Below are positions 1 to 64,000 of a stretch of 64,000 nt of DNA, one piece after another. The stretch lies in IMG/VR virus record IMGVR_UViG_2541047543_000003. One strand, given 5' to 3'. Under the pieces are notes generated by a model. The model did no database searches and was not told where the DNA came from. It worked only from the letters and a program-made list of their open reading frames with translations. Source of the stretch: a virus. Taxonomy: Duplodnaviria > Heunggongvirae > Uroviricota > Caudoviricetes. The position numbers and the translations under genes are program-made. Within the stretch, counting starts at the first letter, position 1. The number at the start of each line of letters is the position of its first letter.

Positions 1-582
1 TTGCTTCCAATCTTCAATAGCTTGATAAGTAGATTCTGACCTTGATTTTTGATTGCTAAATAGATAAGAATCAATCCCAAGTTCTATACCCTCTTGAACA
101 TATTTTTCGTTAATATCGATCAAACCAGCAATTTTATTCCCAGGTATATCCCTCAACAGCTCCAATACATGTCTTTTTGTTTCAGATCTTCCTACAAAAT
201 GATAACCACTAAAAATATCACCAAAAATATCTTCTAGGTTTTTCTCTCTTAACCTCATCTCATGTTCTGAGCGCCCACAAGACATAACAAGCGAAATGTC
301 ATATCTGTAAGAAAGCTCAATAAGAACTCGCTTAACACCTGTTGAAATAACATCTAATGACCCGATATATTCAGAGTCGCAGTATTCAGCATATAGTAAT
401 AGCGCATCATGAAGAGAATTTGCACCGAATAAATCTACCAACCTTAATGGATTAGAACCTTCTTGGTCTAGCAGGTGATCTGTACAAATTCCTTTATGGT
501 CGAGAAACTTTTTTATTCCGCTTAAAGCATTCAGAATCACACCCTCGGCATCAAGTATCAAGATATCTTTCGTTTTCTTCAT
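1..582 (-). CDS. Hypothetical protein, 3' end truncated by window edge (194 aa visible, MKKTKDILILDAEGV...)
   Basis: The minus-strand frame is open from the ATG at 580-582 to base 1; I translated it manually with no stops. A terminator hairpin lies just upstream. There is no canonical HAD DxDxT motif, so the family is unassigned. Confidence 0.5.
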   Translation of the reverse strand, partial: MKKTKDILILDAEGVILNALSGIKKFLDHKGICTDHLLDQEGSNPLRLVDLFGANSLHDALLLYAEYCDSEYIGSLDVISTGVKRVLIELSYRYDISLVMSCGRSEHEMRLREKNLEDIFGDIFSGYHFVGRSETKRHVLELLRDIPGNKIAGLIDINEKYVQEGIELGIDSYLFSNQKSRSESTYQAIEDWKQ

Positions 583-624
583 TTTATTTCTCGTGTTTAA
601 TTAGTTTTACAATAAAATAGCAAT

Positions 625-654
625 AAAAAAGCGCCATTGCAATTGTGGCGCTTT
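625..654 (-). terminator. Rho-independent terminator (GCGCCA-loop-TGGCGC plus T-run on minus strand)
   Basis: Hairpin 631-650 is preceded by A6 on the plus strand, which is a T6 run on the minus strand. It sits directly downstream of the minus gene 681..866. Confidence 0.6.
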
Positions 655-680
655 CAAGTATGGGGATTGATAAACTAAAA

Positions 681-866
681 CTATTTTCTGGTTATTAACT
701 TAACCCCTGAGACAAAAAATAGTGCTAAAAATGTAATGCCAACTAGGTTAGCTGACTCAGGTGTTTTAATTGCCGTTTGCAACATGTTGGTTCCAAGAAC
801 CATGATTGTAGTTACCAATAGAAGCATTGCTCCAATTACATCACTGAACTTTTTAAATTTCAACAT
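681..866 (-). CDS. Small membrane protein (61 aa, two hydrophobic helices)
   Basis: ORF with two predicted transmembrane segments and a terminator immediately downstream. Confidence 0.4.
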   Translation of the reverse strand: MLKFKKFSDVIGAMLLLVTTIMVLGTNMLQTAIKTPESANLVGITFLALFFVSGVKLITRK

Positions 867-954
867 ACTAGTTTCTCCCCAAACTCTATATTAGAGATCT
901 TATATTATTCGATACATAAAATCAATAATAGTTCAATTAAAATCTGGTTGTTTT

Positions 955-1674
955 TTAGAGATTTATCCAGTTTATTGTCTTTTGATTGCTATCTAAAAGG
1001 AACTGATTACACTTTTCAAAACATTTTGAACCTAGAAAAGGGACAAAATCCATCCCTTGTTTATTTGCACCAAGAGGGCTTGGGTGAGATGTTTTAATTA
1101 CACAATGATGAGAACCTTCAGCTAACTTGGTTATTTTATGCGCATCCTTACCCCATGATAAAAATACTAGAGGTTTATCCCTCTTTATCAACGATTGTAT
1201 TACATCATTAGTAAATTCATTCCATCCAAGTTTCTTATGAGAATTTGAGCTTCCCTTTCGAACCGTTAAAGTTGCATTAAGTAACAATACATTATCAGCC
1301 CATTTTGATAAATCACCAGAGCCATTAGGTTGAAAATCTGGATAGCAATTTTTTAATTCCTTATAGATGTTATTCAAGCTTCTAGGAGGCTTTACCCCTT
1401 TAGGAACAGAAAAAGACATTCCCATAGCTTGGGGCATTAATCTTCCATCCACAAACTCCTGATTTATGTATGGATCTTGCCCTATAATAACACATCGAAC
1501 ATTATCAATCGAAGTTCTTTTGAAGGCATTAAATACCATTCCCTCAGGGGGATAAACCACAAACTCAGATTTTTCTCTTTCTAGTTTTTCACTTATAGAG
1601 CATAAAAGCTCATAGTTTGAACTGATAAGAGAATCCCAACCATTGAGTAATTTGAACTCTTCGATAATTGTCAT
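955..1674 (-). CDS. ung: Uracil-DNA glycosylase (family 1 UDG)
   Basis: Family-1 UDG motifs are present: GQDPY water-activating loop, LLLNATLTV and the HPSPL His motif. Length is 239 aa. Confidence 0.9.
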   Translation of the reverse strand: MTIIEEFKLLNGWDSLISSNYELLCSISEKLEREKSEFVVYPPEGMVFNAFKRTSIDNVRCVIIGQDPYINQEFVDGRLMPQAMGMSFSVPKGVKPPRSLNNIYKELKNCYPDFQPNGSGDLSKWADNVLLLNATLTVRKGSSNSHKKLGWNEFTNDVIQSLIKRDKPLVFLSWGKDAHKITKLAEGSHHCVIKTSHPSPLGANKQGMDFVPFLGSKCFEKCNQFLLDSNQKTINWINL

Positions 1675-1818
1675 TTAACACTCACTAACATATATAAATA
1701 AAACATTTATTGTGCTTTCCATCACAAAAACCTTTACATACACGTTGTTTTATTTAAGAATATTATTTAAGAACATTACTAAAAGAAAAAACAACAAATA
1801 ATAAAAAACGAGGCCAGT

Positions 1819-3120
1819 ATGTTAAGAATAAAAAAATCATTTCTTACGATTTCTGTGGTCGCTAGTTTATCAGCTTTTAGCGTGAATTCACATGCTGAAG
1901 ATGCAAACACAGCTCCTGTAACAGCAAATCTAAGGATTCCAATTGCCAACTTAGTTAAGTCTAATGCACTTCCTTCTGATTTTACACCTTGGAAGGAATT
2001 CACTCCACATCGTGATCACACACCTTGGGAACCATCTACGCCAAGCATTATGGCTTCCACACAAGGTCATCGCGGAGTAATCTTCAAAGATTCAGATGCC
2101 GATGTTAATGTTCCTGATTATTCTCAAAGCCGAACATTTACGGTAGATGAATTCCGTATGGAACAAAAGAAAATTGAAGATGGTCGCGGTGAAGTCGCAG
2201 ATGATGGTGATCCTATTCGACATGAAAGAACCATCAATAAGCAAGAAAGCCGTGTGGTCGCTGTTGACAATACAGCTTGGGAAGATACAAGTGCAGTATC
2301 GTGTTCTGAATGGAACTCTGTTGGTTCAGCAAGTAGATATCTGACTCCTTACACTCAAGATGCTGAAGGTCAGGAAAGAACTTGTTCTGTCGAACAAAAA
2401 CGCTCAATTACCTTGAATGACCCAGATGGTGCAGTTACATACGATCAGATGAGAACATACCGTTATATCGAGACATCGACACAGCGCGGTTTGATGGATA
2501 ACAGAAGCTGTAAAACGCTACTGGATTTCTACAATGCCAACAAATCCGAAATCTCATCTGCGCAACCAGGCTGGAATCCAAACGGATGGAAACGTTTAGA
2601 TGTTACCCCTAGTAATGCATACGTTACTTACTGCAACAACGGTTGGACAATGGTAGCAGCTCAGCGCGAAAATAGCCCTGTTGAATGGACTGGTGGTAAC
2701 TACCAATACGATCTAGAATCTGTCTACAATGGAGGCGTTGGTTTTGCGATCCCTAATGAAGTATTACCTATCCACACTCGTTGGGGCGTTGGTCAGAATG
2801 TAAGTGTAACTGTCGATTTCGATAGTGGTAGATACAGTACTGGAAACATGCACGCTACTCTATATTCAGGCGGAAAGGCTTACATAGTGCATAGATCTAC
2901 AGGAAACCACTTTAGATGGCATAACCCTCGCTCAGATTTGATGTCTGAAGGTCAGTACAATAATACTCTGACAGTAGAAGACTATACTGGTCGCTATGGT
3001 AGCTACTACAGATGGGCATTCTCTCCTTTGCACTCAGCAGCATGTTCAAGAGGATACGCTCTAAATGGCGCTAAATATGGCTATGTGACAGGTCAAGCTT
3101 GGACAGTATTCGTTTATTAA
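1819..3120 (+). CDS. Secreted protein with N-terminal signal peptide (433 aa), function unknown
   Basis: Classic Sec signal peptide MLRIKKSFLTISVVASLSAFSVNSHA. The C-terminal half is Trp/Tyr/Gly-rich and beta-rich. An SD-like AGG lies upstream. Confidence 0.6.
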   Translation: MLRIKKSFLTISVVASLSAFSVNSHAEDANTAPVTANLRIPIANLVKSNALPSDFTPWKEFTPHRDHTPWEPSTPSIMASTQGHRGVIFKDSDADVNVPDYSQSRTFTVDEFRMEQKKIEDGRGEVADDGDPIRHERTINKQESRVVAVDNTAWEDTSAVSCSEWNSVGSASRYLTPYTQDAEGQERTCSVEQKRSITLNDPDGAVTYDQMRTYRYIETSTQRGLMDNRSCKTLLDFYNANKSEISSAQPGWNPNGWKRLDVTPSNAYVTYCNNGWTMVAAQRENSPVEWTGGNYQYDLESVYNGGVGFAIPNEVLPIHTRWGVGQNVSVTVDFDSGRYSTGNMHATLYSGGKAYIVHRSTGNHFRWHNPRSDLMSEGQYNNTLTVEDYTGRYGSYYRWAFSPLHSAACSRGYALNGAKYGYVTGQAWTVFVY

Positions 3121-3132
3121 CGAATAACAAAC

Positions 3133-3167
3133 AAAAAAGGATGAGTTTAAAACTCATCCTTTTTTAA
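3133..3167. terminator. Bidirectional rho-independent terminator
   Basis: AAAAAAGGATGAGTT-TAAA-AACTCATCCTTTTTT is a perfect 9-bp stem flanked by an A-run and a T-run. It lies between convergent genes. Confidence 0.85.
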
Positions 3168-3176
3168 TCCCATCAA

Positions 3177-3497
3177 TTATTGTCGTGACTCGAAAGCACT
3201 TTGAACCTCCGCCTTGAAATTATCCGATGGCGCAAAAGTAACAACGCGTCTCTCAGAGATCATAACTTCATCACCAGTTTTCGGGTTGCGACCTGGACGG
3301 CTTCTTTTATGATTAATATTGAAGTTACCAAAATTAGATAGCTTTAATGGCTCTCCGCTAGCAATTGTTTCTTTAATTTCATTGAAGAACGTTTCTACAA
3401 GTGCAGTAGCATCTTTAGTCGTGAAGTTATGCTGATCAACTAAACGTTGAACTATATCTTTCTTGGTAAGGTTTTTTTCTAAAGTTGTATCGGTCAT
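3177..3497 (-). CDS. HU/IHF family DNA-binding protein
   Basis: 106 aa with the beta-arm motif RPGRNPKTGDEV and an N-terminal helix-turn. This is the typical bacterial DNA-binding protein (HU/IHF) fold signature. Confidence 0.88.
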   Translation of the reverse strand: MTDTTLEKNLTKKDIVQRLVDQHNFTTKDATALVETFFNEIKETIASGEPLKLSNFGNFNINHKRSRPGRNPKTGDEVMISERRVVTFAPSDNFKAEVQSAFESRQ

Positions 3498-3708
3498 GAT
3501 CTTTTCCTTATTTATTTAAAATTAAATATTTGTTCTTTAAGGTAATATTTTAATTTATCTCAATCATAATTTTATGAATCAAAGAGCTAACAGTCAACGA
3601 ATTTTTGATTGAAATTGCTTTAAATCAATAAAATATTCAATAGCTTCTATCTTATATCCCTTGATTTTAGTCTCAATGATAGAATTTGATTAATAAAGGA
3701 GATAAAAA

Positions 3709-4173
3709 ATGAATTACATGACTTACAACCCTGTGGATTTTATCAATGGCGAAGGCACCAGATGCTCTATCTTCGTTTCAGGTTGCGAACATCATTGTCA
3801 TAAATGCTTCAACGCAAAAAGCTTTCCATTCGATGCTGGCAGTGAATTTAATAGCGAAATAGAGAATGCGATTATCAATGACCTAACAGACACAAGAATA
3901 AAGAGAAATGGATTAAGCATACTTGGTGGTGAACCCCTCCATCCAAAAAATCTAAATTCTGTATTAAAGCTTGTTAAGCGTGTTAGAAGTGAGTCTCCAC
4001 AATCTGATATATGGCTATGGACTGGATATCGACTTGAAGAGTTAGAGAAAGAACAACTTGAAGTTGTTAATTACTTAGATGTATTGATAGATGGTAAGTT
4101 TGACCATAAATTAGCCGACCCATCTCTTAAATGGAGAGGAAGCAGTAACCAACGCGTAATTTATCTTAAATAA
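3709..4173 (+). CDS. nrdG: Anaerobic ribonucleoside-triphosphate reductase activating protein (radical SAM, NrdG)
   Basis: Near-collinear with E. coli NrdG as I recall it: MNYMTYNPVDFINGEGTRCSIFVSGCEHHCHKCFN, DTRIKRNGLSILGGEPL and KWRGSSNQRVIYL. An SD-like AAGGAG lies upstream. Confidence 0.9.
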   Translation: MNYMTYNPVDFINGEGTRCSIFVSGCEHHCHKCFNAKSFPFDAGSEFNSEIENAIINDLTDTRIKRNGLSILGGEPLHPKNLNSVLKLVKRVRSESPQSDIWLWTGYRLEELEKEQLEVVNYLDVLIDGKFDHKLADPSLKWRGSSNQRVIYLK

Positions 4174-4341
4174 AAAAAGCCATGCTGAGCCAAGGCGTTC
4201 GACTAATTTGTTGAAATAAATGCTGGGCTATAAATAAAGACTTATAACACAGGTAACTATCTGCATTGTAGGTCTTTATTTTTTGGAAAGATATTTTCCC
4301 CAGATGACAAATGGGTGAATGAGGTTTTCTAGCAACAATTT

Positions 4342-4584
4342 TTAGTGAGGCAATGTATTTTCATTAATAATTATCTCACCACCAGTGTCTTTTTCAATTA
4401 TTTCCACAAGGGTTGCTCCAAACGCATTCATCTCTCCAACCCTCTGCCCAGTTTCTTTTTCAAAGTACTCAGTAACTTGAGAAAGAGTTACGTGATCATC
4501 AGAAAGTATCTCGACAGTTTGCTTTAATGGCTTCTTGAATGTTGTTTGACCTGTTTTTTCAAAACAAGCTAAAAATCGCTTCAT
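4342..4584 (-). CDS. Hypothetical protein (80 aa) inside an inverted-repeat-flanked cassette
   Basis: ORF with SD-like AAGGA upstream. It is flanked by roughly 45-bp imperfect inverted repeats at 4176-4216 and 4620-4672. Confidence 0.4.
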   Translation of the reverse strand: MKRFLACFEKTGQTTFKKPLKQTVEILSDDHVTLSQVTEYFEKETGQRVGEMNAFGATLVEIIEKDTGGEIIINENTLPH

Positions 4585-4683
4585 ATATTTTGTCCTTTTT
4601 ACTTAAGTTAGTTAAGGTTCGCTTAATTTTCAACAAATTAAACGAACGGCTTGATGCTGAGCATGGCTTTTATTACATCTAAT

Positions 4684-5454
4684 CTACACTTCAGAGAGCA
4701 TAAAATGTGTTTCTACGGTCAATACATGTGACAACAAGTCAATTTGTTCCATACTCAACAAATCTTTTGCCAAAGGTTCGCGTTCAGTTGATTTCTCATC
4801 CTCAAAACCAGAAATCATAGCAACCATTGTAAGCGATTCAAGCTCCCTGACTCCTTCTGCTAGTAAATCAAAGAAATCAAAAGGTACAAAGAAATCTTCA
4901 TAGCCAGGCTTTGAAACAGATAGAACATTCACTTCAATACCATAGAAATCATGAGAAAAAATCGTAAACACTACATCATTAAGGGTGATGACGATATTCT
5001 CATTTGAAGTATCAAAATTAATATGATCAAGATCTTCATCTTTAATCTTCTCAATCATGTTTAATACTAGTTGATAATTTTCATCAACCATTTCCAAGTA
5101 GGCAACATCTAAAATAGCTTTAGACATGAGTTTATCTACAAGTGCTGGAAGGTGTCTTCTACTATCAAACAATTCATTTTTGCCAGATATTTCAATAGCT
5201 ATTTTTGCTAATAAAGACTGATTAGGCAACAACGTAAAAATTTCATTTTTATCACCAGGTCTTGTTAAAACGAGACCATTTCCTTTTCCGAGTACCCTGT
5301 TCGCAACATTAATCTTGAAATCATCCGTTAGACCGCTTTCACCTTTCATATGCTTATTGAAATTGAAACAGCCCGATTCTCCATCAAGTAAATGAATCAT
5401 AGTCAAAGCAGGAACTGAAAGAAGCATTACTGGTAAATTATTAATATTATTCAT
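4684..5454 (-). CDS. Hypothetical protein (256 aa)
   Basis: Long ORF, first of a tightly coupled three-gene minus-strand operon (gaps of 3-8 nt). Confidence 0.6.
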   Translation of the reverse strand: MNNINNLPVMLLSVPALTMIHLLDGESGCFNFNKHMKGESGLTDDFKINVANRVLGKGNGLVLTRPGDKNEIFTLLPNQSLLAKIAIEISGKNELFDSRRHLPALVDKLMSKAILDVAYLEMVDENYQLVLNMIEKIKDEDLDHINFDTSNENIVITLNDVVFTIFSHDFYGIEVNVLSVSKPGYEDFFVPFDFFDLLAEGVRELESLTMVAMISGFEDEKSTEREPLAKDLLSMEQIDLLSHVLTVETHFMLSEV

Positions 5455-5457
5455 AAT

Positions 5458-6438
5458 TTACACCATGCTTTTGTGCTTGATGATTAAATCATTTACTAAT
5501 GGCGCTTGAGTGTATCCATATAAACCTTCAAGAACGACCTCAAGATGTACTTCACTTGGAAAACTAAATCTATCTAGTAGTAAACTCTTCACAGAAGATC
5601 TGACATCGCGACCTAAATTCTTTGCATCAATAACTACATTAACCAACTCTAAAAGAGAGATCGAAGATTGTTCGTTTGATGCCAACATTGTAGCTCTTGC
5701 TTTCTGTAAAACATCTTCACTTAATTGAGGATTCAATAAATATTTATCTTCCTCAATGCATGGTGTGAACATCATTTTGCTGCGTTTTAGCTCATCAACA
5801 AAGTCAGGATTCCGAGTAGAACTACTATTTTTTGATTTAGTTTTAGCCTTTTCAATCAAATCAAGAAGCAATTCAGCAGAAGCGAAAAAGTCATTAATTA
5901 CAATTTCTTGTTTGAACACTCCAAAGACATTGGCATTAAAATCATAAAGCGTGATCTCTTTAGTGTGACTTTCTAAATCCAATTTCAACTTGAATGAGCC
6001 GAAATCCTGATGACCTTTCCCTAGATATTTTGGAGCAATATGACCATCAACATCAATAAACCCATTCTCTTCTAAAGCTAGCATGATCAGTTGAAGTAGT
6101 TGACGGTCTTCATCAAGATAAGTTGAGTTTAGATGGTACGCTGAGATAGCTTTAAAATAAGCCAAGGTAGATGGATTTCTAATCTCAATTTTAATGTTTG
6201 ATTTTACATCACCAGAGTTAAGATCTGTTACATAGTATCCATAATCACCATGTACAGCGACAGCATAATCTTTACTCTGATCATCATTGAACACTATCAG
6301 AGCAACGGCAGACCAACACATGACTTCTGAAACATCAAATGACGAACTTTGAGAGAGGGTTTCAAATAGTTTTTTCACTTCTTCTCTTGTGTGAATTCGA
6401 ATAATTGTATTCGCATTTTCCGTGTAAATGTTTGACAT
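5458..6438 (-). CDS. Hypothetical protein (326 aa)
   Basis: Long ORF in the same operon, with a 3-nt gap to the downstream gene. Confidence 0.6.
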   Translation of the reverse strand: MSNIYTENANTIIRIHTREEVKKLFETLSQSSSFDVSEVMCWSAVALIVFNDDQSKDYAVAVHGDYGYYVTDLNSGDVKSNIKIEIRNPSTLAYFKAISAYHLNSTYLDEDRQLLQLIMLALEENGFIDVDGHIAPKYLGKGHQDFGSFKLKLDLESHTKEITLYDFNANVFGVFKQEIVINDFFASAELLLDLIEKAKTKSKNSSSTRNPDFVDELKRSKMMFTPCIEEDKYLLNPQLSEDVLQKARATMLASNEQSSISLLELVNVVIDAKNLGRDVRSSVKSLLLDRFSFPSEVHLEVVLEGLYGYTQAPLVNDLIIKHKSMV

Positions 6439-6446
6439 GTAACCAC

Positions 6447-7118
6447 CTAAACCATGAAGAAAATTTTATTAACAAGAGCAACTAACTGGTCATTTGGATA
6501 CTCATAAGAGTTTCCAGTATCCTCCAGCTTCTTGTTGATCATATCTTTAACATCTTCGAAATTTGAGAAATTAGATTTCGAAAACTTAGCCTTAAGTTCA
6601 AACACAATGTCTTCGATCTCTCTTTCTGTAAGGGGTTCATGCTTTGTAGATATACAAACAGATTTTACTGGTCGATTTGATGTCAAGCATGTGTGCTCGT
6701 CAGCAAACACTGGAATCGATAACCCATATGCCAAGCCAGAGAAAACTCTGGTTACGTATTCGGTATTAAGTTGGTATTTGAAATAATCAATCTCAAGCTT
6801 CTCTACAACAAATTGCGGTGACTCTTCAACAATAATTAAGGACAACTGACCAAGATGATCGTTTAGACTCATAACTTCAAATGGCTCGATTCTAAAGCCT
6901 TCAGGTGCCTTCTCTCCCATGCTGTTTACGATATGAGTTAACTGATCTTGGTCAAGATTTAAGCATCCTGGACTCTTACCATAGATTTCAGTCAGCATCG
7001 TGTACAGGGCATTCTCATTCCGAGGAACTATTTTCAAGAGCTTTTTGTCATGCTCATAGACTAAAAAAACTGTTCCATCAAAACAGTCTCCTAGATAAAC
7101 ATTTCCATTTTTATTCAT
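6447..7118 (-). CDS. Hypothetical protein (223 aa)
   Basis: Long ORF, first gene of the operon, lying downstream of an AT-rich promoter region. Confidence 0.6.
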   Translation of the reverse strand: MNKNGNVYLGDCFDGTVFLVYEHDKKLLKIVPRNENALYTMLTEIYGKSPGCLNLDQDQLTHIVNSMGEKAPEGFRIEPFEVMSLNDHLGQLSLIIVEESPQFVVEKLEIDYFKYQLNTEYVTRVFSGLAYGLSIPVFADEHTCLTSNRPVKSVCISTKHEPLTEREIEDIVFELKAKFSKSNFSNFEDVKDMINKKLEDTGNSYEYPNDQLVALVNKIFFMV

Positions 7119-7382
7119 AATATTAATTCTTTAATAGTGATTAGTTTTTACGCAACTGCCTGATCGCGTATATGTTTTGTTTTAGTTTAGTTGATAAGAA
7201 TACATTAGAAGATCTAGAAAGTAAATAAAATTGATTATTGAAAATACATAGTATTTTCTTACTAATCATAGTTATAAATATATACTTAATAGTAATTATA
7301 TATAAATAATATTAATTGATCACAAACCAATTCGTGTCAACTTTTTTTTAAAAAAGATCATCAGAAAAAAGTCTTGATCTTC

Positions 7383-7410
7383 TAGAATGACGATCTATAA
7401 TCCGATCCGC
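7383..7410 (+). promoter_or_regulatory. Sigma70-like promoter (TTGATC-16-TATAAT) overlapped by a 7-bp inverted repeat (AAGATCA/TGATCTT)
   Basis: The -35 and -10 hexamers have 16-bp spacing. The inverted repeat 7363-7369/7384-7390 overlaps the -35 and is a candidate operator. Confidence 0.45.
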
Positions 7411-7457
7411 CTGATTGATACTGATGTGTTTGATTTTTGAACGTTATCTTGAGATAA

Positions 7458-7486
7458 CCGCGACAAGCGCGTAAAATCAATTCACT
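7458..7486 (+). promoter_or_regulatory. Sigma70-like promoter (TTGAGA-17-TAAAAT) upstream of 7528 gene
   Basis: Hexamers with 17-bp spacing lie about 40 nt upstream of the start codon. Confidence 0.45.
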
Positions 7487-7527
7487 GTTTTGTTTACGTT
7501 TTTTTGTTGATAATTAATTAAAATAGA

Positions 7528-8055
7528 ATGAATTTCATTGTGAAAGCTGCTGATAGCAAGCTTTTTGTGTTTTTGTCATACGCCTTAAGTCCGATAGCCA
7601 TAACTAGCACTTACGTGCTTTTTGTTTTGCTCGGAGCAGGTGTGTGGGCTATTCCACCAGCGATAATCTGCATAGGTTTAGCGATCTTTGCTAACCACTG
7701 GATCGTTTCGAATGGCTTTGAATGGGAGAGAAAGTCAGCAATCGCATGGCGTTTTCTTCCTCTGACTCCTATTAAAGAATCAGAAATCAGAGAAAACATC
7801 AAAAGAGAATCGAGAGAATTTTCCGATGAGTGGGCTTTTGAAATTGGCAGTGATGAATGCGATAAAATCATAAATGATCTCAAAAAAAGAATAGAATTTA
7901 TGATGAATACCTTTGGCTTCTTGAACGAAATCTCACTTCTTATTGAGCTTAACAAAGCGCACGAGATCGCTTATTCGTCATATTTAAAGAAGATCCAAAT
8001 GGAAGACGATAAAGAATACGTCGAGTTTATTAGAAAATGGGGATGGCAAGACTAA
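7528..8055 (+). CDS. Membrane protein (175 aa, N-terminal TM helices)
   Basis: Two hydrophobic helices at the N-terminus and an acidic C-terminal domain. A terminator follows. Confidence 0.6.
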   Translation: MNFIVKAADSKLFVFLSYALSPIAITSTYVLFVLLGAGVWAIPPAIICIGLAIFANHWIVSNGFEWERKSAIAWRFLPLTPIKESEIRENIKRESREFSDEWAFEIGSDECDKIINDLKKRIEFMMNTFGFLNEISLLIELNKAHEIAYSSYLKKIQMEDDKEYVEFIRKWGWQD

Positions 8056-8066
8056 ACCAAATTAGA

Positions 8067-8091
8067 AACAAAGGGGGTTTCCCCCCTTTTG
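8067..8091. terminator. Bidirectional terminator AAAGGGGGTTTCCCCCCTTTT
   Basis: G5/C5 stem with a 3-nt loop, flanked by an A-run and a T-run, between convergent genes. Confidence 0.8.
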
Positions 8092-8484
8092 TTATGCTGC
8101 TAATTGTTTTTTAGTTGCTTTCTTTACGTACTTAAAAAGAGAAGCGAAAAGAATTAGCGGCGTAATTGCCAAACCAGCAGCTTCAATGATAGAGAAGTTT
8201 ACTAGAAGGCTTTTCGGTAGCATTGATGTAATGCCTAGAGAGAACATGAACGCTCCCAAACCCAACATTGACCATTTATCTTTGTAACCGATGAATTTTA
8301 CAACATCGTCAGCGACAATGATTAAAGATACAAAACCTAAACTTTTCAGGTATACAACATTTGTTGTGTAAGTAGGGTTTAGAGATAAGACAACCGAATA
8401 TACAATAAGAAATACTGTTAAAACGGTTGCGCAATAGATGATGGTCGAAGACATGACCGCCATTGCTAATCGTGTGTTCATCAT
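8092..8484 (-). CDS. Membrane protein (about 130 aa)
   Basis: The ORF extends to 8556, but AAGAGGAAA plus ATGATG at 8484 gives a proper SD. The product is hydrophobic with multiple TM helices. Confidence 0.5.
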   Translation of the reverse strand: MMNTRLAMAVMSSTIIYCATVLTVFLIVYSVVLSLNPTYTTNVVYLKSLGFVSLIIVADDVVKFIGYKDKWSMLGLGAFMFSLGITSMLPKSLLVNFSIIEAAGLAITPLILFASLFKYVKKATKKQLAA

Positions 8485-8595
8485 AAAAGTTTCCTCTTTA
8501 GTTATGTCTTTCCCCAAAGACGAAACAATTATGCATCTATGCGATTCAATTGTCAATAAAATAACAAAAGATATTGTCTATTTTTTATAATATAT

Positions 8596-8623
8596 AAAAA
8601 AGAGGCTGTTGCCTCTTTTTTGT
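8596..8623. terminator. Bidirectional terminator AAAAAAGAGGC-TGTT-GCCTCTTTTTT
   Basis: Perfect 6-bp stem flanked by A6 and T6. Confidence 0.8.
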
Positions 8624-9421
8624 TCACTCAAATCTTAAGCAGTTTTCAAAAAACTCAGATGATGTCATCTTAGCTCTATAGTGAGGGATGTTAGTCTGAC
8701 TCAATACATCAAAAGCATCACTAGGCTCAACATAAATGATCTTAGCATTGTAGGCTTTATGACAACCCCTTATTGGTTCTTCCATATACGGGAATTGAAG
8801 TGATGTTCCAATCACAAATACGTGACTGACAGGCTCTCTCAAGAAATCTTCTAGTTGATAGATCTTTTCCATATCAAGCATACCATTGAACGGTACGATG
8901 TTTGGTCTCAAATCCGACTTGCAAAATGAACAAGCTGGAGCATTCCTTTTCGTCTTAACATTCAAGTCTATGTCACTTATTGGAATGTAGCCATGTTTGA
9001 TTCCTCGAACATTAATGCAGTTTTTGCAATACACAACCGATAAGTTTCCGTGAATGTCAATGACGTTTTCCGACCCTGCTTTCTGGTGGAGGTTGTCTAC
9101 TTGCTGAGTGAATACACACGAGTCTTTGACTAGCTTTTGAATCTGCGCAATCTGTGTGTGAGCTATGTTAGGCTTGTAGCTTTCGTAACCCTTAAGTAGA
9201 GGCGAGATTACATCCCAAATCACTCCTGGTCTTTTATCCATGTTGAAGGCTGACAATAAATGCTCAATCTTTCCCTTCTGGTTTGTATAAAGACCTCCCT
9301 CACCTCTATAGGTAGGTAATCCACTTGCTACACTTATTCCCGCACCTGTAATGAACAAAACTCTATCTGAGCTTGAAATCTCAATCTCATTGTCATTTAG
9401 GCTTACTACTGCTTTTTTCAT
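8624..9421 (-). CDS. Sir2-family NAD-dependent protein deacylase (sirtuin)
   Basis: Rossmann motif GAGISVASGLPTYRG, TQQVDNLH, and an HG plus CxxC...CxxC zinc module (CKNC...CSFC). Length is 265 aa, typical of CobB-like sirtuins. Confidence 0.85.
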   Translation of the reverse strand: MKKAVVSLNDNEIEISSSDRVLFITGAGISVASGLPTYRGEGGLYTNQKGKIEHLLSAFNMDKRPGVIWDVISPLLKGYESYKPNIAHTQIAQIQKLVKDSCVFTQQVDNLHQKAGSENVIDIHGNLSVVYCKNCINVRGIKHGYIPISDIDLNVKTKRNAPACSFCKSDLRPNIVPFNGMLDMEKIYQLEDFLREPVSHVFVIGTSLQFPYMEEPIRGCHKAYNAKIIYVEPSDAFDVLSQTNIPHYRAKMTSSEFFENCLRFE

Positions 9422-9533
9422 AAATTATCCTATTTCTTATTTATGCTATCTATACACCATCTGAATCTCACAATCAATACTTGACCCTGCCTCTACTTTA
9501 TGTATAATTGCGATAGTTGTCTAGGGGTGTTTT

Positions 9534-10505
9534 ATGTCATTCGAAATCTACAAAACTAAGTATCAATACTGCATTTCATCAAAAAACCTACTTCATATCA
9601 CAAAGCAGAATTTTGGGTATGTTCCTGGTTATGACGAATTTATGCGAAGTGAAGCTGAAACACTAATTCAGACAAATGACATTCTTGGTTATAAAACAGA
9701 CGCAGAAGAGAATTACTGGATCAACAATGGTTGCCCTACAATCTTTGTTGAGGATAAAGATCTAATCAATGACCTGTTTATCGCCAAGTACAAGACTGGT
9801 TTGAACGCAATGCTAGCGGCTCCCTTCCCCATTTTCTCTTTTTCGTTTCCGAGTAAGACTGTAATTAATGGAGTTGAGTTGCCACCTTGCTTAGTATGCT
9901 TATCAGGTGAAGCTGACATTTACGAAAACATGACTACTCCTTATGACGCAAAATACTTAGGGGCTGAGTTTACTCCAAAGCCTTTAACTAATAGGACATT
10001 CCTATCCATTAGTTATAGGACAAAGGATGGGTATTTAATGAATAAGTCTGTGATTATTGAAGAGGTCATGGACATCATTAATGACATGAATGAAATGGGT
10101 GATGCTAAGTGCTTCCTATACGATCAATCTTTGAATGAGCTTGAATCAAAGATGATTCTAACCCTTACAAAGATTGTTGCAGGATTGCTCATCTATCATT
10201 CAGCAACGGAAGGTAAAGGGCTTAGAAAGGGATTCCCATCAAAAACGATTAAACTTCCAAAACAGACAACCAGAGTAAACTATATTGGTATGTCACTATC
10301 AAACTGCAATGAATACACTCCAAAGCAAAAAGGAAGCAGTAATTCGGTTGGATATAAAATCCTATCTAGAGAATCTTTCTTTAGAAACTTGCAGGCTGAT
10401 CGCTATTATCAAGGAAAATTCCAAAATGAGCCTAAAGGAAGTCGCTGGGTTTACGTTAGTGGAATTAACCGCGATGTAGATGAGTACACTCAAGGAAAAG
10501 CATAG
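9534..10505 (+). CDS. Hypothetical protein (323 aa)
   Basis: Long ORF divergent from the Sir2 gene; SD-like GGGG/GTG upstream. Confidence 0.6.
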   Translation: MSFEIYKTKYQYCISSKNLLHITKQNFGYVPGYDEFMRSEAETLIQTNDILGYKTDAEENYWINNGCPTIFVEDKDLINDLFIAKYKTGLNAMLAAPFPIFSFSFPSKTVINGVELPPCLVCLSGEADIYENMTTPYDAKYLGAEFTPKPLTNRTFLSISYRTKDGYLMNKSVIIEEVMDIINDMNEMGDAKCFLYDQSLNELESKMILTLTKIVAGLLIYHSATEGKGLRKGFPSKTIKLPKQTTRVNYIGMSLSNCNEYTPKQKGSSNSVGYKILSRESFFRNLQADRYYQGKFQNEPKGSRWVYVSGINRDVDEYTQGKA

Positions 10506-10577
10506 GCTCACCACTTCTTTTAAGATTGGACATTCAATGCTAAAATTATATTTAAAAATAAATATAAGGTGCATTAA

Positions 10578-11153
10578 ATGTCCAAATTTACTTATGTAAC
10601 ATCATGTGTTGGGGCTGATGGTGACGATATCAATGAAATGAAAGATGCCCCACTATCAATCGAAATTGATAAATCCGATTTCTTCAGAACTATTGGCTCA
10701 GGTGTAAAAGACCAAATCGTTGATATATTTGAATTGAATAACATTCAAGAATTTATAGATGACTGGTACACCAGTTCCTACACTTCTTGTTATCAAGGAA
10801 TTCCTTGCTTGTTCGTACAGCATAGCGGTATTGAACATGTTTTCGTTGACTCCAATCGAGTTCGAGAACTTAGACACGGTGAAGAGATTGAAGAGCGCCG
10901 TGATGCAATTTCCGATATAGAGGACTTGTTAGATGAGTATCAACCTTGGCAGGATGCACAAGGAAAAACCGAATGGTTTAAAGCTCTCTCAAGCTTTGTA
11001 AAAGAGAATAAGGCTCAGTTCGATGCGCACAACATCTTGCTCAGTTCCATTTACACCAGCGGATACCCATACAGCGAAGTTATAGCTGAAATCGATAAAA
11101 AACTACTTATAGAACCCAGATCCAAGGAAAGAGAGTCTGGACTAAATCTTTAA
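10578..11153 (+). CDS. Hypothetical acidic protein (191 aa)
   Basis: Long ORF with SD-like AAGGTG upstream and a terminator downstream. Confidence 0.6.
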   Translation: MSKFTYVTSCVGADGDDINEMKDAPLSIEIDKSDFFRTIGSGVKDQIVDIFELNNIQEFIDDWYTSSYTSCYQGIPCLFVQHSGIEHVFVDSNRVRELRHGEEIEERRDAISDIEDLLDEYQPWQDAQGKTEWFKALSSFVKENKAQFDAHNILLSSIYTSGYPYSEVIAEIDKKLLIEPRSKERESGLNL

Positions 11154-11154
11154 T

Positions 11155-11181
11155 AAAAAGCCCATCATGATGGGCTTTTTT
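11155..11181. terminator. Bidirectional terminator AAAAAGCCCATCATGATGGGCTTTTTT
   Basis: Palindromic stem flanked by an A-run and a T-run. Confidence 0.8.
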
Positions 11182-11182
11182 C

Positions 11183-11692
11183 TTATGATGGACATAAGGC
11201 TTGTTCTCTTCTTAAAATTTTCTTCTGTTCTAGATCTGCCCTTGCATCGTTAATTAAAGACGAATCGACATCCCAATCGAATACTCGCAATACTATAGCT
11301 TCCTTACACATGTATTCCCACGCTGGATCCTCTGAAGCTTCACCAGACCAGTACTTCAGTGCTGCTTCCTTAACAACATCACTTTCAACACAGAAGCCTG
11401 AATCCATTAACTCAGTCACCTTTGTGCTCCAATACATATCGTGTTTCGTAACATCTCCTTTCGGCACGACCAAAAAAGTGTATTCCTCACCGCCACCTGC
11501 GTATTCAAGATCTTCAAGCTCTTTCACTAAAAACACACTATCTTTATGTGCAGTGAACTTATTAGGTCTATGGTATTCCAACCCCCTATAAAATCCAGCA
11601 GCTCCCCACTTTCCTTCATAATCTACACAATTTCTTAGTTTTGTTCCTGGTGGAAGGTAATCATCTGAACCATGATAAAATATTTTAGACAT
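11183..11692 (-). CDS. Hypothetical protein (169 aa); N-terminal FYHGS motif suggests a possible ADP-ribosyltransferase-fold (H-Y-E type) domain
   Basis: The ORF is solid. The motif resemblance is tentative: IFYHGSDDY resembles the PARP/Tpt1-type His-Gly-Ser/Thr loop, and there is a later acidic EYMCKEAIV segment. Confidence 0.55.
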   Translation of the reverse strand: MSKIFYHGSDDYLPPGTKLRNCVDYEGKWGAAGFYRGLEYHRPNKFTAHKDSVFLVKELEDLEYAGGGEEYTFLVVPKGDVTKHDMYWSTKVTELMDSGFCVESDVVKEAALKYWSGEASEDPAWEYMCKEAIVLRVFDWDVDSSLINDARADLEQKKILRREQALCPS

Positions 11693-11888
11693 ATAAATTA
11701 ATACGAATATAAGATTTGTTATTTATTAAATAATATCACCATTAAGGATAGATATCTTTCCAAAAAAAGAAAAAGGAAGATCTTTTTTGATCAAACTCCG
11801 CATTGCATTGTATAATATGAGAAAAACGGCTGTAAAAAATATATTTAATAAAATATTCAGCTAAAACAAATAATTAATAAATAAATGA

Positions 11889-12419
11889 ATGAGTGAATTT
11901 ATGATAAAAGAAGAATACAAACAATGCTGTGATGATGGTCTTGAATCAGAATTATTATTCAAAATGGTGGCAGAGAAAAGAGGCTTTACTGTTGTAAAAT
12001 CCCCAGATCATCAAGACATGAATGATCATATTGACTGGTTTATAGAAAAAAATGGAAAACGATATTCTGTAGATGTAAAAGGATTAAAAAGAGCAAGTAG
12101 AAAAGATAAAGAAAAAGATGAAGATGTGATTTGGGTTGAGTTTAGAAATGTTGAAGGAAAACCTGGCTCTTTATTTGGTAAACAGGACTTCTTTGCATAT
12201 GAGCAGAATGACAGCTTTATTTTAGTTAGAAGAAAGGATTTATTAGATTTATCATTTGACTGCCTAAATTCTTTCACTAAAATAGTGCATAAATCAGATT
12301 ATGCGCTTTACAACCTGTATACCAGATATGGAAAAAAGGATTTGGTAACACGATTGAAAAAAAACAATCTTTTAGAAATAGAACATAAGGTATGGCCTAA
12401 AAATTATGAACTCAATTGA
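11889..12419 (+). CDS. Hypothetical protein (176 aa), possible PD-(D/E)xK nuclease fold
   Basis: DHIDWF...SVDVKGLK resembles a D...(D/E)xK arrangement. The call is weak. Confidence 0.5.
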   Translation: MSEFMIKEEYKQCCDDGLESELLFKMVAEKRGFTVVKSPDHQDMNDHIDWFIEKNGKRYSVDVKGLKRASRKDKEKDEDVIWVEFRNVEGKPGSLFGKQDFFAYEQNDSFILVRRKDLLDLSFDCLNSFTKIVHKSDYALYNLYTRYGKKDLVTRLKKNNLLEIEHKVWPKNYELN

Positions 12420-13116
12420 TTCTCAAAAATTGATTTACGATTTAAATTCAAGCTTTTGCACAAATGAATCAGAAATTCTTGAATGGTACGATGGACCACT
12501 TTTCGTAAAAAGCAAGATTGAAGGCAAGGATTTCTATTACCACATTTTAAATATTTCTAAGGGATACTTTGCAGCATTTCATCTAAAGCCAGGCATTAAT
12601 GCTATTGATGGTGAAACTTTAGACCCTGCTTTATCAAATGTATTTCTGAATGAGTTATTTCACGGCAATAATGCTTATGAGCATCTATATCTTTACGATT
12701 CTGTATCTGGTAAAAATCAAGCTTTAGATTCTACGAATATAAAAGATTTCATTACCCCTTGGAAAGAAAGGGTGTATGAAAGAGCTATTTATCAGTTCTT
12801 AGTTAAAGGTGTTTCTGAGTTTTACGCTTCAATAGACAATAAGTCGGATCCACTGCCTCATTCAACCAAAATTGATATTGAATCTAGCTATGATGAAGTA
12901 CTTGTTGAACTTGTAAATGTTGCTCGGCTTTACGGCTGTAGTGGAACTTTACCTAAAGCACAACAAGTATGCTTAATGGTAAAGTCAGGTGAACAATTTA
13001 ATGGCTGTTTCAACTATCGAATCACACAACAAATTTCTGTAAAATTTAACTTCTCGATTGATAATGAAGTTATTAAACTGAACTTACACCTTGTTCCAGC
13101 GGAATGTGATGATTAA
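12406..13116 (+). CDS. Hypothetical protein (236 aa)
   Basis: Overlaps the upstream gene by 14 nt, indicating translational coupling. Confidence 0.6.
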   Translation: MNSIDSQKLIYDLNSSFCTNESEILEWYDGPLFVKSKIEGKDFYYHILNISKGYFAAFHLKPGINAIDGETLDPALSNVFLNELFHGNNAYEHLYLYDSVSGKNQALDSTNIKDFITPWKERVYERAIYQFLVKGVSEFYASIDNKSDPLPHSTKIDIESSYDEVLVELVNVARLYGCSGTLPKAQQVCLMVKSGEQFNGCFNYRITQQISVKFNFSIDNEVIKLNLHLVPAECDD

Positions 13117-13631
13117 CAACATGTTAATTGAATAAAGCCTCGCCATCTAGTTATGGTTGATAAAATTGTGGGTGCAAGGCTTGTGTTCTGCACTCATTTT
13201 TTCTTCTAAATAACAGATAAAAAGGAAAGAGAGCAAAGATAGGAATTCATAGAAATGTTGTTGGTTTAACATTATAAGCTTCTTATAAAGTCCAATATTG
13301 AGCACATTACCTCCCAAACCGCGCCATAAGTGCCTAGACAGGCACCTTATATCACCTGCCATTATCGATGTTGTCCTTTCACGCAAGAAAGGGCGGGGTC
13401 ATACCTAATGCTCGTGGGAAGAATGCCATGTGCCTTCAAAAGTAATCAAGGGCAAAGATTTTTTTGAAATTACAGCAATGAACTGATTTACAGAGATAAA
13501 ATATATATTTCTACGTTTATCATAGCGAATGGCAAGCATGTATTGCTAATTTAAAACTAAGAATGGGCGCTACACCTGACGGTATAGCACCCACAACTTT
13601 TATTAGCCACCATCTAGTAGTGGTGGTTTTG

Positions 13632-14282
13632 CTAGGAAATAGCTTTGAAAACCCTTGCTGTATAGATAGCATCACTGATAGCCCTATGCTCCTTTAGCTC
13701 GGATTCTAGACCTAAGTTCTGCACAGCTCTTTTAAGTCCCATCGTATCTCGACCACGAATTTTTGCGTAGATTGATTGGAGATCTAAAAAGCTATGGTTC
13801 AGTTCGGGCTGACTAATTCTTCTTAACTCTCTATTAAACGCTTTTTGCTCGATACCACCCCAGTGGACAAAAATACATTTTTGTTGCTCATCGAGAAAGC
13901 TTTTCAGTTTTTCAAGATAGAAATTTTCGAAGTTTGGCATACCCTGGAGCATTTCAGTGCTAATGCCTGTTTTTTCTTCACAGTATCTACCCATTTTCAT
14001 CTCTGGGAATGGTAGAATCAAAGAATCTAATTCAAACGCCGCTTCCAGATTATCCGACCTTACCGCAACAAGACCAAAATCAACAATAGATTCTGTAAAC
14101 TTGTCTGATCCACCTAGCCTATATTGGTTGTACTCAAAATCGAGAAATAATAGCCACTCAAAGTTTTCTCTTACTAGGTTAAGATGGTTTTTGGCATCTT
14201 CTGCACTTCTATGAGGCTGGGATTCAGAGTTGGCGGGAAGTCCTTGAATAAGCTCACCTAAAAAACGCTCTAGATTAAGCAC
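13632..14282 (-). CDS. DEDDh-family 3'-5' exonuclease (DnaQ/RNase T-like); probable true start at 14535 after a -1 frame change in an A7 run
   Basis: Exo I motif FLDFE and Exo III motif HRAISDAIYTARVF. The annotated start is GTG. An upstream ATG ORF (MNDVSKLLEWLS..., 14535 downward) joins in-frame if one base is added to or removed from the T7/A7 homopolymer at 14403-14409. Confidence 0.75.
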   Translation of the reverse strand: MLNLERFLGELIQGLPANSESQPHRSAEDAKNHLNLVRENFEWLLFLDFEYNQYRLGGSDKFTESIVDFGLVAVRSDNLEAAFELDSLILPFPEMKMGRYCEEKTGISTEMLQGMPNFENFYLEKLKSFLDEQQKCIFVHWGGIEQKAFNRELRRISQPELNHSFLDLQSIYAKIRGRDTMGLKRAVQNLGLESELKEHRAISDAIYTARVFKAIS

Positions 14283-14692
14283 ATCATTGCCAACAAATTC
14301 GGTTATTGTCGGAAGCTTGTGGTAAAAATCATCTAATGTGATTTTACTTGAGAAATAGTCAGGATTGGTCTGACTAAGTAAATTACATGCAGATGAAATG
14401 CTTTTTTTAGGCTTTTAATTTGAGGTTTTCTATGCAAACCCTTTTCAGTTGACTTGTATTGATCTAGGTTGCTAAGCCATTCCAGCAATTTACTTACGTC
14501 ATTCATTTCAAATACCTTAATTTTATCCAGAGTTTTCTCTTTTACACCACTCTAAGAATTCTTGAGCTGATTGTATGTCTGAAGGAATTTCTACAGTCCC
14601 ATGCTTTAGCATCAGAGCATAATCCAAAGAAATAGCATCTCTTTGCTCTTCACTAAAGTGCTGAATTTGATTATTCAATATAGCGTCCTCAG

Positions 14693-15082
14693 TTAACAAG
14701 TTCGTCTTTGATGTAAGGCAACAAGAGTTCTAGAATTGTTATACATCATTACAACCCTTAAGTAAATAATAGCCAGATCGAAAACTATTCTTGAATCCAT
14801 CTTTTTAGTTTCGGGAGACATTAAGGGCAATGCATGAATCGTTTCAAGAGATGAATCTGAAAGATACTCATAAAGAGGGATAACAACCTCATCTCGGTAT
14901 GTACTGTATGAGCGCAACTTTATTGATGCTGATATGCGATTTATAAATCTGAGTAAATCAGAAGACTTTACACCTGACTTAGACAATGACTCAGTAACTT
15001 TATACAAGTCTTTATATTTTGATTTTTTATTTATCAAATTAACGAGTCGCAGGGCATCTTTACCTATGGTTAGATTATACAA
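14693..15082 (-). CDS. Hypothetical protein (129 aa)
   Basis: ORF followed on the same strand by a 57-codon open stretch in another frame (14536-14692). Confidence 0.45.
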   Translation of the reverse strand: MYNLTIGKDALRLVNLINKKSKYKDLYKVTESLSKSGVKSSDLLRFINRISASIKLRSYSTYRDEVVIPLYEYLSDSSLETIHALPLMSPETKKMDSRIVFDLAIIYLRVVMMYNNSRTLVALHQRRTC

Positions 15083-15096
15083 AACTCGCTCCTTAC

Positions 15097-15291
15097 TTAA
15101 GCGTTTTCACTTGCTATTTCCGCTTCACCATCTACTTCCTTCCAGCCATTCTCCCACTGAAGGAAAGCGTAACTTGGATTGTCCACGCATGTGTTTCTAA
15201 AAGGGTTTGCATGAATACTCATACCAGAAGCCCTACAAGCCTTACCATTTTCATACGGGGTTTGATTATTGAGATTGTTCATATTATACAC
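15097..15291 (-). CDS. Rmf-like small protein (ribosome modulation factor family resemblance), 64 aa
   Basis: NGKACRASGMSIHANPF...AFLQWENGWKE resembles the Rmf pattern G-x-AG-R-x(4-6)-CPY...W-L-G-G-W-R-E as I recall it. This is a motif-level inference only. Confidence 0.4.
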   Translation of the reverse strand: MYNMNNLNNQTPYENGKACRASGMSIHANPFRNTCVDNPSYAFLQWENGWKEVDGEAEIASENA

Positions 15292-15382
15292 CGTTGCAAT
15301 TATTGTTATTTAAAGATATATTGCCATTTGTTCTTACTTCTATCAAATGTTTTGCATACATTTAGTTAAAAAAGTGATAAAA

Positions 15383-16120
15383 ATGAAAGAATTTTATTAT
15401 GAAATAAAATGTCAGAAGCAGGACTCATTAGGTAGTTGGGCTTTCCCTCCTATGTACTCAGGACTATTGAAAGCTAAAGACAAAAAAGCAGCCAGAAAAG
15501 CCCTTGAAGATGAGTTCGACGTTGAGCTACCTTGCCGCGTTCTCAAAAAAGATTTTGAAACAAGCCCATATTTGCTCAAATTAAGAGAGCATGACGGAAC
15601 TGATGAATATCTAAATCGTTTATTTGAAAACAGGAAATGCAAGGAGTGCAGCAATTCCTTTAGGCGAATTGACCTTTACAATGACCACAACGAGCAATAC
15701 AAGGGGATAGAGTTTTGCTCTAGAGAGTGTCAACAGAAATACGGAAAGAAACACATTGCGTTCAATGCTTCCTGTATCGATAAGACACATGGAAATGCGC
15801 CTGTCATCTATAAGATTACTAATAAGGCTGAAAATAAGCACTATATAGGCAAAACCTTACAGGTTTTCACGTTACGCTGGTATCAGCATTTTTTTCAGGG
15901 TGGTGATTGCAAATTTCATAAAGCTATCAGAAACACCAATCTAACAGATTGGGAGTTTAGTGTTTTAGAAATTATTGGTGAATCACCAGAAGGTATGCCT
16001 ATGGAGGAATACGTACTCTCTAGAGAAACCCATTGGATGAAAAAGTACGATTCAATCGATAACGGCTACAATAGTCAAGTTTCTAGCATTACTGTACACG
16101 GGCATCTGGAAGAAGGTTGA
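15383..16120 (+). CDS. GIY-YIG endonuclease-domain protein with N-terminal Cys-rich (zinc-finger-like) region, free-standing homing-endonuclease-like
   Basis: C-terminal PVIYKITNKAENKHYIGKT...RWYQH matches the GIY...YIG motif. Upstream are CKEC...CSREC cysteine pairs. The start was chosen at MKEFYY (the ORF could begin at 15347). Confidence 0.7.
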   Translation: MKEFYYEIKCQKQDSLGSWAFPPMYSGLLKAKDKKAARKALEDEFDVELPCRVLKKDFETSPYLLKLREHDGTDEYLNRLFENRKCKECSNSFRRIDLYNDHNEQYKGIEFCSRECQQKYGKKHIAFNASCIDKTHGNAPVIYKITNKAENKHYIGKTLQVFTLRWYQHFFQGGDCKFHKAIRNTNLTDWEFSVLEIIGESPEGMPMEEYVLSRETHWMKKYDSIDNGYNSQVSSITVHGHLEEG

Positions 16121-16128
16121 GGTAAACG

Positions 16129-16854
16129 ATGTTCACTATATATATTAGAAAAGACCTTGGAATGACTAGAGGTAAGATGTTATCCCAAGTCTCACATGCA
16201 GCTATGAAATACACGCTGTCACTATTTGAGAAAAATGGTGGAGTTTTAACTACTAGTTTGAGCACTGTGGAAAAACTAAACCATGTATTGACCCACATAG
16301 ACAAAGTTCTGAATATCCAATTTGTAAAAAGTGAAGAAGAACTTATCAATGTAAGCAATGCTAGTTCTAATCACGCCGTAAGTATTATTGATAATGGATT
16401 GACACAATTTAATGGCGTTAAAACACTAACTTGCACTTTGGTTAATACTGACTTTAGTCTTCCAATTCTTAGAATTCCTGAATATGGTAAGAAAGAGAGT
16501 GATCATAAACAAGTACTCGTGTTTTATAGTAATGAGAGACTAAACAAGACAATCCAGATCAGATCAGCCATTAAAATGGCAATAGCGACTATCCTTGCTC
16601 ATCTCTCTCATTGCAGTATTAACCTTGATTCGGAGAAAAATAGAGATCTACAAATCTGGCTTGATGATTGCTTTAAGAAGGTTACATTAAAAACAAAAAG
16701 TATTGATGTATTGATGAATCTAAAAGAACAGTCAGAATCAAGAGGCTTATTATGCGTAGAGGATATTGACACATACTCAACAATTTCTCTCGCGATAGGA
16801 CCAGGTAGCAACAGAATGTATCATGAGTTAACGGACAAGTTAACACTGTACTAG
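16129..16854 (+). CDS. PTH2-type peptidyl-tRNA hydrolase domain protein (N-terminal PTH2 domain of about 110 aa plus a 130-aa C-terminal extension)
   Basis: YIRKDLGMTRGKMLSQVSHAA matches the PTH2 N-terminal signature (RxDLxMxxGKxxAQxxHAA). VKSEEELINV...IIDNGLTQFNGVKTLTCTL matches the C-terminal core. SD GAGGT upstream. Confidence 0.8.
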   Translation: MFTIYIRKDLGMTRGKMLSQVSHAAMKYTLSLFEKNGGVLTTSLSTVEKLNHVLTHIDKVLNIQFVKSEEELINVSNASSNHAVSIIDNGLTQFNGVKTLTCTLVNTDFSLPILRIPEYGKKESDHKQVLVFYSNERLNKTIQIRSAIKMAIATILAHLSHCSINLDSEKNRDLQIWLDDCFKKVTLKTKSIDVLMNLKEQSESRGLLCVEDIDTYSTISLAIGPGSNRMYHELTDKLTLY

Positions 16855-16957
16855 TTGAAATTGCAGCCTATAGGCTGCTCTTTTCCAATTATCTACTAAT
16901 AATGGTGTTTTTCATACCTGATATACTTAAGCCAATCTAAGTAGATTGGCTTTGATT

Positions 16958-17956
16958 TTACTTTTTAAGTTGTTGAATGGCTTTCTTAAAACTTCCGTAT
17001 TCAGTTTGACCCGCTCTAATAGAATGGTCAAACCTACTCAATATGGCATCCATTTTTATCTTTAAAAAGTTTTCGTGCGATATAAAGAAACTGCCATTTT
17101 CAAGCTTATGGATGAAATTTACTCTTGATGAATATTCAGGAATGATTAAATCTAAAAGCCAGCCTATATAAATTGAGTTTCGTATTTTTTTGTACAGTAT
17201 TGGATCTTTTGAAATCAGAATATATGCTTTTCTAATTATATCGAATGCATTTCTATCACAATCAATGTAATAGACAAGCTGATCTTTATATTCGAATGAA
17301 TCCAGGGTTATAAAATCAATGCCTAGTTCTTCTGGGATTTCGCTTATCAATTCATTTAGATTATTAAGAAGAACCTTATTCTCACCATCTTCGACACCCG
17401 ATTCTAACGAAACATCAATTTCTTCAACAACTTGCAAGCAATCTTTCAAGGCAGAAATTATATTTACTGATAGGCATATTTTAAACTTTGAAGGAAGTTT
17501 ATTTATGTGATCGATCACTAATTTATCTTTCGCTCTCTTCGGGATTCGGTATTTTGATATATTATTTAAATAAGAGTATTCAGAAATTATTTGCTCAATT
17601 TCTAAAGTTAGTTCTTTATTCACATTGGTTTTCTTATCAGTAATTACCTTTTCGAACTCAATTCCATTAACATCTTTGAGATTTGCGAAAAATCTTGATT
17701 TAACTATCTCTTTCTTCTTTGAGTCAATGACAACAAAAGTTATCGAATCCATTAACGGGTTGTTCTGTCTAATGTAAATTCTATCTATTTTCAAAATTGT
17801 GTTTTTAGGAAGGGAAATTGAGTTCGAAACATTTACAGCTTCAGTTCCAAGGTAGGACTTAAGGAAGCTTTCATTTCTTCTTTCTTTGATAACATTAAAT
17901 GTAGTTTGGGATGCTAGCTTGATAGCATCCCCTATAGTTGGTATATAAAAAATCAT
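16958..17956 (-). CDS. Hypothetical protein (332 aa)
   Basis: Long ORF. Confidence 0.6.
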   Translation of the reverse strand: MIFYIPTIGDAIKLASQTTFNVIKERRNESFLKSYLGTEAVNVSNSISLPKNTILKIDRIYIRQNNPLMDSITFVVIDSKKKEIVKSRFFANLKDVNGIEFEKVITDKKTNVNKELTLEIEQIISEYSYLNNISKYRIPKRAKDKLVIDHINKLPSKFKICLSVNIISALKDCLQVVEEIDVSLESGVEDGENKVLLNNLNELISEIPEELGIDFITLDSFEYKDQLVYYIDCDRNAFDIIRKAYILISKDPILYKKIRNSIYIGWLLDLIIPEYSSRVNFIHKLENGSFFISHENFLKIKMDAILSRFDHSIRAGQTEYGSFKKAIQQLKK

Positions 17957-18006
17957 CTTTAATCTCCATTTTTAGAAATTATAACAATGATTATTTAATT
18001 TATATA

Positions 18007-24850: not shown

Positions 24851-27535
24851 ATGACACTTGAGCTTAATAAGACCATGATTATTATTGATGGTAATTCATT
24901 TTATCATCGCGCTTTCCACGCAGTCCCAGCTTTAAGCAACAAAGAGGGCTTCCCAACAAACGCCATTACTGGCTTCTGTAACATGGTGAACCGTGCAATT
25001 AATTCAATTTCTCCAGACAAAACGATTGTAGCATTCGATCATAGCGGAAAAACATTCCGACACGATATGTACTCTGAGTACAAGGCGAATCGTGATAAGA
25101 CCGACCCTGTCTTAAAGCAACAGGTTCAACCAATTAAAGATATTGTTGAGGCTTGGGGGATTCCTATTTTGTCCATTCCTGGTTATGAGGCCGATGACAC
25201 CATCACTACTATGGCAGTTAAAGCATCGAAACTAGGTTACATGGTTTACATCCTGACTTCTGATAAAGATATGTACCAAGGGATCAATGAGCGAATCAAC
25301 ATCATTGATACGCAGCAGACCGAGCGAAGCACAAAGCTACTCGATGCCGCAATTGACAGAGATGGCACATTTAAGAAGTTTGGCGTGTATCCTGAGCAGA
25401 TTATCGATTTCTTAGCTCTTCAAGGTGATAAATCAGATAACATTCCTGGTATTGAAGGTTGCGGAGATAAGACCGCTGCAAAATGGATCGCAAAATATGG
25501 CAGTCTTGAAGGTGTTTTAGATAATGTCGAAGATATTGGTGGTAAGTCAGCAGATAAAATCGAAGCTGCCAAGTCTCACCTACCACTTAGCAAAGCCTTG
25601 GTTACTATTAATAGTGATGTTGATTTAGGGAAAGACGTAGAAGACTTTGTTGGTTGTCGCGACGAAGTCCGACTTTATGAGCTAACAACAAAGTACGGTC
25701 TCATGAATCTGAAGAAAGCGCTTGGACTTAAAAACCCAAATGCTGAAAAAATTGTTACTCATTACACTACTGATGAAGCAAAAATTCGCGAAATTCTATT
25801 CAATAAGTCTAATTCATCAATGTTAAATCATCCGATCCAGATCGACTTCTTCAAGTGTGAAGAAGGAGTACAAGATTTGTTTAGCACACAAGGTAACGAG
25901 CACTTAGTGTTTAATATTGATGATGAGTATTTAGTCGTTGATGTTGAGCAGTACACAAATGAGTTAGCCACACTAGCGAAAACTCTAATTGAAAGCCCTG
26001 ATTTTGTGATTGTCAGCCGAAACGCGAAAGATGTACTGAAAGCATTGGTGAATTGCTATGACTCAATGGATGTTTTCCGATTAAAAACACATGATGTCAA
26101 CGTGCTACATTATGTTGCTGTGGGTGGTCAGTCTAAGAAGCCATCAATTGAGTTTTTGAATAGCACATACTCTCATTTCAATCTCAATCCACTGAGAGAA
26201 AAGTACAAGCTAAATACAACTAAAGCTGATTGGAATAAAGTACCCTTCGAAGATGCAGCCTTAATTGTGCTTGAGGAAATGCAGGTTAGCGCGAAAGTGT
26301 ACGAAGAGCTTACCGAACACTTAATGTCTAAAGAGTATGCTGTAGACTCTAAGATTACACCTATACTGGCATATATGGAGTTCATTGGGGCTAAAGTTAA
26401 CCTAACTAACCTTAAAGCAATTGGTGCTGAGCTTAAGAATCGATTAACTGCGTTAGAAGATCTGATTTATAAAGAAGCTGGAAAACAATTCAATATTAAT
26501 TCACCAAAACAAGTTCAGGCTGTGCTATTTGAGGATTTGGAAATCCCATCAAAGAAAAAATCAACTGCTGAATCTGTTCTGACTGATTTAATCGATATAC
26601 ATCCAATTATCTCAATGATTCTTGAGCATCGTAGTGTATCAAAATTATTGTCAACGTATGTTACAGGTATTGAGAAGCGCACTACAGGAAAAGGTAGAGT
26701 GCATACAACATATAATCAGGATGTTACATTAACTGGTCGATTATCCTCTGAGGATCCGAACCTTCAGAATATCCCAATTAGATCGGAAGATGGAAAACGT
26801 ATTCGCTCGTGCTTTGATTCGGATACGGGTAACAAAATTCTTTCTATCGACTTTTCTCAGATTGAATTGCGCATTCTTGCTCATCGAGCAAATGAATCTT
26901 TGTTTATTGATGTATTCAATGAAGGTGGTGATATTCATGAAGCTACAGCTAAACAAATCGTTGAAACTGATGAAGTGGATGAGTCGCAGAGACGAAGAGC
27001 GAAAACCGTCAATTTTGGTTTGATTTATGATATTTCAGCGAAAGGATTAGCAAAACAACTTGGTATCGAGAAAAAAGCTGCTGAACAGTTTATGACTAAG
27101 TATTTCGAAAAATACGTTTCCATCAAACCTTACTTTGAAGGTGAACTAGATTTTGCTAAACGAAATGGGTATGTAGAGACACTTGGTGGTCGTAAGATCA
27201 ATGCAGGAGATTTAAACTCTCCAAACTCAATGGTTCGTTCACATGCTGAGAAATCTATCAAGAACGCTGGCATCCAAGCAACAGCATCTGAAGTGATTAA
27301 AGCTGCCATGATTGAAGTCTTTGAGTATATCTTGAATGAAAGAAATGACATTAAGCTCCTGATGCAAGTTCATGATGAGCTAGTTTTTGAAGTTTGTGAA
27401 GATGCGCTTGAAGAAACTAAAGAAACGCTGAAAAAGCTGATGGAAGAAGCATACAGGAAGGTTTACGAGATCGTCTTGAAGGTTCCACTAGTTGCAGATG
27501 CTAACTCTGGTGAAAACTGGAACGAAGCACACTAA
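24851..27535 (+). CDS. polA: DNA polymerase I (family A) with N-terminal 5'-3' exonuclease domain
   Basis: FEN-like N-terminus IIDGNSFYHRAFHA. Pol motif A DFSQIELRILAH, motif B RRRAKTVNFGLIYDIS and motif C QVHDELVFE. Length is 894 aa. Confidence 0.95.
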   Translation: MTLELNKTMIIIDGNSFYHRAFHAVPALSNKEGFPTNAITGFCNMVNRAINSISPDKTIVAFDHSGKTFRHDMYSEYKANRDKTDPVLKQQVQPIKDIVEAWGIPILSIPGYEADDTITTMAVKASKLGYMVYILTSDKDMYQGINERINIIDTQQTERSTKLLDAAIDRDGTFKKFGVYPEQIIDFLALQGDKSDNIPGIEGCGDKTAAKWIAKYGSLEGVLDNVEDIGGKSADKIEAAKSHLPLSKALVTINSDVDLGKDVEDFVGCRDEVRLYELTTKYGLMNLKKALGLKNPNAEKIVTHYTTDEAKIREILFNKSNSSMLNHPIQIDFFKCEEGVQDLFSTQGNEHLVFNIDDEYLVVDVEQYTNELATLAKTLIESPDFVIVSRNAKDVLKALVNCYDSMDVFRLKTHDVNVLHYVAVGGQSKKPSIEFLNSTYSHFNLNPLREKYKLNTTKADWNKVPFEDAALIVLEEMQVSAKVYEELTEHLMSKEYAVDSKITPILAYMEFIGAKVNLTNLKAIGAELKNRLTALEDLIYKEAGKQFNINSPKQVQAVLFEDLEIPSKKKSTAESVLTDLIDIHPIISMILEHRSVSKLLSTYVTGIEKRTTGKGRVHTTYNQDVTLTGRLSSEDPNLQNIPIRSEDGKRIRSCFDSDTGNKILSIDFSQIELRILAHRANESLFIDVFNEGGDIHEATAKQIVETDEVDESQRRRAKTVNFGLIYDISAKGLAKQLGIEKKAAEQFMTKYFEKYVSIKPYFEGELDFAKRNGYVETLGGRKINAGDLNSPNSMVRSHAEKSIKNAGIQATASEVIKAAMIEVFEYILNERNDIKLLMQVHDELVFEVCEDALEETKETLKKLMEEAYRKVYEIVLKVPLVADANSGENWNEAH

Positions 27536-27551
27536 AATATAAAGCGATGAA

Positions 27552-27586
27552 CTCACCAATTCTAATCTGATTGGTGAGTTTTTTTG
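27552..27586 (+). terminator. Rho-independent terminator after polA
   Basis: CTCACCAAT-loop-ATTGGTGAG followed by T7. Confidence 0.85.
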
Positions 27587-27617
27587 TAAATGGTCACATG
27601 GTATAATTAATTAAATA

Positions 27618-29237
27618 ATGTTCTTCTGGATAATAATAATGAACAGAGTTAACGCTTTACATGTGATAGTAGACGGAGTCTCAGCAAACTCCTGTGTTAT
27701 AGATGATATATATGCTGGAAATAACACTCCCATATCACCATTGGGAATATTTGATTTTCATACTCAAGAAATTGATGAGCTTGCCTTTCTAGACTATGAA
27801 ACTAAAATTTTTGAAAAAGAAGTTCATAGAATAAATGCAATCGACCTAGATTCTATTGAAACCTCATTTTTAGATTCTGTATATTACAAAACTGACATGG
27901 CGATCAGTGAAAAAAACATTCAGGCTGGCTACAAATCTGGATTCATTGATATTATAAAAGACACGATACATCTAGAATCTGATGGGTGGTATAACAAAGA
28001 TAATGAAAAAATTTGCGAGCCAAATGTAAGCATCCAAGAATTAAAGGAAATACTATCTTGGTCAATACAAATCCTGCCTCATTTGGAAACGGATAAAATA
28101 AGAGAAATGGACAATAATGGTGTTGTTACATTCGACGGAAAGCCAATTGCATTCAAAACTGATTCAAGCTGGACATTTGTCGAAAATGGGCGACAGTTAT
28201 CTGGTGATGCAATGAGAGTCTTACATCACTCAGATTGTTCATTCACATACTCTGAATCCAATGATAATTTGGATCTTTATCACGCTGTTACAATGAGTGA
28301 AGAAGATTATAAGAAAAACGGAACAAATTTCTATGGGTATGTGAGTAGAGGTAACTCAAAGCAGGGTGATGGATTGTATTTAACTGGAAGCCTAAACGAA
28401 GCCGTGCGTGTATATGGGAATCCAGAATCTTTTGAACGTAAAAGCCATGCATACGCAAACAAAGAAGAGCATTTAGTAAGACAAACTCAAAGAGGTGTTT
28501 TGCACAAGGTCTCTATTTCAAATGCAAATATATATGATGCCTCATTTGATAATAACTACCCTACTTTGCTAATGGATTCAAAACCGTCACCGATTTTACT
28601 TAGAACCATTGCAAACAAATACGATATCGAAGATAGGATCAAAGAAATTATTCTAGCTAAAACTAACTCAATGATCATTAATTCATCCAATCAATTTGAT
28701 GTTTATCTAGCCGTATCTGAATTTGCAAGTTCACTTGGTAGTTATTCTGGTAATCCCGAATCAAGAAATGTCATTAAACAGGTCTTTTCCGCGATGGGTT
28801 ATGATGGAATTAAGATAACCCCGCCGAATCAAAAGAAACTAAATACGATAAATGAGATAGCTACTGTATATAAAGATTATTGTAGTGGTAAGACAAATGA
28901 AATATTGTACGATGGGTTAAAGATTAAGCCTTTCGTTGCTAAACATATTGCAAGCTATTCAGTAAAAGTGAGGGACACACAAATACCAAAAATGGAAAAT
29001 TGCCATATTATAATGTTTTCTCCCGACAATTCGTTATGCAAAATAAAAGAAAGCATTACCCTGCCTAAGCACAAGAAATACATAAACGAAAGAGATGCGG
29101 GAACACAAGTAATTGATGATTTCTATGACTTAAAAAAAGGAAGCCTTGATAAACTGTCCTTTAAACAAATCAAGTCTATAACACATCAGCGCGACAACGG
29201 TGACTTCGATAAGCCAGGAATTGAATTAACAATGTAA
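27618..29237 (+). CDS. Hypothetical protein (539 aa)
   Basis: Long ORF (possible start at 27639) with a terminator downstream. Confidence 0.6.
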   Translation: MFFWIIIMNRVNALHVIVDGVSANSCVIDDIYAGNNTPISPLGIFDFHTQEIDELAFLDYETKIFEKEVHRINAIDLDSIETSFLDSVYYKTDMAISEKNIQAGYKSGFIDIIKDTIHLESDGWYNKDNEKICEPNVSIQELKEILSWSIQILPHLETDKIREMDNNGVVTFDGKPIAFKTDSSWTFVENGRQLSGDAMRVLHHSDCSFTYSESNDNLDLYHAVTMSEEDYKKNGTNFYGYVSRGNSKQGDGLYLTGSLNEAVRVYGNPESFERKSHAYANKEEHLVRQTQRGVLHKVSISNANIYDASFDNNYPTLLMDSKPSPILLRTIANKYDIEDRIKEIILAKTNSMIINSSNQFDVYLAVSEFASSLGSYSGNPESRNVIKQVFSAMGYDGIKITPPNQKKLNTINEIATVYKDYCSGKTNEILYDGLKIKPFVAKHIASYSVKVRDTQIPKMENCHIIMFSPDNSLCKIKESITLPKHKKYINERDAGTQVIDDFYDLKKGSLDKLSFKQIKSITHQRDNGDFDKPGIELTM

Positions 29238-29239
29238 TT

Positions 29240-29263
29240 AAAAGCCCTACAAGGGCTTTTTTA
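29240..29263 (+). terminator. Rho-independent terminator AAAAGCCCT-ACA-AGGGCTTTTTT
   Basis: 6-bp stem followed by T6. Confidence 0.8.
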
Positions 29264-29272
29264 AGGTGTAAA

Positions 29273-30529
29273 ATGATAACTATTAAGAAATACGGAAAAG
29301 CATTCACGAACAAAGATGTTGAAAGGCTAACAACACATTTCAATGCTCTATTTGAAAATAATATTGATATTGGGATTTCCTTCCATGAAAAAGACGACAA
29401 GCCATTTCATGCTATGACTCATATTTTCAATAATGATAATCGATTTAAGAGTGATTTTATAAATAGTGAATGTTCTAGCGAATCTATTATCGATGCAATT
29501 CAAAAATCGATTGAATCCCACTTGAAATATATATCTTGCAAGCATAGAGAACTCAAACCTCACATCACAAAAGAAGGTGTCCTCGTTACTAATGGTGTCA
29601 TGGAGTGCTCAGAATGTGGAATGCTTACTCTTCCTTCGGTAGAAGCTGCTGCTTCAGAAAGAAGAACAATACTTCTATCCGCATTTGGCAAAGCAAAGGA
29701 GAGATATTATACGACATTATTCAACTGGAGTGGTATTTCTATACAGGGCGGTGATAACGGTGTTGTTATTTCTGCTGCTAAAGGTAAATCCTATGCTACT
29801 TCATTTTTCGAAGCGTTCCCAACCATACACAATGTTAAAACATTCATTAGAGGTGAAGGAACTACATTGGTTAAAGCTGAACAAGATGCTTACGAAAAGT
29901 TAAACAAAAAATTGAATTGTAAAGAGCATGACTGGGTAAGAACTGATGGACGCGGTGAAAGAAAAGATGGATATGCAACTTGCACAAAGTGCGCCTTATC
30001 AGGTCATGCTCTGGAACCTACCACTGAATGCACTATATGTAAATCTCCTGCAAAATTAACGAATCTTGATCAGTTTTATTGCGATGCTCATTACAACAAG
30101 CTTTCGTTTGAGGAACTATATGAAAATGATGTTGCATTCAATAAAGAAAGGTATGAAGATCCAGAATCAATTATACCAATTGAAACAGAAGACGAACTTA
30201 AAGGTGAAAACTTCGAGAGCTATTTAAGCAATAAATTTTACGTGCTGCTCAGAGATCAGTCGTTAGAATCAGGAACCCCGCTTTCTAAAGAAGAATCATT
30301 TTATCTCACAAGAAAGTTTATACAAATCGTAAAAAAACACATATACGAAATAAAGGGTTATCAAAACTTCACAGAGATACCTGACATAGAAAGCAAAGAA
30401 TTCAAAAATAACATGGAATGCTTGGAGAAAAATATGGCGGAGTATTTGAATAAAAAATCAAAAAACGATGAATTGGCATTTGCATCATTGTTCCTTGGTT
30501 GGTTAAAATTTGCTGGAATCAAAAATTGA
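29273..30529 (+). CDS. Cysteine-rich hypothetical protein (418 aa), tandem paralog A
   Basis: Shares long collinear blocks with the next gene: C-x2-C pairs, SFFEAFP, FIRGEGxxxxxAEQ(D/N)A(Y/W)(E/D)K, ALEPTT(E/K)C and C(D)DH(Y/F)(N/Y). Confidence 0.65.
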   Translation: MITIKKYGKAFTNKDVERLTTHFNALFENNIDIGISFHEKDDKPFHAMTHIFNNDNRFKSDFINSECSSESIIDAIQKSIESHLKYISCKHRELKPHITKEGVLVTNGVMECSECGMLTLPSVEAAASERRTILLSAFGKAKERYYTTLFNWSGISIQGGDNGVVISAAKGKSYATSFFEAFPTIHNVKTFIRGEGTTLVKAEQDAYEKLNKKLNCKEHDWVRTDGRGERKDGYATCTKCALSGHALEPTTECTICKSPAKLTNLDQFYCDAHYNKLSFEELYENDVAFNKERYEDPESIIPIETEDELKGENFESYLSNKFYVLLRDQSLESGTPLSKEESFYLTRKFIQIVKKHIYEIKGYQNFTEIPDIESKEFKNNMECLEKNMAEYLNKKSKNDELAFASLFLGWLKFAGIKN

Positions 30530-31796
30530 GGAATGTAAAGTGATAACGATAGAAAACGGGCTGACATCAGACTACCCTATAACGAAACACGCCTTGTTAG
30601 TAATTCAGGAACAAATTAATAGGAACCATAAAACAACTGAAGAACTCAAGATTATCATTAATAATGATGACTTAAAGAATGTAACAGCAAGCATTCGATA
30701 CATCTCTGACAATGGAAATAAAATACCAGACTTTTGGGTGTCTAGTGAAATGCATTTAATCTTGAGTCAGGCTGTTGAAGAGGTTTTGTTAAAATACAAA
30801 GCATACAGAAATTGTAATCACGAACAGTTTATACCTGCGATTTCGCAGGAAGGGCGAATCTTTTCTGATGGTACTTGCTCATGCTCAAAATGTGGGATTG
30901 TGACCACATCGGGTTTTGGTGAGAGAATTGGTACTACAAATACATTTAAGGTTAACCTATCATCAAGAAAGTACGAAACCAGGTATGATTGGGGAAAAGT
31001 ACACCTTCAAGCTGGCGAAAGCGGTATTGTTATATCAAGAGGAAAAGGTTCTTATATGACATCGTTTTTTGAGGCATTTCCAAAGGTTAGTGGATTTGGA
31101 ACTTTTATTCGTGGAGAAGGTAAAGATATAGATGAAGCTGAGCAAAATGCATGGGATAAATTTCAGAAGCAACTAGCATGTGTGGAACATCAATGGACTA
31201 GAAAAGTGCATGGCAGAGTTAGATCAGACGGTTATGCTCAGTGTGAACTCTGTGGTTTACGAGCCACTGCTCTTGAACCTACAACCAAATGCAGTAAATG
31301 TGAAAAAAATACAGCTAGAGAGTTTAGCGATGGATTTTTATGTGATGATCACTTCTACGAATTAACTTTCCAAGATTTCTTAGACGAAGAAAATCGAATA
31401 ACCCTAGAATGGGATGACGATCTGGAGACTGAGAAGGAAATTCAGAACAAGAAGTTTGAAAATTTTGTTCGCGCTCATTTTATGGTATCGCTTAAGGATG
31501 CGTTTATTGATAACAATTACCGAGATGATAAGATAGATGATAAATTAATGAGGTTTTCGATACACTATTACAACCACTTTAAGAGACATGTGTTTGGAAC
31601 AAGACCATTTGAAAGCCTTAACACAGTACCAGCCACTGATAATCCAGATTTGATATTTAATTTGAAAATAATGAAAGACAATGTGAGTGATATTGTGAAA
31701 CAAATTATGGATAAAGAAGAAAAGATTAGCTTTAAGAGACTAATCAATGGTCTGATTCCTATGCCTGGGTATGTCAAGCCTAAAGATAACGCTTGA
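30510..31796 (+). CDS. Cysteine-rich hypothetical protein (428 aa), tandem paralog B
   Basis: 20-nt overlap with paralog A and the same motif order. At least eight conserved cysteines suggest Zn-binding modules. Confidence 0.65.
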   Translation: MLESKIEECKVITIENGLTSDYPITKHALLVIQEQINRNHKTTEELKIIINNDDLKNVTASIRYISDNGNKIPDFWVSSEMHLILSQAVEEVLLKYKAYRNCNHEQFIPAISQEGRIFSDGTCSCSKCGIVTTSGFGERIGTTNTFKVNLSSRKYETRYDWGKVHLQAGESGIVISRGKGSYMTSFFEAFPKVSGFGTFIRGEGKDIDEAEQNAWDKFQKQLACVEHQWTRKVHGRVRSDGYAQCELCGLRATALEPTTKCSKCEKNTAREFSDGFLCDDHFYELTFQDFLDEENRITLEWDDDLETEKEIQNKKFENFVRAHFMVSLKDAFIDNNYRDDKIDDKLMRFSIHYYNHFKRHVFGTRPFESLNTVPATDNPDLIFNLKIMKDNVSDIVKQIMDKEEKISFKRLINGLIPMPGYVKPKDNA

Positions 31797-31904
31797 TGTT
31801 GTTTTTTATTTGATTTATTATTGTATCAATCCATTAAGTTTAGAGAAAATATGTATTATCTAAAAGACATCTTCTAGTAACAGTTACTCACTAGGAGATA
31901 TAAG

Positions 31905-32303
31905 ATGGCAAATCGTCAACACACTGAGTTTTTTTGCAACCGTCCAGAGGCAAGAAAGAAATCGTATTTTGTTTATGAAGAACGAGTTACTAGTTTTTAT
32001 GAATATGATGAAGATTTAGCTACTGGAGATATCGAAATTGACAAAGCTCTATTTCGAAATTACAGCTACACTAACCACTTGGGCTTTAATCGCTCATATG
32101 GAAGAAAGCGATCAGCCAAAGGCGTAATGCAAGACTTAAGAACCAGAATGGGTCATGCGTTAGATTACCCTGAGTACAACTTCAAGCGTAAGAGAGTTTG
32201 TAAGTCATACTGGGATATTGCCGATGGAGACAGCTATGCATACAAGCTCCAAAATAACTGGAAAGGAAACAGTAAAAGAAAACACCAGTGGATTGCGAAA
32301 TAA
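31905..32303 (+). CDS. Basic hypothetical protein (132 aa)
   Basis: SD GGAGAT upstream and a terminator immediately downstream. Confidence 0.55.
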   Translation: MANRQHTEFFCNRPEARKKSYFVYEERVTSFYEYDEDLATGDIEIDKALFRNYSYTNHLGFNRSYGRKRSAKGVMQDLRTRMGHALDYPEYNFKRKRVCKSYWDIADGDSYAYKLQNNWKGNSKRKHQWIAK

Positions 32304-32331
32304 AAAAACCGAGCTAAGGCTCGGTTTTTTA
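32302..32331. terminator. Bidirectional terminator AAAAAAACCGAGC-TAAG-GCTCGGTTTTTT
   Basis: 6-bp stem flanked by A7 and T6, between convergent genes. Confidence 0.85.
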
Positions 32332-32339
32332 TTTATTCA

Positions 32340-32765
32340 TTAAACTAAGTATCTCAGTGCATTTGTGTGAATTGACACCTCTTCACCATAGATCTCTTGA
32401 AGAGCAACATCTTTGACAGACAATCCATTTGTAGCTAGCAATGAATCAAGTCGCGATTTAAGTTGTCTATCTTCAATGATCATTTTTACAAATTCCGATA
32501 CATTATTGAAGAAAGTGCATTTATCTTCCTTAACAAGTTCAAACTTGTAATCCTCTATTCTGACTGGAATAAAGTTTCCATGTGAAGACATACCCGAATA
32601 AGGATCTTGTATAGCTTGTGCTTTTAAGAAAAATGTCTCAACACCCACCTGAACTGCAAACACAAACTTTGTTTCTTTTCTAACCTTAAACTTTTCCATT
32701 TCTTTACCATATTTATCTGAAGTATAAACTAAAAGTATTTTCCATAATTTTGGGTTTTGTTTCAA
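32340..32765 (-). CDS. Hypothetical protein (141 aa)
   Basis: ORF. Confidence 0.55.
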   Translation of the reverse strand: MKQNPKLWKILLVYTSDKYGKEMEKFKVRKETKFVFAVQVGVETFFLKAQAIQDPYSGMSSHGNFIPVRIEDYKFELVKEDKCTFFNNVSEFVKMIIEDRQLKSRLDSLLATNGLSVKDVALQEIYGEEVSIHTNALRYLV

Positions 32766-32789
32766 TAATTTTTGTTATAATACCGATGA

Positions 32790-33065
32790 TTAGCTAAGAA
32801 ATTTATCGACAACTTTTAGCAAAAAAGCAATCCAACCAAATCCTAAAATGGCTGAAATTAGCACATAAAATGCAAGTAATTTCCTTATATACAAAGTTTT
32901 GAAGTTCATTAGTATGTATGATGTAAGAATTGCATTCAAAATGATTGCTGAGAATGACACACCTATGGGTATGCTTTGAAGTAAAACTGTCACTTTAATA
33001 CCAATATCATTATTTAAACCAAGATTAACAAAATGAATGAGCCACATAAAGTAATTGCTAAACAA
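32790..33065 (-). CDS. Small membrane protein (91 aa)
   Basis: Hydrophobic ORF. It overlaps the plus ORF 33033..33305 by 33 nt, so one of the two may be spurious. Confidence 0.35.
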   Translation of the reverse strand: MFSNYFMWLIHFVNLGLNNDIGIKVTVLLQSIPIGVSFSAIILNAILTSYILMNFKTLYIRKLLAFYVLISAILGFGWIAFLLKVVDKFLS

Positions 33066-33305
33066 TACTTACAGAAAATTAAAGCATTCAAAACCTACGA
33101 GTGCAATCCAGAAGACCCTATGAGTAATAGTCACCTGTCATGGATGCTTCATGTAATTAGTTGTGAAATTTATGACCCTGCACAAGAATCAGAAACCAAA
33201 ATGAATCGTTGGCTTGGGTATGTACAAGGGGTAATGGTTGCGAAAGGGATGATCCAAGTCAATGAAGAAAGAGACAGAACTAGAGCTATTTTCAACGGCA
33301 AATAA
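33033..33305 (+). CDS. Hypothetical protein (90 aa)
   Basis: Lone plus-strand ORF between minus-strand genes. Confidence 0.4.
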   Translation: MNEPHKVIAKQYLQKIKAFKTYECNPEDPMSNSHLSWMLHVISCEIYDPAQESETKMNRWLGYVQGVMVAKGMIQVNEERDRTRAIFNGK

Positions 33306-33332
33306 AAACTAAGAAAAATCTCATAAATAAAC

Positions 33333-33911
33333 TTAATGGCTCTTAAAGCCAATTTCGTCCAGATGCCTTTGTAGAAAGAAAAACTCTGAAAAATGCTCAA
33401 ACAGCCCTACATCTAAAGAGTTTATCTCAGAATTTTTCGCTCTTATTTTTAAGATGTCATAAAAAGTGAACAGCGAGCCTGAATCAATCATATTGAAATC
33501 GGAAATGTACATGTTTTTTATAAATTCTATTGCTTTAACCTCAGCACTAGGAAGCCCTTCAAGTTCCGCTGCAAGTATTTCTCTAAGTTTCACACTTGTT
33601 TCTACATAAAGATTGAATTCACATTCATAATCTTCATCGTTTATGAATTTTTCAGTATCTGGCTTTAGTTCAACAAAACCATTTTCAAAATTAAAGACTC
33701 TTTCAAAAGCGGCTTCTTTAATGTTCTCTATAAATCTAAGATTTTGGTCAATAATCTCAAATTCTATTAATGTATTGTTTGGAGTACCAGTAGCGTACAA
33801 AACCTTACATTCCATATGAAAAATAAATAGATTGCATAACTCTACAGAAAGCTTTCCGTAGCGCTTAAGAAGCTTTGCCAAAGAATACCAGTTCGCATGA
33901 TTTCTGTTCAT
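33333..33911 (-). CDS. Hypothetical protein (192 aa)
   Basis: ORF. Confidence 0.55.
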   Translation of the reverse strand: MNRNHANWYSLAKLLKRYGKLSVELCNLFIFHMECKVLYATGTPNNTLIEFEIIDQNLRFIENIKEAAFERVFNFENGFVELKPDTEKFINDEDYECEFNLYVETSVKLREILAAELEGLPSAEVKAIEFIKNMYISDFNMIDSGSLFTFYDILKIRAKNSEINSLDVGLFEHFSEFFFLQRHLDEIGFKSH

Positions 33912-33978
33912 TTTTCATTCCAATTCATAATTGATTTGGGTAACATACTATCAATATTAATTAATTGAGTAAATAAAA

Positions 33979-34464
33979 ATGGAAAGTCTAGTAGATAACT
34001 CTAAAAAGAAAGTTCCATGCTTCATAGATGAATTTAGCTGTTCTAAATCAGAGCAATCTGCTTACTATAGAATGCGAATGCTGCTAACACTTACTAGCAA
34101 CGGCTGGAATGTTGGAGAGGCATTCAATGACCGATATATGACTATCGTTGGGGGAAATTGCACTTATTTAACGATGGGAAATGACGGACAAACTCACACT
34201 AGTTATTCTGAGAGAGAGTCATCTATCTTTGATTCCGTTGAAAATACCTCATATTCAGCAAAAGAAGCTGAAACTATTCCTGCTCTTCATAGTTGCTTAG
34301 CAAGATTAAGAGAAAGAGAATCAGAATACGCGAGACATAAAAAAAGCACATTGATATTGGAGAAACTATGTTTCTCCTTTTATCTGTCAAGACTACGTTC
34401 ATTTGACAGTGTCATGCCAAACTCTGAGGTAATGATGATTTGGTCTTCGCTAAATACTATGTAG
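33979..34464 (+). CDS. Hypothetical protein (161 aa)
   Basis: ORF. Its 3' end overlaps the convergent gene 34380..35372 by about 85 nt. Confidence 0.4.
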   Translation: MESLVDNSKKKVPCFIDEFSCSKSEQSAYYRMRMLLTLTSNGWNVGEAFNDRYMTIVGGNCTYLTMGNDGQTHTSYSERESSIFDSVENTSYSAKEAETIPALHSCLARLRERESEYARHKKSTLILEKLCFSFYLSRLRSFDSVMPNSEVMMIWSSLNTM

Positions 34465-35372
34465 CTATCTATACCTGTATCCTCTATTTCGTTTCTATAT
34501 ATGATGCCATCTATGCCCATATCGAGGAATATTCTCTTTAGCTGAGAGTACTTTTCCTCTAGATTCGACTGTGACATGATTTTATCAACCTGAAATGAAT
34601 CTAATTTTGCCTCTCTAGCAATATCTAAAGGAGACCAAACACCAAGATCGCTCATCCTTATAGGGTTCCGTAAAATCAAGTTTGCACGTTTAATAACGGA
34701 TTCTTTCACAAGCTTGGCAGCACAAGATGCAACATTGCGATCTTCTGTGGAAAGTATTGTTGTTCCATTAGCTAACACGTTGAATTGAGGCTTTTTACCA
34801 ATATTTACAAGCATGTCATTATACTTGTCAGTTATTGGAAGATTTGTATAGCTATCAATCTCATGCTTAAGCTCTTCATCTGACAATGAATTAATAATGT
34901 CTACTATGCCAGGCTTTGGGTGCTGTAGTCTTGGTATGATTATAGCTTTAGCTTTTACCCTTAGATCTGTAGAATTTTCGTCGCCTACTCTTATCCCAAA
35001 TGGACTTTCAGAAGAAAACTCTTCTCTTTCAATTGATACATCCATTCTTGGAATGCTTTTTAGTCGCTTCAATGCGGCTGACTTTGTTCCAAAATGAAAA
35101 CCAATATCAGATGAATGCTCAAATCTAGAGAAGAATTCATTAGTTCCGTGGTACACATTTCTAATGTTCGCTAACTTACAATTTTCCTTCCATTTTTCAA
35201 TATAGTCATTGGCTATATTAGATAGGTTACAATATATTACAGGGTTATCAGCATTTCCACCTGCTATAAGATCATATCCGATGTCTTTAGCAAGCTCCTT
35301 TATTTCCTCTGATACCACATTTTTTATGAATAAAACTTTTGGCGCTGTCACTTTAAATCTCCAGTTTTGCAT
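34380..35372 (-). CDS. Hypothetical protein (about 330 aa); segment VYHGTNEFFSRFEHSSDIGFHFGTKSAA resembles the Tpt1/KptA-type HGT...HhS core
   Basis: The ORF is solid, with ATG at 35372 or GTG at 35390. The motif resemblance to the RNA 2'-phosphotransferase / ADP-ribosyltransferase fold is tentative. Confidence 0.55.
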   Translation of the reverse strand: MQNWRFKVTAPKVLFIKNVVSEEIKELAKDIGYDLIAGGNADNPVIYCNLSNIANDYIEKWKENCKLANIRNVYHGTNEFFSRFEHSSDIGFHFGTKSAALKRLKSIPRMDVSIEREEFSSESPFGIRVGDENSTDLRVKAKAIIIPRLQHPKPGIVDIINSLSDEELKHEIDSYTNLPITDKYNDMLVNIGKKPQFNVLANGTTILSTEDRNVASCAAKLVKESVIKRANLILRNPIRMSDLGVWSPLDIAREAKLDSFQVDKIMSQSNLEEKYSQLKRIFLDMGIDGIIYRNEIEDTGIDSYIVFSEDQIIITSEFGMTLSNERSLDR

Positions 35373-35472
35373 GTGTACATTATACCACACCTGATTAATT
35401 CTCGGTAAAGCATTTACCTTAATTCTTAATAGTGTATTATGTGATAAATAAAATCATCAAAAGGAAATTAAA

Positions 35473-44775: not shown

Positions 44776-46026
44776 GAAATAATAATGAATATCGCAAATC
44801 GCTTACATGCTGAATTTTCATCACAATTTATTGAATTAACTGATAGGCACATTAGATTAAAAAGTGGTTTAGAGATTAAGCTTACAGACTCAGTTCATCA
44901 ATCCTTAACAGCAATTTTGGAATCCAATTTAGGCACAGAAAAAATCAAGACCATTCTTGGAATGGAAAGAGTTATGTTCCCTGAGGGAAATCCATTTGTT
45001 AATGGAGAAGAAAGACTCTTGGTTCCATTAAGCAGCAATTCTAAGCTAAAAGAGATAACAACTCATTCACCTGAAGCTGTGATTAGTTACATTGCAACAG
45101 ATGAATGGAATAACAACGGCTTAGAATGTGCCTATGTGTATAACAACAACTTAGAAACATTAATCCATCAGCGCAGATTTGATATGCTTGGCGGAGTGCA
45201 AACGGTAGACGCATATCTTAATACTTCAACCGCAGTAGGAAAGATAGCTTTCGCAAACGATATTCTTTCAATGGAAGATAAGCTAAATAGTTTTGGCTCG
45301 TCACTTCCTGAACCAGTACCGAACTTTAAAGCTGGTGATATCCTAGTTATGCCTATTAGGGATGGGTACAGAGCAGAAGTTTCAAAACAATCGAAGTTTT
45401 ACAATGACCAAGAAACGATTGAGTACGTAATCAACATCATCTCACCAAAAGAAGAAATATTCAGAGCGATCATAATCGAAGAAGATCCAAGTTTTCTAAT
45501 AGGATTAAGAGACGGAGTTGAACCTGTAGAAGAAATGCTACCAGCGCATACGCATAAGGTAGCTAGATTGCGGACAAATCCAATACATTTTCATGAGTTC
45601 ACTCCTCAAAAATTCCAAGACTCGATCATGAATATGATGATAAAACAACATCCAATTTCTTTTTTATCTAAAGACGGAACTTTTGAAATCATAATTGGGA
45701 ACTCTATGCCTGAGCTAGGGGTCAACTATTACCCATTGAGTGTTGATATCATGATGCGAGATATTGGTAATCACAGATTCACGAAAGTATCTAGTGAGCA
45801 CATAAACTATGACAACCTGATTGGATTATTAAGAAATGGGAAATCACAATCAGTTGATAATTTTAATATTGACGATGAAGAATACATCGAAAAGATTGAG
45901 GGATACGGTTTTGAAAATGGAACTGATGGTGATAGATTGATCAGCTTAACTTTAGAAGGTGAAAACGTCATTCAGTTAGAGAATAGAAAGCCGCATCCAG
46001 GAATGTCTCAGACTGTTGATTTTTAG
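44776..46026 (+). CDS. Hypothetical protein (about 416 aa)
   Basis: The ORF runs 44725..46026. The start was chosen at MEIIMNIANRL. A terminator lies downstream. Confidence 0.55.
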   Translation, partial: EIIMNIANRLHAEFSSQFIELTDRHIRLKSGLEIKLTDSVHQSLTAILESNLGTEKIKTILGMERVMFPEGNPFVNGEERLLVPLSSNSKLKEITTHSPEAVISYIATDEWNNNGLECAYVYNNNLETLIHQRRFDMLGGVQTVDAYLNTSTAVGKIAFANDILSMEDKLNSFGSSLPEPVPNFKAGDILVMPIRDGYRAEVSKQSKFYNDQETIEYVINIISPKEEIFRAIIIEEDPSFLIGLRDGVEPVEEMLPAHTHKVARLRTNPIHFHEFTPQKFQDSIMNMMIKQHPISFLSKDGTFEIIIGNSMPELGVNYYPLSVDIMMRDIGNHRFTKVSSEHINYDNLIGLLRNGKSQSVDNFNIDDEEYIEKIEGYGFENGTDGDRLISLTLEGENVIQLENRKPHPGMSQTVDF

Positions 46027-46035
46027 TTAATTTAA

Positions 46036-46061
46036 GCAGGTTATACCTGCTTTATTTTTTT
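46036..46061 (+). terminator. Rho-independent terminator GCAGGT-TAT-ACCTGC plus T-rich run
   Basis: 6-bp stem followed by TTTATTTTTTT. Confidence 0.75.
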
Positions 46062-46127
46062 ATTGATATTTAAAACAGCTAATGTATCATGATAAAAATT
46101 AAATAATTAAATAATTAAATACTTTTT

Positions 46128-47153
46128 ATGAATGATATAATAAAAAGATTGCGATCTGAGTTCGGCATATATCGACAATCTCCTGTAGGAAAAAGGATAG
46201 GTTACAATTTTTGGTTTCATGTCTCTTATGCAGACTGCTTTGGTGTAGACATTGAGAAATTCTTAGACTCACCCAAAATTGATTTCAGACCAACAATCAT
46301 TAAAATTAACAATAAAACAAATGCAATATCATTAATTCAATGCGATGAATTTGACAATGAAGATTGTCCTGTCATTGGCAAGGCTTTAACCTTCCATCAA
46401 GATGGCTCTTGTAAACTAACTAAACAAAGCACAAATCCTTTTATCTACCATCATAAATGGCTTTTTGTAGCCGATGATTACAATGGCTTTGACATAAATC
46501 AGTCAAAATTGTATTCATACATATGGAAATCACTATTAGGTGTTGATCCGTCAGTATCGAGCTTAATAGGCAGATATCGCTATTGGTGCGAAATCTTAAA
46601 AAAACACAAAATAGAAAATTTAACAAAACTCTGGCTTGACTGTGACCAAAAAGTATCATCAAAAAAAACTTCTATGAATTCGAGAAATAAACCGAAAATA
46701 TTTGGACTTGGGTTCGATATGGGATTGTTTAGAGATAAGACTGTCAATTTGGACATAGGAGGCGGTAAGTTTGAGACAGGGACAGCGTTTCTATCTGAGA
46801 TAGGAGTAACTAACTTAATTATAGATCCGTTTAACCGACCTGTAATTGATAACGCAAATGCCCTTATTCAATCCAAAAAGCACGGTGTTGACACAGTTAC
46901 AATTAGCAATGTGCTTAACGTAATAATTGAAGATAGTGTGAAGCTAAAATTAATAGAACAAGCATTCGATGCTTTAAATGATGACGGAACTCTTTTGGTT
47001 ACATGCTATGAAGGTAATCGCAGTGGTGTTGGTTGCTTCTCTTCAAAAGATAGTTGGCAGGAAAACAAAAAAATTGCTGAATACTTGCCTCTTATAAGTA
47101 AGATTTTTCCGAAATCTTACATAAGAAAGGGACTAATTATAGCAAAAAAATGA
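46128..47153 (+). CDS. Hypothetical protein (341 aa), possible SAM-dependent methyltransferase fold
   Basis: VNLDIGGGKFETGTAFL resembles the motif I Gly-rich loop, and IIDPF lies downstream. The call is weak. Confidence 0.5.
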   Translation: MNDIIKRLRSEFGIYRQSPVGKRIGYNFWFHVSYADCFGVDIEKFLDSPKIDFRPTIIKINNKTNAISLIQCDEFDNEDCPVIGKALTFHQDGSCKLTKQSTNPFIYHHKWLFVADDYNGFDINQSKLYSYIWKSLLGVDPSVSSLIGRYRYWCEILKKHKIENLTKLWLDCDQKVSSKKTSMNSRNKPKIFGLGFDMGLFRDKTVNLDIGGGKFETGTAFLSEIGVTNLIIDPFNRPVIDNANALIQSKKHGVDTVTISNVLNVIIEDSVKLKLIEQAFDALNDDGTLLVTCYEGNRSGVGCFSSKDSWQENKKIAEYLPLISKIFPKSYIRKGLIIAKK

Positions 47154-47171
47154 GCCTCAATTGAGGCTCAT
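47144..47171. terminator. Bidirectional terminator (palindrome TGAGCCTCAA/TTGAGGCTCA)
   Basis: 10-bp perfect palindrome preceded by A7, between convergent genes. Confidence 0.75.
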
Positions 47172-47177
47172 TTATCA

Positions 47178-48026
47178 TTATAAATCATAGTCAAATAGTA
47201 GATTATAGTCGTGCGTATATATTACGGATTTTAGAATACATATTTCTTTTTCATTGACGCAGTCAAGTTGTAAAAGTGACTCGTAAATGTTCATAAGTAC
47301 ATCACTGGTCTCAAGTGCAGTTAATTCTATCAATCCATTTTTATCTGTACTTCGATAGCTTTCAAAATCAGCAGACGAATATTTGTCAGCAATAATAAGA
47401 GGAATGTAGAGCTTAATATTGTCGAGTAGCGTTTTCATGAAATTACTTCTATTAGTCGCGATTTCTATTGTTTCTAAGCTATAAAACAACTCACTTAAAG
47501 ACTCATGAGAACAATGTGAAACTGACTTTGAAATAATTAATTTTGCTTGGTTAATTAAGTAATTAGATCGCGTAGACTGGATTGCTAATTCTGAGATTCT
47601 CTCATAGGTATCTTTTAATGACATTAAGATCCTATCGTCAGAGTCGATTAGTGCGTACTTAATATTTTTTGACAGTTTAGATGAAAGATTTGTATATTGA
47701 CATTCCTTTTCCATGAATAAATCAATGTTTTTTTGACTATACCCTACCTTATCATTACTAGCTTGAGCGCCATAAACCTTTGAAATCGCTTTAAGTTCCT
47801 TGATTGCTTTAGCCTCTAGGTCACGAATCTTATATATAACATCGGTTTTAAAAAACTTGCCTTCTGGTTTATATGAATTGATTATTTCAATCAAGTTTAG
47901 TTCGGATTGCTCTATTACTTGGCTAACTATACATTTCGAGTTTAGGTCAATTTTAGTGAGTCTAAACTTTGAATCATGAAGATGGAATGATTTGGATAGC
48001 GTTATAAATTGACTAATTTTACTGTT
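47178..48026 (-). CDS. Hypothetical protein (about 282 aa)
   Basis: The ORF runs to 48080. The ATG at 48026 has SD AAAGGTAAA. Confidence 0.55.
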   Translation of the reverse strand, partial: NSKISQFITLSKSFHLHDSKFRLTKIDLNSKCIVSQVIEQSELNLIEIINSYKPEGKFFKTDVIYKIRDLEAKAIKELKAISKVYGAQASNDKVGYSQKNIDLFMEKECQYTNLSSKLSKNIKYALIDSDDRILMSLKDTYERISELAIQSTRSNYLINQAKLIISKSVSHCSHESLSELFYSLETIEIATNRSNFMKTLLDNIKLYIPLIIADKYSSADFESYRSTDKNGLIELTALETSDVLMNIYESLLQLDCVNEKEICILKSVIYTHDYNLLFDYDL

Positions 48027-48465
48027 CATAGTGTTTTTACCTTTATTTATTATTGTTATTTGCATCTTCGATAGTAACAATTACTGATTTAAAGGTAAAA
48101 TCAAAAACACCATATTGAATTTAACAACTCACAAAATAACCAGTTAATAAATTAATTAATAAAAAGTGTTGTATTATTTTAAAAATACCTGTATATTTTA
48201 TTTAATGTAAATCGGAACGCGGTTACATTTCTTTGTTATTTCATTTCTTTTCCTAGAGTTGGTCTTGTTGCTTTGCAGCAAGACTTTACTCTTTCTGCAT
48301 GACTAACTATTCAATTCTTTGCACTGTGTTAACTGTCGTATTTACCTGAAATTATTGTCCTAATTGCCCAGTTTGCCTTGCAAGCATGGAAAACAAAGAA
48401 CGTTTGACCATTAAATTGTTTAGGCATATACTCGATGATTATCAACTCATATCAAACAAGGGTAT

Positions 48466-49131
48466 ATGATGATTTTGCATACATATGATCTCCTACGGAG
48501 TATACATGCTGTTAACGCAGCGTCTAAAGCAACTCTCAAGAACCCTTCCGAGATGACTGGTTTTCATAGAAAAGCAATCCAGTTAATGGATGAGCTAGGT
48601 ATTGATTTCAATGATTTATACACATTGAAAAATCGAGGAATTGCTTTCGCATTGCAGGAAGGGATACTTCAATACTTATATCATCACAATGGTAAGCCTG
48701 TATATTCTGGTGTAGAGGATGGATTTAAGTTTTTCTTTCACACTCCAACAGAAATGACATCAGATCAGAAGTTGGATTTTGATGAAAACTTACACATGAA
48801 TCTGATTGAAAATCAACATAGCAACACATTTACCCCAGTATCTTTGATCACTGCCATCAAAAACCTACAAAGCTTGCCTTCTGGACGAAGCAATGCGTCA
48901 ATGGATGACTTCAATCCTCATCCTGTCCGCTACGAAGGTCAAGGTAAGCATAACATTGACGCTGTAAACAAAAAGGTCATCAAAGAATATAAGGTAAATG
49001 GTTTTTGTTTTGCTCAGTTGCTTGAGGAAAATGAGCTTGAACCATCCAGTTTCTACTCGGGGGAAACGAAACCTGGTCTTTACGGTCAGCATAGAGCTGG
49101 TCAGATAAGAAGCAGAAAGAACAGTTATTGA
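48466..49131 (+). CDS. Hypothetical protein (221 aa)
   Basis: ORF after a 385-bp AT-rich promoter region. A terminator lies downstream. Confidence 0.55.
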   Translation: MMILHTYDLLRSIHAVNAASKATLKNPSEMTGFHRKAIQLMDELGIDFNDLYTLKNRGIAFALQEGILQYLYHHNGKPVYSGVEDGFKFFFHTPTEMTSDQKLDFDENLHMNLIENQHSNTFTPVSLITAIKNLQSLPSGRSNASMDDFNPHPVRYEGQGKHNIDAVNKKVIKEYKVNGFCFAQLLEENELEPSSFYSGETKPGLYGQHRAGQIRSRKNSY

Positions 49132-49147
49132 TAAATTGAGCCTGCTA

Positions 49148-49173
49148 AGCAGGCTCTTTTTTTAGAACCATAT
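49148..49173 (+). terminator. Rho-independent terminator GAGCCTGC-TAA-GCAGGCTC plus T7
   Basis: 8-bp stem followed by T7. Confidence 0.85.
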
Positions 49174-49461
49174 GTACTGGTTCACTTTGTCAAACTCAAT
49201 GTTAAAAACAAAAGCCTTAGAGCATGACCCCTCTATAGCAAGTATAGGGTCAATAATGTAATCCCCTACTACTATCCATTTTCTATTTATAAGTCCTGTA
49301 TCTGTTATTACTTTTCCGCTAACAATTTTCGTCAAACTAAGCACATCTGGCGTTAGAATTTCTTTCAGATTATTAACAATTATCTCGGCTGCATGTTCTG
49401 AAGCGTTTACTTGTGCGTTTTTAATGATATTAATTGTAATTGTTTCGAGATGCTTTTTCAT
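49162..49461 (-). CDS. Hypothetical protein (99 aa)
   Basis: ORF. Confidence 0.5.
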   Translation of the reverse strand: MKKHLETITINIIKNAQVNASEHAAEIIVNNLKEILTPDVLSLTKIVSGKVITDTGLINRKWIVVGDYIIDPILAIEGSCSKAFVFNIEFDKVNQYIWF

Positions 49462-49474
49462 TTTCTTTCCTTAA

Positions 49475-49502
49475 ATAGAAAAGCGCCAGCGGATAACTGG
49501 CG
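49475..49502 (-). terminator. Rho-independent terminator GCGCCAG-loop-CTGGCGC (T-run on minus strand)
   Basis: 7-bp GC-rich stem downstream of the minus gene 49527..50774. Confidence 0.75.
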
Positions 49503-49526
49503 CTAAATTTTAATTAATTAACTAGC

Positions 49527-50774
49527 TTAGTATAGGAACAGCTTCTCAAGCTGATCAATTGTTAGAGCTTCGCTGTAAAAACCTTCTAGCTGGGCTTCTT
49601 TCCCGTTTTCATAGATGTAACTAGGCGTTTCACTATCTGCGCTAGAACCTACTAATCTATAAATTGGGTAGTACTTAATCATATCATCACGATTAAAGAT
49701 TCCCACTTTGCGTTTTATTGCGTATACAAAACCTGATAACTCATAGCTATTTGCTGTTTTTAGCGTTGATGGTTGATTACTAGGGAACACTGGATTGCAG
49801 TCAATTTCGTTATTGTGATATAAGCCAGAACCATTGGTTATCGTATCACAGCTACTAAACTCACGGAAAACGTGATAGTTATATGAGTTTTTTGGTGCTT
49901 TATCATTCGATTTGGTTGTATTAACCACCTTATGGTTCACTACCTTAGTAGTATTTACTCTACTATCTGATTGATTTTTCTCGATATAACTTCTAACTTT
50001 TCCAAGATCAGTTTCTTTTACTTTTACGTCATACGGAAAGAAGCCCACCTCTTTTCCATAGAATTTGTTCAACATTTGCTCAAAGTTCATTCCGTGTTTC
50101 TTGTAAAAGTAGAAACCTGAATCTTTTGTGCTTTGTTTACTTGCATGATAGTAAATACCATTTACACTCTTTTTCTTATAAATAGGGAAATAGTAATGAT
50201 GTTCTTCATTTGATACTTGCCCTCTCATGAAAACCATAACAAAGCCTGATTTTTGCATTGTTGGGTCATTTGAGAGTGAGTCCGAACCTTCGATTTCTAC
50301 ATTACAAGAACCACCAATTCGACCAAATTCTTTTCCAAAGGATTTGTAGCAATCTTCGATTTCATTAAATAAATAGAAGTTGAATGTTTTATAATCACTG
50401 AAAGCAAATTTTGTTTTAGAATCTGCAATAACAACATCTACTGGCTTAACTACATTCGTATCTTTAATTGACTTAACAATCTCTGGAGAAACAGAAGGCT
50501 TCTTCGTTTCAGCTTTTAACTCTGTTGCTTCAGACTTAATCTCTTCAGATTGAACTTTGTTATTCAGCTTTTCATCGTTCTCATGGCTTTCAAAGAGGCT
50601 GTTGATAAATAACCCAAGAATAACTGCTAAAATGCATGTTGCTGCAACAGAAGCGATTACCTTTCCCTTCCCCTTAAAAATTAATCTTCCAAGGATATCG
50701 TGTGATTGTTTCTCCCCCTCTATTAATCTTAGAGGGATGAGTAAAACCCAAATAATAAACAATGCGAAATTCAT
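49527..50774 (-). CDS. Membrane-anchored hypothetical protein (415 aa)
   Basis: N-terminal TM helices and a Lys/Glu-rich linker. Confidence 0.6.
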   Translation of the reverse strand: MNFALFIIWVLLIPLRLIEGEKQSHDILGRLIFKGKGKVIASVAATCILAVILGLFINSLFESHENDEKLNNKVQSEEIKSEATELKAETKKPSVSPEIVKSIKDTNVVKPVDVVIADSKTKFAFSDYKTFNFYLFNEIEDCYKSFGKEFGRIGGSCNVEIEGSDSLSNDPTMQKSGFVMVFMRGQVSNEEHHYYFPIYKKKSVNGIYYHASKQSTKDSGFYFYKKHGMNFEQMLNKFYGKEVGFFPYDVKVKETDLGKVRSYIEKNQSDSRVNTTKVVNHKVVNTTKSNDKAPKNSYNYHVFREFSSCDTITNGSGLYHNNEIDCNPVFPSNQPSTLKTANSYELSGFVYAIKRKVGIFNRDDMIKYYPIYRLVGSSADSETPSYIYENGKEAQLEGFYSEALTIDQLEKLFLY

Positions 50775-50785
50775 TGTAGCTCCAT

Positions 50786-51106
50786 TTATTTCATTATTAA
50801 TAACTTAATACATTTAAAATTAGCCAAAACATTTTTTTGTTCTTCGCTTAATTCAAATTCAGAAGTGACAATGTATTCAGTATCAGGCTCAAGGGATTCT
50901 GTAATTGAATTGAAATCATCAGGATTGGTTAGGACAAGAAGGTGTTGAGTACATTGAGATACCTTAACACCATGCTTAACACCAAGCTTATACAGTTTGT
51001 AAAGCTCATTGCAGGTATACCCTACACCAACCTGAACTTCTTCATGAATGCCTGAAACTATTGCATTAGCAGCTTCAGCTTTCTGGTTCATATTAAAACG
51101 TTTCAT
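50786..51106 (-). CDS. Hypothetical protein (106 aa)
   Basis: ORF. Confidence 0.5.
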   Translation of the reverse strand: MKRFNMNQKAEAANAIVSGIHEEVQVGVGYTCNELYKLYKLGVKHGVKVSQCTQHLLVLTNPDDFNSITESLEPDTEYIVTSEFELSEEQKNVLANFKCIKLLIMK

Positions 51107-51289
51107 GATTAACCTTTTTTATTCTTTTTAATAAAATCTTTGATGAGCAGATGACCATCTTTACAATAAAAATTGATGAAAAGAGTGTGATGAAAGCTAG
51201 CCAGGTGATGCATTTCAAAGGAAAAATCAGTTGCTTAGTGTTCATGACTACTTAAGCCCTTGCAAAAGCAAGGGCTATTCCTTTAATTA

Positions 51290-52252
51290 TTATTTATCAG
51301 CAGATTCAGGCACTTCTTCAACTTCACCTTCTGATTTAGAAGATTGTTGTGCTTTCTTAAGTTGCGATGCTACTTTAGCTTGCAATCCCATTTCGTTTGA
51401 AGCTTGGTTTGTACCCAATAGAACTAGGTTGCCATAACGAGCTGCTGTTGTAACAGAGTCGCGAGCATCCATCGCTTCCATTGATGCCATCAGCATATTA
51501 ATCTCTGATGCGTCAGTTGTTGACTGTTTGAATTTATTCAAGTTTTCAACACATACTTGAGCGTAAGATTCTCTAGATTTAACAGCAGCCTTGGTACGCT
51601 CTTCAAGCGCTCCAGCATCTGCACGAGCATCTGCCATCTTAAGTTCGAATTTAGCCTCTTTTTCAATTTTTGCCGCTTCTAGTGTGCGCTTAGCAGCTAC
51701 GACACGGTTTGAAGCATCACGCACTTCAGGAGGTAGTTTAGGGTCATCAATTTTAACATCTGTAATCTCATATCCGTACTGATTGTAGTTTGCGTTCAGT
51801 TTGTCGATTAGATTCTTGGTCATTGCACCTTTACTGCTGTAAATTTCTTTTGTTTCCAAGGAATCACATTCGGAACAAGTCATTTGACGCAAATCAGACT
51901 TGATCAAGGATTCAGGATCGTCAAGGTCATAGCAAGCCTCTTGCATTTTATTCTTCATCACGCGAACTGAAGCGTTAACCGTCATCCCAAGGACAACTTC
52001 ATCTGCTGTTTTGACAGAACAATCTTCTTTGATTTGGAAAATGTCAAAAGACACATTGTCAGCAACACCATGAATTGGAGCTGGAAGTTTAAAATAAATG
52101 CCTGGCTCAGAGATTTCACGGACAATTCGACCACCAAAGAAGTTGATTAACACACCTTGCTTTGGTTTTACAATCACGATCATTGTGGATAGAAGTGCTA
52201 AGACAGCAACACCAATTGCGCCAAACATCAAAATATTAGATAGTGTACCCAT
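51290..52252 (-). CDS. SPFH/band-7 (stomatin/prohibitin/HflK-like) domain membrane protein
   Basis: N-terminal TM helix, an SPFH-like core (VKPKQGVLINFFGGRIV...), then an Ala/Lys/Glu-rich coiled-coil tail. Confidence 0.7.
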   Translation of the reverse strand: MGTLSNILMFGAIGVAVLALLSTMIVIVKPKQGVLINFFGGRIVREISEPGIYFKLPAPIHGVADNVSFDIFQIKEDCSVKTADEVVLGMTVNASVRVMKNKMQEACYDLDDPESLIKSDLRQMTCSECDSLETKEIYSSKGAMTKNLIDKLNANYNQYGYEITDVKIDDPKLPPEVRDASNRVVAAKRTLEAAKIEKEAKFELKMADARADAGALEERTKAAVKSRESYAQVCVENLNKFKQSTTDASEINMLMASMEAMDARDSVTTAARYGNLVLLGTNQASNEMGLQAKVASQLKKAQQSSKSEGEVEEVPESADK

Positions 52253-52365
52253 TTTATTTCCTTTATTTAATTGATTAAATATTGCATCCCAGTGTTATCA
52301 CAGGGATTTTCTTTTGATTTGTGCAGATATTATAGGTCATATTATTCCATGTCAATATTTTTTAT

Positions 52366-52397
52366 GAACATAAAAAAGGAGGCTTACGCCTCCTAAA
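52366..52397. terminator. Bidirectional terminator AAAAAAGGAGGC-TTAC-GCCTCCTAAAAAAAA
   Basis: 7-bp stem with A-runs on both sides. Confidence 0.75.
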
Positions 52398-52412
52398 AAA
52401 AATGGTTGGTTT

Positions 52413-52838
52413 TTATACAAACAGCTTTGTTTTGAACAACTCAATCTCACGTTTTGCTGACTCATCACTATCAGAGCCATGTACGGAGTTTTCACTTTTA
52501 GTTTGTGCGTACTTAGCTCTCAACGTGCCTGAATCTGCTTCTAGTGGGTTCGTAGCTCCCATAAGACCACGGTATTTTAAGACAGCGTTTTCAGCTTCAA
52601 TGACATACCCTACAACTTCACCACTAGTCATGAATCCAATAAGCTCATCAAAGAACGGTTTTTCTTTATGCTCAGCATAGAAGGTTTCCGCAGCTTGTTT
52701 GGTCATAACGCCGCGCTTTAGTGCAACGAGCTTAAAACCAGCATTTAAGATATCCGCCAGAATAGCGGAATCAAGATTTTCTTTTGTTGCATTTGGCTTA
52801 ATCAAGCCGAAAGTTAAAGTACTTTTCATAGTTTTCAC
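52413..52838 (-). CDS. ndk: Nucleoside-diphosphate kinase
   Basis: FGLIKPNA, KPFF, TNP, and an active-site region NSVHGSDSDESAKREIELF matching the NDK NxxHGSDSxESAxREIxxFF signature. Confidence 0.9.
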   Translation of the reverse strand: MKTMKSTLTFGLIKPNATKENLDSAILADILNAGFKLVALKRGVMTKQAAETFYAEHKEKPFFDELIGFMTSGEVVGYVIEAENAVLKYRGLMGATNPLEADSGTLRAKYAQTKSENSVHGSDSDESAKREIELFKTKLFV

Positions 52839-52951
52839 TTTTTATTACTTATTTAAATTACGTTTTGATGTTATATCTTTTAATCTAAAGGATCAATCCA
52901 TAGAGTCGATAAGCGCAGGTATCAACGTTTAAGTGATTCATATTTAAACAA

Positions 52952-54589
52952 TCAAAGCGAATTTTGTACTTCTTGGTCTAAAATTTTACTTTGAATTTCA
53001 CCACCATCACCAAATAGAAGATCATGTTGTTTATTCAATACACTTACGAAATCAAAGTTGCTTCCTTGTTCATAACCACAGATCTTTAATCCATTTTCCT
53101 TAAGAACTCCAACAAGAGTTGGTGATACATTCTTTGGAACAATCGCAACAGAGAAATCGTGTAAGCGAATAGGATTACTCATTTTTAACTCGAAGTATGT
53201 ATACGGAGCAACAATTAGACTCTTTTTTAAGTCATCGATTCTAGTTATAAGTTCATCTGGTAGCTGATCAACAAAAAAGCTTTCACACAGCGCTTCGTTA
53301 ACTTCACAACGTGATTGAACGAGTGCTTCCGTAGCAACATTACTGTAGATTGATGACACATTTCCATTTGGATCTTTGAATTTGTAGTAATCAGATAATT
53401 CTTCAATTATTGCACTCAATTCACCATTAAGGTTCGTGAAATACGCAGTGACTTCGTCTTCAGATTTTAACTGATCTATGTGATTCTCAATTTCTTCTAA
53501 AGAGTTAAATCTCTCTTTTACCGATGCTGCAATCTTAACTATCGAAGTAGAAAATAAACTATCACATGTAATCAATTTTCTGTTCATTTCTTTTGATAGA
53601 TTCTCTAGAGTCGCCGTTTCTTTTTCAACGCCGTAGATCTCATCGGGCGAAATATCTTCTTTGTCATAATCAACATCATGCTCAGAAGCTTTAAGGAAAA
53701 AGGCTTTTCCAAAGCCAGGTTCAATTGTCTTTGATATCCAACCTTCAAAATCTGCGCGTGGGACATTATTTTTGAAGTACTCCTCAAGATCACTTACGTA
53801 TTTGGACTCGTCAATTGAAGGTGTTTTTACAAGATATTCATTTATATCCTTTTTCGCATTATCAAAATAGCTTACATACATTTTTGGATTTCCATCCTCA
53901 AAGTACATACTATTTTCAATGTACGCATTTAATTTCTTGAGTTCGATCCTGATTTTTCTTGAGTTTTGAATATCAGTGTCTTTACTACTTAAAATTTTCA
54001 TTCTTAACTGGATGTCAGCAAGCAGAAATTTTGATATTGCTTTGTTGGCATCATCCTCTGGAAGTTCTAAAGCATTATTACGCATAATCGCATCAATGGA
54101 CTCATCAGATAAAAACGGGACTCTTTTTTCCTTGGGGATCTCATTAGATTTGCAAAGATTAGGTATGTTTTTGTCTTGCAGATAGAGTAATTTGACAGCA
54201 GGGTTATTCATCAACAAGTTTCTTGCAGAAATCGCACCTTTGAGTATCTCTGGATGTATAGCCGACTGGGTTTGATATCTCACACCAACATTAACGTGAT
54301 TAGCTTTTAGGGCTGATTCTAGGCGCTCATTGAATTGATCCCAGAATGAGTGATTTAATTCAAAAGAAACATCTGGAAATACTGAACTGTACACATCAAT
54401 AGATGAAGCGTAATTACTGTTGAAATCAATTTTTTTAGGGTCAAGAAGTAGTACGCAAGAGCCATACATAAAGAACTCTTGGTCTGAAGGGATGAAGCCA
54501 AGTGAAGGATTTGGAAGCCCTCCGATTAGGTTTGCGAACTCTAAATCACTTTCTGTCAAAGCGTGTGCTAATGCTATTCTTTTTTTCAT
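52952..54589 (-). CDS. Hypothetical protein (545 aa)
   Basis: Long ORF. Confidence 0.6.
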   Translation of the reverse strand: MKKRIALAHALTESDLEFANLIGGLPNPSLGFIPSDQEFFMYGSCVLLLDPKKIDFNSNYASSIDVYSSVFPDVSFELNHSFWDQFNERLESALKANHVNVGVRYQTQSAIHPEILKGAISARNLLMNNPAVKLLYLQDKNIPNLCKSNEIPKEKRVPFLSDESIDAIMRNNALELPEDDANKAISKFLLADIQLRMKILSSKDTDIQNSRKIRIELKKLNAYIENSMYFEDGNPKMYVSYFDNAKKDINEYLVKTPSIDESKYVSDLEEYFKNNVPRADFEGWISKTIEPGFGKAFFLKASEHDVDYDKEDISPDEIYGVEKETATLENLSKEMNRKLITCDSLFSTSIVKIAASVKERFNSLEEIENHIDQLKSEDEVTAYFTNLNGELSAIIEELSDYYKFKDPNGNVSSIYSNVATEALVQSRCEVNEALCESFFVDQLPDELITRIDDLKKSLIVAPYTYFELKMSNPIRLHDFSVAIVPKNVSPTLVGVLKENGLKICGYEQGSNFDFVSVLNKQHDLLFGDGGEIQSKILDQEVQNSL

Positions 54590-54654
54590 TAATAATGACC
54601 ATTATATTTATTTCTTCTCAAATTATAACATAATGGTCATTGGCAATTAAATAA

Positions 54655-55491
54655 TTAAAGTTCTATAGATAGGCTGGTGCAACCTTCCTCAAGTTGGCTT
54701 AATACCAAGGTAAAACAGTCGTTATCGTTCACGTTGAATTCATGCCTTTTTAAGGCTGCGTATCCAAGTAAAATAGACTTTGCATCCCTTACTGTGTTTT
54801 TTTCAAGAGCAACATCCACAGCAGCTCTAACTATCATGTTAGGGTTATCTTCAAACTCTTTTACGTTTAAAGCGGAGATAACTTTGCTGGATGTGATTTT
54901 ATTCAAGCTTTCGCCATCAGGACATGAAAATTCGGAAGATACTAAGTGTGATTCATAATCTTCAAAAAGAACTCTAACCATGAAGTCGTTGTCATTAAGA
55001 ATACTTACTCGAATATCATCATAATAAATAAAATCAGGGTGTTCACCAGTTCTGTAGTATTTAATAAGATCTTCAAACACCGAGTTCCAATTTGGTGCTT
55101 GTGATGATTGAGTAATTACATCAACAGGACATTCTATGAATTCTATTGGAAGTAAAGGCGCATCATCAATATCGCGGTTAATCATAAACAAGTGCTTATG
55201 ACAAGTGAGAGAATCTTTGGATATAAGTTTTAAGTACTCATTAGTGTTACTGCGTTGTAGCTTGAATAAGCTACTTGCAATCATGGACTCAGCCAAATCT
55301 TTTATATCTTTTGTTCCCATCAATACTGATTTAGTGTTGATTAAGTTAAGATCTTTTTTACATTTGCTGGAAGTGTGCTTTTCTATGGCTTGATATTTTG
55401 AAAGCAGGCAATTGATGTCGATATCAACTGATGTGCTAACTCTAGCTTCATCTGATGAGTAGATAATCAGATTTAAAATCATAAAAAACAT
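54655..55491 (-). CDS. Hypothetical protein (278 aa)
   Basis: ORF. Confidence 0.55.
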   Translation of the reverse strand: MFFMILNLIIYSSDEARVSTSVDIDINCLLSKYQAIEKHTSSKCKKDLNLINTKSVLMGTKDIKDLAESMIASSLFKLQRSNTNEYLKLISKDSLTCHKHLFMINRDIDDAPLLPIEFIECPVDVITQSSQAPNWNSVFEDLIKYYRTGEHPDFIYYDDIRVSILNDNDFMVRVLFEDYESHLVSSEFSCPDGESLNKITSSKVISALNVKEFEDNPNMIVRAAVDVALEKNTVRDAKSILLGYAALKRHEFNVNDNDCFTLVLSQLEEGCTSLSIEL

Positions 55492-55513
55492 CCCTTTGCT
55501 TTCTTGAAAGGGA
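55483..55513 (-). terminator. Rho-independent terminator (TCCCTTT-loop-AAAGGGA; T-run on minus strand)
   Basis: Downstream of the minus gene 55540..56061. Confidence 0.7.
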
Positions 55514-55539
55514 TATTTATATCATAATATTAGTCAGTT

Positions 55540-64000: not shown

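What the first reader, a model, noticed from the sequence alone, without database searches (positions are those of the whole stretch)
29273..31796. Tandem duplicated cysteine-rich proteins of an unrecognised family
The two adjacent genes (418 and 428 aa) overlap by 20 nt. They are collinear paralogs sharing motifs: CSxCG, SFFEAFP, FIRGEG...AEQ(D/N)A(W/Y)(D/E)K, ALEPTTxC, and C(D)DH(Y/F). They have at least 8 conserved Cys, probably in two Zn-binding modules. I recognise no known family, and diversified tandem paralogs in phages often mark host-interaction or anti-defence functions. The 539-aa gene upstream (27618..29237) may belong to the same unit.
Basis: seen in the sequence. Interest (0 to 1): 0.55.

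Follow-up and report, generated by a model that had tools for sequence, protein, structure and literature searches.

The report
Paired zinc-ribbon proteins, uncharacterised mobile-element family
Two neighbouring genes on a giant (about 0.9 Mb) Vibrio plasmid are true but old duplicates from a large, unnamed family of zinc-binding proteins carried by giant plasmids, prophages and jumbo phages; their function is still unknown, and they are not a fast-evolving host-interaction pair.

Summary
Two details need correcting. B most likely starts at GTG 30540, so both proteins are 418 aa and are separated by 10 nt rather than overlapping by 20 nt. There are three predicted zinc sites (9 Cys + 3 His), not two.

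The window is not a phage. It belongs to the ~0.9 Mb, 35% GC Vibrio megaplasmid or "chromid".

The family is real, large and unnamed. It has 847 clusters at 50% identity, with no hit in Pfam, NCBIfam, PHROGs, PADLOC or PDB sequences. It occurs as a single copy in about 63 of 65 element groups: giant plasmids, prophage-like regions, and viral contigs up to 675 kb.

A confident AF2 model (pLDDT 91.7) shows an N-terminal HPF/YfiA-like domain, a CHCC zinc ribbon, the invariant FFEAFP/RGEG core, a double zinc ribbon and a helical C-terminus. The first two modules are an internal duplicate of the next two.

dN/dS is 0.12-0.25, so the pair is not hypervariable. The upstream 539-aa gene is a lineage-restricted, unlinked ORFan.

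My best guess, at low confidence, is a zinc-stabilised nucleic-acid-binding accessory factor.

The parts
29273..30529 (+). Gene A, 418 aa. Long-form member of the family. Predicted Zn ligands are C89/H91/C112/C115, C216/H219/C237/C240 and C253/C256/C270/H273.
   Evidence: ORF. AAGGTG ribosome-binding site at 29263-29268. Same CDS annotated in NZ_CP062152 and NZ_CP015514. Family profile hit E~1e-62. Cys positions.
30540..31796 (+). Gene B, 418 aa from GTG 30540.
   Evidence: GAGGAA at 30528-30533, 6 nt before the GTG. PGAP start in related plasmids. Orthologues P0001 and P0002 are 418 aa. AF2 model pLDDT 91.7, pTM 0.85.
30540..30812 (+). B residues 1-91: N-terminal beta-alpha-beta-beta-beta-alpha domain with an HPF/YfiA-like fold. 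Present only in long-form members and poorly conserved in sequence.
30813..30917 (+). B residues 92-126: first CHCC zinc-ribbon module, CxH-x(n)-DG-x3-CxxC.
   Evidence: The motif is found in 49 of 50 long forms. It aligns to the second CHCC module by hhalign.
30918..31178 (+). B residues 127-213: family-defining core, W..Q.G.SG.V...Y.T(A/S)FFEAFP...F.RGEG...AE, made of beta-strands followed by one helix.
   Evidence: E178, R191 and A200 are invariant and more than 20 further positions are at least 90% conserved in 149 sequences. pLDDT is 94-98 here.
31179..31364 (+). B residues 214-275: double zinc ribbon. The second CHCC site is C214/H217/C235/C238 and the CCCH site is C251/C254/C268/H271.
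   Evidence: Ligand columns are 82-100% conserved family-wide. The only weak Pfam hits are to zinc-binding domains: C1_1 in 23 of 149 members, plus DZR and Zn_Ribbon families.
31365..31793 (+). B residues 276-418: C-terminal helical domain with four long helices. Specific to long forms and variable in sequence.
   Evidence: DSSP of the model. Alignment A1/A2 shows no conserved columns here.
29240..29262 (+). Terminator-like hairpin (AAAAGCCC-TACAA-GGGCTTTT+TT) between the 539-aa gene and gene A.
   Evidence: Read directly from the sequence. It was not flagged by the rule-based scan, so it is tentative.
27618..29237 (+). Upstream 539-aa ORF (532 aa from the PGAP start at 27639). A lineage-restricted ORFan, not part of the unit.
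   Evidence: No Pfam or PHROG hit. Only 3 homologous clusters among 5.8 billion. No homologue near family members elsewhere. The distant homologue P0162 has no same-strand neighbour that could be a family gene.
31905..32303 (+). Downstream 132-aa basic protein, possibly co-transcribed with A-B. It is followed by the first strong terminator.
   Evidence: ORF. Terminator at 32303-32330. Very strong purifying selection, dN/dS 0.04-0.06.

Best explanation
A and B are two anciently diverged paralogs from a large, undescribed family carried by mobile elements.

Shown:
- Each is a compact protein with three predicted zinc sites.
- The architecture is [HPF/YfiA-like alpha/beta domain + CHCC zinc ribbon] + [FFEAFP/RGEG beta-beta-beta-alpha core + CHCC zinc ribbon] + CCCH zinc ribbon + helical C-terminal domain.
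- The first bracketed unit is an internal duplicate of the second.
- The minimal, ancestral family member is the short form (160-300 aa): core plus double zinc ribbon.

Inferred:
- The protein is a zinc-stabilised nucleic-acid-binding accessory factor. It serves the element's own DNA/RNA transactions in the replication and nucleotide-metabolism ("early") gene neighbourhood.
- Its dsRBD/HPF-type modules and zinc ribbons are the contact surfaces.
- In the Vibrio megaplasmid, the two co-transcribed paralogs (10-nt spacer) work together, probably as a hetero-oligomer or as subfunctionalised copies.
- It is not a rapidly diversifying host-interaction pair.
For: Paralogy: E=8e-61.

Family size and lack of annotation:
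- 847 representatives at E<=1e-3 and 441 at E<=1e-30 among 1.84 billion proteins.
- No hit in Pfam, NCBIfam, PHROGs, PADLOC or PDB sequences.

Architecture:
- AF2 model with a 149-sequence alignment has pLDDT 91.7 and pTM 0.85.
- Foldseek agrees.
- The N-domain profile's best PDB hit is HPF, E=0.039 and collinear.

Internal duplication: hhalign of residues 1-126 against 127-250 gives 97.3% probability, E=7.7e-11, over 111 columns.

Zinc ligands: conserved at 82-100%.

Genomic context:
- In the window, the pair lies downstream of polA.
- It lies directly after dnaE in four or five actinobacterial ~155 kb elements.
- It lies near gyrA in Acetobacter.
- Neighbours elsewhere include SSB, RecA, LigA, DnaQ-like exonucleases, ThyA, DHFR, DNA methylases and integrases.

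Operon structure: 10-nt spacing, with the ribosome-binding site overlapping A's stop codon. The first strong terminator comes after the next gene.

Selection: dN/dS 0.12-0.25.

Duplication history: tandem duplication arose independently in C. perfringens pJFP838A, where the two copies are each other's best match.
Against: - No direct evidence of nucleic-acid binding.
- Both proteins are mildly acidic (pI 6.0).
- Only three basic positions are conserved family-wide (R191, K210, R221). The conserved polar residues are mostly acidic (E178, E193, E199, E201), plus Q157 and T174. That pattern fits an enzyme active site or a protein-protein interface at least as well.
- The dsRBD lysine motif (KKxAK) is not kept.
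- There is no conserved gene partner across 65 locus groups. Polymerase adjacency is lineage-specific.
- The hetero-oligomer idea is untested.
Confidence: 0.35

Rival explanations
1. Ribosome- or structured-RNA-targeting factor. The HPF-like N-domain and the dsRBD-like core dock on rRNA or dsRNA, so that giant plasmids and jumbo phages can modulate translation or RNA processing.
For: - The best PDB sequence hit of the N-domain profile is HPF.
- BFVD hits include jumbo-phage HPF homologues from PBECO4 and GAP32.
- RNA-related neighbours appear in some loci: NYN RNase, RNA ligase, cold-shock domain.
- A peptidyl-tRNA hydrolase gene lies about 15 kb away on the same plasmid.
Against: - The HPF-like domain exists only in long forms, about one third of the top hits.
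- That domain has no invariant column and an acidic pI of 5.85. This is unexpected for a domain that would bind a universally conserved rRNA site.
- Pfam S30AE and dsrm models do not match even at E<=1.
Confidence: 0.2
2. An enzyme. The exposed face of the core sheet (T174, E178, R191, E193, with Q157 and E201) is an active site acting on a nucleotide or nucleic-acid substrate, and the zinc ribbons are structural.
For: - An eight-residue block T-A-F-F-E-A-F-P and the RGEG motif are nearly invariant across phyla, at about 25-30% overall identity.
- The conserved polar residues are acidic plus one Arg.
- Neighbours are often nucleotide- or DNA-modifying genes: ThyA, DHFR, NUDIX, NT5C, dCMP deaminase, methylases.
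Against: - No structural or sequence match to any enzyme fold.
- The conserved G-x-G / A-E pattern can be explained as structural dsRBD-like features.
- No cofactor-binding motif was recognised.
Confidence: 0.15
3. One reading: an anti-defence or host-takeover protein pair that diversified to counter host systems.
For: - The family is confined to mobile elements and has no obligate partner.
- It sits in accessory or early-type regions next to orphan DNA methylases and, in one locus, a Tad2-like gene.
- Duplication happened twice independently.
Against: - Purifying selection no different from neighbouring genes.
- The pair is fixed in all four complete megaplasmids.
- The core is extremely conserved across phyla.
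- Single copy in about 63 of 65 groups.
- No PADLOC similarity.
- A is closer to the single-copy homologue P0035 than to B, so the split is old and not a recent arms-race diversification.
Confidence: 0.12

Closest known systems
Ribosome hibernation factors HPF / YfiA (RaiA) / pY (S30AE family, Pfam PF02482)
   Different: There is no significant sequence match: Pfam is silent at E<=1. The domain is acidic and lacks conserved residues. It is fused to zinc ribbons and a further 320 residues. It is absent from the short-form majority of the family.
Double-stranded RNA-binding domain (dsRBD, Pfam PF00035), e.g. the RNase III C-terminal domain
   Different: Helix alpha1 is replaced by beta-hairpins. 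The RNA-contacting KKxAK lysines are not conserved. There is no Pfam dsrm hit.
Double zinc ribbon / C1-like Cys-His modules (Pfam DZR PF12773, C1_1 PF00130, Zn_Ribbon families)
   Same: CxxC and CxH knuckles lie on beta-hairpins, with eight ligands within ~58 residues. There are weak sub-threshold Pfam hits in up to 23 of 149 members.
   Different: All hits fall below the gathering thresholds. The ligand order C-H-C-C / C-C-C-H and the conserved R..DG spacer are specific to this family.

Membership tests
HPF/YfiA (S30AE) | ~95-residue beta-alpha-beta-beta-beta-alpha fold | tested here: met
HPF/YfiA (S30AE) | Significant sequence match to the family model | tested here: not met
   No Pfam hit at E<=1 for A, B or 149 relatives. 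The best PDB profile hit is E=0.039, which is suggestive only.
HPF/YfiA (S30AE) | Binding to the 30S decoding region through conserved basic residues | not testable with these tools
   Indirect signs point against it: N-domain pI is 5.85 and there are no invariant columns.
dsRBD | alpha-beta-beta-beta-alpha fold of 65-70 residues | tested here: inconclusive
dsRBD | GxG ... KKxAK ... AA motif with RNA-contacting lysines | tested here: not met
   GEG and AE are conserved, but the lysines are not. hhalign probability is only 14-25%.
Zinc-ribbon proteins | Paired CxxC / CxH knuckles on beta-hairpins forming four-ligand sites | tested here: met
   Three four-ligand sets are conserved in A and B. 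The two C-terminal sets are 82-100% conserved family-wide, and the first set is present in 49 of 50 long forms. Short strands flank the knuckles in the model. Metal content itself cannot be tested here.
Rapidly diversifying host-interaction / anti-defence paralog pair | Elevated dN/dS or hypervariability relative to neighbouring genes | tested here: not met
   dN/dS is 0.12-0.15 for A and 0.21-0.25 for B, against 0.04-0.44 for nine neighbouring genes.
Rapidly diversifying host-interaction / anti-defence paralog pair | Variable presence, or similarity to known defence or anti-defence proteins | tested here: not met
   The pair is present in all four complete megaplasmids. There is no PADLOC family match and no PHROG family.
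Operon unit with the upstream 539-aa gene | Co-occurrence of the two gene families in other elements | tested here: not met
   The 539-aa protein has 3 clusters in total. It has no homologue in the 10 loci held at that point, other than the two Vibrio copies. The later loci were not searched, but with only 3 clusters in the database it cannot be widespread. Its distant homologue has no same-strand neighbour that could be a family gene.

The most novel reading that the evidence does not exclude
The family could be a previously unrecognised class of factors that bind the ribosome or structured RNA. On this reading they are encoded by giant plasmids and jumbo or mega-phages. They would be built from duplicated HPF/dsRBD-like modules clamped by zinc ribbons, and would let very large mobile elements tune host translation or RNA metabolism. 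The A/B pair would be a heterodimeric version.
Probability: 0.12. Interest if true: 0.7.

Novelty: new variant of a known kind. Interest (0 to 1): 0.38.

Why it matters
If the family's role were worked out, it would annotate about 850 protein clusters that are currently "hypothetical". These sit in giant plasmids of Vibrio, Clostridium, Acetobacter, Variovorax, Bosea and Arthrobacter, in prophage-like regions of many phyla, and in viral contigs up to 675 kb. The family could also serve as a marker gene linking megaplasmids with jumbo phages. The nearly invariant TAFFEAFP/RGEG surface suggests a universal target, either a nucleic acid or a highly conserved host machine. That makes the family a tractable biochemical target. 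As it stands, this is a well-defined domain of unknown function, not a new mechanism.

Tried and rejected
- Megablast of the region against 50,697 phage records found nothing. tblastn of A, of B's core and of short form P0013 hit only one record, the 462 kb uncultured phage LR756500. The cultured-phage origin was rejected.
- Pfam, NCBIfam, PHROGs and PADLOC scans of A, B and up to 149 relatives gave only sub-threshold zinc-ribbon or C1-like hits.
- PDB sequence searches with the whole-family and core profiles found nothing meaningful. The methyltransferase hit at E=0.028 has a domain E-value of 1.6 and was judged to be chance.
- Foldseek against PDB and BFVD found no match to the whole protein. 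afdb50 was unavailable.
- The search for fusions to known domains in longer members and in long ORFs found none.
- The search for a conserved neighbour by all-against-all clustering in 65 locus groups found only a DUF4326-like protein, in 6 groups.
- hhalign of the N-domain against the core without their zinc ribbons gave no signal (E=0.5). The duplication signal therefore rests on the helix plus CHCC ribbon, with a collinear extension.
- Literature searches by accession numbers and plasmid names turned up no functional information on these genes.
- I considered a deaminase-like HxE/PCxxC reading of the C..H(E)...CxxC motif and an ADP-ribosyltransferase R-S-E reading. I dropped both because spacing, order and conservation do not fit.
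Full report
**1. The observation**

ORFs 29273-30529 (418 aa, gene A) and 30510-31796 (428 aa, gene B) exist as described. BLASTP between them gives E=8e-61, with 29% identity and 53% positives over 372 collinear residues. The paralogy is far beyond chance.

Two details change. First, the 20-nt overlap depends on starting B at the first in-frame TTG. The sequence shows GAGGAA at 30528-30533, overlapping A's TGA stop, and then GTG at 30540 six bases later. PGAP uses that start in NZ_CP062152 and NZ_CP015514. The orthologous clusters P0001 and P0002 are 418 aa and begin MITIENG, which mirrors A's MITIKK. Both proteins are therefore 418 aa and are separated by 10 nt. This arrangement is typical of co-transcribed, possibly translationally coupled genes.

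Second, nine Cys and three His are conserved between A and B. They fall into three four-ligand sets, not two.

**2. Where the window comes from**

The window is not a phage. The 12 kb around the pair is 97.7% identical to two 0.88 Mb Vibrio parahaemolyticus plasmids. It is 92% identical to a 0.94 Mb V. parahaemolyticus plasmid and to the 0.93 Mb V. vulnificus FORC_036 plasmid. Window GC is about 35%.

These elements were described as ~900 kb, low-GC "chromids" shared by several Vibrio species (PMC6381281). The window also carries polA, an ERCC4 nuclease, TraF, a PBECR5-domain protein, an SPFH protein and a trypsin-like protease.

**3. The family**

No curated library recognises A or B. This covers Pfam, NCBIfam, PHROGs and PADLOC and PDB sequences.

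A profile of 18 homologues searched against 1.84 billion representative proteins returned 847 hits at E<=1e-3 and 441 at E<=1e-30. Members come in two forms:
- a long form of ~400-450 aa, like A and B;
- a more common short form of 160-300 aa, which corresponds to B residues ~130-275.

In 149 aligned sequences, E178, R191 and A200 (B numbering) are invariant. More than 20 other positions are at least 90% conserved. These include W151, Q157, the block Y172-x-T-A-F-F-E-A-F-P181, F189-x-R-G-E-G194, E201, and the ligands C214, H217, C235, C238, C251, C254 and C268.

**4. Distribution**

tblastn against plasmids hits only very large replicons:
- the four Vibrio megaplasmids;
- C. perfringens pJFP838A (404 kb);
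- Acetobacter plasmids (471 and 526 kb);
- Variovorax plasmids (~800 kb);
- Bosea plasmids (~700 kb);
- Arthrobacter and Pseudarthrobacter plasmids (375-427 kb);
- a 154 kb Streptomyces plasmid.

Among 50,697 phage records, only a 462 kb uncultured phage matches.

In GTDB genomes the family appears in Bacteroidota, Alpha- and Gammaproteobacteria, Actinomycetota, Chloroflexota, Acidobacteriota, Armatimonadota and one archaeal MAG.

IMG/VR holds 72 loci. Of these, 29 lie on contigs of at least 100 kb and 10 on contigs of at least 200 kb, up to 675 kb.

Neighbouring genes are mostly unannotated. The annotated ones are typical of mobile-element DNA-metabolism or "early" regions: DNA methylases, integrases, DnaE, GyrA, SSB, RecA, LigA, DnaQ-like exonucleases, ThyA, DHFR, NUDIX and a Tad2-like gene.

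No neighbour is conserved across the 65 locus groups. The best candidate is a DUF4326-like protein, found in 6 groups. The most specific adjacency is with DNA polymerases. In the Vibrio lineage polA lies 1.7 kb upstream. In four or five actinobacterial ~155 kb elements dnaE lies immediately upstream.

**5. Structure**

With the 149-sequence alignment, AlphaFold2 gives a confident, compact model of B (pLDDT 91.7, pTM 0.85).

The order of elements is:
- a beta-alpha-beta-beta-beta-alpha domain (residues 1-91);
- a CHCC ribbon (92-126);
- a beta-rich core ending in one long helix (127-213);
- a second CHCC ribbon and a CCCH ribbon (214-275);
- four long helices (276-390).

A sequence profile of the N-domain alone ranks B. 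subtilis HPF first among 177,635 PDB sequences. The E-value is 0.039 and the alignment is collinear. I therefore treat the N-domain as HPF-like in fold and possibly a remote homologue. It is not a demonstrated family member.

hhalign of residues 1-126 against 127-250 gives 97.3% probability and E=7.7e-11 over 111 collinear columns. This shows that the long form arose by internal duplication of an [alpha/beta domain - helix - CxH..DG..CxxC] unit. The signal disappears when the ribbons are removed (E=0.5).

The core aligns weakly, but in register, with dsRBD beta2-beta3-alpha2.

**6. Evolution of the pair**

Between the window and the 98% and 92% plasmid variants, dN/dS is 0.12-0.15 for A and 0.21-0.25 for B. 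Nine neighbouring genes range from 0.04 to 0.44. Selection is purifying and the pair is not hypervariable.

A is more similar to a single-copy metagenomic homologue (P0035, 255 bits) than to B (191 bits). In an NJ tree, A groups with P0035 and B with P0033. The split is therefore old.

Only the Vibrio megaplasmid lineage and C. perfringens pJFP838A carry tandem copies. The two Clostridium copies are each other's best match, which indicates an independent duplication.

The 539-aa upstream gene has three homologous clusters in 5.8 billion proteins. It has no homologue beside family members elsewhere. It is followed by a terminator-like hairpin. It is not part of the unit. The first strong terminator downstream of A-B lies after the next gene, a 132-aa basic protein.

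**7. Interpretation**

What is shown: this is a real, widespread and undescribed family of mobile-element proteins with a defined zinc-ribbon architecture, present here as an old tandem pair.

What is inferred: the protein is a nucleic-acid-directed accessory role in the element's own DNA/RNA transactions. This rests on the fold class (HPF/dsRBD-like plus zinc ribbons) and the replication-type neighbourhood.

The weak points are the acidic pI (6.0), the scarcity of conserved basic residues and the absence of any conserved partner. These keep three other readings open: an enzyme, a protein-protein adaptor, or an anti-defence protein. The ribosome or RNA-targeting reading is the most novel one not excluded.

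**8. Verdict**

This is a well-characterised domain of unknown function built from known fold types. Interest is moderate.

Noticed in passing
window 1-64000: The whole window belongs to the ~0.9 Mb, ~35% GC Vibrio megaplasmid or 'chromid' lineage (V. parahaemolyticus and V. vulnificus FORC_036). PLSDB types it as non-mobilizable, but the window encodes a TraF_2 protein (56542-57726), and the literature calls the element conjugative.
   Followed up: partly
window 34380-35390 (-): A 336-aa protein has a sub-threshold match to ART-PolyVal, the ADP-ribosyltransferase of polyvalent proteins (E=6.9e-4, 20.8 bits against a cutoff of 31.2). It also matches PHROG 21376, a 1664-position polyvalent-protein family.
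   Followed up: no
window 52952-54589 (-): A 545-aa protein carries an N-terminal PBECR5 domain (phage-Barnase-EndoU-ColicinE5/D-RelE-like nuclease, E=5e-11). Nearby are an SPFH/Band 7 protein (51290-52252), a trypsin-like protease (43413-44537) and a metallophosphoesterase (57913-58752).
   Followed up: no
window 31905-32303 (+) and 33033-33305 (+): The 132-aa basic protein just downstream of B is under very strong constraint (dN/dS 0.04-0.06). The 90-aa protein at 33033-33305 is 100% identical in amino acids across plasmids that differ by ~8% in DNA. Both are unannotated.
   Followed up: partly
L002 8010-9820 (C. perfringens pJFP838A, 404 kb): Two adjacent short-form paralogs (286 and 295 aa) arose by a duplication independent of the Vibrio one. 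Both known tandem pairs of this family sit on megaplasmids.
   Followed up: partly
L005/L083, L036, L044/L112, L084, L108 (Streptomyces-type ~155 kb elements): The family gene lies immediately downstream of a dnaE (Pol III alpha) gene, with an 8-nt gap in pRLB1-9.1. The same 154,158 bp 'plasmid' is listed in IMG/VR as a viral genome, so it may be a phage-plasmid.
   Followed up: partly
L011 (JBLWTJ010000007.1, 'MAG: Bacteriovoracaceae bacterium'): A 14.6 kb contig carries an A-B pair 86% identical to the window. It is probably a fragment of a Vibrio-type megaplasmid binned into the wrong MAG. IMG/VR also lists a 71 kb fragment of this megaplasmid lineage (L048) as viral.
   Followed up: no
L006-L009 (metagenomic contigs up to 75 kb carrying short form P0013): This phage-like context includes a protein with major-vault-protein shoulder and Vault_3 domains, an ankyrin-repeat protein, T4 gp30.3-like genes, NT5C and NUDIX. 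That is an unusual gene set for a bacterial virus.
   Followed up: no
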